A stretch of DNA of 63,240 nt, filler included. It is 11 parts of 11 records of this genome, joined end to end, with 100 filler letters (N's around TTAATTAATTAA, not from the genome) between each part and the next. Parts side by side here need not be neighbours in the genome. Positions count along the whole stretch, not along the records: positions 6,645 to 11,984 come from SRR31147125_214802; 10 more parts are not named here. One strand, given 5' to 3'. This document shows, in pieces, positions 1 to 63,240 of the stretch. Each line of letters starts with the position of its first letter. The stretch's first letter is position 1. The notes beneath the pieces were generated by a model, which searched no databases, was not told the DNA's origin, and saw nothing but the letters and a program-made list of their open reading frames with translations. A program made the translations under genes and the position numbers.

Positions 1-152
1 AATGAAAAAAGGAAGAAAAAATGAAAAAAGAAGAAATAAAATGAAAAAGATTAGATGAATTGATACCCTGCAATTATTATTGTAGCGTTAATTTGTTAAA
101 AGATATACATTGAGATATTGCCAGACTATGAAGTTTTAATTAATAATTAGAA

Positions 153-306
153 AAGAGCTGATTTCAGCGCGGTTTACCCAAAATCCCCACCTTATTTGAT
201 ATGGCATCTTCCGCCGAGCACCCAAAGAGCCTTGCTCGTTCTAGGATGCTTAGCAATTCGTATAATGCATTGACTGCCTTAAGTTTCTAGGGCGGTTTTT
301 TTATTT
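153..306 (+). ncRNA. Candidate structured RNA or leader upstream of the MCP gene (unidentified)
   Basis: No ORF. Stems GCTG/CAGC (157-168), GCATCTT/AGGATGC (204-210/243-249) enclosing CGAGCA/TGCTCG (215-220/233-238), then an intrinsic terminator. Possible promoter TTGCCA-N18-AATAAT at 118-147. Confidence 0.45.
273..306 (+). terminator. Rho-independent terminator
   Basis: ACTGCCTTA-loop-TAGGGCGGT followed by TTTTTTATTT. Confidence 0.75.
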
Positions 307-449
307 GAGCATCAGTCAGCAATGTGGTTGTAAAATAATACAAAACAAAATGGAAATTATGTATATATTAGTAAGTTAAAATTCATTGCAAGTTAGAAAA
401 TAATAACTAAAAGAGCGTCTCGGACTTATGCCATATCACCAAAATGGAC

Positions 450-477
450 TAAAAATATTCTGTATTTGATACGATAA
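450..477 (+). promoter_or_regulatory. Possible sigma-28/SigD promoter for the MCP gene
   Basis: TAAA-N16-TACGATAA resembles TAAA-N15/16-GCCGATAA; it lies in front of a chemoreceptor gene. Confidence 0.4.
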
Positions 478-549
478 TATTATTGAATCGATCGAAAACG
501 ATTGTAAAAAAATACGAATTGTATCGATCGAAAATAAGGGGGAAAATTT

Positions 550-2214
550 ATGAAGTGGTACAAAGACAAACCGATTGCGACCAAATTAATTATCGGATTT
601 CTTGTTATGGCCGTTATTGCCACAGCCATAGGAGTTATCGGAATAATTAATATGATCCAATTAAACAACTCGTCAACGCGTCTGTATGAAGAGAATGCGT
701 TAGGATTAGAGTACAGCGGAGAAGCGTCTACGGAGTTCCTGTTGGTTCGTTACAACCTGCTGAGCCTGACAACGTTAACATCGGAAGCGGAAATCAATGA
801 TACGTACAGTAATGTCAAAGACATGATGGCCAAAGTCGATAATGCTTTTGTCAATCTGCATCAGGTCATTTATTCTGAGGAAGCCACAGCCACTATGAAC
901 GCTGCGGAAACGGCGTGGGAGCATTACAAAACATATATGGATGAGCTGGTTGATTCCGCAAGAAACGGTGACAGCGACAACATCGCAAAGTTAATCCAGG
1001 AGGTTTTCGCACCGGACGGATTAACCATCAAAGACAACCTAATATCCTTAATGGCTATTGTAGCCGAGCATGCATCGGAACGTGCGGTCTCCAACTCGGA
1101 TCAGGCACGTATGTCAACCATTATACTCATAGCCGCCGCTGCCGTCGGCCTGGTGATTTCCATCATAATGGGGATTTACATATCGCGCCTGATTGGCAAC
1201 CCGATTAAAAAGATGGCCGAAGCGGCCGATAAACTGGCACTTGGTGACGCCGATATTGAGCTCCTGGTCCAATCGAAGGATGAAGTCGGACAGCTGACAG
1301 CCGCCTTGGCGAAAGTTGTGGAAACCCGAAAAGAACAGGCGCAACATACACAGATGCTTGCGGAAGGCGACCTGACGGTTGACTTTAGTATCCGGTCTGA
1401 AAAGGACATACTGGGCAAGAGCCTGGCAAGCCTTGTGGAACATCTGGCTGAGGTTATGACGTCAATCATCAGCGCGGCCGACCAGGTCGCGTCTGGCGCG
1501 GCACTCGTATCCGATTCAAGCATCGGCCTGTCACAGGGCGCTGCTGATCAGGCCGGCTCCATTGAAGAACTCAACGCGGCGTTGGAACAGGTCGGGTCCC
1601 AAACTTCCCATAATGCGTCAAATGCCCAGACGGCCAATGCCCTGACGGGAGAGGTTAAAAACGATGCGCAGGACGGCAATACGCAGATGGCTGAGATGCT
1701 CAAAGCTATGGAAGAAATCAGTGTTTCGTCTGAGAACATCAGTAAAATCATTAAAGTTATCGATGATATTGCCTTCCAGACAAATATACTGGCGCTAAAT
1801 GCCGCCGTTGAAGCGGCGCGGGCCGGACAGCAGGGCAAGGGCTTTGCGGTTGTAGCAGAAGAAGTCAGAAATCTGGCGGGCCGCAGCGCGCAGGCGGCGC
1901 AGGAGACGACGGAGCTCATTGAAGGCTCCATTCGCAAGGTCGAAGCGGGAACGAAGATCGCCAATCAAACGGCAGCCGCCCTTGAAAAGATCGTTGAAAA
2001 GGTGACGCAGGCCGCGGAACTGATTGGAGAAATAGCCGACGCGTCAACGGAGCAGGCCGCGTCCATCCAGGAGATCGGCAGCGGGGTCGCGCAGGTTTCG
2101 GATGTCGTACAGAACAACGCGGCGACGGCCGAGGAAAGCGCCTCCACCAGCGAAGAGCTTTCCGCTCAGGCTGCATTCCTCAAAGATACCATCAGCGTAT
2201 TTAAAGTCGGATAA
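550..2214 (+). CDS. Methyl-accepting chemotaxis protein (4HB sensor, HAMP, signalling domain)
   Basis: Two TM helices, HAMP, conserved [44 protein letters not shown]. Confidence 0.97.
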
Positions 2215-2282
2215 TATCGGTAAAATTAGACGGTTTAACATCACACCCTCGAGCTTCGCGGAATGCGTGCAAGGGTCATAAT

Positions 2283-2323
2283 TATAAAAAGCTGCCTTCC
2301 TGAGTGGAAGGCAGCTTTTTATA
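2283..2323. terminator. Bidirectional intrinsic terminator
   Basis: TATAAAAAGCTGCCTTCC-TGAGT-GGAAGGCAGCTTTTTATA between convergent genes. Confidence 0.9.
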
Positions 2324-2331
2324 CGACAGTC

Positions 2332-2889
2332 TTAGCCCGGCATGGCGGCACAGATCAGCTCGCCGCCTGTTTTGCCCAGCAGCCCGGCCGGAACAACGGC
2401 AGCGCAGGTCAGGACTAATAGGACGGTGAGAGCGCCCGGCGACGGTGGCACAAGCAGCGCGACGAGAGCTGTGGTGACAGCTATGGCAAGAAATACGAGC
2501 GCCGCCATCATTTTAAGCCGCAGCTTCTTCGTTGTCAGGCGTTTAAAGCGCGTTTTGCCGTCCAGCATGCCGGCCAGCGCGGCTAGCAGAACGCCGAACG
2601 GGAGCAAAACAGCGTTAGTTTTAACGCCTGTGGTCAGCGTTGCGTAAATCGGACCTGTGAAGATCAGCGCGGCGATTTCGAAAAGCAGGCAGAGAAATAC
2701 GAGCGCCATAGGAAAATGTACTATGATGGGGTGTAGATGCAGCGAGAGCAGCGCCTCCCGTTTTCCGGATACTTTTGAGACGTACGGCTCAAAGGACGTT
2801 GACAGAACGCCGCAGGCCGGACAGACATCCTTGACCTTGCCTTTGGTCGTTATGTACCCGCAGACATTACATTTAACATGATTTCTCAT
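2332..2889 (-). CDS. Rubredoxin-like domain fused to a DUF2231-type membrane domain
   Basis: CNVCG...CPACG at the N-terminus, then HPIIVHFP and four TM helices; SD GGAGG. Confidence 0.8.
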   Translation of the reverse strand: MRNHVKCNVCGYITTKGKVKDVCPACGVLSTSFEPYVSKVSGKREALLSLHLHPIIVHFPMALVFLCLLFEIAALIFTGPIYATLTTGVKTNAVLLPFGVLLAALAGMLDGKTRFKRLTTKKLRLKMMAALVFLAIAVTTALVALLVPPSPGALTVLLVLTCAAVVPAGLLGKTGGELICAAMPG

Positions 2890-2942
2890 ATGGGACCTCC
2901 GTTTCTATAGCAGGTGGGAGTATGGTCTATATTTCTGACTTT

Positions 2943-2971
2943 ATTATATTAGCAATACCGCTAAAGGACAA
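2943..2971 (-). promoter_or_regulatory. SigA-type promoter for the rubredoxin-DUF2231 gene
   Basis: Minus strand TTGTCC-N17-TATAAT. Confidence 0.55.
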
Positions 2972-2991
2972 GTATTTATGTCAATACCCCG

Positions 2992-3020
2992 TTGTAAGGT
3001 GTCTCTCAATTGTGTATAAT
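2992..3020 (+). promoter_or_regulatory. SigA-type promoter (extended -10) for thioesterase-ruvX
   Basis: TTGTAA-N17-TATAAT with TGTG immediately upstream of the -10. Confidence 0.65.
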
Positions 3021-3123
3021 CTGACCGTGCAAGCGGGGCGGCAATCCGGCCGCCTGTTTGGACAAGAGCTGGATTATCGGATAATCACCATTAATACGTG
3101 AATTCGGATAAAAGGAGATTACA

Positions 3124-3579
3124 ATGGATAAACGGACGACGATCATTATGAGTCAGACGATGCTTCCCAGTCAGGCCAATTACGCCGGTAACGTACACGG
3201 CGGTGAGATCATGAAGCTGATGGATCAGGCTGCGGGGGCTGCGGCACACCGGTATTCACGCAGCAACGTCGTCACGGCGCGGGTCGATGAGATGCAGTTT
3301 TTATACCCGGTGCTGATCGGCGCTTTTGTAACGTGTACGGCGACGATTGCCTATGTCGGCAACACCTCCATGGAGGTCATCGTAACAGTCGATGTGGAGG
3401 ATCTTGATTCTGAGGACCCGCCAATCCGGACGCAGACGGCATTTTTTACGATGGTTGCGCTCGACAAGACGGGTAAGCCGAAAAAACTGGCCCCGCTGGA
3501 GCTGTTAACAGAGGAAGAAAAGCTCCTGTTTGAACAGGGTAAACAGCGCCGGCTTGCCCGCGAAAGGGACCGGCATTAA
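3124..3579 (+). CDS. Acyl-CoA thioesterase (hotdog fold)
   Basis: ANYAGNVHGGEIMKLMD motif, FTMVALD; SD AAGGAG. Confidence 0.93.
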   Translation: MDKRTTIIMSQTMLPSQANYAGNVHGGEIMKLMDQAAGAAAHRYSRSNVVTARVDEMQFLYPVLIGAFVTCTATIAYVGNTSMEVIVTVDVEDLDSEDPPIRTQTAFFTMVALDKTGKPKKLAPLELLTEEEKLLFEQGKQRRLARERDRH

Positions 3580-3609
3580 TACACACGCAAACAAAGGAGG
3601 ACCCCCGAA

Positions 3610-4020
3610 ATGCGGATTATGGCTGTAGACTACGGAGACGCGCGGACAGGGATTGCTGTTTCTGACGCAATGGGTATAATGGCCGGCGATGCTTTCATCA
3701 TAACGGAGCGCTCACCCGAACGTACAGCGGAGAAGATTGCCGGAGAAGCCAGGGCTCGAACCGTTGGGCGTATTGTGCTCGGCTATCCCAAGAACATGAA
3801 CGGCACCCTTGGCCCGCGCGCTGAGAAGACGGAGCGTTTGTCCTCCTTGCTCAGAGATAAACACGGGCTGGATGTTGTGCTGTGGGATGAACGGCGGACA
3901 ACCGTGGACGCAGAACGAATATTATCGGATGCCGGCGTATTCGGCAAGAAACGAAAAGGGAAGCTTGACGCCGTGGCCGCAACCCTGATCCTGGAGGGCT
4001 ATCTGGGCAGCATCCGATAA
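3610..4020 (+). CDS. ruvX: Holliday junction resolvase-like / pre-16S rRNA nuclease RuvX (YqgF)
   Basis: MAVDYGDARTGIAVSD, GYPKNMNG, WDERRTT, DAVAATLILEGYL. Confidence 0.95.
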   Translation: MRIMAVDYGDARTGIAVSDAMGIMAGDAFIITERSPERTAEKIAGEARARTVGRIVLGYPKNMNGTLGPRAEKTERLSSLLRDKHGLDVVLWDERRTTVDAERILSDAGVFGKKRKGKLDAVAATLILEGYLGSIR

Positions 4021-4051
4021 GCGGCGCAGGCAACTAAGCATCTATTAATAT

Positions 4052-4092
4052 GGCCGCCCGCATGGACGAGAGGTCTGTACGGGCGGCTTTTT
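4052..4092 (+). terminator. Intrinsic terminator after ruvX
   Basis: GGCCGCCCG...CGGGCGGCT followed by a T run. Confidence 0.8.
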
Positions 4093-4210
4093 GTTAACCT
4101 AAAGCGGACGACCTTGTCAATCGGGAAAAGTCAGCAAGTAAATTGCCGCGCGTAAATGTGTAGGTCAGATTCTATATCCGCCCTGAAAAACATCCTGAGA
4201 CATTTGATGG

Positions 4211-4618
4211 TCAAACATCTTTCTTCTTTTCATCAGGTTCTTTCTTTTTTGCTTTAAAAAATATCTCGCTCAGGCCCACAAGAATAATAAAGCCGCCGAA
4301 TATTTTTTTCAAAAGGTTCGTCTGGAGCCCCGTGGCAAAATAAGATACCACAAGCGCGGAGACGACGCCGGCGATAATGGCCGGTATAGCCAGCCTGACG
4401 GCCACGAGCTTGTTTTTTAGATGCGACAGCAGGGCCGACAGGGAAGTAGGCAGAAAATACAGCAGATTGACGCCCTGGGCCGTCTGCTGGTCCAGTCCCG
4501 CCACAAGCGTCATGTACAGTATCAGAAGCGAACCGCCGCCAATGCCCCAAGCGGAGAGAATGCCCGCCAAAAGTCCGGCCAGCGCTGAAAAGGCCGTCAT
4601 GCTAATAGCGCCCGTCAT
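4211..4618 (-). CDS. Sulfite exporter TauE/SafE family protein (half-size)
   Basis: GILSAWGIGGGSLLI...AQGVNLLYFLP; start placed at ATG 4618 (4600 is an alternative). Confidence 0.85.
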   Translation of the reverse strand: MTGAISMTAFSALAGLLAGILSAWGIGGGSLLILYMTLVAGLDQQTAQGVNLLYFLPTSLSALLSHLKNKLVAVRLAIPAIIAGVVSALVVSYFATGLQTNLLKKIFGGFIILVGLSEIFFKAKKKEPDEKKKDV

Positions 4619-4623
4619 GACAG

Positions 4624-4979
4624 TCAACCTAACAGGCAGCGTACGCCGCCATAGAGCAGAAGAAGGCCGAACAGCCGATGTAAAAGCGACGTTGGGATCT
4701 TTTTGAAAATCCGGCCGCCGATAAAGCCGCCGGCCAGCCCGCCAATCAGATACGGTACAGCCGGCGTCGGATCGATCCCGGCCCGAAATACATAGACACA
4801 GGCAGACACGACGCATAGCGGTAAAATAATGAAAACAGAGGTGGCGAACGCCTGACGCTCCTCAAGCTTAACCCAGCGGAGCAGGGCAGGACGAGAAGCA
4901 TGCCGCCGCCGGCGCCGAAAAATCCGTTCAGCGCGCCGGTCAACAGTCCCGCTATGGCACATTTTATCTTTTGCGGCAT
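4624..4979 (-). CDS. Sulfite exporter TauE/SafE family protein (half-size), frameshifted near 4889
   Basis: GALNGFFGAGGGMLLV in one frame continues as PALLRWVKLEERQAFATS in another; one added C restores MLLVPALLRW. Confidence 0.8.
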
Positions 4980-5143
4980 CCTTTATCCTCCGGATATATA
5001 TTGAAGCGGCGGTCAATTATATGAATCGCAATCCAATATAATATCCAGGCCGTCACCTACGGTTAATATCTGCCGTTCGAATACCGATTATTAAAAAATC
5101 AATGGCAGCCTGCCCATAAGAAGTCAAGCCCGTGACGGTAAAT

Positions 5144-5168
5144 AAAAACCGGGATACTATCCCGGTTT
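5144..5168 (-). terminator. Intrinsic terminator after ytvI
   Basis: AAACCGGGATA-C-TATCCCGGTTT with a T run on the minus strand. Confidence 0.7.
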
Positions 5169-5190
5169 GCTGAAGAGATTAGAAAAATCC

Positions 5191-5233
5191 GTAGGGACGA
5201 CCATCGGTCGTCCGTTGAACGGCTGTCCCATAC
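5191..5233. repeat. GTAG-type REP-like palindrome with a degenerate inverted partner
   Basis: GTAG+GGACGACC-ATC-GGTCGTCC; the opposite end reads GTATGGGACAGCCGTTC on the minus strand. Confidence 0.6.
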
Positions 5234-5239
5234 AGCATA

Positions 5240-6310
5240 TTATTTCCACAGCCGGATATACCCCTTGTCGTTTAGATGTTTAATCATGATAAGCCCGATG
5301 GGAAAGACGATCATACCGGCAACGCCCATGGCGCTGTATCCAACGTAGATGGCAATAAGCGTAATGATGGGCGGCAGGCCGAGCTGCCGGCCGATGAGCC
5401 GGGGCTCTAAGAGGTTTCGTATGACGATGTTGATGCCGTAAATAACAGCCAGCGTAACCGCCGTGCGGAGGTTGCCGCCAATGAGTGACACGAGCGCCCA
5501 CGGGATGAGGACAGCGCCCGAGCCGATGACGGGCAGTGCGTCCACAACAGCAACGAGCAGCGCCAGCAAAATGGCAAAATCGATACGCAGGATCAAAAAC
5601 GCAATCGTCATTTCCACAAACGTCACGCCGGCCAGCATCAGCTCGGCCTTGACCCATTTGCCGAACGTGACCATCAGGTCGTTTTTAAAGTCGACCAGCG
5701 ATTTATGGCGGCTTTTCGGAATCTGTCGCAGGATAAAGCCCGTAAACTCTTTGTAACCGCAGCTGATGAAGAAAGCGCCCAGCGCGCACGCAAAGAAAAA
5801 CAGGACGAGTCTAGGCGTAAATTTAGCGATACTGGACAAAATCCCCAATACCTTGCCGGATAATACCGCCGGGAGCTCGGCGCTTTTTGTGTTAAACCCG
5901 TCGAGCGCATGATTCAGATAACTTTGTATCTCCGGCGGCGCGGACTGGATGAAACCGTCGATTCTGTCGCCGATGACGCCAACGGTTCTCGTAATGTTGG
6001 AGAGCAGAGTCGGAAGGTCCTTGACGAAGGCAGTCAGTTCGATGACAGCGCGGCCGATGATGAGTGACGTGAGCGCGATAAGGATTGCAAAAATGATGAG
6101 CGTGCAGGCCGCCGAGGCAAAGCCGCGGCGCAGGCGATATCTTTCCGACATGAAGCGAACGGCCGGCTCCATAAGCCGGGCAATGATAAACGCCACGATG
6201 AACGGCAGAAACCACGGCAGGGCAAAACGCAATACGAGCCAGGCGATTCCGATGGCGGCTATGGCGTAAAGGCCGTACAGCGCGCGGCGAAGATGTTTAT
6301 TTTCCGGCAT
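5240..6310 (-). CDS. ytvI: Sporulation integral membrane protein YtvI (AI-2E family)
   Basis: LPFIVAFIIARLMEP, VDALPVIGSGAVLIPW, RNLLEPRLIGRQLGLPP; start MPENK after SD GGGAG. Confidence 0.9.
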   Translation of the reverse strand: MPENKHLRRALYGLYAIAAIGIAWLVLRFALPWFLPFIVAFIIARLMEPAVRFMSERYRLRRGFASAACTLIIFAILIALTSLIIGRAVIELTAFVKDLPTLLSNITRTVGVIGDRIDGFIQSAPPEIQSYLNHALDGFNTKSAELPAVLSGKVLGILSSIAKFTPRLVLFFFACALGAFFISCGYKEFTGFILRQIPKSRHKSLVDFKNDLMVTFGKWVKAELMLAGVTFVEMTIAFLILRIDFAILLALLVAVVDALPVIGSGAVLIPWALVSLIGGNLRTAVTLAVIYGINIVIRNLLEPRLIGRQLGLPPIITLIAIYVGYSAMGVAGMIVFPIGLIMIKHLNDKGYIRLWK

Positions 6311-6509
6311 AAGACTCTCCCTGAAGAAGCGCTGATTTAAAGTCATCCGCTTCTGCGCGTCGATTTGGCCCGTCCTGAACTCTTTTCGGTCTGATGCGCT
6401 TAAAACGGTTGCACAATAAATGAACGTATGGTAGTATACTAAATTACGAATGAGTCTATTCGAAAGATAATAAATGATGCTCACGCAATGAAATACGGAG
6501 GGGTTTGGG

Positions 6510-6544
6510 ATGTTTGATATCGCTATTCTGGGATTCGGCACGGT
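6510..6544 (+). CDS. hom: Homoserine dehydrogenase N-terminus (cut by contig end)
   Basis: SD GGAGGG then MFDIAILGFGT(V), a Rossmann start typical of Hom; only 11 full codons are visible. Confidence 0.6.
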
Positions 6545-6644
6545 NNNNNNNNNNNNNNNNNNNNNNNNNNNNNNNNNNNNNNNNNNNNTTAATTAATTAA
6601 NNNNNNNNNNNNNNNNNNNNNNNNNNNNNNNNNNNNNNNNNNNN
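6545..6644. other. Artificial contig spacer
   Basis: N44-TTAATTAATTAA-N44 (stops in all frames). Confidence 0.99.
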
Positions 6645-6671
6645 GTAATCGCAATGATTACAAGGGTTTTT
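6645..6671 (-). terminator. Truncated terminator hairpin after the SLH gene
   Basis: GTAATC-GCAAT-GATTAC followed by AAGGGTTTTT; the other arm is lost at the contig edge. Confidence 0.4.
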
Positions 6672-6708
6672 GGTTTTGCTGAACATTCAGTTCACAAATA
6701 TATTTTGC

Positions 6709-8103
6709 TTAACTATTTTTATCAAGAACCTTATAGGCAATGAGATTTTTGTCAGCGTCATAGATTGTTATAAGCGCGTATTTGCCGTCTTGTATCATTG
6801 TCTGTATTGGTTCACAGTCAGCAGTGAGTTCTACAAAGCGGCCGTCTTTAGAGGTTAACAAGATATATTTGGTCCGGTTATCCAGGGTATCGATTGAACT
6901 CAGATCGCAGTAAGCTGCGTTTGGCAGCAATTGAATTATAGTATCATAGTCTATTGTTAATTCTGCAATACCATCGCTTAAGGTGAAGCTATATCCAGCC
7001 GCTAGTTCGGGGATAGCGTCAAACTGACTGACATCCTCCTCGATTTCTTCCGGCTCCTCAAAATCTTTTTCTGTCAGAGTTTCACATATAGCTACGACAT
7101 CTCCATTTTGCACGTCGGCATATTCACAAAGCCCGATCATATTATTGGCAGCATCAAAAAAGAATAAAACAGCATAATCGTAATAAGTGACAACCATTCC
7201 TTGCGCATCGTCATATGGATTCAAATAGTTCAGTATGTCATCCTTAACGCTCATTTCACTTTGTATTACATTATATCGTCCGAGATCATCCAGGGCGCCG
7301 GAGGAGCCATATATGCCGGAAACATTAATTTTAGTAAAGTCTTTGACTGCCTCGGGCAGTTTAGACCGATCAAACTTTAGGGTGTGATTCTTATGCCCAA
7401 AAGAATCAACAAAGTAATCGGAAAAGCTTAAAGTAATAATGGCTTGGGTAGGGTCTGAAGTATCCTTGATTACACCGGCCTCCATACCGTCCGTCAAATT
7501 GAACACGCCGTCATTAAGTAACTGCTGAGCGAGCGTTTGGCTTTGTCCGTTCAGGTAGGTCGTTAAGGCATTATATGAAAGATGAACCATGTCATTTCTA
7601 ATAAAAGTATCGGGTGATGCTATTTCCTGTGCTGTTATCAAACCGATACTGATAGCCTTGTTGACTGCCGTGTCATATGTAAAATCGCCATTCTTGTCGT
7701 CATAGCCTAAAGAACGCAAAATAAACGTTACATAGTCTTTCCAGCTGACGTTGTTGCTGCTGCCAAACTGATTATTACCAATTCCGGTTGTTAAGCCATT
7801 GGCATACAGATAGCCGATATAATCGTTTGCCCAGGACGGAACGTCGCTAAATGGGTGGGTGTTTTTCTGCTCAAGCGCCGTGCTTTCCTTCCCGAGGAGC
7901 CGAACAAGCATAACAGCTGCTTCAGCCCGTGTAGGCGTTCGTTCAAGTTCGTAGCCTATATCAGAGCCTTTTAGTAAGCCCAGTGAGTTCAGCGATTCTG
8001 CTTCATCCAGATAACTCGTATTTATGGCCAGTGCCGTCCCCATAAGAATGCTAAATGATAAAATGATGGCTAAAGTAATTGAAAATAAATGCTTCGTTTT
8101 CAT
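6709..8103 (-). CDS. S-layer homology (SLH) domain secreted protein with unrecognised C-terminal region
   Basis: Signal peptide; LGLLKG..PTRAEAAVMLVRLLG, PFSDVPSWANDYIGYLYANGLTTG. Confidence 0.88.
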   Translation of the reverse strand: MKTKHLFSITLAIILSFSILMGTALAINTSYLDEAESLNSLGLLKGSDIGYELERTPTRAEAAVMLVRLLGKESTALEQKNTHPFSDVPSWANDYIGYLYANGLTTGIGNNQFGSSNNVSWKDYVTFILRSLGYDDKNGDFTYDTAVNKAISIGLITAQEIASPDTFIRNDMVHLSYNALTTYLNGQSQTLAQQLLNDGVFNLTDGMEAGVIKDTSDPTQAIITLSFSDYFVDSFGHKNHTLKFDRSKLPEAVKDFTKINVSGIYGSSGALDDLGRYNVIQSEMSVKDDILNYLNPYDDAQGMVVTYYDYAVLFFFDAANNMIGLCEYADVQNGDVVAICETLTEKDFEEPEEIEEDVSQFDAIPELAAGYSFTLSDGIAELTIDYDTIIQLLPNAAYCDLSSIDTLDNRTKYILLTSKDGRFVELTADCEPIQTMIQDGKYALITIYDADKNLIAYKVLDKNS

Positions 8104-8246
8104 TGCAATACCTCACTCATATCGTGTTAAATATGAAAATAATACCATGCAAAGCACAGCGAGTAAAGACATATAGTTACGCACAGGTGTTAAATTATCA
8201 GCCTCGGCTTGCGCTTGAGAAAATAATCTGTATTGATTCGGTGATG

Positions 8247-8274
8247 AAAAACGCGACAGGTAAACCCTGTCGCG
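8247..8274 (-). terminator. Terminator of the ABC operon
   Basis: CGCGACAGG-loop-CCTGTCGCG with a T run on the minus strand. Confidence 0.75.
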
Positions 8275-8299
8275 CGGCTATATATGTTACCAATTCCGT

Positions 8300-9097
8300 T
8301 TATATTGAATTTTGCTGCTCTCTCACAGACCGGATTGGCGAGATGATCGGTATGCCGTTTTCGTCATAATTGAGCGTGGCGATAACGCTGTATACGTCCC
8401 GGAGCATGTCGGCGGTTATGACAGTGCGCGGCGTGCCGGCGCTGTAAAAATTTCCGTTGTTGTCGATGACGATCAGACGATCGGCAAACCGTGCCGCCAG
8501 ATTGATGTCGTGGAGTACAACAATGACGCTGACGTCTTTATTTTGAACAATCCGGCGAAGCAGTGCACACAGCTCCAGCTGTTTTTGTAAATCAAGCGAA
8601 TTGACGGGCTCGTCGAGCAGAATGATTTTCGGGTCGCGCACAAGCGTCTGGGCGATAAATACCAGCTTTTTCTGGCCGCCGCTGAGCTCGCCGAAGCTGC
8701 GGGCCGCCAGAGATGCGATCCCCAGTGCGCGGAGCGTGTCCATAACGATGTCGAGGTCCTCGTCCGACACACGCCGGCCCAATTCCGGCAGACGGCCCAG
8801 AAGCACCATTTCAAGCACGGTCAACATGGAAAAATCGATATCCATTTGCGGCAGATAGGACATCAGCCGCGTTTTCTCTGCCGTCTTCATGGCGGTAACG
8901 CAGTCTTCGCCCATATAAATGGCGCCTTGATATTTCAGCAGACCGAAGATGGATTTAAGAAGCGTGGATTTCCCTGCGCCATTTGGGCCTAAAATAACGT
9001 TGAGGCCCGGGCCGAATTCTACATTCAGGTTGCTGAATACGGGCTGCTGGGCGCTGACGCCGTTATACGAAAAGGATAATCCCTGAACCTTTAGCAT
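8300..9097 (-). CDS. ABC transporter ATPase (FecE/BtuD type)
   Basis: Walker A GPNGAGKST, LSGGQ, ILLDEP, VLHDINLA; start MLKVQ overlaps the permease stop. Confidence 0.95.
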   Translation of the reverse strand: MLKVQGLSFSYNGVSAQQPVFSNLNVEFGPGLNVILGPNGAGKSTLLKSIFGLLKYQGAIYMGEDCVTAMKTAEKTRLMSYLPQMDIDFSMLTVLEMVLLGRLPELGRRVSDEDLDIVMDTLRALGIASLAARSFGELSGGQKKLVFIAQTLVRDPKIILLDEPVNSLDLQKQLELCALLRRIVQNKDVSVIVVLHDINLAARFADRLIVIDNNGNFYSAGTPRTVITADMLRDVYSVIATLNYDENGIPIISPIRSVREQQNSI

Positions 9098-10155
9098 CAC
9101 AGTGTCCTCATCTTTCTGAATATGATAGCCAGGAATATGGGGATGCCTATCACCGCCGTCACAAGCCCGATGGGCAGAATGACGCCCCGAATCACCAGCT
9201 TGCTGACGACAAATGACAGCGACACGACAAACGCGCCCAGCATGGCCGACAGCGGCAGGAAAAAGCGCTGATCCTCTCCAACAAACTGACGGGCGATATG
9301 CGGGGCGATGATGCCCACAAAGCCGATGGAGCCCACAAAGCAAACGGCAAACGCCGTGAGCAGGGACGTGAGCAGAATGACCATTCTGCGCATCCGCTGG
9401 GTATTGACGCCGAGGCTGCGCGCTTTCGTGTCGTCAAGCGTCATCGCCGTGAGCTTCCAGGAGTTTAGATACAGGATGATAAAGCAGACGAACAGGACGA
9501 CGAAGACGATCCAGAATTTTGTCCAGCTGGTTTTCAAAAGGCTGCCCATGTTCCAAAAAACCAGGCTTTTAAGGTCTTCATCGTCGGCAATAAACTGCAA
9601 AATCATCGTCAGAGCGCTGAAAAGAAAATTTTGCGCCACGCCAAACAGGATAATGGCATTTTTCCCGGCGCCGCGCCGGAGCGAAAAGGCGTAAACACAG
9701 ACAGACGCCAAAAGTGCGAAGAAAAACGCGTTCATGGTGATCATGACCGGTTCCGAAACATTCAAGACATTCGTATTGAGTATCAGGCCCAGCGCCGCGC
9801 CGAAGCTGGCCGCATTGGTGATGCCGAGCGTATAGGGGCTGGCAATCGGGTTGCGGAGAATAGTCTGGATTTCGCAGCCGCCGACGCCGAGACTGGCGCC
9901 GACCGCCACGGCCATCAGCGCCATCGGCAGGCGGATCTCCTGGATGATCATGACGTTGTGCCCCTCGCCCCGGCCTGCAAGCAAAACGATGATGATTTCC
10001 TTTAATGAAATATTGGACGAGCCGATGGAGATGTTCAGAAGCAGGAGCATGGTAACAGCAATCAGGAGAGCCGCCGTTAAAGCGGCTCTCTTTCTGATCA
10101 TACTGTGGTACAGCGCCCGGTTACTCAGCGTATCGGTTCTCTGCTTTTCGCGCAC
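9097..10155 (-). CDS. ABC transporter permease (FecCD/BtuC family)
   Basis: IRLP, QTILRNPIASPYTLG, ARSLGV, GSIGFVGIIAPH. Confidence 0.95.
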   Translation of the reverse strand: MREKQRTDTLSNRALYHSMIRKRAALTAALLIAVTMLLLLNISIGSSNISLKEIIIVLLAGRGEGHNVMIIQEIRLPMALMAVAVGASLGVGGCEIQTILRNPIASPYTLGITNAASFGAALGLILNTNVLNVSEPVMITMNAFFFALLASVCVYAFSLRRGAGKNAIILFGVAQNFLFSALTMILQFIADDEDLKSLVFWNMGSLLKTSWTKFWIVFVVLFVCFIILYLNSWKLTAMTLDDTKARSLGVNTQRMRRMVILLTSLLTAFAVCFVGSIGFVGIIAPHIARQFVGEDQRFFLPLSAMLGAFVVSLSFVVSKLVIRGVILPIGLVTAVIGIPIFLAIIFRKMRTL

Positions 10156-11723
10156 TATCCGATAACCTCGTTAACACCCTGGCACCATATGGTAATATCG
10201 CTGTCAACGAGCATAAAGCGGTCAAAAAATTCGTCCATGATGGCGTCGACGTCCGTATCCGCAAAATCCTCGGGATAGAACAGGGAAGCCAGCTGTAAGC
10301 AGCCGTAAAAGCTGAAAATAGACCGGCTCATCGCATGAGCCAATTCATACACATTGCCGTCCTTAACGGCCTGAAGATCATTCCAGCCCGTGCGATTGAC
10401 AATATCGAACGACGGGACGCTGAGCGTAGCGTTTTCGTGGTTGTCCATCCAGCCACCGCCGGCGCCGCTTGTGATGACAAATTCGGGATCGGCTTCAATA
10501 ACATATTCCGGGTCGAGCGTGTTTCCGCCGCCCTGACCCGAGGCCGCGTCCAGCAGGAGCGGGTCGGCAATATTGTTGCCGCCGGCGAGCGCGATCAGCA
10601 GGCCCCAGCCGCTGGCGCTCGTACTGGTGGAGCCGTAAACCTCGGAATAGCCGGATTTTTCATAATACACCGTCGGCTTGTCGGTTTTTGCATCAAGATT
10701 TTTGGAAGCAATTAGCGCATACTGCTCGTCAATAAAGCTTGTCACCTCGGCGGCCCGGTCTTCCTTCTGGAATATCTGCCCGAGCAGCTCAAGCGTCTGC
10801 TGCGCCGACGTGTCGATGGATTTTCCGGGCACGTCGATCATGACAATGGGGATGCCCGCCTCGGTCAGCAGAGGTTCGACTTCCAGGGCATATTTGTGCG
10901 CGGCCATCGCGGAATTGACAATCAATACGTCGGGATCCATGGCGAGGATCATTTCCAGGTCAAACGGTGCGTTGTGCTCGGAAATCTGGCCAAAGTGCTC
11001 CATATAAGGGCCAACAATTGGCATGTAGAGGCTGCTGTATCGCTCAATACCGCCGCCGCCGTCCTGACCGGAGGCAACGAGCATGTTAAAGGCTTCTTCC
11101 CCAAGCAGAGGGATCATGTAGTCGATGACATCCATCGTGCTGATGGCATAGGTTGAAATCGGGAGATCAATGCTGACCTCACGGCCCTTGACATCCGTCA
11201 CAACGATGGTGTCCGTGATCGGCGCCTTTTCCGGCATTGATTCGGGGTTGAACTCAACGGCTTGGGCCGTTTGGGCCTGCGTGGCAGTAAATCCGTACGC
11301 GGCGGGATCAAGGCCGGCGCTCTCAAGCGCGTCGGCCACGGCGGCTGTGATGGCTTGGCCGGTGATAGTCGCACCGGATACCATATCGATGTCAAGCGTC
11401 TGGGCGTCGATGATCGCGCCCGGGAGCTGCTCGATGGCGATGGTTCCAACGCCTTCGGTTTCACCATGGTCTTTGCCCACGTCAATATTTGTGATTTTCC
11501 CGTCGGCGTCCAGTTCGACGGTGACGGTAACGTCTCCGTGGTATCCGGCTGCCGTCCCCGTATAAGTACCGTCATAGCTGACGGGCTCGGAAACTTCGGG
11601 CGAAGCCGCGTCCGAGGCCGATACGTCTGGGGATTCATCCGTGCCTGAATTATTTGAGGCGCAGGACGCAAGCGTCATAAGCAGTAGTAGGGCTGCCAGT
11701 AAAATGGCTGCAAGTCGTTTCAT
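10155..11723 (-). CDS. Lipoprotein substrate-binding protein (class III, BtuF/FhuD-like) with an N-terminal FMN-binding (flavinylation) domain
   Basis: Lipobox LASC; DGTYTGTAAGYHGDVTVTV...DMVSGATITG; then VTDVKGREVSI, DPEYVIEADPEF, WNDLQAVKDGNVY. Confidence 0.9.
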   Translation of the reverse strand: MKRLAAILLAALLLLMTLASCASNNSGTDESPDVSASDAASPEVSEPVSYDGTYTGTAAGYHGDVTVTVELDADGKITNIDVGKDHGETEGVGTIAIEQLPGAIIDAQTLDIDMVSGATITGQAITAAVADALESAGLDPAAYGFTATQAQTAQAVEFNPESMPEKAPITDTIVVTDVKGREVSIDLPISTYAISTMDVIDYMIPLLGEEAFNMLVASGQDGGGGIERYSSLYMPIVGPYMEHFGQISEHNAPFDLEMILAMDPDVLIVNSAMAAHKYALEVEPLLTEAGIPIVMIDVPGKSIDTSAQQTLELLGQIFQKEDRAAEVTSFIDEQYALIASKNLDAKTDKPTVYYEKSGYSEVYGSTSTSASGWGLLIALAGGNNIADPLLLDAASGQGGGNTLDPEYVIEADPEFVITSGAGGGWMDNHENATLSVPSFDIVNRTGWNDLQAVKDGNVYELAHAMSRSIFSFYGCLQLASLFYPEDFADTDVDAIMDEFFDRFMLVDSDITIWCQGVNEVIG

Positions 11724-11822
11724 ATGTATCTCCTTTTATCATGAATCATTATTGCGGATATGCCTGTTTGTCCGGTCAACCACGCTCCCTCCGAATGTGT
11801 GCTGCCGGGACGGCTTGGCAAT

Positions 11823-11857
11823 AAAAAAGCCGCACCAATCCCAGGATTGATGCAGCC
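11823..11857 (-). terminator. Leader terminator (riboswitch expression platform)
   Basis: Minus strand GCTGCATCAATC-CTGG-GATTGGTGCGGC-TTTTTT, about 100 nt before the start codon. Confidence 0.8.
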
Positions 11858-11913
11858 GTATTCCGCATAATTCATGATGCCCAAGATTCGGTTAACCGGT
11901 AATGGGCCTTTCC

Positions 11914-11984
11914 AAGCAGGTCTTCTGACTCGCGTTTGGGGAGACTAACCTCCTGCGGCGCGCACTCTGCCTTCCCAGTTTCCC
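11914..11984 (-). ncRNA. Cobalamin riboswitch, 3' half (5' part cut by contig end)
   Basis: Minus strand GGGAAACTGGGAAGG...GAGTCAGAAGACCTGC, the conserved B12-box elements. Confidence 0.9.
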
Positions 11985-12084
11985 NNNNNNNNNNNNNNNN
12001 NNNNNNNNNNNNNNNNNNNNNNNNNNNNTTAATTAATTAANNNNNNNNNNNNNNNNNNNNNNNNNNNNNNNNNNNNNNNNNNNN
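11985..12084. other. Artificial contig spacer
   Basis: N44-TTAATTAATTAA-N44. Confidence 0.99.
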
Positions 12085-12085
12085 C

Positions 12086-12652
12086 GATTACGACCGCGAG
12101 AAGCTCCAGGAACGCCTGGCAAAGCTGTCGGGCGGCGTAGCCGTCATCAAGGTCGGCGCTGCCACCGAGACTGAGATGAAGGAAAAGAAGCTGCGTATCG
12201 AGGATGCGCTCAACGCGACGAAGGCCGCTGTTGAGGAAGGCATCGTCGCCGGCGGCGGCACGATCTATGTCGTGGCTTCAAAGGCTGTTGAAAAGCTCCT
12301 CAAGGAAGTTTCAGGGGATGAGAAAACCGGCGTCATGCTGGTTGCCAAGGCACTTCAGGCGCCCATCAAGCAGATTGCTATGAACGCCGGCCTTGAAGGT
12401 CCCGTCATTCTTGACAAGGTCAAGAGCAATAAATCCGCTTCCTACGGCTTTGACGCCGCCAAGGAAGAGTATGCCGACCTCATTAAGTCCGGTATCGTCG
12501 ATCCGACGAAGGTCTGCCGCTCTGCTCTGGAGAACGCCGCATCCGTGGCCGCAATGGTCCTGACGACCGAGTCGCTCGTATCCGACATTCCCGAGCCTCC
12601 CGCGCCGGCTCCCGCTGCTCCCGATATGGGCGGCATGGGCGGCATGTATTAA
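12086..12652 (+). CDS. groL: Chaperonin GroEL, C-terminal part
   Basis: [28 protein letters not shown]...GIVDPTKV...MGGMGGMY. Confidence 0.99.
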
Positions 12653-12683
12653 TCGATTACCTTCTTATAAAACCGCAAAGTAT

Positions 12684-12714
12684 AAGGCGCACAGGAGAAA
12701 TCCTGTGCGCCTTT
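12684..12714 (+). terminator. groEL terminator
   Basis: AAGGCGCACAGGA-GAAA-TCCTGTGCGCCTTT. Confidence 0.85.
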
Positions 12715-12775
12715 CAATCTGTCAAAAAGCTGCTCCACCGGCTTTTTTGATAAATTAGAATATTAAGCCAAGCTC

Positions 12776-12804
12776 GAGAACCAAACGCCAGTCTCATCCG
12801 TCTA
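12776..12804 (+). promoter_or_regulatory. ECF-type (probably autoregulatory) promoter
   Basis: GAGAAC-N17-CGTCTA upstream of the ECF sigma gene. Confidence 0.65.
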
Positions 12805-12841
12805 ATGTATGACCGGTCAAAACAGATAAGGAGTACACACA

Positions 12842-13327
12842 TTGACAAGTGAAGAGTTTTCAGAGCAAATAGTTAATATGATGCAAACGCTTTATCGTGT
12901 CAGTTATTCGCAGTTATCACAAAGCTGCGACCGTGATGAGGCGGTGCAGGAATGCCTTTTAAAGGCCTGGCAAAAACGCGGGCAGTTAAAACAGCCGCGC
13001 TTTATGAAGACCTGGGTTATCCGGATACTGATCAATGAGTGCCGCAATATCCAAAGAAAACGATGACGTGAAGTTCCGCTGGACGAGCTGCCGAAACGTG
13101 TTGCGCCGGCCGATGCCGATTATGAATTGCACGACGCGCTTTTACATCTGGACGAGAAACTGCGCTTGCCCATTATCCTGCACTACATAGAGGGTTTTAC
13201 CGTCAGTGAGATCGCGGATATCCTGCGCTGGCCTCAGGGGACGGTTAAGTCGCGGATGAACCGCGGCCGATCGGAGCTAAGAAAATCATTGACCGGGGAG
13301 GTTTATGCAAAATCATGCGGACTATGA
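12842..13327 (+). pseudogene. ECF sigma factor (SigV/SigW-like) with an in-frame TGA at 13064-13066
   Basis: Region 2 (DEAVQECLLKAW, KTWVIRILINEC) and region 4 (LHYIEGFTVSEIADIL..GTVKSRMNRGR) are in the same frame, separated by KR*REVPLDEL. Confidence 0.88.
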
Positions 13328-14472
13328 AAGAGCTTGGCAATGCCTTTGGAAAGGCCGATAACGCCTTTGTGGATAACGTTTACCATACCCTTGGCGCCAT
13401 ACAAAAAAAACAGGTCAGGCGACCTGGAAAGTCAATCCTCAACAAAAATCTGCGCTTTGTTGCGGCTGTTGCAATCGTGTGCATACTGCTGGCCGGCATG
13501 GCTCTGGCGGCAACGAATACCTGGGGCGTGCTCGATTTTCTCCGGGAACGGGATAATAGCATAGACGTCTTACCCCAAGCCAGCGAGATTGTACAAACAA
13601 ACGTGCCCCAGGCTCCTGCAAGTCCGGCTCCTACAAGTCAAGTTCCGGCAGATCAGGTTCCGGCGAGCACGGATGTTGCGGATTTCTCGGTACGTGAAGC
13701 CATATACGACGGAAACAACTTCTACCTCATCGTTGATGTAAAGCCGGCGCGCGATACGTATTTACTGCTGGGGCCGGATGTCTACCCCCAGGACACCTGG
13801 TGCGACATGGGTCCGCTTTACAGCGATAAAACCGGCGCCATCTCCGATTATGCCGAAGAGCACGGCAAGGAGATGATTCAGACGAACGTACAGGTAGATG
13901 GAACGAACGGCCAGAGCCTTCAGTATCTCCTCCAGCAGGACGGAACGCTCACCTTTATGATCCACGGCAGTCTGATTGACGACTCCGACAAGACAGAGCT
14001 GGAGCTCGCCTGTATTATCGCCCCATTTGAAAACTTGAACGGCAAAGAGGTTGTTTTACAGGAAAATATCGAACGCGCTTCCCTTAAGATCACGCTTGAA
14101 AACACGGGTACCCGTGAACTGGTATCCAGCATCGTTCCGGCAGAATATGAAAGCTGCGGTGTCCGTATTGACAACATTACGCTAAAAGCTTCTGAAATGG
14201 CTGTCTATACCGAAATTCGTTATACTGTTATTGATGAGGCGAAATTTGCCGCAACCGATACCGGATTAGCGTTCGAATTTTTAGATTCGGACGGCAACAG
14301 CTTGCCATTCGGCGGGGCGGCAGGCGGAGAGACCATAATCGAGGACGATATACATTATGTCGTAAAAAGCTCTATTAGCGCAATGGAAGTTTTGCCGCAG
14401 GAGATCGCTGTCCGGGGCTATAATTTCTGGGACAAAAACAGATATGAGACAAACACATTTGAACTGAGATAG
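13315..14472 (+). CDS. Putative anti-sigma factor (single TM, extracellular DUF4179-like region)
   Basis: Overlaps the sigma 3' end; short cytoplasmic N-terminus, TM ending ALAA, acidic extracellular domain. Confidence 0.7.
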   Translation: MRTMKELGNAFGKADNAFVDNVYHTLGAIQKKQVRRPGKSILNKNLRFVAAVAIVCILLAGMALAATNTWGVLDFLRERDNSIDVLPQASEIVQTNVPQAPASPAPTSQVPADQVPASTDVADFSVREAIYDGNNFYLIVDVKPARDTYLLLGPDVYPQDTWCDMGPLYSDKTGAISDYAEEHGKEMIQTNVQVDGTNGQSLQYLLQQDGTLTFMIHGSLIDDSDKTELELACIIAPFENLNGKEVVLQENIERASLKITLENTGTRELVSSIVPAEYESCGVRIDNITLKASEMAVYTEIRYTVIDEAKFAATDTGLAFEFLDSDGNSLPFGGAAGGETIIEDDIHYVVKSSISAMEVLPQEIAVRGYNFWDKNRYETNTFELR

Positions 14473-14505
14473 ACCGGACATAAATCTTAACACTGTCAAT
14501 AATCC

Positions 14506-14541
14506 AAGGCGCATGGGGTTACCCATGCGCCTTATTTTTTC
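14506..14541 (+). terminator. Intrinsic terminator
   Basis: AAGGCGCATGGG-GTTA-CCCATGCGCCTT-ATTTTTTT. Confidence 0.9.
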
Positions 14542-14562
14542 GCCCCTCACCTGTTTTTCTCA

Positions 14563-14591
14563 TTTACATTAAGGCCGGATTATGCTATGAT
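14563..14591 (+). promoter_or_regulatory. SigA-type promoter (extended -10)
   Basis: TTTACA-N17-TATGAT with TGn. Confidence 0.6.
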
Positions 14592-14627
14592 GAGCGCACT
14601 TATTACGCTTAAACAGGGAGTGCAAGG

Positions 14628-15341
14628 ATGCACAAGATAAACCGTGAGCGCCGAGAGTATTACATATATGTTGTGCTGTCAAAGACGCCGACAAAATTTG
14701 GCGGGGTCATCAGAAGACTGGCGGGTATTGAGTATAACCACGCCTCCATCGCGTTTGACAGCCAGCTGAAACAGCTTTACTCCTTTGCCCGTCGTCAGTA
14801 TAAAAACCCACTGGACGCGGGTCTCGTGCGCGAGCATTTCGACTCTTTTTCACTCCGGCGCGTTGCCCAGGTGGACGTCCGCATCTATAAAATTCCCGTC
14901 ACACGTGAGCAGTATCTCAACGGAAAATCCCGTATTCTGGAAATTAAACATGACACGGACGGCTATCTGTATAATCTCTTCTCCGTCCTCTTCTACCCCC
15001 TCACAAAAGGCTTCGAAACGTATAAGGCCTATACCTGCGCCGAGTTTGTAGCACATATGATCCGGACGATGGATATTGAGCTGATGCCCGGCAAGCTGGA
15101 CTGTGCTTACACGCCGCAGGAAATCGGCGATTGTATTAGCGACTGTCTGATGTATGAGGGTAATCTGCTGGAGTATTGCCAGATGCCGCCATGGGAGAGT
15201 ATCTTTTTCGACCGACCGGGTTACCGGCGGAAAGCGAAAACCAGCGCCGTTTTGGTGTTCAGACTCTTGTTTCGCATGCTTCGTTTCAGCGGCGCTTTTG
15301 TAACAATGATAAACTTAATAAGCTTGTCCGGCATCCGATGA
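14628..15341 (+). CDS. Hypothetical protein, permuted papain-like (NlpC/P60 superfamily) candidate
   Basis: His motif YNHASIAFD precedes Cys motif YTCAEFVA, then YTP. Confidence 0.65.
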   Translation: MHKINRERREYYIYVVLSKTPTKFGGVIRRLAGIEYNHASIAFDSQLKQLYSFARRQYKNPLDAGLVREHFDSFSLRRVAQVDVRIYKIPVTREQYLNGKSRILEIKHDTDGYLYNLFSVLFYPLTKGFETYKAYTCAEFVAHMIRTMDIELMPGKLDCAYTPQEIGDCISDCLMYEGNLLEYCQMPPWESIFFDRPGYRRKAKTSAVLVFRLLFRMLRFSGAFVTMINLISLSGIR

Positions 15342-15366
15342 CCATCTGTGTCCTCGGATGCTTTTT

Positions 15367-15395
15367 TGGAACTTTATAATAAACCGGACCGTCAA
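15367..15395 (+). promoter_or_regulatory. Second ECF-type promoter
   Basis: TGGAAC-N17-CGTCAA, same core and spacing as 12776-12804. Confidence 0.6.
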
Positions 15396-15441
15396 AACAA
15401 ACGTCACGTGACCCTACAGCAATTATTATGAGGTGAATTGA

Positions 15442-17370
15442 ATGAAAGGAAAAAGACTCCTGCCGGCACTTGTCGGCATAGCCCTGCTGGTCGGCCTGTT
15501 TACAGGCTGCGGCACATCCCTGGCCAATAATGACGTCACACCGGGCAACCCGTCGCCGTCCGGCGGGAACATAGATAATGAAGATCCGGCGTTTGCCGAA
15601 AGCTACGAGGATATCTTTAAGGCCATCCAAAACGCTCAAACACGAAACGCCGAGGGCAACGGCATCGCTGTCGATACCGCCGCGGGTTTTGCGGTCCCCG
15701 AGTCAGCTCCCGTCCCCTCACCCGCGCCCGCCCTGGACGGCGCTGATACAGGCGGCAAAGCCTATTCGGAGACAAACGTCCAGGTTACCGGTGTCGACGA
15801 AGGCGATATTGTGAAAACAGACGGCGATTATATTTATGTCCTGCGCGACAACGAGCTGATCATTTTTAAGGCGGACGGCGCGTCAACCGTCCAGGTATCG
15901 GCGGTAAAGGTTGCCGGCGGTGATTCAGCCGAAACCGATGACGAGAAGCTTATGACAAACGATTACGCATCGGATATTTTTGTGACGGGCAACACGGCCG
16001 TTGTCGTCGTCTCCCAATACCGATACATGCCCTACGCAGAAAGCCCCGACGGTAAAGTCGCCGCCCTGCCGTACGGCGGCGACAAGCAAATTTCCATGGT
16101 ACGCATTTACGATATCACGGACCGCACAAACCCCGTATTGAAGAACGAGCTGGGACAGGATGGTTACGTACTCACCACGCGTCTGATCGATACGACGCTG
16201 TATATGATTTCAACGTACTACGTCTATAATCCGAGCGAAGAAAACGACGGAACGTATATTCCCAGCGTTTACGCCAACGGGACTTCCGAATTGATAAAAG
16301 CCGGCGATATCGCGATCATGCCCTATTTTGACTCGACGTCCTATACAGTCGTCTGCGCGTATGATCTGAACAGCGCCGCGCTGAGCGCCAGCCAGTCGCT
16401 CCTCGGCGGCGGGTCGACCGTTTATATGAACGCCGATACGCTTTTCATCGCCGCGTCAACAAACCGGCAGACAGCCGGCACGCCATACAGCAAGAGCGTT
16501 TATACCGTCACCGATTACACGAGAACAAATGTCACGGATATCACAAGCTTTGACGTTTCCGGTGGCGGCCTGGCGCTGAAAGCCTCCGGCACGGTGACCG
16601 GCTATCTCAACAGCCAGTTCAATATGGATGAATATGACGGGAACCTTCGTGTCGTCACAACGACGTATACGGAGAGCTGGACGGAGTATACGGATGAGGA
16701 GATGGGCTGGACCAACTATATTTGGGGTGACAGCGAAAATTCCAACGCGTTATACGTTCTGGACAGCTCGATGAACGTTGTCGGCAGCATTGAGAATCTG
16801 TCCGCGGATGAGCAGGTTTACGGCGTTCGCTTTGACGGCGCGACCGGTTATGTCGTTACCTTCCGCCAGGTCGACCCGCTGTTTGCCGTTGATCTGAGCG
16901 ATCCGGTGCAGCCCGCCGTCCTCAGTGCCCTGAAGATTCCCGGCTTCTCCGAGTACCTGCACATCTACAGTGAAGGGCGTCTGTTTGGCCTCGGCATGGA
17001 CGCCGACGAGGAAACCGGCCGGACCTCCGGCATGAAGCTGACGATGTTTAATACTGAAGACCCGACGGATGTAACGGAGAAGCACACGCTGAAGCTGGAT
17101 TCAGGCTATTCCGCCGCTTTGTACAATCACAAGGCCATTCTCATCTCGGCGGATCAATCCATCATCGCCTTCCCTGCCGAAAACGGCTATGATATCTACG
17201 GCTACGCCGACGATACAGGCTTTTATAAAAGGGCGAGCATCACAGGCGTCGAATGGTACGGCGATGGCCGCGGCCTGTACATCAGCAATACCGCCTATAT
17301 CGTCAGCAATAACGCCGTGACGGTTCTTGATATGTCTGATTTCTCCATCATTACGCAAGTTGCTTTTTAA
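15442..17370 (+). CDS. Secreted lipoprotein with beta-propeller domain (Beta_propel family)
   Basis: Lipobox FTGC; YSETNVQVTGVDEGDIVKTDG, NSQFNMDEY, YVVTFRQVDPLFAVDL, LKIPGFSEYLH. Confidence 0.9.
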   Translation: MKGKRLLPALVGIALLVGLFTGCGTSLANNDVTPGNPSPSGGNIDNEDPAFAESYEDIFKAIQNAQTRNAEGNGIAVDTAAGFAVPESAPVPSPAPALDGADTGGKAYSETNVQVTGVDEGDIVKTDGDYIYVLRDNELIIFKADGASTVQVSAVKVAGGDSAETDDEKLMTNDYASDIFVTGNTAVVVVSQYRYMPYAESPDGKVAALPYGGDKQISMVRIYDITDRTNPVLKNELGQDGYVLTTRLIDTTLYMISTYYVYNPSEENDGTYIPSVYANGTSELIKAGDIAIMPYFDSTSYTVVCAYDLNSAALSASQSLLGGGSTVYMNADTLFIAASTNRQTAGTPYSKSVYTVTDYTRTNVTDITSFDVSGGGLALKASGTVTGYLNSQFNMDEYDGNLRVVTTTYTESWTEYTDEEMGWTNYIWGDSENSNALYVLDSSMNVVGSIENLSADEQVYGVRFDGATGYVVTFRQVDPLFAVDLSDPVQPAVLSALKIPGFSEYLHIYSEGRLFGLGMDADEETGRTSGMKLTMFNTEDPTDVTEKHTLKLDSGYSAALYNHKAILISADQSIIAFPAENGYDIYGYADDTGFYKRASITGVEWYGDGRGLYISNTAYIVSNNAVTVLDMSDFSIITQVAF

Positions 17371-17404
17371 CCGGAGTGAATTGTCAAACTAAGTGCAACA
17401 GGCA

Positions 17405-17504
17405 NNNNNNNNNNNNNNNNNNNNNNNNNNNNNNNNNNNNNNNNNNNNTTAATTAATTAANNNNNNNNNNNNNNNNNNNNNNNNNNNNNNNNNNNNNNNN
17501 NNNN
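17405..17504. other. Artificial contig spacer
   Basis: N44-TTAATTAATTAA-N44. Confidence 0.99.
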
Positions 17505-17892
17505 GCCGCGCCTGCACTTTGACGGAGGCTTCAAAAGGCGCAAACCGGGCGCCCGTCTCTTTGATGACATCCAGAATTCCACATTTCCGGGCAACAGTCT
17601 CCGGGCTGCCGATTCCGGGGGAATCTCCCACGCTGACAATGCCACCTGCGGCCTGTGCTGAGAGGATGACCGCGCGGACAATTTCTGGATGTGTCGTCAC
17701 GGCCAGGCCCGGCTCTTTGCCGGCCAGCATGTTCGGCTTGATAAGTACTGTCTGTCCCGGTTTGACGAAGGCAGACATGCCGCCCAAAGGGTCCAGTAGA
17801 TTGGTCAGCGTTTGCGCGACCTGTTGTGGATCATAGGATCTTAATTGTTGGAGTGAAACCTGCTCTTGAGGTCTGTCAGTCTGAGGTGGCAT
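17505..17892 (-). CDS. DUF362 domain protein, N-terminal part
   Basis: LGGMSAFVKPGQTVLIKPN...VTTHPEIV...VGDSP. Confidence 0.9.
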
Positions 17893-17898
17893 GAGGTC

Positions 17899-18297
17899 TC
17901 AATCGCTGACGATCTTGATATGAAGGGTGCGTGTCCTGGGTCCGTCGAATTCACAGAAATAGACTCCCTGCCAGGTTCCGAGCAGGGCACGCCCCTGGTG
18001 AATCATCAGTTGTTCCGACACCCCGATCAGGCTGCTTTTGATGTGGGCTGCGCTGTTGCCTTCAAGGTGTCGATACTGGTCTTCAAGGGGGATTAATTTA
18101 TTCAGGCCAGCAATCATGTCGATGCAGACATCGGGGTCTGCATTTTCGTTGATTGTAATTGCTGCTGTTGTGTGCGGGACGAACAGTTGCGCAGTCCCCT
18201 CTGTAACGCCGGAGGTTGCAATGAGGGCATTGATTTCATCCGTCACATCCTTGAACTGAATCTGTTGCTGCGTTTGAACTGTCAGTCGAGAGATCAT
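17899..18297 (-). CDS. yjbQ: YjbQ/UPF0047 family protein
   Basis: PHTTAAITINENADPDV, HLEGNSAAHIK, LGTWQGVYFCEFDGPR. Confidence 0.95.
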   Translation of the reverse strand: MISRLTVQTQQQIQFKDVTDEINALIATSGVTEGTAQLFVPHTTAAITINENADPDVCIDMIAGLNKLIPLEDQYRHLEGNSAAHIKSSLIGVSEQLMIHQGRALLGTWQGVYFCEFDGPRTRTLHIKIVSD

Positions 18298-19148
18298 GAC
18301 TCGATCGGTCGTTTCAAAGTAGCTATCGTGGCATCAATAGCAGCAGAACGATAGATGAGGGATGTGTGCCCCATCCGATCAAGAGGGATGTTTTCTGCCC
18401 AAGACAGGGAGCAGCTGTTGTTCGGTAGCACCATGTTATCTTTCTGGGTGTAAATATTTGTTGTCCTGATTTCGGCCGGAGGCGCCGCAGTGTTGAGGCG
18501 CTGGAGAAAAGCTGAGCCAGGGATCAGGTGCTTTCCGAGCGGTGAGATGGAAAAGGGAGCGAGTTTCGACCCGGCGTGAGGCGATCCGAGGCAAACGAGC
18601 TGGTCGACTTTGCTTTCACCGCCTCGCAGCTGAATGTAGTTTCGCGCGATGATCCCACCCATGGAGTGGCCGACAAGGTTCACCTTGTTGACACCGAGAC
18701 GATGCCTCAGTTCATCAACCCGTTTGGAAAGCAACTCAGTCAGGACTTCTTCGCTGTGCCAGGACGACAGGTTAATAGTGACGACGTTGCTGAACCCTTG
18801 CTGTCGCAGCTGTTTTTTAAACCAGAACCAGCTGGCCTGATTGTCGAACAGGCCATGCAGGAGCAGAATGGGAGTCTCTCCTCGCTTTAAACCCTGATTT
18901 TTTCTGGAAAATAGTCCAAAAGGAATAATGGCAAGGGTCAGGAAGTTAAAAAATGTTTCATAGCTGATCAGTGACGCGCAAAGCTTGAAGCTGCCCTGAT
19001 TGAACCTTTGATCATAGCTGGCGGGGTGCTGATTAGAGTACTCGTACCAGAAGATACTGTAGGATAATACGACAATCAATAAGTCGAATACCAGCAGGGC
19101 GAAGGAGCCCAGGACGAACAGAGTCAGGATTGAAAGCAGGTACGTCAT
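18294..19148 (-). CDS. Membrane-anchored alpha/beta hydrolase (lipase/esterase)
   Basis: N-terminal TM segments, LLLHGL, GHSMGG nucleophile elbow, GSPHAG, D and H near the C-terminus. Confidence 0.88.
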   Translation of the reverse strand: MTYLLSILTLFVLGSFALLVFDLLIVVLSYSIFWYEYSNQHPASYDQRFNQGSFKLCASLISYETFFNFLTLAIIPFGLFSRKNQGLKRGETPILLLHGLFDNQASWFWFKKQLRQQGFSNVVTINLSSWHSEEVLTELLSKRVDELRHRLGVNKVNLVGHSMGGIIARNYIQLRGGESKVDQLVCLGSPHAGSKLAPFSISPLGKHLIPGSAFLQRLNTAAPPAEIRTTNIYTQKDNMVLPNNSCSLSWAENIPLDRMGHTSLIYRSAAIDATIATLKRPIES

Positions 19149-19309
19149 AAGTTCTATCCTCTGGATCGCACGGGACACACCCTGTTAAATGGGTCGTTGA
19201 ACGGGCGACAGGCTGGTTATTCTGAAACCATAATGTTAAAAAGTATGACACGCGGTATTTGCAGCGTCAACAATCATGGCTGATCTTTGTTTGTCGGGAA
19301 TGGTTGAAT

Positions 19310-20209
19310 ATGGAAGAGCGGATCCGTAAATTCCACCAATATATGAAGGTTGAAAGAAATCTTTCGCAAAGAACGATCGCTGCGTATGGCCGTGATCTGG
19401 AGCAGTTTTTCCTGTTCCTGCGGGACCAGGGTGTTGCGCTGAGATGCGATGAGCATTTGTGTCAGGTCGATACGCTGCAGGTGCGTCATTTTCTGGCCCA
19501 GTTGCATAAGAGCGTTGGTAGGACAAGTATTGCGCGGAAGCTGTCTGCTCTTGGGACCTTTTTTCGTTATCTTGTCAGGGAAGGGGTGCTGGATGCCTCT
19601 CCGACTGATGGTTTGACGATCCCAAAACGTGAATCCTACCTCCCTCAAATATTAAGTGCAGAGCAGGTCAGTTCGCTTCTTGACCGCCCTCAGCATGGGC
19701 CTCGGTGGAAGGTCATCAGGGATCTCGCGATGTTTGAGGTGATCTATTCCTGTGGTCTGAGGGTCAGCGAGTTGACCGGTCTGAATCTTACGTCCGTCGA
19801 TTTTGAAACGCGTCAGGTCCGTGTCCTCGGGAAAGGGAACAAGGAGAGACTTGTGCCGCTGGGACGGCAAGCCTGCACGGCATTGCAGCTTTACCTTGAG
19901 GGGCGGGACCTGTCCCATAAAGAACAAGCTCTCTTTCTGAACCATCGCAAAGGACGGCTGACCGCCCGGAGCGTGCAGCGGATTCTGAAGCAACGTTTGT
20001 TGCAGATGAATCTTCCAACCGATGTGACACCTCACGCTTTGCGCCATTCTTTTGCGACCCATCTGCTTGATGCAGGGGCCGATTTAAGGGTGATACAGGA
20101 GCTGCTTGGACACGCCTCCCTGTCGACAACACAGCGCTACACAAAAGTCAGTTTTTCTCACCTCGCAAGTGTTTATGATCAGGCCCACCCACGCAGCCGA
20201 AAAAAATGA
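19310..20209 (+). CDS. xerC: Tyrosine recombinase XerC
   Basis: YSCGLRVSEL, GKGNKER, HALRHSFATHLL, LLGHASLSTTQRYT, YDQAHPR. Confidence 0.9.
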   Translation: MEERIRKFHQYMKVERNLSQRTIAAYGRDLEQFFLFLRDQGVALRCDEHLCQVDTLQVRHFLAQLHKSVGRTSIARKLSALGTFFRYLVREGVLDASPTDGLTIPKRESYLPQILSAEQVSSLLDRPQHGPRWKVIRDLAMFEVIYSCGLRVSELTGLNLTSVDFETRQVRVLGKGNKERLVPLGRQACTALQLYLEGRDLSHKEQALFLNHRKGRLTARSVQRILKQRLLQMNLPTDVTPHALRHSFATHLLDAGADLRVIQELLGHASLSTTQRYTKVSFSHLASVYDQAHPRSRKK

Positions 20210-20326
20210 CAAAATAGGTAATTATTACTTGACAGGTTATGTTTGTTGGTTAAACTTGACGCGTTTGAAATTGAATCGTTCCGGTTGAGAAACCGCAAAC
20301 ATAACACGTATAAAGGAGTCGTCATC

Positions 20327-20926
20327 ATGAGTGTTCTCGTAGGTAAGCAAGCCCCGGATTTTACATCACAAGCCGTACTGGCTGATGGTTCTATCGGCGA
20401 ATTTTCCATGTCAGATTGCAAAGGAAAGTATGTTGTTTTGTTCTTTTATCCTCTCGATTTCACCTTTGTCTGTCCGACAGAGTTGATTGCCTTCAGCCAT
20501 CGTATCGAAGATTTTGAAAAGCGCGGTGTGCAGGTGGTTGGTTGCTCGATCGACTCCCAGTTTACTCACCTGGCATGGCGCAACACTCCGGTGAATGAGG
20601 GTGGTATCGGTCCTGTCAAGTATCCTCTGGTTGCTGATGTCAAGCATGAGATCTGTCGCGCCTATGATGTTGAGTTTGATCCGGCGGGTGTTGCTCTACG
20701 TGGTTCCTTCCTGATTGATCAAGAAGGCGTTGTTCGTCATCAGGTCGTAAACGATCTGCCTCTGGGGCGGAACATTGATGAGATGCTGCGTATGGTTGAC
20801 GCACTTCAGTTTCACGAAAAGCATGGTGAGGTTTGTCCGGCTGGCTGGACTGAGGGTGACAAAGGGATGGTCGCTGATGGTGAAGGCGTTGCCACATACC
20901 TTGCTGATGAGGCCGAAAAGCTTTAA
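20327..20926 (+). CDS. 2-Cys peroxiredoxin (AhpC/TsaA family)
   Basis: [13 protein letters not shown] and EVCPAGW; SD AAGGAG. Confidence 0.97.
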
Positions 20927-20976
20927 CGGCGATCAAGACAATCAAAGTTTCAATAAGTTAGAAAATTAGAGTTAGG

Positions 20977-21007
20977 AAAAAAAGACAGCTTAGGCTGTCT
21001 TTTTTTT
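20977..21007. terminator. Intrinsic terminator
   Basis: A7-GACAGC-TTAG-GCTGTC-T8. Confidence 0.85.
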
Positions 21008-21087
21008 GTTGATTATAATGCTATAATAAGGTTTAATTTGTTAAAATATTAAAGCATTCATAATAACGCTTCTTAAGGGAGGCTGCT

Positions 21088-22032
21088 CTGAGGTTAAAAT
21101 CGTCGATACGAAAGGCGAACGATACTGTTGTGTCGATTTGCTTGGATTCTGGATCTGCAGGGGTTGCAGCTGTTCATCCGGGAGGGGATGGCAGTTATGA
21201 GTTACTCTGCTCTGAATGTTTATCTCTGGAGTCTCCGGATGCCAAGGTTGATGTGGTGAATAATTGTATCCGGAAAAATGGTTTGCAGAAGAAGCATTGT
21301 GTCAGTGTTCTTCCGACGGATGCCTACCAGCTGATTCAGGCGGATATCGAGGGCGTTGAAGAGGGCGAGAGACGTGAGGCTGCTCGTTGGCAGATTCGGG
21401 AGCGGATTGATTATCCGCCGGAAGAGGCTGTCATTGACCTGTTTGACGTTGAGTCATTCAGTGGAGATAGAAAACCTCTGACTTATGTCGTTTCGTCTCA
21501 AAAAGATTTTCTCAGTGATCTCGCTACTCTTGTTCAGGAGTGCGATCTGAAACTAGGCGCGATTGATATTCCAGAGTTTGCATTACGGAACGTTGCGTCT
21601 CTTTTCACAGAGGATGCTCGCGGTGTGGCGATTTTGTTACTGCTTGAAGAGAAAGGCATCCTCGTAGTTGCACGTGAAGGTGTTCTATACCTCGTTCGAC
21701 TGTTTAATACAGGAATGAATGACCTTCTTCCATTCGCTGACGGAGATTATGAGTCTTTGAGTGAAGCTCTGGATGGGATCGTTCTGGAGATACAGCGTTC
21801 TTTCGATTTTTGCGAAAGTACGTTTTCGTTGCCGATGGTCTCACGTTTGCTCGTTGCTCAAACCGTTCAGGAAATCCCGGCCATTGTCAGCTATCTGAAC
21901 GAATATCTCGGGACGACTGTTGAGCCGTTCAACCTCCCGAAAAGCCTCAAAATTATGAATGAGATCGACCCTCTGGTTATAAATCGCAATCTGCTGGCCA
22001 TAGGTGGTGCGCTAAGGCAGGAGGCGGAATGA
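21088..22032 (+). CDS. mshI: MSHA pilus biogenesis protein MshI (PilM-like)
   Basis: YQLIQ..AARWQI..AVIDLF, AIDIPEFALRN, LEIQRSFDFCES; start is either CTG 21088 after GGAGG or GTG 21130. Confidence 0.8.
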   Translation: MRLKSSIRKANDTVVSICLDSGSAGVAAVHPGGDGSYELLCSECLSLESPDAKVDVVNNCIRKNGLQKKHCVSVLPTDAYQLIQADIEGVEEGERREAARWQIRERIDYPPEEAVIDLFDVESFSGDRKPLTYVVSSQKDFLSDLATLVQECDLKLGAIDIPEFALRNVASLFTEDARGVAILLLLEEKGILVVAREGVLYLVRLFNTGMNDLLPFADGDYESLSEALDGIVLEIQRSFDFCESTFSLPMVSRLLVAQTVQEIPAIVSYLNEYLGTTVEPFNLPKSLKIMNEIDPLVINRNLLAIGGALRQEAE

Positions 22033-22634
22033 AGCATCAGCAAATCAATTTATTCCAGGACTGTCTTGTTGACAGGCCAGAACCGTGGCAGAACAGGCAG
22101 GCATGGTTAGTTCTCTTCGCCGTTTTTTGCGTCTGCAGTCTTCTGGCCTTGTTGAGTTATAGGCAGGGGACCGTTCTGGGGGAGCAGCGAGACCAGCTTC
22201 TGCGGCAGGTTAATGAAATAAGACATGCTGTTGAGTTGGCAGAGGCCCAGAGTCAAGGGCCGGAGAGCAATCCACTGATTGAAGAAAAGCTGCGTCGGAT
22301 CGAAGAGGAGATGACGCGCCAGAAAGCTGCTCTGAACTATTTTTCTGATCAGGATGTCGATTCGAACGGGCACATTATTAACTCTCTTGAAGGGCTGGCG
22401 AAGATTAGACAGGAGGGTCTGTGGCTGAGTCGGGTCCATCTGGGAGATAGTGGGGATCGGGTTGAACTGGCTGGCAGTGCTCTGACGGCAGAATCAGTCC
22501 CTGATTATCTGGAGCTTTTGAGCGAGCATCATGTGTTCGGTGGTCGGGCTTTTTCACATCTTCAAGTGACAAGAGAAAACAAGCGGGGCTCACAGGTTGA
22601 TTTTGTTCTGAACAGCGAACGAGAGGACAGATAA
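22029..22634 (+). CDS. MSHA biogenesis PilN-like protein
   Basis: QQINLF, one TM, coiled coil, GLWLSRV, LAGSAL..VPDYL..L..F.G..F. Confidence 0.8.
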   Translation: MKHQQINLFQDCLVDRPEPWQNRQAWLVLFAVFCVCSLLALLSYRQGTVLGEQRDQLLRQVNEIRHAVELAEAQSQGPESNPLIEEKLRRIEEEMTRQKAALNYFSDQDVDSNGHIINSLEGLAKIRQEGLWLSRVHLGDSGDRVELAGSALTAESVPDYLELLSEHHVFGGRAFSHLQVTRENKRGSQVDFVLNSEREDR

Positions 22635-22863
22635 TGAAACAGTCTTCTTTTTCCATCAATCGGTGGTACAACGAGCGACCTCTCAGAGAGCGGTTGCTGC
22701 TGCTGATCTGTTGTCTGGTTGTTCTGGTTTTTGTTGCCAATCAGTTTGTTCTGGCACCGCTTGCTGAGCGTTCCCGGTCGCAGAAGGCTGAGCTGGCTGT
22801 TCTGCAACAGCAGAAGGCCGAGTTGGTTGCACGCGAAATGATTGTCAAGGCGAGAAAGGCATC
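22634..22863 (+). CDS. mshJ: MSHA biogenesis protein MshJ, N-terminal part
   Basis: RPLRERLLL followed by a TM and LAP; gene order after mshI. Confidence 0.65.
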
Positions 22864-22963
22864 NNNNNNNNNNNNNNNNNNNNNNNNNNNNNNNNNNNNN
22901 NNNNNNNTTAATTAATTAANNNNNNNNNNNNNNNNNNNNNNNNNNNNNNNNNNNNNNNNNNNN
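22864..22963. other. Artificial contig spacer
   Basis: N44-TTAATTAATTAA-N44. Confidence 0.99.
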
Positions 22964-23485
22964 GGCACCATCTGATCCGCTCATGTATCCGTTTTTCGGA
23001 CCCGCTCCTGGCAGGGTCGCCTGCGGTCAGATCGTACCTCCACTTTTCTCTGGGATTCGCAATCATCTCGGATATCGGGAAGAACTCCCGAGCCGGCTCA
23101 CAGCCAGGCCCAGATCCGCACATGTGCAACCCCATCTGTGTGCAGCGAAATCAGCACGCCCCACTGATTCCGGACAGCCCGGAAGAGCCCTCCGGCTTCT
23201 CCCGTTACTTATCTGATTTCCCTGCTGTTTATACCGTCTTTCAAACCCGTCATTTCCCGTATTTCGGGAAAAATGATGGATTTATCCTCCATACACGGTA
23301 AATTGCAACGAAGGTATATCATATATGCTCTATAATCAAGGCAAAACTATTACTTTTGGCTTGACACCGAACGACTCGACCCGTACATTTCGGTGCTTGA
23401 AGGGTCAGGGATTATGAGGAAATCAGGACGTACCTGAGGGGACCCTAAATTATTATCGTCGCACATGTTTTCTAAGGAGAATACC

Positions 23486-25942
23486 GTGACAAAGCTGTTG
23501 CCACGTCTGATCTTCACAGGTTTTCTGCTCTTCATTTACGCCTCACCGACCATCGCATCTTCAACAACCTCCACGCCAGCTTCCGGTGACCAGCCGGGAG
23601 ACCCGGCAGTCCAGGCATCATCTGGAGAAACACAACCAGGTGATAAGGCTGCCGCCGCCCCACAAGGCGGTCAGGCGGTAACGACTGAAGAGTGGGATAT
23701 TACCGCAGATAAAATAACCCGGTTCGATAACCCGGAAAGTATTGTCGCCGAAGGCAATATCGTACTGATCAAGCGCAGGAAAATCCCTGCAGCGCATCTG
23801 GCCAAATCGAAGAAGAAGGAGGAGGTCTCCGAATGGTCCGAATTGCTCGAAGAAGACCAGGAAGTAGCGGAGGAACTCACCCCGGAGGATATCGAACAGG
23901 AGCAGGAGTCGGTCTACAGGACGGAAATCATCATCAAGGCCGACTGGATGGCATACGATATCACGCTTTCCACCATCAAGGCCCGCGGCAACGTGTATGT
24001 AGAGGCTGACGATCAGTCCATTAGTGCCGAACAGGCGGTCGTCAATCTCGAACAGGAGACCGGAACCTTCAAAAAGGCGACGGTGATCGGCACAGAAAAG
24101 GATCTGCACCTCGAAGCCGAAGTTATCGAAAAGATCGGGTTCAAGACCTTTCACATCGAAGACGGATGGATTGTGACCTGTAAACTCCCCGAAGGCGAGA
24201 AAGCACCGTGGAGTTTTGCCGCGAGCGATGCAGTCATCGAGCAGGACGGTTACGCGACGCTCAAACATGCCCGTTTCCGGATCAAGGATGTTCCTGTTTT
24301 CTACTCGCCGTGGCTGATGCTTCCGGCTAAAAACAAACGGGAGACCGGATTTCTGCTGCCGGAGCTGAGCTATGGCGAGCACAGCGGATTCGGTGCCAAT
24401 CTACCCTTCTTCTGGAACATCTCCGACTCCACCGATCTGACCCTGCACACACAATATTTTGCCAACCGCGGCTATATGCCGAGCCTTGAGTTCCGATATG
24501 TCACCACGCAGTCAGACAAGGGGCTGGCAATGGCCAGCTATATCAACGATGAGCTCACGGACCCATCCGAAACCGAGTATTACGAAGACACCGGCTACAC
24601 CCACGACAACCAGGACCGCTACTGGTTAAGGGCCAAGGCGGATCAGGATATCTCCGGCTGGACCTCCCGGCTCGATATCGATATCGTCTCCGACCGGGAT
24701 TACCTTCGTGAATTCAATACCGGGGCCACCGGATTCCAGCAGAGTAACGACCAGTTCACCGATGTCTTCGGCAGGAGCCTCGAGAACAAGACCGACGATC
24801 AGCGTACCAACACCTTTGGTATCCTGAAATCCTGGGGCTCGACATCCTTTACCGGGCAGATGCTGGCGATCAACGACGTACGCGAAGACGAGGACCTGGA
24901 GGAAGGGGAGACCCCGAGAACCACGCCCCTGTGGAACCTGCCTTCGCTCGACTACACGGGAACTCTGCCGTTCGAGGACCTTTTTGACCTGACCCTCGGG
25001 TGGGATGCCACCTACTACAATTTCTGGCGAGAGCAGGGCATCGGCGGACACCGCTTCGACATTCATCCGACCCTCAGCGCCCCGCTCCCCATCAGCCAGT
25101 ACCTGGAATCCCGTGCGGAAGTAGGCATCAGGGACACCTACTACGTGGTCCAGGAATTCGGTGAATACGAGTGGGACGACGACTCCTCGCAGAACCGGTT
25201 CCTCTATGACCTGCACGCCGAACTCGGAACCACGCTGATGCGCTCGTTTGCGATGGCCAGTGCAGCGCGGTCCGACGGTTTCACCCATGAAGTCAGACCC
25301 TACGTCGAATACGACTACCTCCCCGATGTAGACCAGGACGACCTGCCCTATTTCGACAGTGACGACAGTGTCTCGGAAGAAAACAAGATCACCTACGGCA
25401 TAGACAACTTCTTCAACGGGTTCTCCGACTCCAGTGATGGCGAAGACGTAGACTACGGCTGGTTCAAGATCAAGCAGAGCTATGATTTCGCAGCAGAGAA
25501 CGACGACGGTGACGACGAGCCGTTCTCGGACATCACCGCGAAGATGAAGTGGGTTCCCATCAATTCCCTCAACCTGCAGTACAAAGTCCAGTATGACGTC
25601 TATGACTCGATGTTCTCCACTCACGATGTCGACACGTCCTACCGTACCAGACGCGGCGACCTGTTCTCGCTCGAATATTATTTCTCCGACGATTCCGACT
25701 CCGACCGCACCGAGCAGATCAATGCGAGCATCGAAGCGGCCCTGACAAGAAGTATGAAGGCCAGATTCAATTTCGAACACTCGCTTTCCAGCGACGAGAC
25801 CAACGAAGCGAACCTGTCACTGCTCTACCAGGCCCTGTGCTGGTCTGTCGAGTTGGGGAGCCAGTATACACCGGATGAAACAACGTTTATGCTCGTCTTC
25901 AGTCTCGCCAACCTCGGCAGTCCGTTTACGTTTTCTTACTGA
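23486..25942 (+). CDS. lptD: LPS-assembly protein LptD
   Basis: ITADKI, AEGN, TC...PW, ARFRIKDVPVFYSPW, RETGFLLP, long beta-barrel; GTG start after AAGGAG. Confidence 0.92.
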   Translation: MTKLLPRLIFTGFLLFIYASPTIASSTTSTPASGDQPGDPAVQASSGETQPGDKAAAAPQGGQAVTTEEWDITADKITRFDNPESIVAEGNIVLIKRRKIPAAHLAKSKKKEEVSEWSELLEEDQEVAEELTPEDIEQEQESVYRTEIIIKADWMAYDITLSTIKARGNVYVEADDQSISAEQAVVNLEQETGTFKKATVIGTEKDLHLEAEVIEKIGFKTFHIEDGWIVTCKLPEGEKAPWSFAASDAVIEQDGYATLKHARFRIKDVPVFYSPWLMLPAKNKRETGFLLPELSYGEHSGFGANLPFFWNISDSTDLTLHTQYFANRGYMPSLEFRYVTTQSDKGLAMASYINDELTDPSETEYYEDTGYTHDNQDRYWLRAKADQDISGWTSRLDIDIVSDRDYLREFNTGATGFQQSNDQFTDVFGRSLENKTDDQRTNTFGILKSWGSTSFTGQMLAINDVREDEDLEEGETPRTTPLWNLPSLDYTGTLPFEDLFDLTLGWDATYYNFWREQGIGGHRFDIHPTLSAPLPISQYLESRAEVGIRDTYYVVQEFGEYEWDDDSSQNRFLYDLHAELGTTLMRSFAMASAARSDGFTHEVRPYVEYDYLPDVDQDDLPYFDSDDSVSEENKITYGIDNFFNGFSDSSDGEDVDYGWFKIKQSYDFAAENDDGDDEPFSDITAKMKWVPINSLNLQYKVQYDVYDSMFSTHDVDTSYRTRRGDLFSLEYYFSDDSDSDRTEQINASIEAALTRSMKARFNFEHSLSSDETNEANLSLLYQALCWSVELGSQYTPDETTFMLVFSLANLGSPFTFSY

Positions 25943-25977
25943 TCCCGGACCTGCAGACAAAGCCGCCACGGCGTTTC

Positions 25978-26961
25978 ATGACTATCAGAGATAAGGGTAA
26001 AGCAGCGCAGTACGACGTGTTCAACGGCGATGCGGACGGCATCTGCAGCCTGCATCAGCTGCGTCTCGCCGATCCGGCCCCCGGTGCGATTCTCGTTACC
26101 GGTGTGAAGCGGGACATAGCCCTGCTTGAGAAAATCAGGGATGTCCGATCCAGCCGCATCACGGTCCTCGACGTGTCGATGAGTTCCAATGCGGCCGCAT
26201 TGGGCGACCTTCTGCAGAGCAGGAACGAAATCACCTATATCGACCACCATTTCGCCGGCGACATTCCCGAATCGGACCTGCTTGCGGCGCATATAGACAC
26301 AGCTGCGGACCGCTGCACATCACTAATCGTCGATGACCTGCTTGACGGCAGGTACCGGAAATGGGCCATCTGTGGCGCATTCGGCGACAACCTGCACGCT
26401 TCCGCCGAGCAGGCTGCCTCGACGCTATCGCTCTCCAGTGGAGAGACCGGCAGGCTGCGCGAGATCGGCGAGTTGTTGAACTACAACGGGTACGGTTCAC
26501 AGGTAGAGGATCTTCATTTTCCACCGGATCAGCTCTACACGGCACTGCAGGATTTTTCCGACCCGCTCGAGTTCCATGCTGATTCAAGCACAATGAATAC
26601 CCTCAAACAGGGATATGATAGCGATATGGACCTCGCTCTTTCCCTCGATATCTTCGCGAGCAGCGGCGACAATCGAATCTATCACTTCCCGCAGAAGGCC
26701 TGGGCACGTAGAGTATCAGGCGTTTTCGCCAACCTCAAGGCACGGGAAAACCCATCCGGGGCACACGCGATGATAACCGACAATGATGATACGACCCTCC
26801 GGATCAGCGTCCGCGCACCGCTCGACAACAGGCAGGATGCGGACACCTTGTGCCGTGCGTTTCCAAGCGGCGGGGGGCGTGCAGCCGCTGCCGGCATAAA
26901 TGAGCTGCCGGAAAAAATGCTCGACGAGTTTATCGATCAATTCAATGCCATCTACGGCTAA
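25978..26961 (+). CDS. DHH family phosphoesterase
   Basis: DVFNGDADG, VLD, IDHH, C-terminal GGGRAAAAG. Confidence 0.85.
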   Translation: MTIRDKGKAAQYDVFNGDADGICSLHQLRLADPAPGAILVTGVKRDIALLEKIRDVRSSRITVLDVSMSSNAAALGDLLQSRNEITYIDHHFAGDIPESDLLAAHIDTAADRCTSLIVDDLLDGRYRKWAICGAFGDNLHASAEQAASTLSLSSGETGRLREIGELLNYNGYGSQVEDLHFPPDQLYTALQDFSDPLEFHADSSTMNTLKQGYDSDMDLALSLDIFASSGDNRIYHFPQKAWARRVSGVFANLKARENPSGAHAMITDNDDTTLRISVRAPLDNRQDADTLCRAFPSGGGRAAAAGINELPEKMLDEFIDQFNAIYG

Positions 26962-26974
26962 CCCGAGCAGAGAC

Positions 26975-28077
26975 ATGAAGGCAACATACAGCGCCCGATA
27001 TCCAGAACGAACTGGGGTTTCAGATAATCCCGCCCCCTCTTCACAGCGTTCATTCTTTTTCTGCTGCTCACACTGCTGGTAGCGCTGAATGGCGGCATTG
27101 CCCGGGCAGCGGGAAAACCCAAAGCCGCCGATCTCGTCTGGGACGGGCAGCCCATCGATCTCACCAGCGAGCGGTATGCCAAACTGTTCACTGAGTTGCA
27201 GAATGAACATGATTTCAGTGCGGAGGAACTCTCCACGCTGTTTTCCGGGGTGAGAATCGACCGCACGGTACTTGAACTCATGGACCGGCAGTGGGAAGCG
27301 AAGCCCTACTACAAATACCGGACCCTGTTCATCACGTCGAAGACCATCTCCAAAGGCAGAAAAATGGCCGCGAAACACCGCGACCTGCTCAAGCAGATCG
27401 AGGCCGAATTCGGTGTCGAGGGTGAAGTGGTCATCGCCATCTGGGGAATCGAGTCGCGCTTCGGCACCCACACCGGCAGATACGGCGTGTTCCAGACACT
27501 CAATACCCTGTTCGATGCGTACCCGCGCAGGTCGGCCTTTTTCAGAAAACAACTCATCTATTTTCTAAAGGTGTGCAGAGAGAACGATATGGACCCCCTC
27601 GATATCAAGGGATCCTATGCCGGAGCGTTCGGGCAGACCCAGTTCATCCCGTCGAGTTTTCATGAATATGCCGTCAGTTTCGACGGTGACGACAAGCGGG
27701 ACGTGTTCAACTCAACCGAGGATATCCTCGCCTCGATCGCCAATTACCTGCGCCGGTTTCACTGGACACTCGGTGCGCCGATCTACAAAGACATCGGCAC
27801 CGAGCTCAAGTCCCAGCAGCTGATCAGCACCAATCTGAAGGGGCGCAAGGGAAAGATCGACTACCAGACCGTGAGCAAAGCACAGGGATTGACGCTGCCG
27901 CCTCCGCCGGAGGACCGCAAACTCACCATTGTGGGGCTCGAAATCGACCCGGACACGGGCGGGGGATTCCGCTACGTTGCCGGATACCCGAATTTCCAAG
28001 CAATCACGATGTGGAACCACTCGAATCGGTACGCGATGGCGGTCACCGAGCTAGCCGAGGAAATCGGGGCACGCTGA
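26975..28077 (+). CDS. mltB: Lytic murein transglycosylase (MltB/SLT_2), apparent frameshift near 27029-27037
   Basis: IAIWGIESRFG, GSYAGAFGQTQFIPSS, SIANYL, WNHSNRYAMAV. The signal-peptide frame lacks a start codon unless one C is added to join it to ATG 26975. Confidence 0.85.
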
Positions 28078-28096
28078 TCCGGAACAGGGGGGCAGC

Positions 28097-28927
28097 TTGT
28101 ACCGTCCGGTCACGGAGATGACGCCGAAACCGCCAATCATACTCACCACCGATTTCGGGCTGAAAGACGAGTACGTCGGTGTCATGAAGGGGGTGATCCT
28201 GTCCATCGATGCAGGGGCCACCATCATCGACCTCACCCATTCTATCGAGCCGCAGAACGTGCCCGAAGCAGCACGGCTCATCGGCCGGAGTTACCGCTTT
28301 TTCCCACAGGGCTCCATCCACCTCTGCATCGTCGACCCTGGCGTTGGCAGCACTCGCCGGATACTGGTGATTCATGCCGATGACCGCTTCTTTGTCGGCC
28401 CCGACAACGGTATCTTCACACCAATTCTCTCCTCCGGCACCTGTAGCGCGATCCACGAGCTGACCAACGAGGATTGGTTTCTCGACCCGGTTTCGCGCAC
28501 ATTCCACGGCCGCGACATCATGGCGCCCGCGGTAGCCCGTCTCTCACTCGGAGAGCCTGTCGAAGGGGCAGGCCGGGCGGTTTCTCAATCCGGTTGCGTC
28601 ACGATCGAAGATCCCCGCCCGATCATCAGTACCTCCAGCATCGACGGAACGATCGTCGCCATCGACCACTTCGGCAACCTCACCACCACTATCGACGATA
28701 AGACGCTGCTGAAATCTGGTGGAAACGGAAAATGGACGATTGGGCTAAATAACCGCGTCATTGCACTGAGCGCACGGAGTTACGCAGATCTACCCGATGA
28801 CGAACCGGCCGCGCTGATAAACAGCAGCGGTTTCATCGAGATCTGCATCAAGAACGGGAACGCGGCCCGGACACTCGGTGCCCGGGTCGGTGATGCCGTT
28901 CGGGTACGCCCTGCAAACACTCAGTAA
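28097..28927 (+). CDS. SAM hydroxide adenosyltransferase / chlorinase-fluorinase family (DUF62)
   Basis: LTTDFG, VDPGVG, GPDNG, TFHGRDIMAP, IDHFGN. Confidence 0.93.
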   Translation: MYRPVTEMTPKPPIILTTDFGLKDEYVGVMKGVILSIDAGATIIDLTHSIEPQNVPEAARLIGRSYRFFPQGSIHLCIVDPGVGSTRRILVIHADDRFFVGPDNGIFTPILSSGTCSAIHELTNEDWFLDPVSRTFHGRDIMAPAVARLSLGEPVEGAGRAVSQSGCVTIEDPRPIISTSSIDGTIVAIDHFGNLTTTIDDKTLLKSGGNGKWTIGLNNRVIALSARSYADLPDDEPAALINSSGFIEICIKNGNAARTLGARVGDAVRVRPANTQ

Positions 28928-29378
28928 ATCAGCCGAAAACGCTGCCAGAAGTCCGGAAAGGATTTGGCGACACAGTCTTCACCGGTGATAACCACGCCGG
29001 GCACGCGCAGTCCCGCAACCGCCATGGACATCGCCATGCGGTGGTCGTGGTAGGTCTCGATCCCGGCGCCGTGCATACCGCTCCCACCCCTGCCGTGAAT
29101 TACCATGCGGTCGTCGTGTTCCTCCACACTCACACCCAGCCTGGTAAGCTCGGCGCAGGTGGCACTGAGTCTGTCACACTCCTTGATCCGCAGGTGAGCG
29201 ATATTGGTTATCTCGGTGTCCCCGTGCGCAAACGCCGCAACGACGGCAAGCGTCGGGACGATATCGGGCATATTGCCCATGTCGACGGTAATCGCCTCGA
29301 GCCGGTCGGGCCCGGTCAGCCTGAGCCCACCGTCGACCTGCTCGACGTTGCACCCCATGCGCGCGAGCAGCGGTACAA
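28921..29378 (-). CDS. aroA: EPSP synthase, C-terminal part
   Basis: PDIVPTLAV, LRIKECDRL, DHRMAMS, KSFPDFW. Confidence 0.97.
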
Positions 29379-29478
29379 NNNNNNNNNNNNNNNNNNNNNN
29401 NNNNNNNNNNNNNNNNNNNNNNTTAATTAATTAANNNNNNNNNNNNNNNNNNNNNNNNNNNNNNNNNNNNNNNNNNNN
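29379..29478. other. Artificial contig spacer
   Basis: N44-TTAATTAATTAA-N44. Confidence 0.99.
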
Positions 29479-29479
29479 C

Positions 29480-30853
29480 CTTTCGGGAACCATCGACCCG
29501 ATGGACAACCTGTTGGAGGCCGGATTGGATTCCCTGGCGGCAGCTCGTCTCCTGTTCGCCCTGGAGAAGGCATTCGGCGTCAACCTGTCGTTCACCGATT
29601 TCGCAGAATGTCCAACGGTACGGGGTCTGGCAGAACGGATAAAGGTTCTCCGTAGCGGTCGAACTGCGCCGACAGATAAGACGGACTTGAAAAAGGATGT
29701 CGTACTCTCACAGGACATCTGTTTTGATTCCGGCGCAGTCCCCGCTTACAGGGATCCTCAAACACTCTTTCTCACCGGCGCGACCGGATTCCTCGGAGCC
29801 TATCTCATTCGGGACATCCTCGCCGAGAGCGATGCGAAGATCTACTGCCATGTCCGCGCCACTGATGCGGCCGCCGGAATGCAGAGAATCGCGAGTAATC
29901 TCGAGTACTACCGACTCTGGGATGAATCGATGCGCGATCGAATCACGCCCATAGTGGGCGATCTCACCCGTCCTGCCTTGGGAATGGCTCCGGACGATTA
30001 TCGGCTGGTTGCGGAGGATGCCGATATCGTTCTCCACAACGGCGCCTATCTGAATTTCCTCTATCCGTATGAGATGATGAAGGCAGCGAATGTCGAGGCC
30101 ACCGAGGAAGCTATTCAACTCTGTGCAACCGGAAAGCCCAAGAGGCTGGCCTATGTCTCCTCCTACAGCGTTTTCGATGCTCCTTCCTATTTCGAAAAAA
30201 CCATCGACGAAACCGTCGACGCGTCGGTTTGCGAGGGTTTCCTGCTCGGATATTCTCAGACAAAGTGGGTATCTGAACAGCGTATCACCCTCGCCATGGA
30301 ACGGGGTCTGGATGCTATTGTGCTTCGCCCGGGACAGATCACCGGAGATACGACAAACGGTATCTGGAAAGTCGCGGATTTCGCCAGCCAGTTCCTCGTA
30401 TCCAGCCTGCAACTGGGAATGATTCCCGATCTTGATGTCTTTGTACCCATGACGCCGGTCGACTACATATCCAGAGCGATCGTCGCTCTGATCCGTCAGG
30501 ACGGTCCGGTCAAAAACTACCATCTGCTTAATACCGAAGAGCAGACTGTGGGAGATCTAACCTCATTCTTCGCAGGCGCCGGACTGAATGTGAGACGGGT
30601 GCCCTTCGACGATTGGCGAACAGCCTTTACGGCCCATGGCGAGGATAACGTCCTCTATTACTTCAGGGACCTCATCGGCAGAAAGGATTCGAGCGAAACG
30701 GGATTTTTCGACCGCTATTCGCGTCGTCAGGCAAAGGTTCTCGCCACCCATACCGAGGCTGCGCTGGGTCCGCTCGGAATCACATGTCCCGGCATCGATC
30801 CCGATCTCATGGGAAAATACCTGCAAAGCTTCAAGGCCCAGGGCGTAATCTAG
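29480..30853 (+). CDS. NRPS/PKS-like C-terminus: carrier domain plus thioester reductase (R) domain
   Basis: GLDSL phosphopantetheine site, LTGATGFLG, HNGA..NF, GYSQTK, RPG; 5' truncated. Confidence 0.92.
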   Translation, partial: LSGTIDPMDNLLEAGLDSLAAARLLFALEKAFGVNLSFTDFAECPTVRGLAERIKVLRSGRTAPTDKTDLKKDVVLSQDICFDSGAVPAYRDPQTLFLTGATGFLGAYLIRDILAESDAKIYCHVRATDAAAGMQRIASNLEYYRLWDESMRDRITPIVGDLTRPALGMAPDDYRLVAEDADIVLHNGAYLNFLYPYEMMKAANVEATEEAIQLCATGKPKRLAYVSSYSVFDAPSYFEKTIDETVDASVCEGFLLGYSQTKWVSEQRITLAMERGLDAIVLRPGQITGDTTNGIWKVADFASQFLVSSLQLGMIPDLDVFVPMTPVDYISRAIVALIRQDGPVKNYHLLNTEEQTVGDLTSFFAGAGLNVRRVPFDDWRTAFTAHGEDNVLYYFRDLIGRKDSSETGFFDRYSRRQAKVLATHTEAALGPLGITCPGIDPDLMGKYLQSFKAQGVI

Positions 30854-30911
30854 GAGAAGCGCGGAGCGCGAGGCTCTTGGATTTTACAGACTTTGATAGA
30901 CACTTCTATGC

Positions 30912-31781
30912 TCAGGATTTGCTGGGGGTGTGCGTCTTCGGGAGTCCGCACGACGCGGACATGTTATCCCATGATGGGATTACCTCTGTCTCTGGCACAG
31001 GCTTGAAGGCGATCTGAAGAATCAGGGCTGCGAAAAAATAAACCGCACCCAGTAGACCGTCGGCCCACAAGACATATTCTGGCGCCACAAAATAGGTGAT
31101 GAGGAAATTCATCAGAAGATGCGTGCCAATCACAAGCCAAAGAGAACCTTTTCCGAGATTGTAGATAACAGTGTACAGGAAAGCTTGACCGACCTGGGCG
31201 AAGACAAAAATACCGAAACTCGTATTGGATTGCGGAAGAGAGGAGACAAAGAAGGCCGGGAGATGCCACATCCCCCAGAGCAGCCCGAGAATACCGCTGG
31301 CGGCAAAGGGATGAAACCGTCTCTGCAGCAAGGGAAGTGCGAATCCCCTCCAACCCGCTTCCTCACCGATAGGCCCGGCATCTGCAATGAGAGAGAAGAA
31401 AAGGAGAAACAGCGTGGTGTACCACGGTGTTTTCATCGCCGGTACGGATTCGAAAGAGGCTGACTGTCTCTGCACAAGGAGGGAAACGACAGCGAGAAGA
31501 ATGAAACCAGCTGAAATAATGGCAAGTGCTTTGCCGATTGTCCGAACGCGCAGGTATCTCTCTGCAAACTCCAGAAATCCCCTCTTCCCATGGCGGCAGC
31601 TGACTACGAGAAATGCAGATAGAGAAGGAGCAAAAACCGCCAGACGGAAAAGAGGATGATACTCATTGACGGTACCGGTGGCTTCTTCCAACCAGGGTTC
31701 AAGGAAGTAGTAGACAAGACCCAGACTCCAGGTGATCAAAATGCAGAACCCGATAAAAAACAATAGCGGTGACTTCTTCAT
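30912..31781 (-). CDS. CPBP/Abi intramembrane glutamic endopeptidase
   Basis: GEEAGWRG, WGMWHLP, HLLMN; SD AAGGAG before MKKS. Confidence 0.92.
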   Translation of the reverse strand: MKKSPLLFFIGFCILITWSLGLVYYFLEPWLEEATGTVNEYHPLFRLAVFAPSLSAFLVVSCRHGKRGFLEFAERYLRVRTIGKALAIISAGFILLAVVSLLVQRQSASFESVPAMKTPWYTTLFLLFFSLIADAGPIGEEAGWRGFALPLLQRRFHPFAASGILGLLWGMWHLPAFFVSSLPQSNTSFGIFVFAQVGQAFLYTVIYNLGKGSLWLVIGTHLLMNFLITYFVAPEYVLWADGLLGAVYFFAALILQIAFKPVPETEVIPSWDNMSASCGLPKTHTPSKS

Positions 31782-31834
31782 GGCGACTCCTTTGCCTCGC
31801 CATAGAGACTGCCCGTTCCTGGAAGCCGTTGAAA

Positions 31835-31892
31835 TCATACATCTGCTGTATTTTTACTCACATTCTGATGTGAAATTCACCCTCACAGGTCA
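31835..31892. promoter_or_regulatory. Three spaced 16-bp operator-like sites
   Basis: TCATACATCTGCTGTA (31835), perfect inverted repeat TCACAT-TCTG-ATGTGA (31858), TCACCCTCACAGGTCA (31877), between the LuxR gene and the CPBP gene. Confidence 0.45.
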
Positions 31893-32758
31893 TTCATTAG
31901 AACGATCAGTGCCACTCTGTTCTTCACGCCGCATTTCCTGTAGATGTTCGTAACGTGAGTTCGAACGGTATTGAGGGAAATGGAAAGACTGTCGCCTATT
32001 TCCCGGTACCCAATTCCACGGAGCAGCTCCTCCAGAACAACGAGTTCCCGTGACGTCAGATCGAATCTGCCGCGTAAATCACCGTGATGAGGCGGTAGTC
32101 GGTATTCTATATTCCGGCCGGATCGGTGGAGCAGATAGAGAAGAAACACACCTGTATAGGCATACAGGAGGGGGAAGAACTCGAAGCCGCCGGGAAGGTC
32201 CCGGGAATAAAAGAGATCAAGTACCACAACCCCCAGAAGTACCAATGCCAGAAAGAATGTTGAGACAAGGAAAATCGGATCATTCAGAAGTGCCGTTTTC
32301 CGCCGGAGCAGTTTCAGCAAGGTACGGAATCCCCAGAGCATCAGCATCGCCAGAAGAAAGCAGACGAACGTCCTGATAACGGCACTATACGGCGTCCAAT
32401 GGGTCAGGAGAATCAGTCCGGCTAGAAGTAGAACCGCGCCGGACATTGCGACAGTAACAGCCAGCCGCATTTTTCGGGTGAGTGTCAGGATAAGCTGAGG
32501 AATCGATAAAAAAAGAAGAAGCGCAAAAAGAAGCTCAAAGAGTCCTCCGGAAACAGTTGCCGGAGAGAAAACCGGAGCATCGGCCAGGACGACATCCAGG
32601 ACATAACCGAACTGAGTCAGTGTCAGTGTCGTCCAGAAGAAAAGAAGGGGTCCCAGAAGCTGACGTTGATTCCGGTAGGCCAGATAGGTTAAGACTGGTG
32701 CAATACTGAAACCAATGGTATAGCAAATCAAGCCGTAGAGGGACAGGGAGAGACTCAT
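31883..32758 (-). CDS. Multi-TM one-component regulator with C-terminal LuxR HTH
   Basis: About 7 hydrophobic segments, then LTSRELVV...ISLNTVRTHVTNIYRKCGVKNR. Confidence 0.9.
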   Translation of the reverse strand: MSLSLSLYGLICYTIGFSIAPVLTYLAYRNQRQLLGPLLFFWTTLTLTQFGYVLDVVLADAPVFSPATVSGGLFELLFALLLFLSIPQLILTLTRKMRLAVTVAMSGAVLLLAGLILLTHWTPYSAVIRTFVCFLLAMLMLWGFRTLLKLLRRKTALLNDPIFLVSTFFLALVLLGVVVLDLFYSRDLPGGFEFFPLLYAYTGVFLLYLLHRSGRNIEYRLPPHHGDLRGRFDLTSRELVVLEELLRGIGYREIGDSLSISLNTVRTHVTNIYRKCGVKNRVALIVLMNDL

Positions 32759-32859
32759 GACACGACTGTCTCACAGACACTGTGGACTGTCCAGATTCGA
32801 TTCCAGGCAGGACCTCCCACATGTTTGAAATCAGCTAACAAAAATCATAAAATCCTCTT

Positions 32860-33603
32860 GTGATTCGACGACTTCTTCTCCTTACAGTGTTGTCTCTTGT
32901 CTCTACGTCCCTCCAGGCCCAGGTGAAGAAACTGGTAGTCGTGACTGAATACTGGGCTCCCTTCCGAATCGAAGATACTGACAGGCTCGAGGGCATCGGC
33001 GGGATTGATATAGAAATCCTGGATGCACTTTCGGTAGAAACCGGCTTCGCTTTTGAAATCCAGCGCCATCCTTTTGCACGGTGCCTGGAGATGATGAAAG
33101 ACGGCAGTGCCGACATGATTACAGGCATTGCGATGTCTGAGGAGCGGGCCGCCTACATAGAGTATTTCGATCTCTCATACATGGCCGTCCAACCAGTGTT
33201 CGTAGCGAGAACCGGGGTTGGCGAAACGGTTCATTCCTACGACGATCTCAGGAAATACGAAATCGGGTATTCTCTGCACTCTTCGTATTTCGAACCCTTC
33301 GACTCAGACGGAACACTGAAAAAAACCGGCATATCCACCGAGGAGCAGCTGCTGCAGATGGTTTCTCTGGGAAGATTGGACCTGATTATCGGGACCGACC
33401 CCAACATCTCATGGGATTTGAAGAGACTGGGACTGGCTGAGAGAGTGGATCGATGCTACTGGACACCGGAGCAAAACACCCCACTTTTCTTCGGACTCTC
33501 GAAGAAATCGCCGCATCTGGATCAAGGTACAATCCTGGAAGAAGCACTTGGAAAGCTGGTAATCAATGGTACAATAGAAGCGATTGCCGACCACTATCGC
33601 TGA
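32860..33603 (+). CDS. Periplasmic amino-acid-type substrate-binding protein (family 3)
   Basis: Signal peptide, WAPF, GIDIEI, PFARCLEMMKDGSAD, GRLD. Confidence 0.85.
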   Translation: MIRRLLLLTVLSLVSTSLQAQVKKLVVVTEYWAPFRIEDTDRLEGIGGIDIEILDALSVETGFAFEIQRHPFARCLEMMKDGSADMITGIAMSEERAAYIEYFDLSYMAVQPVFVARTGVGETVHSYDDLRKYEIGYSLHSSYFEPFDSDGTLKKTGISTEEQLLQMVSLGRLDLIIGTDPNISWDLKRLGLAERVDRCYWTPEQNTPLFFGLSKKSPHLDQGTILEEALGKLVINGTIEAIADHYR

Positions 33604-35048
33604 ATGAAGCAGAGCAGCAGTACCCATACTTCTTTTTTCCGCCGGCTAGGCATCAACTTGACTGTCATTCAGGTCTGTGCGGTGGTATTGGCCGGTCTGA
33701 CGATCTATCTGATTCAAGCACGGACGATACTCGGCAGCCTGGAGGAATCCTCTCATTCCACAGCGAATGAAATCGCCAGAGTGCTTGAGCACCCCCTTTA
33801 CTCGCTCAGCGATGAAATTGTCATCAATCTTGCGGATGCCTACATCCTTTCCGGCAGTCTCTCAGGATTAATCGTGGAATCCACTGCCACCGGGCTGATT
33901 GTCGATCGTCCACCGAAACACCTGTCATCCCTGCCGGTCATAGAAAAATTTCTTTGGACGATCTGGTCCTGGGCAGGGCTGTTCTGTTTTTCGATGATTC
34001 CAGCATCGGGATTCTGCGGAATCGCCTGCTGCTATTCGGCGGATTGATCCTGCTGCTGGTTGTCACTATCAATCTAGTTGCCGCCAGATTCCTGCTTATC
34101 GGACCACTAAACCGTACTGTAGGAACCATACTCCGAGGCATAAGAAAGGTAGCTGATGCCGATTACCTGGCAAGGTTGGAACAGACACCATTTGATGATA
34201 TCAACGTCGTCGTTGATGCAATCAATGAAATGGCAAAGAAGCTCATTGACGCACAGAGACTCCTGGAAAGCCGGGTAGATGAAAGAACCGAAGAGCTCCA
34301 GAAATCGCTTGAGGAACTCCGCCAGACCCAGGAACAGCTGATCGCATCGGAAAAAATGGCATCCCTGGGCTCTATGGTTCGCGGTCTGGCCCATGAACTG
34401 AATACGCCCCTGGGGATAGCCATTACAACCCTGAGCTACCTTGAAGGTCTTTCTGAGGATGGGGATACCCGGGAAGAACGGGAAAATGCCTATTCATTGA
34501 TGTCCCGCAGCCTGACCAAGGCAGCCGAACTGGTCAGTGAAATGCGCAGTGCTTCCCGTGAACTCACCGTGGGAACACCGGAGCACCTGAATCTGAAGGA
34601 ACACCTGGAGGGTATCATCCTCATTGAGCAATCGAAGCTCAAACGGCCCGATGTGAACATTGTTCTGGAAGGATCAGAGTTCCCATTCGCAACCCATTTT
34701 TCCGCACTGGACGGAGTACTGCGCAGGCTTATTAGCAATGCCGCCATCCATGCCTGTGTCGACGGAGGAGAAATCAGGGTCCAGGTTAAGAAGCTGCAGG
34801 ATGCCGCCCTTATCAGGGTCAGCGATGACGGTCCCGGAATGGATTATGAAACCCGTTCCAAGGCGTTCGATCCTTTTTTCACAACCAACCGGAGCAAGGG
34901 ACATTCGGGACTCGGTCTGTTCATGGTGTATACAGCAGTATGCTATCGTCTGGAAGGATCTCTACGGATCGATGGAGATGACTCCGGTACAAGCATCGAA
35001 ATCACTATTCCAGACCTGGATACCGAATCTACACGGATCGGGTCCTGA
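33604..35048 (+). CDS. Sensor histidine kinase, frameshift at the A5 run 33944-33948
   Basis: TM-periplasmic-TM-HAMP, EKMASLG..AHELNTPLG, DDGPG, FDPFFTT, GLGL; one added A joins the two ORFs (IEKISLDDL). Confidence 0.88.
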
Positions 35049-35344
35049 GAAAACCGTTCCGGAGCTAATTAGCTGTAGTGTGACGGTATTTACCTGACAG
35101 GTTACTCTCGTCCCGGGCTTCCAAGAGACACGATTCCTGTTCTCTTACGAAATCTGATTTACCATCTCACTGCGATCAAACTCGACAGGAATTCTCAAAA
35201 GGTCATCCCGTACAACACCATCCAATCTCCCGAACTCCATTGCCGCCCACATCATCGCCCTGAGGCGTGGTGTCGCTTCTCTCGCCTGAGCTGAAAATAG
35301 AAAGATTTCTACATTCTCCTGCACCCTGATCAGGTTATTTTGTT

Positions 35345-35560
35345 TTGCTTCATTCGAGATCTACCACTCTCCATATTGCATGTCGTCACATCCAAACACA
35401 AGAATCTGATCTTCTCTCTGTTGATGCTCAGAAAACAGACTATACACTTAAGTTCACAGCTATCAACTATCAGGATTATGGGATCAAGGGAGTTCATATC
35501 TCGGTAGCTGCACAGAACATGAATGTTTACGTTGAACGAGTGATCGGTACATTTCGGAGG
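35345..35560 (+). mobile_element. Degenerate integrase-core (DDE transposase) remnant
   Basis: YGIKGVHISVAAQNMNVYVERVIGTFRR resembles the N..ER..GT.RR helix of rve-type transposases; the upstream part is decayed. Confidence 0.55.
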
Positions 35561-35660
35561 NNNNNNNNNNNNNNNNNNNNNNNNNNNNNNNNNNNNNNNN
35601 NNNNTTAATTAATTAANNNNNNNNNNNNNNNNNNNNNNNNNNNNNNNNNNNNNNNNNNNN
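35561..35660. other. Artificial contig spacer
   Basis: N44-TTAATTAATTAA-N44. Confidence 0.99.
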
Positions 35661-35661
35661 A

Positions 35662-36462
35662 GCGTTCTTCACCTGGTTTTCAGGCATCGATCACATTGCT
35701 TATGAGAAGATCAGGGTTCCCCTGGGCGATCGGTTCTCAAACATCTATTTTCCCGAATATAAACCGGTCCGGTTCATGCAGGTAAAGTGCAATACGCCTA
35801 TCCGGACGATCATGGTATGTATGGATGCCGCCATTTTTGCCGAGCTAACCGGCAGGAGCCGTGAGGAACTGATCGAGTCTCTGGAAATTCTTGACTGGAG
35901 GGGCGGCAAGCGGAACAAGATTGCACGGTTAAAAAGCCTGGAGTTTGCACAAAAGATGTGCGGATATCAGGCGTTCGAGTCTTTTATAAACCATCCCCAT
36001 GACACTCTCTTTCTGGAGGCCAAAGCCCTTGAACTGGTGGCGTTGCAACTCAGACAGCTCGATCACTTGACTGGCAAATCAAATCATGGGCGAGCTGTTG
36101 GCCGTCATGTGGAAATGATCACCCGGGCCTGTGAGATTTTGAAAACCGAGATGGCCGAACCGCCTGGTGCGCGCGAGCTTGCCCGCAGGGTGGGCCTCAA
36201 TCACAACCAGCTTGTTCAAGGATTCAGGGAAATGTTCGGTATAGGCCCGTTCGAATACCTGCGTACCATCCGCCTTGAAAAGGCGCGCGATCTCATCGCC
36301 AGCCACGAATGCAATGTCACAGAGGCAGCATTCAAAGTGGGCTACGCCAGCCTCAGCCATTTCAGCAGAGCCTTCCGTGAATCGTTCGGCGCAAATCCCA
36401 AGGCGCTGGCGAAAGAGAAAAAATGGTTTAAACAATCGAAGAATACCACGGTCAAAAGATGA
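35662..36462 (+). CDS. AraC family regulator (PchR-like), 5' truncated
   Basis: LFLEAKALEL, ELARRVGLN, RLEKARDL, VTEAAFKVGYASLSHFSRAF. Confidence 0.92.
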   Translation, partial: AFFTWFSGIDHIAYEKIRVPLGDRFSNIYFPEYKPVRFMQVKCNTPIRTIMVCMDAAIFAELTGRSREELIESLEILDWRGGKRNKIARLKSLEFAQKMCGYQAFESFINHPHDTLFLEAKALELVALQLRQLDHLTGKSNHGRAVGRHVEMITRACEILKTEMAEPPGARELARRVGLNHNQLVQGFREMFGIGPFEYLRTIRLEKARDLIASHECNVTEAAFKVGYASLSHFSRAFRESFGANPKALAKEKKWFKQSKNTTVKR

Positions 36463-36518
36463 TGCGGCCCGGCGCTTTATGGGTTTTTCTCATTGAAACC
36501 GGATATGAATGATTTTCA

Positions 36519-38927
36519 TCATTTTATTTCGGTAAGCACAGGTTTAAAATAATGGTCGACACTGTCCACCCGTTCGGGGCCAAGGGGCTTGAGCAGCAGT
36601 ATCAGCGCAGGCGAGAAAAAGAAATCCGCCAGCAAGGCCCAGACAAAGGCAAAGCCTGCCAGAAAACCGAAATGGCTCCACCCCTTCATGACCGAAAGGA
36701 TCATCACCGCAAAGCCCAGAATCAGGGTCAGGGTGGTAAAGGTAATGGGACGCCCCACCGTGGCCAGTGTGGCCTCCAGGGCGCCCGCATAGGTGCCGCA
36801 GGCTCTGAATTCCCTGCGATAGCGCCTGAAAAAATGGATGGTGTCGTCCACGGCCACCCCCACGATAATGGCGCTGCAGCACATGAGCGGCATGGTCATG
36901 TGAATATCGCAAAACCCCATGAACTGCAGGGTGACAAGTACGGGGAAGACATTGGGGATCATGCTGATCAGGCCCAGCTTGACGGACCTTAAAAAGACGA
37001 TCATCAGGAGCGTGACGGCAACGAGCACGGCCAGGAAACTCGATTTCACGCCCTCGGCCATCCTGTCGTTCAGGGCCTTGGTCAAGGCCATGGCACCGGT
37101 GATCTCCACGGCGGCCACACCCTTGAAGAGCGGTTCGGCCACCTCGGTCACCTCCCGAATGAACCGGGTGACATCCGCCGTCCCCATGGTGGGCATCTTG
37201 ACGGTCAGCCTGGCGATGTCATAATCGTAGCCCACCAGTTTGTCCATCTGGCCCCCACCCGACATCTCATACAGGAGCATAAATTGGGCGGCGGCCTCCG
37301 ATGTGTCGGGAAGGGCGTATAGCGACGGATCGTTGCCGTTTAAGGCCCGGTTCATTTTCTTTAAAACATCTACGATGCCCGAGGTCTTGGTCACCATGGG
37401 ATGGTCGTCCAGAAAGATCTGCAGCCGGTCCATGCGCCCTAAAAAATCCACCGCCTTGATCCCGTCCACCTGTCCGGTGTCGAGCATGATCTCCATGGAC
37501 ATGGACCCGCCCATGCGGGCATCGATAAAATCATAAGCCTGGCGGATGGGCACCGTCGAAGAGAGAAATCGCGTCATGCTGGATTCCAGTTTAATATCCA
37601 TGGCCCCCACAAGGGAAACCAGCCCCAGGACAAGAAAAAAAGCGGCTATGAGCTTCGGTCGCCGGACAACCAGAAGGTGGCTGGCCTTGAGCAATCGGTC
37701 GAAAAGATCGTTGCGCCTGGCATCGATCTGCCGGCCCCTGCCTGCCGGTGAATCCTTTTCCATGCCGAATGAGTAAAAGAAAGGCACCAGCACATAGGTG
37801 AGCAGAAGGGTGACAACCACCCCGATGGCGGCATAGACCCCGAACTGACGAAAGGGCTTGATGCTGACAGTGAGAAAGGATAGAAACGCCCCCATGGTGG
37901 TCACCGTGGTCAACAGGCAAGGCAGCCCCACCAAGGAAAAGGTCTGGACCATGGCCTGTCTGCGCGGCAGCCCCTGATCCAATTGGTCGTGGTATTCGGA
38001 TATGAAATGGATGGAATCACCGATGCCCACACAGATCAGCAGGGACGGCAGGATGATGACCATGGTGTTCAGGGTAAATCCGATCCAGCCGATGGCGCCC
38101 ATGGTCCATAGGATGCTGATCACCACAATGGCAATGGGGACCGCCACCCCCCGCACCCCCCGGCCGAGCCAGGCCAGAAGCACCATCTGGATCACCAGGC
38201 ACAGCCCCATGAACTTTGGCGTTTCACGACTGGCCAACTTATCGAAATCATGGTGGAAGACAGGACCGCCGGCAACGTAGGGATGAAGTCCCGCAAATTC
38301 GGGCCGCCCGAGTATCTCACGGATCTTCGGGGCGATCTCGCTTTCCGGATCCAGAGAGGGCCCGTTCTCCGGATATTTTTTCATTTCAAGAACAATGGTA
38401 TATGCCTTTCCGTCTCCGGCCACCAGGCTGTTGATGTAGGAGGCCTCGCCCAAGGCCTTTTCCCGCACATGGTCCATCTTTTTCCTGGATTCGGGGATGC
38501 TGTCCAACAACCCGTAAATGGAAATCCCCTCCTGGGTGCCTTCGATGTATTCGACATTGCCGAGCCAGGTCATCTCCTGGAGATAGGGCACCTCCCGCTC
38601 CAGGGCTTCGGCCAGGCGGCTGAGCAGCCGGATGTTCCGCTCTTCGAAAAAATCCTTTGATTCGAACAGCAGGACGACAAAATCCTCGTTCCCGAAAGTA
38701 TTCCGGAACTTGTCCAGCAGCGCCACGCTGGGATCATTCTCCACAAACCAGACATCGTTGGAGTTGTCGAATCTGAGCATTTGCATTCCAAAAACGGCGG
38801 CGATTGTAATGCAGGCCAGCAACGCCATCCACAGCCATTTCCGGCCGAGCATAAACGCCCCCAGCCGGGCGAAGAGGCGGAGGGATACAACATTATCAGG
38901 GCTTTGAAAACCAGCTTGGTCACTCAT
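36519..38927 (-). CDS. MMPL/RND-superfamily exporter
   Basis: Two repeats of 1+5 TM helices; GIGDSIH and GVAVDDTIH motifs. Confidence 0.92.
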   Translation of the reverse strand: MSDQAGFQSPDNVVSLRLFARLGAFMLGRKWLWMALLACITIAAVFGMQMLRFDNSNDVWFVENDPSVALLDKFRNTFGNEDFVVLLFESKDFFEERNIRLLSRLAEALEREVPYLQEMTWLGNVEYIEGTQEGISIYGLLDSIPESRKKMDHVREKALGEASYINSLVAGDGKAYTIVLEMKKYPENGPSLDPESEIAPKIREILGRPEFAGLHPYVAGGPVFHHDFDKLASRETPKFMGLCLVIQMVLLAWLGRGVRGVAVPIAIVVISILWTMGAIGWIGFTLNTMVIILPSLLICVGIGDSIHFISEYHDQLDQGLPRRQAMVQTFSLVGLPCLLTTVTTMGAFLSFLTVSIKPFRQFGVYAAIGVVVTLLLTYVLVPFFYSFGMEKDSPAGRGRQIDARRNDLFDRLLKASHLLVVRRPKLIAAFFLVLGLVSLVGAMDIKLESSMTRFLSSTVPIRQAYDFIDARMGGSMSMEIMLDTGQVDGIKAVDFLGRMDRLQIFLDDHPMVTKTSGIVDVLKKMNRALNGNDPSLYALPDTSEAAAQFMLLYEMSGGGQMDKLVGYDYDIARLTVKMPTMGTADVTRFIREVTEVAEPLFKGVAAVEITGAMALTKALNDRMAEGVKSSFLAVLVAVTLLMIVFLRSVKLGLISMIPNVFPVLVTLQFMGFCDIHMTMPLMCCSAIIVGVAVDDTIHFFRRYRREFRACGTYAGALEATLATVGRPITFTTLTLILGFAVMILSVMKGWSHFGFLAGFAFVWALLADFFFSPALILLLKPLGPERVDSVDHYFKPVLTEIK

Positions 38928-39004
38928 GATCAGAACTTCTAACACACCGGCTGTCAAAATACTGTCTGTGCAAGAACAATCATTGTCTGCAAACGAAAAG
39001 GGAG

Positions 39005-39956
39005 GTGCTTCAATTGTGGCGTGGCATGGCCTCGAAAAATATCCTGGCTTTCGGTGATGTATCTGACGGGATCCCGGTACTCAGCCTTGTCTTTGACGGA
39101 AGCGCCCACAACGCCAACAGAGAGCTTCTGCAAAATTTCTTTTATTATCGAATAGGGATTGGGGGGGTCAGGCAACCAAAAGAATATTATTTTTTATCTT
39201 GATTTTTCTTGTGATGTTTGATCAACCTAACTGGTACATATTCAAACCATCGGAACCGTTTAAAAATGAGGGGGGAAGCGCCCTTTTTCATTTTGGCAGT
39301 CATAAAATGTGGGAAACCGTGGGAACCGAGCGGGTGATCCGGCTCAATATCATGATGGAACCCAACCCATTTAAAGACTTTCTCGAAAAAGACCATGGGC
39401 ACGCATACCCGGCCCTGCACCGCTTAATCCGCCACCCCTGCCGGTTTTTCGGCACCTTGACCCCTGTCATGCGCGCAACTTTGCTACAGATACTGGATTG
39501 CCCCTACCAGGGATTGGCCCGCGATTTTTTTCTGGAAAGCAAGGCCTTGGAACTTGTGGCCCACAAATTGGACCAGCTCAGCGAGGTGAAACCCGGCTTG
39601 CTCTGGCGCCCCGGCTTGAAAAAGGACGATGTTGACAAGACAAGATATGCCGGAGAGTTGATGACCCGGGATCTGGAGAATCCCCCAGCGTCCCGGAGCT
39701 GGTCAACCGGGTGGGCATGTGCCGGAGCAGGTTGCATCGGTGTTTTCGGGAGGTTTACGGAATGACGCCGTTTGACTACCTGCGCCATAAACGTTTGGAA
39801 ACGGCCGAGCGCCTTTTGCGCCAGGGTGAAATGAATGTCACCCAGGCCGCTTACACCGTCGGCTACTCGAGCCTCAGCCATTTTACCAAGGCATTCAAAC
39901 AGCATACCGGATTTCTCCCGGGTCAGTGCCGGAAGAAGCGCACCATGGTGGTATAG
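39005..39956 (+). pseudogene. Second PchR-like AraC regulator, frameshifted (C5 run 39682-39686; N-terminus also discontinuous near 39190)
   Basis: ILDCPYQG..FLESKALEL in one frame, HTH (VTQAAYTVGYSSLSHFTKAF) in the next; one added C gives NPPSVPELVNRVGM. True start is uncertain. Confidence 0.75.
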
Positions 39957-40153
39957 TATGCAGTTGCCATCCGCCCCTTTTGTCATTCATCAAAAATCAT
40001 AAATTCCGCTAAAAAAAAACAATCTGCCGTTAGCGTGACAAATCCATAATATGTTAGTCATCCCTAAGTTTTTTACTCATAGTAATATTCCAACGAACAC
40101 CGTAGACCAGGATTATTTCGGACTGATGATCTTGTAACAGAAGGAGTGCCATT

Positions 40154-41531
40154 TTGAACGACGACAATGCTTCGCTGTTGGATGTTTTTTTTAGCAGATA
40201 TTGCACCGGCCCAAGATGGATGCCCCGGGCCTCGCTGGCAGGACTGCTTATCGTTCTCAGCCTTTTGGCCCCGCCCAATAAGACCCATGCCGAGGATGAT
40301 ACCACTCAGACGGGAAGTAATTATGCTGAAACAGACTCAGAGGCCTCCGGCAACGATGAGAGCGCGACCCTCCCGACTATGGTGGTCACAGGGGAAAAGG
40401 TCGAACGCAGCCTGAAGAACACCGCAGCGTCGGTTTCGGTGTTATCCGCCGAAGATCTCGACGATAAAAAAGGTGCGGCGACGGTTTCCGATGCCATCAA
40501 GGATATCCCCAATGTGATATTTACCGACTCCGTCGGCGCGCCAATCATCCGCGGCCAGGACACCCAGGGGCCCAACTATGGCGGCCCCGCTTTTTTCGCC
40601 GGGACCATACCGCGAGCCACGGTCAATCTCGACGGCCATTACCTCAATTTTTATGAATATGTGTATGGCGGCACCTCAATCTGGGATGTGGAGAGCATCG
40701 AGGTCTTTCGTGGTCCGCAGACAACGTCGCAGGGTGCGAACGCCATTGCCGGTGCAATTATCGTCAACACCAAGGATCCCACCTTCACCCCCGAAGGGGC
40801 CTACCAGGCGGAAATCGGCAACATCAACAGGAAACGGGCCTCGCTCGCTGCGTCCGGTCCGTTGGTGAAAAACCAGCTTGCTGTGCGTCTGGCGTTGGAT
40901 TACTGGGGGCGGGATTCCTTTATTGACTACACCAGCCCATCGTTTACCCAAGGGGAAACCGACCTGGACTTCGAGTCTTTCAACTTGCGCACCAAAGTGT
41001 TGTGGGTACCGGACGGGCTTCCCGGCCTCAAGACAAAAATCACCTACGCCCATACCTACAACAACCGCCCGACCTATGAGACCGCCACCCAGCCCTACGA
41101 CGACCTCAACAATACCTCCAGCACCTGGCCGAGCTGGAACCAGAACTCCGACATGGGGGTTCTCGACATCGACTATGACTTCGGCAATGGCATGGGGATC
41201 AACAACCAGACCCAGTATGCGGACAACCATGTGGAACGGGTAACGGAGCCCAGAACCAACGGTGCGGCCGAGGTTGACCAGAAAAATCTGTCCAACGATA
41301 TGCGCCTGAGCTTCGGCGATATGGATTCGTCAGTCGCCGGTGTTGCCGGGCTCTACCTTGCCCGCACAACCTCAGACGACGTCCTTTATCTCAGGGGAAC
41401 CTCCGACTTTGACGATGAAAAGAATAATCTTGGCCTGTACAGCGAGGCAACCTACCGGTTCGCGGAGCGATGGGCGATCACCGCCGGTCTTCGATTCCAG
41501 CGGGATCAGGTTGAACGTTCCGGTACCTCCC
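40154..41531 (+). CDS. TonB-dependent receptor (FyuA/siderophore-type), 3' truncated
   Basis: TonB box TMVVTGEK, plug motif IEVFRGPQTTSQGANAIAGAI; TTG start after AAGGAG. Confidence 0.92.
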
Positions 41532-41631
41532 NNNNNNNNNNNNNNNNNNNNNNNNNNNNNNNNNNNNNNNNNNNNTTAATTAATTAANNNNNNNNNNNNN
41601 NNNNNNNNNNNNNNNNNNNNNNNNNNNNNNN
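41532..41631. other. Artificial contig spacer
   Basis: N44-TTAATTAATTAA-N44. Confidence 0.99.
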
Positions 41632-41941
41632 TAATCACCATGCCAGGAATGCAGAAGCCGCATTGTACCGCTCCCGCTTTTGCAAAGCAGTACGCATACA
41701 CTTTGCGCTCATAATCGCTGAGCCCTTCAAGTGTCGTAATCTTCTTCCCTTCAAGTTTTTGCACGCGCAGCACACACGAACGCTTAGACACACCGTCAAC
41801 AAGCACACTGCATGTACCGCACGCGCCCTCATTACAGCCGTTTTTTACAGACTTGATACCCATATCGTCGCGCAGAAAAACAAGCAGGCTCTTGTCTGCC
41901 TCTGTTGTTATGCTGTTTCCGTTGAGTTCAAACCGTACCAC
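41632..41941 (-). CDS. xdh: Molybdenum hydroxylase (xanthine dehydrogenase family) N-terminal 2Fe-2S domain, truncated
   Basis: KNGCNEGACGTC...SC, QCGFCIPG. Confidence 0.88.
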
Positions 41942-41951
41942 AATATTCTCC

Positions 41952-44900
41952 TTACAGCACCATATAGCTGTATTCTTTGCTTACCGCTTCGATGACCTGA
42001 CGGAAACGTTCATCGATCTGTCCGTCTTCTATCGCACACGCAATTTCTGTCCCGTCTGCGTTTCTAACAAGCACGTCTCCGCTGCCGAGGAACATAAAGC
42101 CAGTATTCTTACTGTCTTCAAAGCCTTCGCGATGCCAGAACAACGTCAGCTTATCCTTTGCCGGATCTCCTCTGTGCGGGCAGAACACCGCACAGTTACC
42201 GCATTCGTTACACATACCGTCAATATGAACAATCTGCGGCTTACCGTCCGCAACCACCACAACATTCGCGCGGTTTGGACATACCTCAGTACAAATCTCA
42301 CAAATCTCATCGCACTTCAAACAGCGCGCGCAGTCTTGCGCTTCACACGACGAATCGCAAAGTACTGCCTTGCGGTCTCGAATTTCGTCATCTTTTATGT
42401 CTGTTGAAACACGCACAAAGTCGTGTTCAATACCGCAATTGTTAAGAATATCCTTTGCAATTTTCTTGCTGTCGGCCACGGCACGAATAATTGTTGCCGC
42501 ACCGCCGCGGCAATCGCCCGCAATGTAGACGCCGTCAATATTCGTCTGATAGTTCTCATTCAGCGCTGCGTATCCGCATTCGTTCAACGTGATATTATTC
42601 TTCTCAAACAGTGTCGTATCCACGCGCGCACCAATCGCGCTGATGATCGTGTCATATTGCAGCGTTTTGGTTTCTCCCGTGGGCAGTGTCTTTCTTCTGC
42701 CATCCGCACCGCGCTCCCCAAGCCGCATTGCTTCTACCGTCAGGTTTTCGCCGTCATAGTTCACCGGCGAACATAGCTCTACGAAGCGGACGCCATCACC
42801 TAGCGCAAGCTGTTGTTCTTCGTATTCAGCTGGCATCTGCGCCTGCGTTCTGCGATATACAACATCTACCACCTCAACACCCGATGCGCGTTTGGCTGCT
42901 CTGGAACAGTCCATCGCAACATCTCCGCCGCCGATCACCGCAACACGCTTACCGAGGTCTAGCTTACAACCCGCCTGTTTGGATGCCAGCAAGAAGTCAA
43001 GCGCATCAACGAGATGCTCTCCGCCTTCTTTCACCGGGCAATAGCCTTCTTTCCAAGTGCCTGTTGCGATGATTACATAATCGTATTCTTCCCGCAGCTT
43101 CTTCACGTCATAGCTTTCATCCACACCGTACATGAATTTCACGCCTGCCTTTTCCGCCATCGCCACATCGAGGTCGATGATCGCCTGCGGAATACGGAAT
43201 TCGGGAATAATCGCCTGCACAATGCCCATTGGCTTTTCGCGCTTTTCGCGCACGGTAACGTCCATACCATTGCGGCGAAGAAATAACGCCGCCGCAATGC
43301 CGCCCGGCCCTGCCCCAATCACCACCGCTTTCTTGTCCGTTTTCAGCTCCGCGACTGTCATGTTATTAATATAGCTGCGCTGCGCGTTTTGCACTGCAAT
43401 TCTTTTTGCGTTTCGAATTTGGATCGGCGTTTCGTAGTCGAGCCTCGTGCATTTGTTTTGGCATTGATGGTCGCAGATTTCACTCGTTATCGCAGGCATC
43501 GCGTTATCTATTGCAATTACCTTAAACGCTTCGTCGTATCTGCCCTCATTCACCAGCTCCAAGTATTCGGGAATCTGCTGCTCAACCAGGCATCCGCCGT
43601 CCTTACGGCGCTTTAAAACAATCCCAAAGCTCGAGTTTGGTTTCTGTCTTGCGCGATCCAACTTCACGCGCTTCTTTCACATGATGCGCGTCGCATTTTG
43701 CACTTTGCGCCAAACTGCGCAACGCATCTACATCAACGTCTTGAGGTATCTCGCTCATCACGCTTTTCGCCGCTTCGCATAGCTGCTTGCCACGAGCGTA
43801 ACCACCAGGCTTCAATATCGTCGTCGCGACGGTAATCGGCTTGATCCCCGTTCTCAGAAGCTTTTCGATATTAAAATAATCTGCGCCGCCGGAGTACGAT
43901 ATCGGCAGCTTGCCGTCAAAATACTCAGATAGCTTCAGCGCCACGTTCACGGATAGCGGGAACAGCGAGCGCCCCGACATATACATGAACTCTCCCGGCA
44001 GTTCATCGTTTGCAATCATCACAGGGAATGTGTTAGACACCTTAACACCAAACGAAAGGTTTTTATCCTCTGACGTTGCCATCAGCCGTTTGAGCAGCTT
44101 CACTGCGTCGTCCATCTTCAAGTCCTGATCAAAATGCGTCGTGTCGAATGCAATATAGGTATAGCCCATATCATCTAAGATATTACGTACAAAATCGTAT
44201 CCGAGTAATGTCGGATTTACTTTGACATATGTATGCATGTTCTTCTCAGTTAGGAAGTAATGTGCGATTTTCTCGATCTCTTCGGGTGGACATCCATGCA
44301 GCGTTGAAAGCGTAATCGAAGCGGAAACGCATGGAGATATCGCTTCAACGTCTTCTGCTGTCATCCTCTCAAACGATGTGATATTATCGAGCAAATACGA
44401 TTTGCACTGCCCCCATATGTCCGTACCCGACGCGTTACGCATGTTTTCAATATACGTATCAATCTTCTTAGACGTGATACCTTCAAAATCGTACCCGACA
44501 CTCATGTTGAATAGCACATCGGGCTGATCGCTCAGTCCAAACTCTTTGGCGGCAACATGCAGCGCAAACCAACCCTTGATGTATTCTTCATACGCCTGCT
44601 GCACCGATAGCTCTGTCGACCACTCTACGTTGTAGCCCTCATCCTCAGCTTTGATACACGGACGCGGGATGCACTTTCTTAAGTCCTCCCCGTCCATCGT
44701 TTGTACGGTCTTTAATTCCATGAACCGAAATCCTGACACATACGCCGCAACCAGATTTTGAGCAAGCTGCGTGTTCGGTCCTGCCGCCGGCCCAATCGGG
44801 CTCGATATTTCGCTGCCAAGCATTGATGCCGCTTTGCCGCTAGTATTGCGATAAAACTTTCGTTTATCTATACAAAAAACGCTGCCGTAATGGTTATATT

Positions 44901-44958
44901 CGCTCTTCATCCATCCAATCAGCTTTTCAAACGGAATCGGTGTCATGATCTCGCCCAT
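41952..44958 (-). CDS. ygfK: YgfK (putative selenate reductase subunit; Fe-S flavoprotein), frameshifted at about 43605
   Basis: GPAAGPNTQLAQN, ITLSTLHGCPP, MYMSGRSL, then GAGPGG, GGGDVAMD and C-terminal ferredoxin Cys motifs; adding 2 nt restores DCFKAPCKDGGC. Confidence 0.92.
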
Positions 44959-45000
44959 ATCAAACCTCCCTTATTCAATATGTAAAGCAACGATATTACT

Positions 45001-46326
45001 CTATACGCGCTCCCAAAACTTCGCTGCACACTGTGCGCTGTCAGCGTAAACCTTCGCTTCGTCCGCCGTTAAAACCTCACGGTTTTTCATCACATATTTC
45101 CCGTTTATCATCGTCGAATTTACGCTTCTGCCCATCAGGCCGAACAGTATGTGCGAGTTCAGATTGTTCTCGTTAATCGGTGTCGGTGCGCTATAATCCA
45201 CGGTGATGATATCCGCCGCAGCACCTTTTTCAATTACACCGATCGGCGTATCAAAGAACCGCCCGCAAATTTTCGCGTTATTTTCAAACAACATCTGCGG
45301 CGCTTCTCCCCACGCGACGCTCGGATCGCAAAGATTATGCTTATGCAGTATGTTTGCAACCTTCAAAGATTCAAGCATATCCGTCGTGTACCCATCCGTA
45401 CCGAGACCCGTCAGTATACCGCGCTGCATCATTTGCAGCACCGCACTGCACCCAACCGCGTTGCCCATATTAGACTCGGGGTTGTGTACAACGATGGTAT
45501 CCGTTTCCTTGAGCAAATCGATTTCTTGGTTGTTGATATGGATACAGTGGACTGCGATAGTGTTATTCTTGAGTACGTTTGCGTCAAACAGCCTCTGAAC
45601 AACGCGCTTGCCGTACTTTTTAAGGCTATCGTATAAATCGTCGATGCCCTCTGCGACGTGCACATGAAAGCCGTTGTCACCTGCCGAATCTACACACTTC
45701 TCCATCGTCTCATGCGAAATCGTGAACGACGCATGCAACCCGAACATACCTTTAATCATATCACTGTTTTGTTCATCTGTATATTTAATGAAGTCTGCAT
45801 TTTCGCGTATGCCCTGCTCGGCGATTTCCTGCCCATCTCTATCCGATACCTCGTAGCAGAGCGATGTACGCACGCCAAGCTCTTTCGCGACATCCGCAAT
45901 CGTCATTAGGCTTCCGCTTACCTGCCCTGCGCTTGCGTGGTGATCGATTACCGTCGTCACACCGTTTTTGATACCGTCAATATACGTGGTATACGCGCTG
46001 TGTTTGATTTCCTCCAAACCGAGTGCGCGGTCTACGCGCCACCACAGGTTTTCGAGTATCTGCATAAAGTTCTTGGATACAGGGCTATCGCTTAATATCA
46101 TACCTCTTGCGAGCGCACTGTAGATATGACCATGCGTGTTGATCAGCCCCGGCATAATGAGCCTTCCCCGTGCATCATCAAACACCGCATCCGGATATTT
46201 CGTTTTCATTTGATGAGTAGTGCCGAAATCCGCAATGATATTGCCATCCACCGCAACGCAACCGTCGCTGATGTACGGTGTGTTTGCATTGCGTGTTATC
46301 AGTCTGCCGTTTCCGATTAACCGCAT
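45001..46326 (-). CDS. ssnA: Putative aminohydrolase SsnA
   Basis: PGLINTHGHIYSALARG, DHHAS, GLHASFT, HVHVAEG, HNPESNMGN, GTDG. Confidence 0.95.
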   Translation of the reverse strand: MRLIGNGRLITRNANTPYISDGCVAVDGNIIADFGTTHQMKTKYPDAVFDDARGRLIMPGLINTHGHIYSALARGMILSDSPVSKNFMQILENLWWRVDRALGLEEIKHSAYTTYIDGIKNGVTTVIDHHASAGQVSGSLMTIADVAKELGVRTSLCYEVSDRDGQEIAEQGIRENADFIKYTDEQNSDMIKGMFGLHASFTISHETMEKCVDSAGDNGFHVHVAEGIDDLYDSLKKYGKRVVQRLFDANVLKNNTIAVHCIHINNQEIDLLKETDTIVVHNPESNMGNAVGCSAVLQMMQRGILTGLGTDGYTTDMLESLKVANILHKHNLCDPSVAWGEAPQMLFENNAKICGRFFDTPIGVIEKGAAADIITVDYSAPTPINENNLNSHILFGLMGRSVNSTMINGKYVMKNREVLTADEAKVYADSAQCAAKFWERV

Positions 46327-46384
46327 GTCGTACCCTCCTGATTTCGATTTCTCAAAAGTATGGCTCGGTGTTTTTTCTAAATGT

Positions 46385-46966
46385 TTACGGTATGATATGC
46401 GTACCCGTTTTCCCGTCCACTCCGTCGAGCAGCTTATCGAGCGACGTAATCAGCGTCTTGCAATTCGGGTTCTCCATTACCACCTGCATACACGCCTGCA
46501 CCTTTGGCAGCATCGAGCCTTTGCCAAACTCCCCTTCTTCGATATACTTCTGTGCTTCTTCACACGTCATGGCATCGATCGGCTGTGTGTCCGGCTTGCC
46601 GAAATTTTTCACCACGTGTTCTACCGATGTAAGTATCACAAAGTAGTCCGCGTTTATCATCGCTGCAAGCTTCGCGCTCGAAAAGTCTTTGTCTATCACA
46701 GCAGAGATGCCTTTTAATCGGTTCCCTTGCGCAACAACCGGTATACCGCCGCCGCCGCATGCAATCACAAGCTGCTTTGCTTCGAGCAATGCCTTGATGG
46801 TCTCACTCTCTACGATGTGCTGCGGCTTTGGCGAAGCGACGACCTGACGATATCCGCGCTCATCGATCCATACGATATCTTCACCCTTTTTTCGCCTATA
46901 TGCTGCCTGCTGCTCATCTAAGAAAACGCCAATCGGCTTGGTGGGGTTAGAAAACGCCGGGTCTTC
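46385..46966 (-). CDS. arcC: Carbamate kinase, C-terminal part
   Basis: DPAFSNPTKPIG, GYRQVVASPKP, GGGGIPV, VIDKD, GSMLPKV, GTHI. Confidence 0.96.
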   Translation of the reverse strand, partial: EDPAFSNPTKPIGVFLDEQQAAYRRKKGEDIVWIDERGYRQVVASPKPQHIVESETIKALLEAKQLVIACGGGGIPVVAQGNRLKGISAVIDKDFSSAKLAAMINADYFVILTSVEHVVKNFGKPDTQPIDAMTCEEAQKYIEEGEFGKGSMLPKVQACMQVVMENPNCKTLITSLDKLLDGVDGKTGTHIIP

Positions 46967-47066
46967 NNNNNNNNNNNNNNNNNNNNNNNNNNNNNNNNNN
47001 NNNNNNNNNNTTAATTAATTAANNNNNNNNNNNNNNNNNNNNNNNNNNNNNNNNNNNNNNNNNNNN
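46967..47066. other. Artificial contig spacer
   Basis: N44-TTAATTAATTAA-N44. Confidence 0.99.
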
Positions 47067-50000
47067 TTTTCCTCGGGATCTGCCATGGATTTCGGTGTTG
47101 GTGCGTAGGTTGTGTTGTCTTGGTTTGAATCGGGGTAATTCTTCTGGTAGACGATATGTTTGAGGGTGGAGCCGATCTCTACTACATACTTCTGGGATTT
47201 CCTTCTACGCGTGAAGAAGTAGAGGCAATGGATCAGTACGTTGGAAATTATCCCACGCCGACAGACACCCCAGATTCATTTCATGGGGGGCACAGATGGC
47301 ACTTTCCCCTGCGCGCTGTGTTCGTTCTCGGGACTGGAACTGACTCGTTGAGGTTCGCCGATCCCGCATATGCGCCACTGCGCACTGGAGAAGGAGAAGG
47401 GGGACAGGACGACGAGACCAAGGAGCGTCTCATGCGTGTGCCATCCTTGCATATGCCCGCTGAAGCCAAGATGGATCCTAAAATGGCAAAGACACAAGAT
47501 GAGGGCACGGATAGCACACAGACTTGGTGCGTTGGCTATTCTTTCTTCTATTCTGACAGAGCGTAGGAGCCAACTTCTTCGTGATGTCCTGGACCCACGC
47601 GTAGTGACGCATGGCGACTCTGTATTTCGGGATGTACTCCTGTTTCACATTGAGATGGCAAAGGACGAGAAAAGATGGGAGGACTTTGTGGAACCCATTA
47701 CGCACACTGCCCACTGTGCGTTGGTGCTTGTCTGTCTGTCTGTCCTGTTGATACGAGGTGTATGTAGTTCTTGCCTTGAAGATGCGATCCTTTGCGGATT
47801 TCTTGGGTTCCACACGACTGATTACCGTGCCAACTACCTTGGACCAAGGCGATAGTCCCTCAGGAAGGTGCGTGCGAGGGATGGTGGGTCTATGGAGTGA
47901 ATCGTGACACGACGCCAGTTATTGGAAAGAAATGGACACTGTCCCACCTGCATCCACGAGTGTGGCGTTTCTGGTGCATGGAATGGTTGTGAACGCAGCA
48001 GATATCCTCCTTTTGTGTTGTTGACTTTTGCAGAATTCTTAACGTACCCGCACGTGCTGAAGGTGCTACACCGTCTGTAGAAGGATCTACTTCTTCCCTC
48101 TCTGCTTATCTTAGCCACGCCTTGGATCTGGCGAAGGCCGGGGGTGAAGCTTATCGCCCACGCCGGAAGCTGATGGCCCTTCCTCGTACAGTGTACGTCC
48201 GCTAGAGATGAGCAAACCCTCGAATCTAACCCCACTTCTTGCATCAGCACTCTTGTTTCTAAGGGAGATGAATGGACACTGCGGGAAGCAACATTCTGCA
48301 CATGTGACCTTTCCTCAATTATGAAGAAGGAACTTCATGTTCTGCGGCAGGCACTGATGCCGTTTCTTCTGACCAGAGTGCGTTTGAGAACATGGTCGAG
48401 TGGAGAGTTCCTAATTCTTGCCCAGGTTCGTCGTGAGGTTATTCCTGTTGAAGAGCGGGGGGCAGAGTGGACGCGACTCGTTCACGTTTCATCTCTTTCC
48501 CTCCCCCGTCTTCAACATGCTCTTCTCTTGAGCAAATTTCAAGACATCGTGGACGACATTCAGTCCGCTTCCCCAAGTACGACTGTACAACACTGGGAAT
48601 TCCTGGAAGAATTTGATACAGATACAATGATTCAGGTGAGACAAGCACACACCCCGTATGAGATGCACGGCATGAACATGTCTATTCCCATAGGTATTGC
48701 ACAGGACATTGTGTACTGGCCGACGTGTCTCTCTTCGTTATTACGCGCGCGAGGATCTTGTTCTTCTGGTTTTTTACCATTTCGTGCCGAAATCTCGTGT
48801 GTCCGTCGAGCAATGGACGGCTACCGTGCGTGGCTACCATCCAAGATTGTGTCCTCATCCGGGTTTGGGGACAAAAGGTTTCCCACCGCCCCAAGTTTGG
48901 AACGTGGCTTCGGACACAAGGGGATATAGAGGACGCGGGCGGAGAACTGTCAGGACTTGCCTTTCGTCCCCCTGGGATCGTTATGCATCCACAACGTGAA
49001 GTGCCGGATATGTCACTCCCCATTGTTAACGAAGATGGTGAGTGTGAGGAGTCCGATCCTGCTGTGGCAGAGGATACTGTGTGGCCCACCCCGGAAGGGG
49101 AAGGAAACGTGGTGCGTGTGTATGCGTATGTGTGAGTGGACACATATACGAAAGATTCTGATAAATTCAACAAGGAAAAAGAAGAAAAGGAAGAAAAGGA
49201 AGAAGAGGAGGAGGAGGACGAGACAGAAGAGGTGGTGTGCTCTGAGATGTTCGACATTGGCGAATCAGTTGCCGTGAGCACGTTCTCTTATTCGTTCTTC
49301 TGTTCTCGTTTCCTCACGGACATTTTGCCAGAGATTGGAGGAGAAGACCGTCTCTCTCTTCACATTGGAGAACCACCTCGTTCGGATCACCTTGCGTGGA
49401 AGTGGTCCGTGACCTATGTCATCCCTTGCGTTCCGCTCACTTGCACCTTGGTAGACACAAAACCTGATATCACGGTGTTTGGTGGAGATGCCAACGTTGT
49501 GATGGGCCTGCTGCAGAAGAAGGATACTGGACACGCATTCCATGCTTCCCTCGATAACGATACCGCTCTAAGCGTAGAGGTGAGAATGACATGTTGTTGT
49601 GTTGTTGTTCCTCACTCATTCGGTTAGCCGGCACTCACTCCGTTTTCGAGTGTTTCCACATCATTGCTCTCTTCGAATGGCCTTCTGGTGCACTGTACTG
49701 GGAGGAGGATTGAGATGGAATTTGCACGATCAGGTCCACTCAAGGTACGTGCGTCCTTGCCCGTTGTACGAGCTCGACCCATTTTCCCTTTGCATCTTGC
49801 ATAGAAAATGCCCGGGGGTGACGGTATGTGGTCTGGAATTGCTGCAGAAGAATCTCGGAGGGTTGTGTTTGGAAAGGTACGGGGAATCATGGCATGGTCT
49901 GCGTTGTCTGCGTGATGGGAACTGATGCATTGAACTCAGGGAACGGTTGCTCGTGCCCTTGCGGATGGTACATTGGAAATTCTCTATGCCAACGGTGCTG

Positions 50001-52223
50001 TGTCCCGTCGTGATACCTCTGGCTGCTGGACCATCACAAGGAGCAATGGCGAGCGCGTGTCTCGAAGTGGGGACGATCCCGCTGCTGCGGTCACGCCTCT
50101 TCCATCCCTGTCTATCGCGACAAGCACCGACGTGGAGACGAATACAATAGTTCGAACACGAGAGGGTACGCTGCTAGGGTCTCTTCCTGGGATGTTGGAT
50201 GTCGTCCGCCTGAATGCTCTTTCTCAAAGACCTTGTTATGATCGTTGAACAACCAAGTGGCGAACAGACTGTGATTCATCCCGATGGAACGAGGATGACC
50301 TCCGATCCTGGCTTCTGGGACCATCAACCTTCGCGATCCTGTAGCCCATGCTCTTCCGAGGCCTCTTCCACTGCCTCTTCTGCTGCTGCAGAGGCAGAAG
50401 CAGCACGACCACCATCCGTGGTCGTTTGGCATGAGGGCTTTGCCACCGTGACACTATGCCCGACCACCGAGGTGGCTTGTGTGTCCTTGGGGGCTGGAAA
50501 GGGGACGATCGAATGTGGACCCACCTCTACGGACGTACGAATGGTACGTGCGTGAATAGACCAGACTGTGAACATGGTAGTGACACGCACCCTCTGTAGG
50601 CCTCGGGGCTCTGCTTGCACGTCCTCGAGAATTCCGTGGTTGCAAATCTGCAGGGAGAGAAAGACCGTGGATGTACACTGTCCTTCTCCCTATCTGACGG
50701 GACTGTGGAAGGACACGACGAAGATTGTATGGGCTTCAACATATCAACGGATGGAAGTGTGACAGTGCGTCTCTCTCCTTTTGTTTTCTTCCGCGTCCCC
50801 CAACACGCTCTTGATTAGATTCATCAGGGAGAGGAAAGGACGCGCGTGTATCCCGGTGACGAGGACGCAGATAAAGGTATTCCTATTGCTTGTCCATGCA
50901 TGTACTAAAGGGAGGACATACAGGGGAGCCGGGCACCCTTGAGAGCATGCGCCTGTTTGCTGTTCGAGAGGATATGTCTGGATTTGAGATTCTGCCCACC
51001 AATATGGTTGGTGTTGGTGTTGGTATTTTGGACGATTGACATCCATCCACATTGTAGGGTGAATCCCTGATCGCCCATAACGCCTTTGAAGATGAAGAGA
51101 CAGAAACAGGGCAGAGGGCTTTTACCGTGTTCGAGAGGGTGGAGGAGGGTACGTTCTCACTATCTCTTGATTCTTCCTGAGCCTATTCCCAGAGGAACCT
51201 GTGGCCCCCGACCCCGTTCTAAGAACAGAGACGCGTTACACGTTCACAACTCAGCTCTACACTCGCCGTGTGCGTGCCTCGTTGGTATGGGGAGGATGTT
51301 CCAGGGATTGAGAGACTGGTTGATGTAGCTCCTGTACCGCCCTGCTCTCACCACGGAGGAAGATACAAGGCTTCAGCAAGGTCTTGCACAATGGGAAGAG
51401 CGGTATCGATCCCATGGGACTCATGGATCTCTGGACATCCCAGAGGAGGAAAGGCAGGCAGCTCTTGCCGTCCAACAACGGGTGCTTTGTTCTCGTCTCG
51501 ATCCTCCTGATCTCATCTCTGTGGCGTTTGTTCAGGTTCTTGAACAGCGTCAGGAGCGTCAGAAACGTGTTGAACAGGAAGCTTGGGCGAAATTCAGCTG
51601 CAACAAAGAAGAAATTGACGAGGCGGGTCGTCAAGCAAGTTCAGACGAGGGAGCGGCCTGCGCCCGTGGAAGACCTGCATCGGTGCGTATGTCCCGTGTT
51701 AAAGCCACATCGGAGCCCGCTCACGTCCCTTGCCACGTGCAGCACCCTTTGCCGACTGCCCCATCACACCCGAATCCATTTTCCGTGTACCTTGACAAAC
51801 TTGGGCATCATGATCCCTCGATCTACCACAACTTGGCGGGGCCTTCTCCGCCGACCTATTTCCATAGTGAAGAAGGACAAGCGTTTCTAGATGTGCGGAG
51901 GAGAGACGTCACACCCACCCACCCTTGGTCGTTATTTGTTCTCTGCAGGACATTTCCCACACGGAATTCCCGGTGCGTCAAGCAAACGTGCGCCCTGGTT
52001 CACTTGCGCCCATTGATATGGTACCTGGGTCCACGGTGGAGAGGGGCGTGTTCGTCTCCATTCACCCACCCCTGGCACAGGGGGCATCCATTGCCCACAC
52101 CGATCCTGATCCCGTAGAAGAAGTACTGAAAACGGATGTGCGATCTTGTGTGGTCTGCCCTTCTCTCTCTCGTTACACTACAAGCTGTAGGTATCTCGTG
52201 TACCAGCGTCAAAGCGACTTCCC
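47067..52223 (+). CDS. SPAG17: Eukaryotic multi-exon gene, PF6/SPAG17-like central-pair projection protein (partial)
   Basis: Removing intron 48636-48693 gives WEFLEEFDTDTMIQVLHRT..YYAREDLVLLVFY. Removing 50166-50229 gives TDVETNTIVRTREDLVMIVEQPSGEQTVIHPDGTRMT. ILYANGAVS and HEGFATV also resemble SPAG17 blocks. Not all exons were resolved. Confidence 0.8.
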
Positions 52224-52323
52224 NNNNNNNNNNNNNNNNNNNNNNNNNNNNNNNNNNNNNNNNNNNNTTAATTAATTAANNNNNNNNNNNNNNNNNNNNN
52301 NNNNNNNNNNNNNNNNNNNNNNN
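52224..52323. other. Artificial contig spacer
   Basis: N44-TTAATTAATTAA-N44. Confidence 0.99.
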
Positions 52324-52324
52324 A

Positions 52325-53485
52325 TTTTTCGGCAACCTCTATCACCTCAACGCGGAGGAGGAACCCGAACACCGTGACTACCCTGGAGATCTTAAACTGG
52401 CCAACGGTAAAACCTTCCGCGAGCAATTCGGACCACGTGGGGTTATCAAGGCCAAGGCCCTGCCTGGCGGCCGGCAGGAGATCGAGGATACCGGTCCGCT
52501 GACCCGCAAACGCATGGAGACTATCGACGAGGAAACCCTGGCCGCAGCCAAGGACTTCATTCAACGAAAGCAGGGGCTCGGCGAGCCGTGGATGTGCTGG
52601 TGGAACGCTACACGGATGCACTTCCGCACGCATGTGAAGGAAGCGCACAAGAACCTGGCCGGCCCTAACTCCGACGAATACCATGACGGCATGGTCGAAC
52701 ACGACATGCACGTCGGTGAACTGCTTGCGCTACTGGACGAATTGGGCATTGCCGAGAACACGATCGTGTTGTACTCGACCGATAACGGCCCGCATTACAA
52801 CACCTGGCCGGATGCAGGCTATACCCCGTTCCGGAACGAAAAGAACTCCAACTGGGAAGGGGCATTTCGCATACCGGCGTTCGTTCGCTGGCCGGGCAAG
52901 TTCCCCGCTGGTGTGACGGTCAACGGCATCGTTGCCCACGAGGACTGGCTGCCGACCTTCGCCGCGGCTGCAGGGGCGCCGGATATCAAAGAGAAGTTGA
53001 AGAAGGGCGTCAGGTTGAACGGACGCAGCTACAAGAACTACATCGACGGCTACAACATGCTGGATTACCTGTCGAAGGCCGGCACGTTCAAGTCAATCAA
53101 CCAAGACCAGGCCGCCAGCCCTCGAAAGGAGTTCATCTACGTGACCGACGGGGGCGAGGTTTGCGCCATCCGTGTCGGCGACTGGAAGGCGGTCTACCTG
53201 GAGAACCGGGCTCACCAGTTGCAGATCTGGCGTGAACCGTTCATCCAGCTGCGTCTTCCGCTGGTGTTCAATCTCAGGCGCGACCCGTTTGAGAAAGCTC
53301 AGCACAACTCGAACACCTATCACGACTGGGTGATCGACCGCGCCTATATTCTCGGGCCGATGCAGGTCGTCGCCAGCCGGTTCCTCATGACCATGAAGGA
53401 CTATCCGCCGAGCCAGACGCCCGGCGACTGGAGCCTGGCCACCCTCGAAGCACAGATCAAGAACATGACCATGGGCGGCAAATAA
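52325..53485 (+). CDS. Arylsulfatase, 5' truncated
   Basis: FFGNLYHLNAEEEPE, TRMH, STDNG, EKNSNWEG, NLRRDPFE. Confidence 0.93.
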   Translation, partial: FFGNLYHLNAEEEPEHRDYPGDLKLANGKTFREQFGPRGVIKAKALPGGRQEIEDTGPLTRKRMETIDEETLAAAKDFIQRKQGLGEPWMCWWNATRMHFRTHVKEAHKNLAGPNSDEYHDGMVEHDMHVGELLALLDELGIAENTIVLYSTDNGPHYNTWPDAGYTPFRNEKNSNWEGAFRIPAFVRWPGKFPAGVTVNGIVAHEDWLPTFAAAAGAPDIKEKLKKGVRLNGRSYKNYIDGYNMLDYLSKAGTFKSINQDQAASPRKEFIYVTDGGEVCAIRVGDWKAVYLENRAHQLQIWREPFIQLRLPLVFNLRRDPFEKAQHNSNTYHDWVIDRAYILGPMQVVASRFLMTMKDYPPSQTPGDWSLATLEAQIKNMTMGGK

Positions 53486-53625
53486 TAGCATCATCCAGGT
53501 GGGGCGCTCACTTGGAGTGCCCCTCCTTTCCACCACAGGATAGTTACCCCTGTGACGGCGAGGGCAGGCCCATGATGAAGTCCGCTGCAACGGACGAGCT
53601 ACCCGTTCTGCCAAAGAGGTGTTCA

Positions 53626-54135
53626 ATGAAAAAGATGACATGTTTCGGCTTCTTCATGCTGCTAATTCTATCTGGCGTAGCAATGAGTCCTGTTTGCGTT
53701 GCTGACGAACGGCGACCGGCCTATGATCGAATGGTTGAAGAGGTGAGACGAGAGGCGGGTGAGGATGTGAAGCAGAAACCCGAAAAGCAAGACGAAACAG
53801 CCGAACAGACGGAAGAACAGGCCGATCTGGATGACAATAAACGCCGCCCGGCATATGACCGAATGGTTGAAGAGGCGACACAAGAAGCGGATGAAGATGC
53901 CAAGCAGAGACAAAAAAAGCAGCCCGAGGCAGCCGAACAGGTTGAAAAACAGGTCCGTCCCGTTGATGACGGACGCGTACAGGCGGAACGCAAGCGACTC
54001 CAAACCGAGATGAACAAGGTTCGGGCGAGAGGACTGGACCCCAACTTTACCGAGGGAATGCGCAATAGCCGGCTTAAGGAACTGCAAAGCCAACTCGATC
54101 TTCTGAACAGCGATCCAGGCGCCTATTTTGATTAG
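53626..54135 (+). CDS. Secreted hypothetical protein with a 44-aa internal duplication
   Basis: SD GAGGT, signal peptide, RRPAYDRMVEE twice at a 132-nt period (53710, 53842). Confidence 0.75.
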   Translation: MKKMTCFGFFMLLILSGVAMSPVCVADERRPAYDRMVEEVRREAGEDVKQKPEKQDETAEQTEEQADLDDNKRRPAYDRMVEEATQEADEDAKQRQKKQPEAAEQVEKQVRPVDDGRVQAERKRLQTEMNKVRARGLDPNFTEGMRNSRLKELQSQLDLLNSDPGAYFD

Positions 54136-54277
54136 CGAATCAGAGGGTGCCAAGGATACCTCCTTCTCGTATTCAGGCATGAATCTTGACTACTTGATTG
54201 GCAGTCCGTCAAAGAGGCGGACAGAATCACCAGGCTTCCAAACAACCCAAACCCAGTCGAAATCAACGGAGAGTAAC

Positions 54278-54580
54278 TTGATTATCGTCATCATCAAAAT
54301 GGCCGTGCATCCAGAAAAACGCAGGGAGCTCTCCCAGACCTTTCGCACGATCGTCGAACAGGTGAAAAAAGAGCCGGGCTGCCTCTATGCCGCCTTCTAC
54401 CAAAGGGTTGAGGGTGAAAGCGATTATTTAGCTATTGAAGAGTGGGCACACCAGGAAGATGTGGAGGAACACATACGGTCCGATATCTTTAAAGTTTTGC
54501 TTGGCTCCGGATGCCTGATGCAACGGCCGCCGGAAATTACGATTCATACGGTCAGCCGTTCAACAAAACTGAAAGTCTGA
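54278..54580 (+). CDS. ABM (antibiotic biosynthesis monooxygenase-like) domain protein
   Basis: TTG start after GGAG; KEPGC, EEW, H..S motifs. Confidence 0.82.
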   Translation: MIIVIIKMAVHPEKRRELSQTFRTIVEQVKKEPGCLYAAFYQRVEGESDYLAIEEWAHQEDVEEHIRSDIFKVLLGSGCLMQRPPEITIHTVSRSTKLKV

Positions 54581-54686
54581 CCCCCTGAACCAAGGGAATC
54601 GATGAGAGGGGAGGTGCCGGACCAGCAATTAGAATCGGCACCGAAATAAAAACCAAAATGGAACTTTGGAGTGAAAGGAGCAGGAA

Positions 54687-56321
54687 ATGAAACAGACAAT
54701 GATGAAAATCACGGCAATTATTTTTATTGCCGCCCTGGGCCTGCCCGGGCTTGTCCAGGCGGCAAAACCCAACATTTTGTTAATCGTCTCAGACGACACC
54801 GGATTCGGCGATCTTGGTCCGTACGGCGGTGGCGCCGGGCGGGGCATGCCTACACCCAACTTCGACCGCATGGCGGATGAAGGCATGTCCATGCATTCAT
54901 TCTATGCCCAAGCGAGCTGTACGCCAGGGCGTGCGGCCATGCAAACCGGGCGCATCCCCAATCGCAGCGGCATGACCACCGTGGCGTTCCAGGGCCAGGG
55001 CGGTGGACTGCCGGCGGCCGAATGGACACTGGCGTCGGTGCTCAAAAGGGGCGGATACAGAACCTACTTCACCGGCAAGTGGCACCTGGGTGAAGCCGAC
55101 TACGCCCTGCCCATCACTCACGGATACGACGAGATGAGATACGTAGGGCTCTACCACCTCAATGCCTACACCTACGCCGATCCAACCTGGTTTCCGGACA
55201 TGGATCCCAAGTTGCGCAAGATGTTTCAAAAGGTGACCAAGGGCTCCCTTTCAGGCAAAGTGGGTGAAAAAGCCAAAGAGGATTTCAAGATTAACGGCCA
55301 GTACGTTGATACGCCCGAAAAGGGTGTGGTGGGCATCCCATATTTTGATGGTTATGTGGAAAAGGCCGCGCTGGAATTCCTGGACAAGGCGGCCAAGTCC
55401 GACAAGCCTTTTTTCATCAACGTAAACTTCATGAAGGTGCATCAGCCCAACCTGCCGCATCCCGACTACGAGCACAAATCTCTGTCCAAAAGCAAGTACG
55501 CAGACTCGATCGTGGAACTCGATGCACGGATCGGAAGGATCATGGACAAGGTGCGTAAACTGGGCATCGAAAAAGATACGTTGGTTTTCTATACAACCGA
55601 CAACGGCGCCTGGCAGGATGTTTACCCCGATGCCGGCTACACTCCCTTGCGGGGCACCAAGGGCACGGTGCGAGAGGGCGGCAACCGGGTGCCCGCCATC
55701 GCATGGTGGCCCGGTAAAATCAAGGCCCATTCCAAAACCCATGATATTCTCGGCGGCCTCGATTTGATGGCCACCTTCGCTTCCGTCGCCGGGATCGAGC
55801 TGCCTAAAAAAGACCGGGAAGGCAAACCGATCATTTTTGACAGCTACGACATGACCCCGGTCCTTTTTGGCAAAGGCAAGTCCAAAAGAGATTCGTGGTT
55901 CTATTTCACTGAGAACGAGTTGACCCCAGGCGCCGCGCGGGTGGGCAATTACAAAGCAGTTTTCAACCTACGGGGAGACAACGGCCAGGCCACCGGCGGA
56001 TTGGCCGTGGACACCAACCTGGGATGGAAAGGTCCGGATAAATATACGGCCACCGTACCCCAGGTTTTCGATCTGTGGGCCGACCCGCAGGAGCGCTACG
56101 ATCTGTTCATGAACAACTTCACCGAACGCACCTGGACGCTGGTGACCATCAATCAGGCGATCAAGGAGAAAATGAAAACCTACATCGACTATCCACCGCG
56201 CAAGCTCCAGAGCGAAGTCTATACCGGCCCGATCACGATCACGCGGTATCAAAGATTCGGGTGGGTCAGGAAACAGCTGGAAAAAGACGGGTTCAATCTG
56301 CCACTGCCGACCGGCAATTAG
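54687..56321 (+). CDS. Periplasmic arylsulfatase (Cys-type, formylglycine-dependent)
   Basis: Signal peptide, KPNILLIVSDD, SCTPGRAAMQTG (CxPxR), GKWHLG, TTDNG. Confidence 0.96.
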   Translation: MKQTMMKITAIIFIAALGLPGLVQAAKPNILLIVSDDTGFGDLGPYGGGAGRGMPTPNFDRMADEGMSMHSFYAQASCTPGRAAMQTGRIPNRSGMTTVAFQGQGGGLPAAEWTLASVLKRGGYRTYFTGKWHLGEADYALPITHGYDEMRYVGLYHLNAYTYADPTWFPDMDPKLRKMFQKVTKGSLSGKVGEKAKEDFKINGQYVDTPEKGVVGIPYFDGYVEKAALEFLDKAAKSDKPFFINVNFMKVHQPNLPHPDYEHKSLSKSKYADSIVELDARIGRIMDKVRKLGIEKDTLVFYTTDNGAWQDVYPDAGYTPLRGTKGTVREGGNRVPAIAWWPGKIKAHSKTHDILGGLDLMATFASVAGIELPKKDREGKPIIFDSYDMTPVLFGKGKSKRDSWFYFTENELTPGAARVGNYKAVFNLRGDNGQATGGLAVDTNLGWKGPDKYTATVPQVFDLWADPQERYDLFMNNFTERTWTLVTINQAIKEKMKTYIDYPPRKLQSEVYTGPITITRYQRFGWVRKQLEKDGFNLPLPTGN

Positions 56322-56477
56322 TGATCTGGCGGAGGTCTTAAAACCAGGATAAACCGGCGTATCCGGTAAATAAATTCATGCTGAACGAGCAGCGCTCGGC
56401 GGCAAACATATCGATGCCGTCGGGTGCTCGCCATGCCTGTATCGGCTGTATGCGATTTTAACGAAAGGATCCATGCC

Positions 56478-57476
56478 ATGGAAGTAAAAACTTATCGAAT
56501 ATACACGATCACACTTACCCTGTTGTTTATGTTCAGCGTTTTGACAGTGGCCCAGGCAGCGGACCCGCTGCCCTCCTGGAACGACGGTAAAACCAAACAG
56601 GCCATCTTAACCTTTGTGAAAAAAGTGACCACCCAGGGCTCACCCGACTTCGTCCCGCCGCCCGAGCGCATCGCCACATTTGACAATGACGGTACACTCT
56701 GGAGCGAACAACCCATGTACTTTCAACTGTTTTTTGCCATCGACCGCGTCAAGGCACTCGCTCCCCAGCACCCCGGGTGGAAGAGCAAGCAGCCCTTTGC
56801 CTCGCTGCTCAAGGGCGATGTCGAAGGCGCCCTGGCCGGCGGAGAAAAAGCCATTCTCGAGATTGTCGCGGCCACCCATTCCGGCATGAGCACCCAGGAA
56901 TTCGAAGCGATCGTCAAGGATTGGGTCACCAAGGCAAGACATCCCAAGACCAAACGGTTGTACACCGAAATGGTCTTCCAGCCCATGCTCGAATTGCTGG
57001 ATTATCTGCGCGCCAACGGCTTCAAGACCTTTATCGTCTCAGGAGGCGGCATCGAGTTCATGCGCCCCTGGACCGAGGCGGTCTACGGCATCCCGTCCGA
57101 GCAGGTTGTGGGCAGCAGCATCAAAACGAAGCTTGAAATGCGCAACGGCAAACCGGTGCTCATGCGGCTGCCTGAAATCGACTTTATCAACGACAAGGAA
57201 GGCAAACCCGTGGGCATCAACTCTCATATCGGCCGCCGCCCCATCGCGGCCTTCGGCAACTCCGACGGCGACCAGCAGATGCTCCAATGGACCACTGCCG
57301 GGCAGGGCCTGCGCTTCGGCCTGCTGGTCCACCACACCGACGCCGAACGTGAGTGGGCCTACGACCGCAAATCACACATCGGCAAGCTCGACAAGGCCCT
57401 CGACGAGGCCGAAGCAAAAGGCTGGACGATTGTGGACATGAAGCGCGACTGGAAACTCATTTACCCGAAAAAATGA
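56478..57476 (+). CDS. Secreted HAD-superfamily hydrolase (nonspecific acid phosphatase-like)
   Basis: DPLPSWND, FDNDGTLW, IVSGGG, FGNSDGD. Confidence 0.93.
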   Translation: MEVKTYRIYTITLTLLFMFSVLTVAQAADPLPSWNDGKTKQAILTFVKKVTTQGSPDFVPPPERIATFDNDGTLWSEQPMYFQLFFAIDRVKALAPQHPGWKSKQPFASLLKGDVEGALAGGEKAILEIVAATHSGMSTQEFEAIVKDWVTKARHPKTKRLYTEMVFQPMLELLDYLRANGFKTFIVSGGGIEFMRPWTEAVYGIPSEQVVGSSIKTKLEMRNGKPVLMRLPEIDFINDKEGKPVGINSHIGRRPIAAFGNSDGDQQMLQWTTAGQGLRFGLLVHHTDAEREWAYDRKSHIGKLDKALDEAEAKGWTIVDMKRDWKLIYPKK

Positions 57477-58107
57477 GAATCGCCTTCTTAACAAGTCACA
57501 TGGCGCATAGCGATCCGCGGTGGGACACCACTGCGCATCTGATGCATGCATGCAACGGCCGCGGTCACACCGTTTATCGCTTGCAAAGCCATGACCTGTA
57601 TGTGCGCGACAGCCGGGTCAGGGCCCGTATGCACGACGTTACCGTGCGGGCCGAATTGGACCTGCGACACTACTGGCAGGAGGTCATCCGTAACAGTGCC
57701 GGAAACGACCTTTGCTTCGAATCACTCGCCGATCTGGATGCCATCTTTCTGCACCCGTCCACACCCCTTGATGAACGAATATTTGAATACCTGGCATTGA
57801 TAGAGGACCGCGTTTTTATCATCAACTCAATAACCGGCCTGTGTCGTGGAACCAGCAAGCTCTACCCACTCCAATTTCCGCAATACATTCCGCGCACCCA
57901 TATTTCGCGCGATCCTCAGCGTTTACGGATGGTGATCGAATCGTTCGGCGGGGCTGTGGTGATCAAACCATTGCAGGGCCGCAACGAGGAGGGCGTTGTT
58001 AAAGTGGACCATGGCGATTGGGAGAACCTGGACGCCTTGATCCACTACTATGTACAGGCCAGCCGCCCATACCATCGACGCAAGGCCGTCATGGTGCAGG
58101 AGCATTT
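57473..58107 (+). CDS. Glutathione synthetase-like ATP-grasp protein, 3' truncated
   Basis: DTT..L...RGH, LDAIFL, IINS, IPRTHISRD, VIKPL.G, MVQE. Confidence 0.75.
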
Positions 58108-58207
58108 NNNNNNNNNNNNNNNNNNNNNNNNNNNNNNNNNNNNNNNNNNNNTTAATTAATTAANNNNNNNNNNNNNNNNNNNNNNNNNNNNNNNNNNNNN
58201 NNNNNNN
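58108..58207. other. Artificial contig spacer
   Basis: N44-TTAATTAATTAA-N44. Confidence 0.99.
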
Positions 58208-61200
58208 CCCCCCCTCTCTCCAGAAATGATGACGTACCTGGCAAAGTTTTTCATAACCGTCTCACACACACCAAAGTTCCTGCGTAAGAGGTCACGAAGA
58301 ACGGGGCTGTCAGGAGATCGACCCCCTCTCCCCCCTCCCCGGCCCCCGACCATCCCCCTCCCAACAAGGGGATATAGGCTTTTTACGCACCGTGCTACCT
58401 CGGGAAGGGGTAAGCGGAAGAACGCGGGCTGGAAGACGTCGTCAGGATCAAGGTGTTTTTGTCGGGGCATCGCCACTGTTGTGCCAGGACACGCGAAACA
58501 CGTCACACGTCACACTGGAGTTGGCCGCGGTCGTTGCACCCACGGATCCCGCGGGTACACACAAGGGATCTGGCCAGAAAGATCCGCCCGCCCCCCGCTT
58601 CAAATCCATCCTTGTATTCTGACACAGCAATGGGATCCTAGGCCCTCCCCCAGGAATCACCACAACGAGAACGTATCGACAACACCTACAGTACACCTCC
58701 ACCCCACCGCACACCTACACATACGCGCACACATCACCCCCACACCCCCCATACTACCGCTCACCGCAAAGACAGAACACATACACACATACACATACAC
58801 CTGGATATACGCAACGAACCACCAGTTGGGACGACATTTGAGGTTCATCTACTTCAGATGCCGTCAGCACAAACAACAACAACAACAACAACAACGATGA
58901 CAACGTACGTCCATACCACACCGCGTGCAGCAGCCATTGCTTCGATACGAGTGGCACCCTCTTGATCTCCGTGCGCGCGAAGAGTCGTCGCATACTAACA
59001 ACCCCTTGAATTACGGACCACACACTTCAACCAACCAACAATAGACAGGATACAGCACAATACAAATGCTGCGACAGAGGATGATGGTCACCGCACGCCT
59101 CAAGCCATGTTACGGCCGCATCGTGATCCCCTTCACGTAGTTCTTGTTCCCACGCCCTGACAGGAAGGGTTGTGGGAACTCTGTATGTGCCCCTCCAACT
59201 CCACTCACCCCTTCCAAAGAGCCAGGTTCCAGGGACTCAAGCGTACAGCCCTCCACAACACCTCACGACCACGCATAACGGATTCCATTCGTGCCAACCT
59301 CGTGATACACATTCAGCGGAGGGTGTCGAGCAATATGACATACCGAAGAGCAAGCGTTCCATCCTCAGGAACCTCTTCCACAAAACGTCGACACCAATCT
59401 ACACGATCCCCCTGATCAAGATTCGAGAGAAACGAGTCAAGCAGAGGATCCGCCATCGCAGGTGGCTGTGGCTTCATGTCAGTGGAGGGAAAGAAAGGAA
59501 AAGCCAAACAAAGTGTACCTTCACAATCCCCAACGACAAGATGTTGGCAAGAGGAGCAGGAGGAGGACAGACAAGGGAATGGATCTCATCATCTCCACCC
59601 AAAAGACGTGATGCGGTTGCCAGACCGCGAAGCAGAGCCCAACCCCGGTCCGCAACGCTCACAAGACCACGTCCATGTCGTTCAAATCTGATGAGGATCA
59701 AAACCAGTCAGGTAGCGGGTGGTACCTTGGACTATACGCACCCCTCATAGAGAAGGCGCACGGCATCGCGATCAAGAGGTTCGCGTTGAGCAGATGCGAA
59801 GGCCTCCAATAACTCCGCACCATCATCCATCACCTCAAGAAGAAAAAAGAGACACAACCACACGTGCACGTTAGCGTGTTCGTGGCCCAGCAATAGTGTG
59901 CGGAGTGCTTCATGCAATACAACACGAGAACAAGACGAGAGATGACCCATCCGGTTGGCCAGAATCGCCACGGCCACACTACGATCTTCGGAGCAGATAT
60001 GAACATACACGAGGGCCCACGGAGCATCTTCTTCCAAACGTTCGCGCATCCCATCCTCCAAAGTGTGGACGAGTGCCATGCGCACCCTCGTCAAGGTTGG
60101 GTCCACCTCGAGGAACTGTCGACACAGGGTCTGTGCGGACGTGTTCCCTTGGGCCGCTCGCGTTGCCTCCACGGCAACCAGGAGCAAGGGTTCTGTTTGA
60201 CATGATACGCCAAGACACGTGATGGCTTGATGAGCGACTTCCCTTGCACGTTGTACGTTCCCTTCACAGATCGCACCACATCCCTCCGTCATTATTTCAT
60301 ACGATGAGCGAGAGCGGCCTGTACCGGTTTGCACAGCAGGAGGGAGTACGCCACAAGCCTCTAAATGAATTATGAGCAACCATACGACCTGTTGTTCTTC
60401 AAGGGACCATCGATCATCCCCCCAGAGCAATACCTCACGCAACATCTGGAGGGAGCGTTCCGTGTGTCCAGATCGCACAAGCATGTCACTTCGACGTAAC
60501 ACGAGGTCTAGTACGATCGGGGAAACCTGTTCGCCGCGGTCCAATGCACGTTTTCCCTCAGCAATCGCCGCGGAGAGAATACTATCTCGTTCTGGCACGG
60601 CTTTCTCCCACTCGGCATACATACTCCATAAAAGGCCACAGAACCCTCCCATACGCCGGAGGGCCTCCTGAAACAAGTGCCGTGTCTCGTTCCCCTCATT
60701 ACGTGTTGCAAACAGGTGCAAGTAAAGAGCCCAAAGGGGTACACTGTGCTGATGGGCCTCAAGGCCTCGTGCCAAATAGCTTAGGGCCACATCGCGATCG
60801 GACGGATCTATACGTGACGAAACAGGTTTCAGGAAAGCTAGAGCTGCCTCGATCCACCCGATGGCATCCACAGGCTCCACGGAAAGAGGATCGTCCGGAT
60901 CTCCCTCCTCTTCCATAGGGATGGGATCAAAGTATCGCGGACCAAACGTATCACGCCTGTAGGCCGTGCCCACGACACAATAGACAGGTGCGATCCCTTC
61001 ATCTTCTGAGCCTTCCTCCATTCCTTGTGGTTCGCGTTTGGGCGAGACGCTGGAAGAAGCCAGAGGCCGCTTAACAAACACACGACGCGTACATGACCTG
61101 CGTGTTCGATGTCCAGGTGTCCCACTTCGGTCCAGCGGGGCATCCCCAACAGAAAACGTGATCTCTTCCCCAAGAGTACGGTCCACAAAGGATCTTGCCA

Positions 61201-63240
61201 CACGCTCCAGGGGAAGAACACGCAGCTCACCCTCCATACGCGAAAGGGAATCTTCCAGGAAGCAGCTTCTCGCCTCGCCCACCAGTCCGCGTACACTGGC
61301 CACAAAACCCCCGAGTCGACGCAAGACAGCAAGGTCCGACAAGAGATAGTCACGTGCGTGATTCCCCTGGCATTTCTCATCACGACACGTCCCGTGGAGT
61401 TCGAAGCGACAGAAGACGCGGTGGAAGTCAATTGCGTGAAAGATTGTCCGAGAGGTGAGGGCATACCCCCCCCATAACGGAACGAGGCACGGAGGCGTGA
61501 CGAACGGAATTGCACAAGCGGACTCGCTGGATCTTGATGCCCTGTCGTCAACGTTGCAGGGAGATTGGTGTCTTGTGGAAGGTGGCAACGAGACACGGGA
61601 GCATCCACCTGACTCGAGGCGGTTTTGTCGGCATGGACGGCGCGAGACACGCGCTCATCCACCTCTGCTTGCATCAATGCCATTTCAGTCGTTCCTGCCC
61701 TTTGTTTCCACACTTCTAGGCTCTCTTTGGATTCCCGATATCGGTCCTCCAGAGTGGCAATTCGTGGGGCGAGATTGTCCTTTTCTCGTTGCCACTTCAC
61801 CACATTGGCTTCGGCCTGGAACAATGCGACGGGATCAAACCACAAATCCACGGCTATCAAACCTCGCACCTCTCGTAGCTGGTCACGAAGAGCTGTTGCC
61901 CGGGCGCGCTGTTCTACCAGTAGTTGCATCACCTCTGTCTGACGTTGGCGCTCTTCCACAAGTACTCGTTCAATGGCATTGGATTCCGCTCGAGTACGAT
62001 CCCGGGATAGGACTGCCTGACGCGCCTCACGACGAAGGTCCCCAACTCCTCGATCTTCAGGTCTCTTGGGTGGACGGCTTGCTATTTTCTTGTGTGGAGC
62101 TATCTTCCCAGAGGTTAGCGTCCTCAACTGATGGAGTTCTGCCTCGTGCATCGCAATGCGCCGTCGGAGATTTTCAAGTTCACGTTCCTTGTTGTGGGAT
62201 TGGACAGTCGGTGGTCGGCTTGTCTCAGGAGGACCTTTCATTGGGGGTGGCGTGGGTTCCTTGGCTGTCCGAGCTTCAATTCGCGCTTTCATTTCTTGAA
62301 TGAACCCATCCACACGACTCCGCATTCCAGCGCGGGTTCCTTCCTTCTCACCCTCTTCTCCTTCTTCCTCTGAAGAACTGTTATCGGCTGGGATGATCAA
62401 TGGGGGGCGAAGGGTTGTGGAGGATGCTTTCTTGTTGGTAGGAGCAGATCTGGTGGCCTGGGGTTTGGGTTTGGACTGGGGTTTGGGTTTGGACTGGGGT
62501 TTGGACTGGGGTTTGGGCATGGGCACGGGGATTGTTCGTCTGGAGGTAGCTTGAGGGCGGGTGGTCCTCTTCCTCTCCCCGCGGCGTTGTCCAGACGGTA
62601 GGAGATCCGCCATACCTTGCAATGGAATTCCTGAAGGACCCAGGACCTCCGAAGGTATCCAATGAATCCCTTGAGCTTGAGATGGGAAGGGGGCCAACGA
62701 CGAACGCATGTTCTGAACATCTGAATCGCCAATCAGTCATTTGCGTGGGCAGCTTGGATACACAGACAGACGCTGTAGGCCTCCACGCACGTGCCACGCC
62801 ACCAATAAACGGGCACAACAGCGTTTCGTCGGCCCTCTCACAGAGATCTTCTTCTTCGCACATCAAGTAGCCACACAGCACCACAAAAATACAAGGCGTG
62901 CGGGCGTCGCAACGTGCGGAAAGAGAAATATGAAAGAGAAGAACATACCTACTCCATGGAATTTCCTCGACAGCGTCCTCTGTCGTTGTTGTTCCAGTGC
63001 TTGCGATTCCCGTAAAATGGGCACGAAGAGCTACCGCTTCTCTGGGTGGTGGATCGCGTCTACGGGCGGGCGAGTGGATACGCCAACGTGTTAGGGACTT
63101 CGCCTCACGTAGTTTGCGGATGGGATGACGGGAACGTTGGTGCGAGTAGAAGGGGCGACGTGTTTGCGTGCGAACGGGGGGAGAAGTAGGAGGCCGAGAC
63201 GCAGGAGGGAGAGGAGAAGAAGAAGAAGAAGAAGAAGGAG
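58208..63240 (-). CDS. ZFC3H1: Eukaryotic multi-exon gene, ZFC3H1/Red1-like (low-complexity N-terminus, coiled coil, zf-C3H1, HAT-like repeats), partial
   Basis: SPLVQFRSSRL...AIDFHRVFCRFELHGTCRDEKCQGNHARDY (needs one G added at 61466-61473), PRYF, ALSYLARGLEAHQHSVPLWALYL; GTGCGT/GTACGT/GTGAGT introns. That the last ~800 nt belong to the same gene is an inference. Confidence 0.8.
58872..58895. repeat. (AAC)8 microsatellite, probably intronic
   Basis: Read directly; lies just after a GTACGT donor on the minus strand. Confidence 0.85.
62458..62517 (-). repeat. Coding tandem repeat (PKPQSK)n
   Basis: 6/12/18-nt units GGGTTT and GGACTG encode PKPQSKPQSKPKPQSKPKPQ. Confidence 0.85.
63216..63236. 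repeat. (GAA)7 microsatellite, poly-Ser on the minus strand
   Basis: The minus-strand frame PSSSSSSSPLPP is open into the ZFC3H1-like gene. Confidence 0.7.

Follow-up and report, generated by a model that had tools for sequence, protein, structure and literature searches.

A type II ABC importer operon with a partial cobalamin riboswitch and a binding lipoprotein bearing a predicted flavin-acceptor domain

Introduction

What might a flavin-accepting domain be doing on the substrate-binding protein of an ABC importer that lies behind a cobalamin riboswitch? The question arises from an operon in a stretch of DNA of 63,240 nucleotides, filler included (here the window), in which 11 contigs of 5.0-6.5 kb each are joined by 100-nt N/TTAATTAATTAA linkers. 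The contigs are of mixed origin. A preliminary description of the locus had proposed an undescribed uptake system that reduces or remodels a corrinoid or cobalt chelate at the cell surface before import. As far as novelty is concerned this still holds, as our literature searches found no paper describing a fusion of FMN_bind to a binding protein. Such an ABC binding-protein fusion was not mentioned in the portions of PMC8238504, PMC11334425 and PMC12052999 consulted; the main text of the first never mentions ABC transporter, cobalamin, B12, substrate-binding or Peripla_BP, and its gene-cluster table may list such loci.

Results

Organization of the operon

The operon lies on the minus strand in the order binding lipoprotein, FecCD permease and ABC ATPase, between one terminator in its leader and another at its end. 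The substrate-binding lipoprotein (522 aa; 10155..11723, minus strand) was delimited by gene call, Pfam, NCBIfam, alignment and a structure model, and a ribosome-binding site, AGGAG, is readable 6 nt 5' of its ATG (11730..11734, minus strand). It is followed by a FecCD/BtuC-type permease of 352 aa (9097..10155, minus strand; PF01032, 281 bits) and by an ABC ATPase of 265 aa when read from the ATG at 9097, an alternative GTG being present at 9100 (8300..9097, minus strand; PF00005, 87.8 bits). The binding-protein stop and the permease start overlap by 1 nt (TAGTG, 10157-10153), and the permease stop likewise overlaps the ATPase start (TGATG, 9099-9095). PF01032, PF00005 and PF01497 (75 bits, in the lipoprotein) are found together in this single operon, the make-up of a type II ABC importer of the FecCD/BtuCD class. 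The terminator search placed an intrinsic terminator of 10 pairs at the operon end (8251..8275, minus strand) and another in the leader as the putative expression platform, with a 13-pair stem, a 4-nt loop and a U run (11822..11857, minus strand); the hairpin of the latter, at 11857-11828, also forms when the leader is folded to minimum energy. The Pfam matches, the overlapping stop and start codons and the 13-pair hairpin bear out the lipoprotein-permease-ATPase operon with a leader terminator that had been described at the outset. Gene calls and Pfam revealed no electron-transfer gene in the operon, and none recurred beside it in relatives.

The lipoprotein is built from a signal peptide with a lipobox (Cys21), a disordered linker, FMN_bind, a further linker and a class III Peripla_BP_2 domain. 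The lipobox, L18-A19-S20-C21, follows an N-terminal hydrophobic stretch; it was read from the sequence, and 85 of the 120 best homologues have a lipobox-like pattern. Both features predict an extracytosolic location. The linkers were modeled with low confidence and are probably flexible.

A truncated riboswitch with a complete counterpart

Upstream of the leader terminator lies the 3' part only (87 nt) of a cobalamin riboswitch aptamer, including the B12 box (11898..11984, minus strand; RF00174). Because the contig breaks off within the aptamer, at 11984, the 5' part is lost. The stretch ending there matched model positions 119-189 as a 5'-truncated hit (20.3 bits, E 0.0024), which is below the gathering score of 31.5 bits; Rfam returned nothing for the whole window at the gathering score, and nothing at E<=10 for the leader with the Ns included. 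The B12 box and the 3' helices align to the RF00174 consensus, with GAGUCAGAAGACCUGC matching it, and the invariant columns of 15 aligned riboswitch sequences fall in the B12 box. The window leader (261 nt) is 87% identical to a leader in locus L001, where a complete RF00174 match (82.3 bits) sits directly 5' of a gene 91% identical to the window lipoprotein gene. The cobalamin riboswitch of the preliminary description was thus confirmed in part: the 3' fragment and the complete orthologue speak for it, but the window holds no full aptamer and the fragment scores below gathering.

The FMN_bind domain and its acceptor motif

FMN_bind (PF04205) covers residues 60-134 (11322..11546, minus strand) and, with 61.7 bits (E 1e-16), scores above its cut-off of 22. 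The acceptor motif of ApbE, given as D-x-x-[S/T]-G-A-[S/T] in a section of PMC12052999, is intact as D113-M-V-S-G-A-T119, and the predicted flavin acceptor is Thr119 (codon 11367-11369). G117, A118 and T119 are invariant in all 20 aligned family members, and a motif census of the best 120 homologues gave 92 strict motifs, 26 near variants and 2 proteins with none. Pfam and the conservation of the motif in the family accordingly uphold the earlier view that an N-terminal FMN_bind domain with an intact D-x-x-S-G-A-T is fused to a class III binding domain. In genome G396, a further, stand-alone FMN_bind lipoprotein gene is part of the fusion operon behind the same B12 riboswitch. Stand-alone FMN_bind lipoproteins 42-48% identical to the window domain were common in the phylum sample.

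Flavinylation would depend on ApbE, and the co-occurrence anticipated in the preliminary description was indeed observed: ApbE scored above cut-off in 4/4 relative genomes tested, encoded as extracytosolic proteins with lipoprotein signals. ApbE was also found in 8/14 control genomes. In genomes G002, G003 and G004 the FMN_bind ORFs number just two, namely the fusion and an RnfG-like one, and in the 91%-identical relative one ApbE lipoprotein gene adjoins genes resembling a polyprenyl synthase and a DHNA-prenyltransferase.

A binding domain related to metal-chelate binders

The class III, or cluster A-2, substrate-binding domain occupies residues about 171-520 (10164..11213, minus strand), as outlined by PF01497, phmmer and Foldseek relatives and a custom HMM, with the Peripla_BP_2 Pfam match itself at residues 255-461 (E 7.8e-21). 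Among the Foldseek matches listed, the closest solved structures were 4mo9 of Veillonella parvula (phmmer E 9e-31; Foldseek E 1e-22, target TM-score 0.81) and YiuA (target TM-score 0.79-0.82), followed by TM0189, MolA and the nickel-binding CeuE. The structures of 4mo9 and YiuA were solved with iron and catecholate fragments, and identity to this group is only 22-24%. A literature search found no paper describing the Y. ruckeri YiuA structures. That the L068 binding protein is the crystallised 4mo9 protein was ruled out.

Site 1 of YiuA comprises a basic triad (R64, R165 and R223) together with H331 and Y334, according to the part of PMC5683015 consulted. In our low-identity alignment these residues map to D198, P299, K356, H463 and S466 of the window protein, respectively. 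By this alignment the triad of a YiuA-type catecholate-chelate cleft is retained at only 1/3 positions, and D198, P299 and K356 show no variation across the family. The best NCBIfam matches and the database names are those of iron-siderophore binding proteins, the NCBIfam scores being far under their cut-offs.

To our knowledge, canonical BtuF has no FMN_bind domain, and the binding protein had been described as departing from it. This was substantiated, as the NCBIfam model of E. coli BtuF gave no match to the window protein at E<=0.01, and BtuF was absent both from the 9 PDB sequence matches and from the Foldseek matches, which were listed down to rank 50. Judged from sequence and fold ranking, the binding domain is not BtuF-like. 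Two loci, L004 and L050, hold second B12-controlled FecCD systems with plain binding proteins, which were compared with PDB and NCBIfam as BtuF candidates.

The fused family and its B12 context

Both FMN_bind and Peripla_BP_2 are carried by 118 of the 120 best homologues of the lipoprotein, and mean column identity across 20 fused members is 65%. Proteins with 51-91% identity to the window protein retain both the fusion and the acceptor residue in Clostridia, Peptococcaceae and Fusobacteria, and the fusion forms a compact, conserved family of anaerobic Firmicutes and Fusobacteria. Of the 401 genomes in the phylum sample, only G001 and G396 have the full-length fusion, and 119 further matching genomes had a single domain only. 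One homologue, L078, was considered as a split gene, which was rejected in favor of an IS66 insertion.

We then asked whether the B12 link extends beyond the window. Ten of the 16 fused lineages examined have a leader riboswitch, 2 lie within cbi clusters, 2 have neither and 2 were not judgeable, which places 12 of the 14 judgeable lineages in a B12 context. The link therefore holds for most lineages. The two exceptions, L051 and the L054-L059/L062/L063 group, are of Fusobacterium type and count against a universal association: Rfam gave no match upstream of their fused operons even at E<=1, and no Fur-box-like repeat was noticed by eye in the two leaders. A Fusobacterium necrophorum protein has the same binding domain as L051, residue for residue. 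In the two cbi-cluster lineages the gene order is CbiK-(CbiMNQO)-TrmO_N-SBP-FecCD-ATPase-CbiB-CobD-CobQ, and in L064 an ArsR-type regulator stands between riboswitch and gene. CbiD was found in 4/5 genomes examined and a cbi cluster adjoins the fusion locus in L001; from their gene content, the hosts seem to make corrinoids de novo. In many relatives the system may have a dedicated partner in the cytosol that would bind AdoMet, in some cases a short TrmO_N protein and in others a class I methyltransferase.

Unfused relatives share the putative site residues with the fused family. One, L074, lies directly behind a riboswitch, and another, L071, behind a riboswitch and a TonB-dependent receptor. 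In a quick tree, with SH-aLRT support only and a root on a very long outgroup branch, the unfused clade is nested within the fused family.

Discussion

A possible redox-headed importer

We tentatively favor a model in which the operon encodes a type II ABC importer of the B12 regulon and the binding protein carries a redox head acting on a corrinoid, a reading that we consider possible rather than probable. The flavin-carrying fusion suggests that the cell reduces its cargo outside the membrane prior to import; what is carried (a corrinoid or a cobalt chelate), what donates the electrons and the redox chemistry itself are all inferred. In this scheme the binding protein would be exported and lipidated, and an extracytosolic ApbE would then place FMN on Thr119. 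The tethered flavin would be reduced by a membrane system encoded elsewhere, for which relatives offer two candidates, the RnfG-like flavoprotein and the quinone-linked ApbE locus, and would pass an electron to cargo in, or reaching, the binding cleft. Cob(III)alamin is readily reduced by reduced flavins, and the likeliest reaction would be that of a Co(III) corrinoid to Co(II), freeing axial ligands and releasing corrinoids stuck to other molecules. The loaded binding domain would dock onto the permease, import would be driven by ATP hydrolysis, and plentiful adenosylcobalamin would cause the riboswitch to stop transcription in the leader.

Several observations weigh against this model. The operon has no electron-transfer gene, nor does one recur near it, the binding domain is unlike BtuF, and two of the lineages have no Rfam match upstream. 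The apparent de novo corrinoid synthesis of the hosts suits cobalt supply as much as salvage. The unfused relatives have the same site residues and evidently work without the FMN domain, which means that transport cannot require reduction. In these anaerobes, moreover, much corrinoid may already be reduced. A bolder version, which we regard as quite unlikely, would make this the first cargo-processing substrate-binding protein, an ApbE-flavinylated surface corrinoid reductase that strips Co(III) axial ligands and hands the Co(II) form to the permease, with the AdoMet-binding partner re-alkylating or finishing the corrinoid in a new salvage route.

Comparison with known systems

The overall plan is that of BtuFCD, a type II ABC importer that likewise combines a class III binding protein with a FecCD/BtuC permease and an ATPase, behind a cobalamin riboswitch. 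In the parts of the sources consulted, B. subtilis btuFCDR is under such a riboswitch (PMC9600662), and BtuFCD can lie within cbi clusters, as in the CbiK-BtuCDF arrangement of Sulfurospirillum (PMC7755780). The window binding protein differs in being unrelated to BtuF by sequence or fold ranking and in its added N-terminal FMN_bind. The YiuA/4mo9 cluster A-2 group is closest among solved sequences and folds, yet it lacks the FMN domain, and YiuA has R64 where the window family has an invariant Asp. YiuA-type proteins are iron-regulated, not B12-regulated, as far as the relevant part of PMC5683015 goes.

The flavin side has its own parallels. In Listeria-type extracellular electron transfer, the lipoprotein PplA is flavinylated by FmnB/ApbE. 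As is predicted for the window protein, PplA is a surface lipoprotein of a monoderm whose FMN_bind domain(s) receive their flavin outside the cytoplasm; it is not a transporter component, whereas here the electrons would go to the cargo. For PceC/RdhC of reductive dehalogenase clusters, a section of PMC12052999 proposes that an extracytosolic FMN domain, flavinylated by ApbE, feeds electrons towards a corrinoid center; PceC, in contrast, is an integral membrane protein serving an enzyme-bound corrinoid, not uptake. Flavinylation-associated iron assimilation clusters (PepSY-like and P19) place extracytosolic flavinylated proteins beside metal importers, with reductive uptake proposed, and some are also without their own transmembrane electron carrier, according to the portion of PMC8238504 consulted. 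Their components are separate, iron-linked proteins unfused to an ABC binding protein.

Alternative explanations

The same machine might instead handle a cobalt chelate, its tethered flavin turning an inert Co(III) complex into labile Co(II) and import feeding CbiK, which would parallel the reductive uptake of iron. B12 regulons are known to include cobalt transporters, the ligands of the nearest solved relatives are chelated metals or metals complexed with amino acids (iron in YiuA, Ni-His in H. pylori CeuE), and the fusion gene often adjoins the genes for the CbiK cobaltochelatase and CbiMNQO. The ArsR-type regulator in L064 also suits a metal, and given the apparent de novo corrinoid synthesis in the hosts, cobalt supply fits as well as salvage. 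We nevertheless find this rather unlikely, as a CbiMNQO cobalt transporter is already encoded in the same operons (L046 and L001) and two of the three YiuA triad positions are not retained. The invariant aromatics abundant in the site, as for a large planar ligand, may argue weakly in the same direction. That the system takes up iron, haem or siderophores with the help of a ferric-reductase head, the B12 riboswitch being incidental, appears very unlikely: the iron-siderophore names and sub-cut-off NCBIfam matches, the link between flavinylation and iron reduction in part of the eLife survey (PMC8238504) and the riboswitch-less Fusobacterium-type lineages would suit it, but the B12 context of 12/14 judged lineages, the leaders in which no Fur-box-like repeat was noticed by eye and the unretained catecholate triad would not.

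It could also be that the operon simply imports a corrinoid or metal chelate and that the FMN domain leaves the cargo alone, with the lipoprotein doubling as a surface flavoprotein for general electron transfer outside the cell or the domain having a structural or docking role. The site residues common to unfused relatives, the probable flexibility of the low-confidence linkers and the abundance of stand-alone FMN_bind lipoproteins at 42-48% identity are compatible with such a domain, and the unfused clade inside the fused family in the quick tree is consistent with the loss of a dispensable one. That fusion and acceptor residue have both been kept from Clostridia to Peptococcaceae and Fusobacteria is difficult to reconcile with it, however, and a general electron-transfer role leaves the second FMN_bind gene of G396 under the B12 riboswitch unexplained. 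This explanation, too, we judge rather unlikely.

Corrinoid sharing shapes anaerobic communities in guts, digesters and dehalogenating consortia, and the known corrinoid uptake systems are regarded as passive binders. A binding protein with a redox cofactor would add a chemical step, which could explain the uptake of ligand-locked or protein-stuck corrinoids or of inert cobalt complexes. If the redox-headed importer is real, cofactor acquisition would join respiration and iron reduction among the processes served by ApbE flavinylation. The idea is directly testable, as the family is conserved, small, soluble and present in cultured bacteria. Its cultured members include Desulfitobacterium, Desulfosporosinus and Fusobacterium.

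Organization of the operon and its binding protein

The window (1-63240) is not one genome stretch but 11 contigs of 5.0-6.5 kb each, with a 100-nt linker of Ns around TTAATTAATTAA at each join (6545-6644, 11985-12084 and eight others), and features are not to be read across the joins. The contigs are mixed in origin, with the outer-membrane protein LptD encoded at 23465-25942 and Firmicute-like contigs beside it. The contig at 6645-11984 carries on its minus strand the lipoprotein-permease-ATPase operon with a leader terminator that had been claimed in the preliminary description. The leader, spanning 11984 (the contig end) to 11724, contains an intrinsic terminator (11857-11828) and an AGGAG ribosome-binding site (11734-11730). 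The genes for a 522-aa lipoprotein binding protein (10155-11723), a FecCD permease (9097-10155) and an ABC ATPase (8300-9097) follow, with overlapping stop/start codons (TAGTG and TGATG) between them and a second intrinsic terminator (8275-8251) beyond the ATPase gene. Downstream of the operon, a 464-aa secreted protein (6709-8103, minus strand) gave a single weak SLH match (E 1.5e-4) and no match to another family.

The binding protein reads as a lipoprotein, its lipobox ending at Cys21, and Pfam placed an FMN_bind domain at residues 60-134 (E 1e-16) and a Peripla_BP_2 domain at 255-461 (E 7.8e-21). Its D113-M-V-S-G-A-T119 agrees with the motif that a JBC review (PMC12052999, section 8) gives for recognition by ApbE, D-x-x-[S/T]-G-A-[S/T]. 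The fusion of an FMN-binding domain with an intact D-x-x-S-G-A-T to a binding domain had been correctly described. An AlphaFold2 model built on a 20-sequence alignment (mean pLDDT 83, pTM 0.73) had low confidence at residues 21-44 and 150-152, the two linkers.

A word-indexed search returned 191 homologous proteins at E<=0.001, and both domains were present in 118 of the best 120 (51-91% identity), from Desulfitobacterium, Desulfosporosinus, Desulfotomaculum, Oxobacter, Alkalibaculum, Fusibacter, Maledivibacter and Fusobacterium, among others. Clustering at 50% reduced the full-length fusion to two representatives, the proteins P0054 and P0123, and fragments. Judged by sequence, the fusion is a compact family, and it was found in only 2 of 401 genomes evenly sampled from the phylum of the relative. 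G117, A118 and T119 are invariant across the 20-member alignment. Among the best 120 of the 191 homologues, 92 carry the strict motif, 26 a near variant (D-x-x-A-G-A-T in 19) and two none. At one locus (L078:64-2605) a 79%-identical binding-protein gene is interrupted near residue 168 by an IS66-type element with a 540-aa transposase and accessory ORFs.

Cobalamin riboswitches of the fused loci

The operon had been placed under a cobalamin riboswitch. At gathering score, Rfam gave no match anywhere in the window; the leader searched together with its linker Ns gave none at E<=10 either. When the searched stretch ended at 11984, a match to RF00174 (Cobalamin) that includes the B12 box was obtained at 11898-11984 (model positions 119-189, E 0.0024; 20.3 bits, for a gathering score of 31.5), truncated at its 5' end because the contig stops within the aptamer. 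Locus L001, on a complete chromosome labelled as an uncultured Sporobacter MAG, encodes orthologues of the binding protein, permease and ATPase that are 91%, 97% and 93% identical, and a full-length RF00174 match (82.3 bits) lies immediately 5' of its binding-protein gene. Because this leader is orthologous to that of the window (87% identity over 266 columns), we accept the predicted riboswitch for the window operon, the window itself holding only a fragment below gathering score. The L001 operon is adjoined by cbiMQO, cbiD-cbiC and two more riboswitches. Also beside it lies a gene group (L001:13687-21559, minus strand) that may be another corrinoid uptake system. Its products are a 916-aa protein in which two ABC ATPase domains are fused to an ECF S component, a T component resembling CbiQ, and surface proteins of the DUF4430 and SLH-DUF4430 types.

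Beyond the window, 25 fused loci were gathered, classed with our own domain HMMs and grouped on a quick tree into 16 lineages, window and L001 counting as one. A cobalamin riboswitch at gathering score was found in the leader of 10 lineages (window/L001, L002, L003, L004, L047, L050, L052, L053, L064 and L017/G396), the window being counted through the full-length match of L001, as its own is below that score. Two more (L046; L048/L049) lie within cbi clusters whose upstream end is beyond the available DNA, with the order CbiK-(CbiMNQO)-TrmO_N-SBP-FecCD-ATPase-CbiB-CobD-CobQ. The expected association failed in two lineages (L051 and the L054-L059/L062/L063 group), which gave no Rfam match even at E<=1 in sufficient upstream DNA; both group with Fusobacterium proteins on the quick tree. 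The remaining two, L060 and L061, were not judged for B12 context. In L053 the binding domain has the same sequence as the one in Desulfitobacterium hafniense protein P0061. At a Fusobacterium-type locus (L058:2924-5111, minus strand), the fused operon is divergent from genes that encode a membrane protein of the DsbD type and a thioredoxin-MsrA-MsrB fusion; these represent another extracytosolic redox system, whose placement may be coincidental.

Predicted flavinylation and electron supply

Surveying apbE in genomes of the relatives, as had been proposed, we found ApbE above cut-off in all four, and in 8 of 14 control genomes. The ApbE ORFs of the relatives carry lipoprotein signals. Three relatives (G002, G003 and G004) have only two FMN_bind ORFs each, the fusion and an RnfG-like protein of 176-209 aa (75-86 bits, below the NCBIfam cut-off of 102). 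In G001, the genome of L001, one ApbE lipoprotein gene follows genes for a polyprenyl diphosphate synthase and a DHNA-prenyltransferase-like protein and an unassigned 359-aa ORF (region L082:922-5232 = G001:C1:3146921-3151231), an arrangement that we take to resemble part of the Listeria locus for extracellular electron transfer.

No electron carrier was found in the operon, nor any recurring beside it in the relatives. The importer operon is in this respect like the flavinylation gene clusters that, in the words of an eLife survey (PMC8238504), "presumably rely on proteins encoded elsewhere"; its electrons would likewise come from a donor encoded outside the operon.

Cargo and proposed role

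Among solved proteins, Veillonella parvula 4mo9 and YiuA come closest to the binding domain in both sequence and fold, followed by 4ovk, TM0189, MolA and Helicobacter pylori CeuE with Ni-His. BtuF was absent from the sequence and fold matches listed, and identity with BtuF was rejected on that ground. YiuA structures contain iron and catecholate fragments. Of the YiuA site-1 residues named in PMC5683015 (section 3.4), R64, R165 and R223 align with D198, P299 and K356 (H331 and Y334 with H463 and S466), so the basic triad typical of catecholate binders is not retained, one Arg having given way to an invariant Asp. A typical siderophore binder was thus rejected as well, and we regard an iron or haem system as very improbable. 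With neither protein type fitting, the cargo has to be deduced from context.

The same binding domain occurs without FMN_bind in twelve loci (44-51% identity). A riboswitch lies directly 5' of the gene in L074, and in L071 a TonB-dependent receptor gene stands between the riboswitch and the binding-protein gene. A TonB-dependent receptor (annotated in L068) also lies 5' of the binding protein in the L065-L070/L072/L073/L076/L077 lineage, where no riboswitch was found at gathering score. Since the unfused relatives keep D198, P299, K356, H250, H276 and H463, they probably carry the same cargo. They form one clade (SH-aLRT 95) inside the fused sequences on a quick tree whose root is insecure, and this nesting suggests a single loss of the FMN_bind domain.

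We tentatively favor reading the operon as an ABC importer of the B12 regulon, with a binding protein that would carry a covalent flavin acting on the cargo. At the cell surface, this flavin would most likely reduce Co(III) corrinoids to the Co(II) state. The sequences establish the operon's anatomy, its regulation, the conserved acceptor site and, in relatives, the modifying enzyme; flavinylation itself, the electron donor, the cargo and the reduction are deduced from them. That the FMN domain does not act on the cargo is an alternative we think unlikely; for it, the unfused relatives have the binding domain alone, and against it, G117-A118-T119 is invariant in the 20 aligned fused proteins. 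A cobalt-chelate cargo, also considered in the preliminary description, seems doubtful to us. CbiD was present in 4 of 5 genomes and the hosts appear from their genes to make corrinoids de novo, but CbiD fits salvage and cobalt supply alike and does not separate them. Full-text literature searches returned no paper joining an FMN-binding domain to an ABC binding protein or to corrinoid uptake, and an ABC binding-protein fusion is not mentioned in the main texts of the PMC8238504 survey (its large supplementary table lying outside this scope), its follow-up (PMC11334425) or the PMC12052999 review.

Recurrent neighbors and second importers

Immediately 5' of the binding-protein gene, a short UPF0066/YaeB-like TrmO_N gene encoding 135-158 aa is present in 13 related loci (L046:5462-5875, L047:5216-5644, L048:955-1377, L049:890-1303, L050:1652-2092, L052:5215-5622, L053:5235-5642, L054:3214-3639, L056:155-583, L058:5461-5877, L059:5449-5877, L060:22-498 and L074:736-1347), preceding the riboswitch in several; another lies 5 kb from the G001 ApbE locus L082. 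Its closest solved structure is the AdoMet-binding AF_0241, and the discussion of the TrmO paper (PMC4132733) gives such short homologues no known function. The protein may be a cytosolic partner of the importer. A MarR-family regulator gene also recurs just upstream (L047:4712-5191, L050:1191-1643, L052:4715-5173, L053:4755-5210, L003:8197-8643 and L004:8934-9458). In four loci it is followed by TrmO_N, the riboswitch and the binding protein, in that order, and in two by the riboswitch.

In genome G396, one riboswitch (G396:C5:7141-7324, minus strand) stands at the head of an operon whose first gene encodes a stand-alone FMN_bind lipoprotein; genes for a class I methyltransferase, the fused protein and the permease follow. 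The lipoprotein (L017:3859-4269, minus strand; 136 aa, motif D-x-x-A-G-A-S) is 41% identical to the fused domain. The class I AdoMet methyltransferase (~290 aa; L017:3018-3908, minus strand) recurs in the unfused L071 operon with the TonB-dependent receptor (L071:1738-2604, minus strand; 30% identity over 279 aa, E 5e-46), and is a second AdoMet-binding neighbor type besides TrmO_N.

Two of the organisms have a second FecCD system with a cobalamin riboswitch (L004:14219-18411, minus strand; L050:5833-9131, plus strand) that uses a plain Peripla_BP_2 protein of 325-335 aa. The presence of two B12-controlled importers in one genome suggests that their cargoes differ. A CbiK gene accompanies the second system: in L050 it stands just 5' of the second riboswitch, and in L004 it lies within the operon and encodes a protein that may be exported, given its N-terminal extension of ~33 aa.
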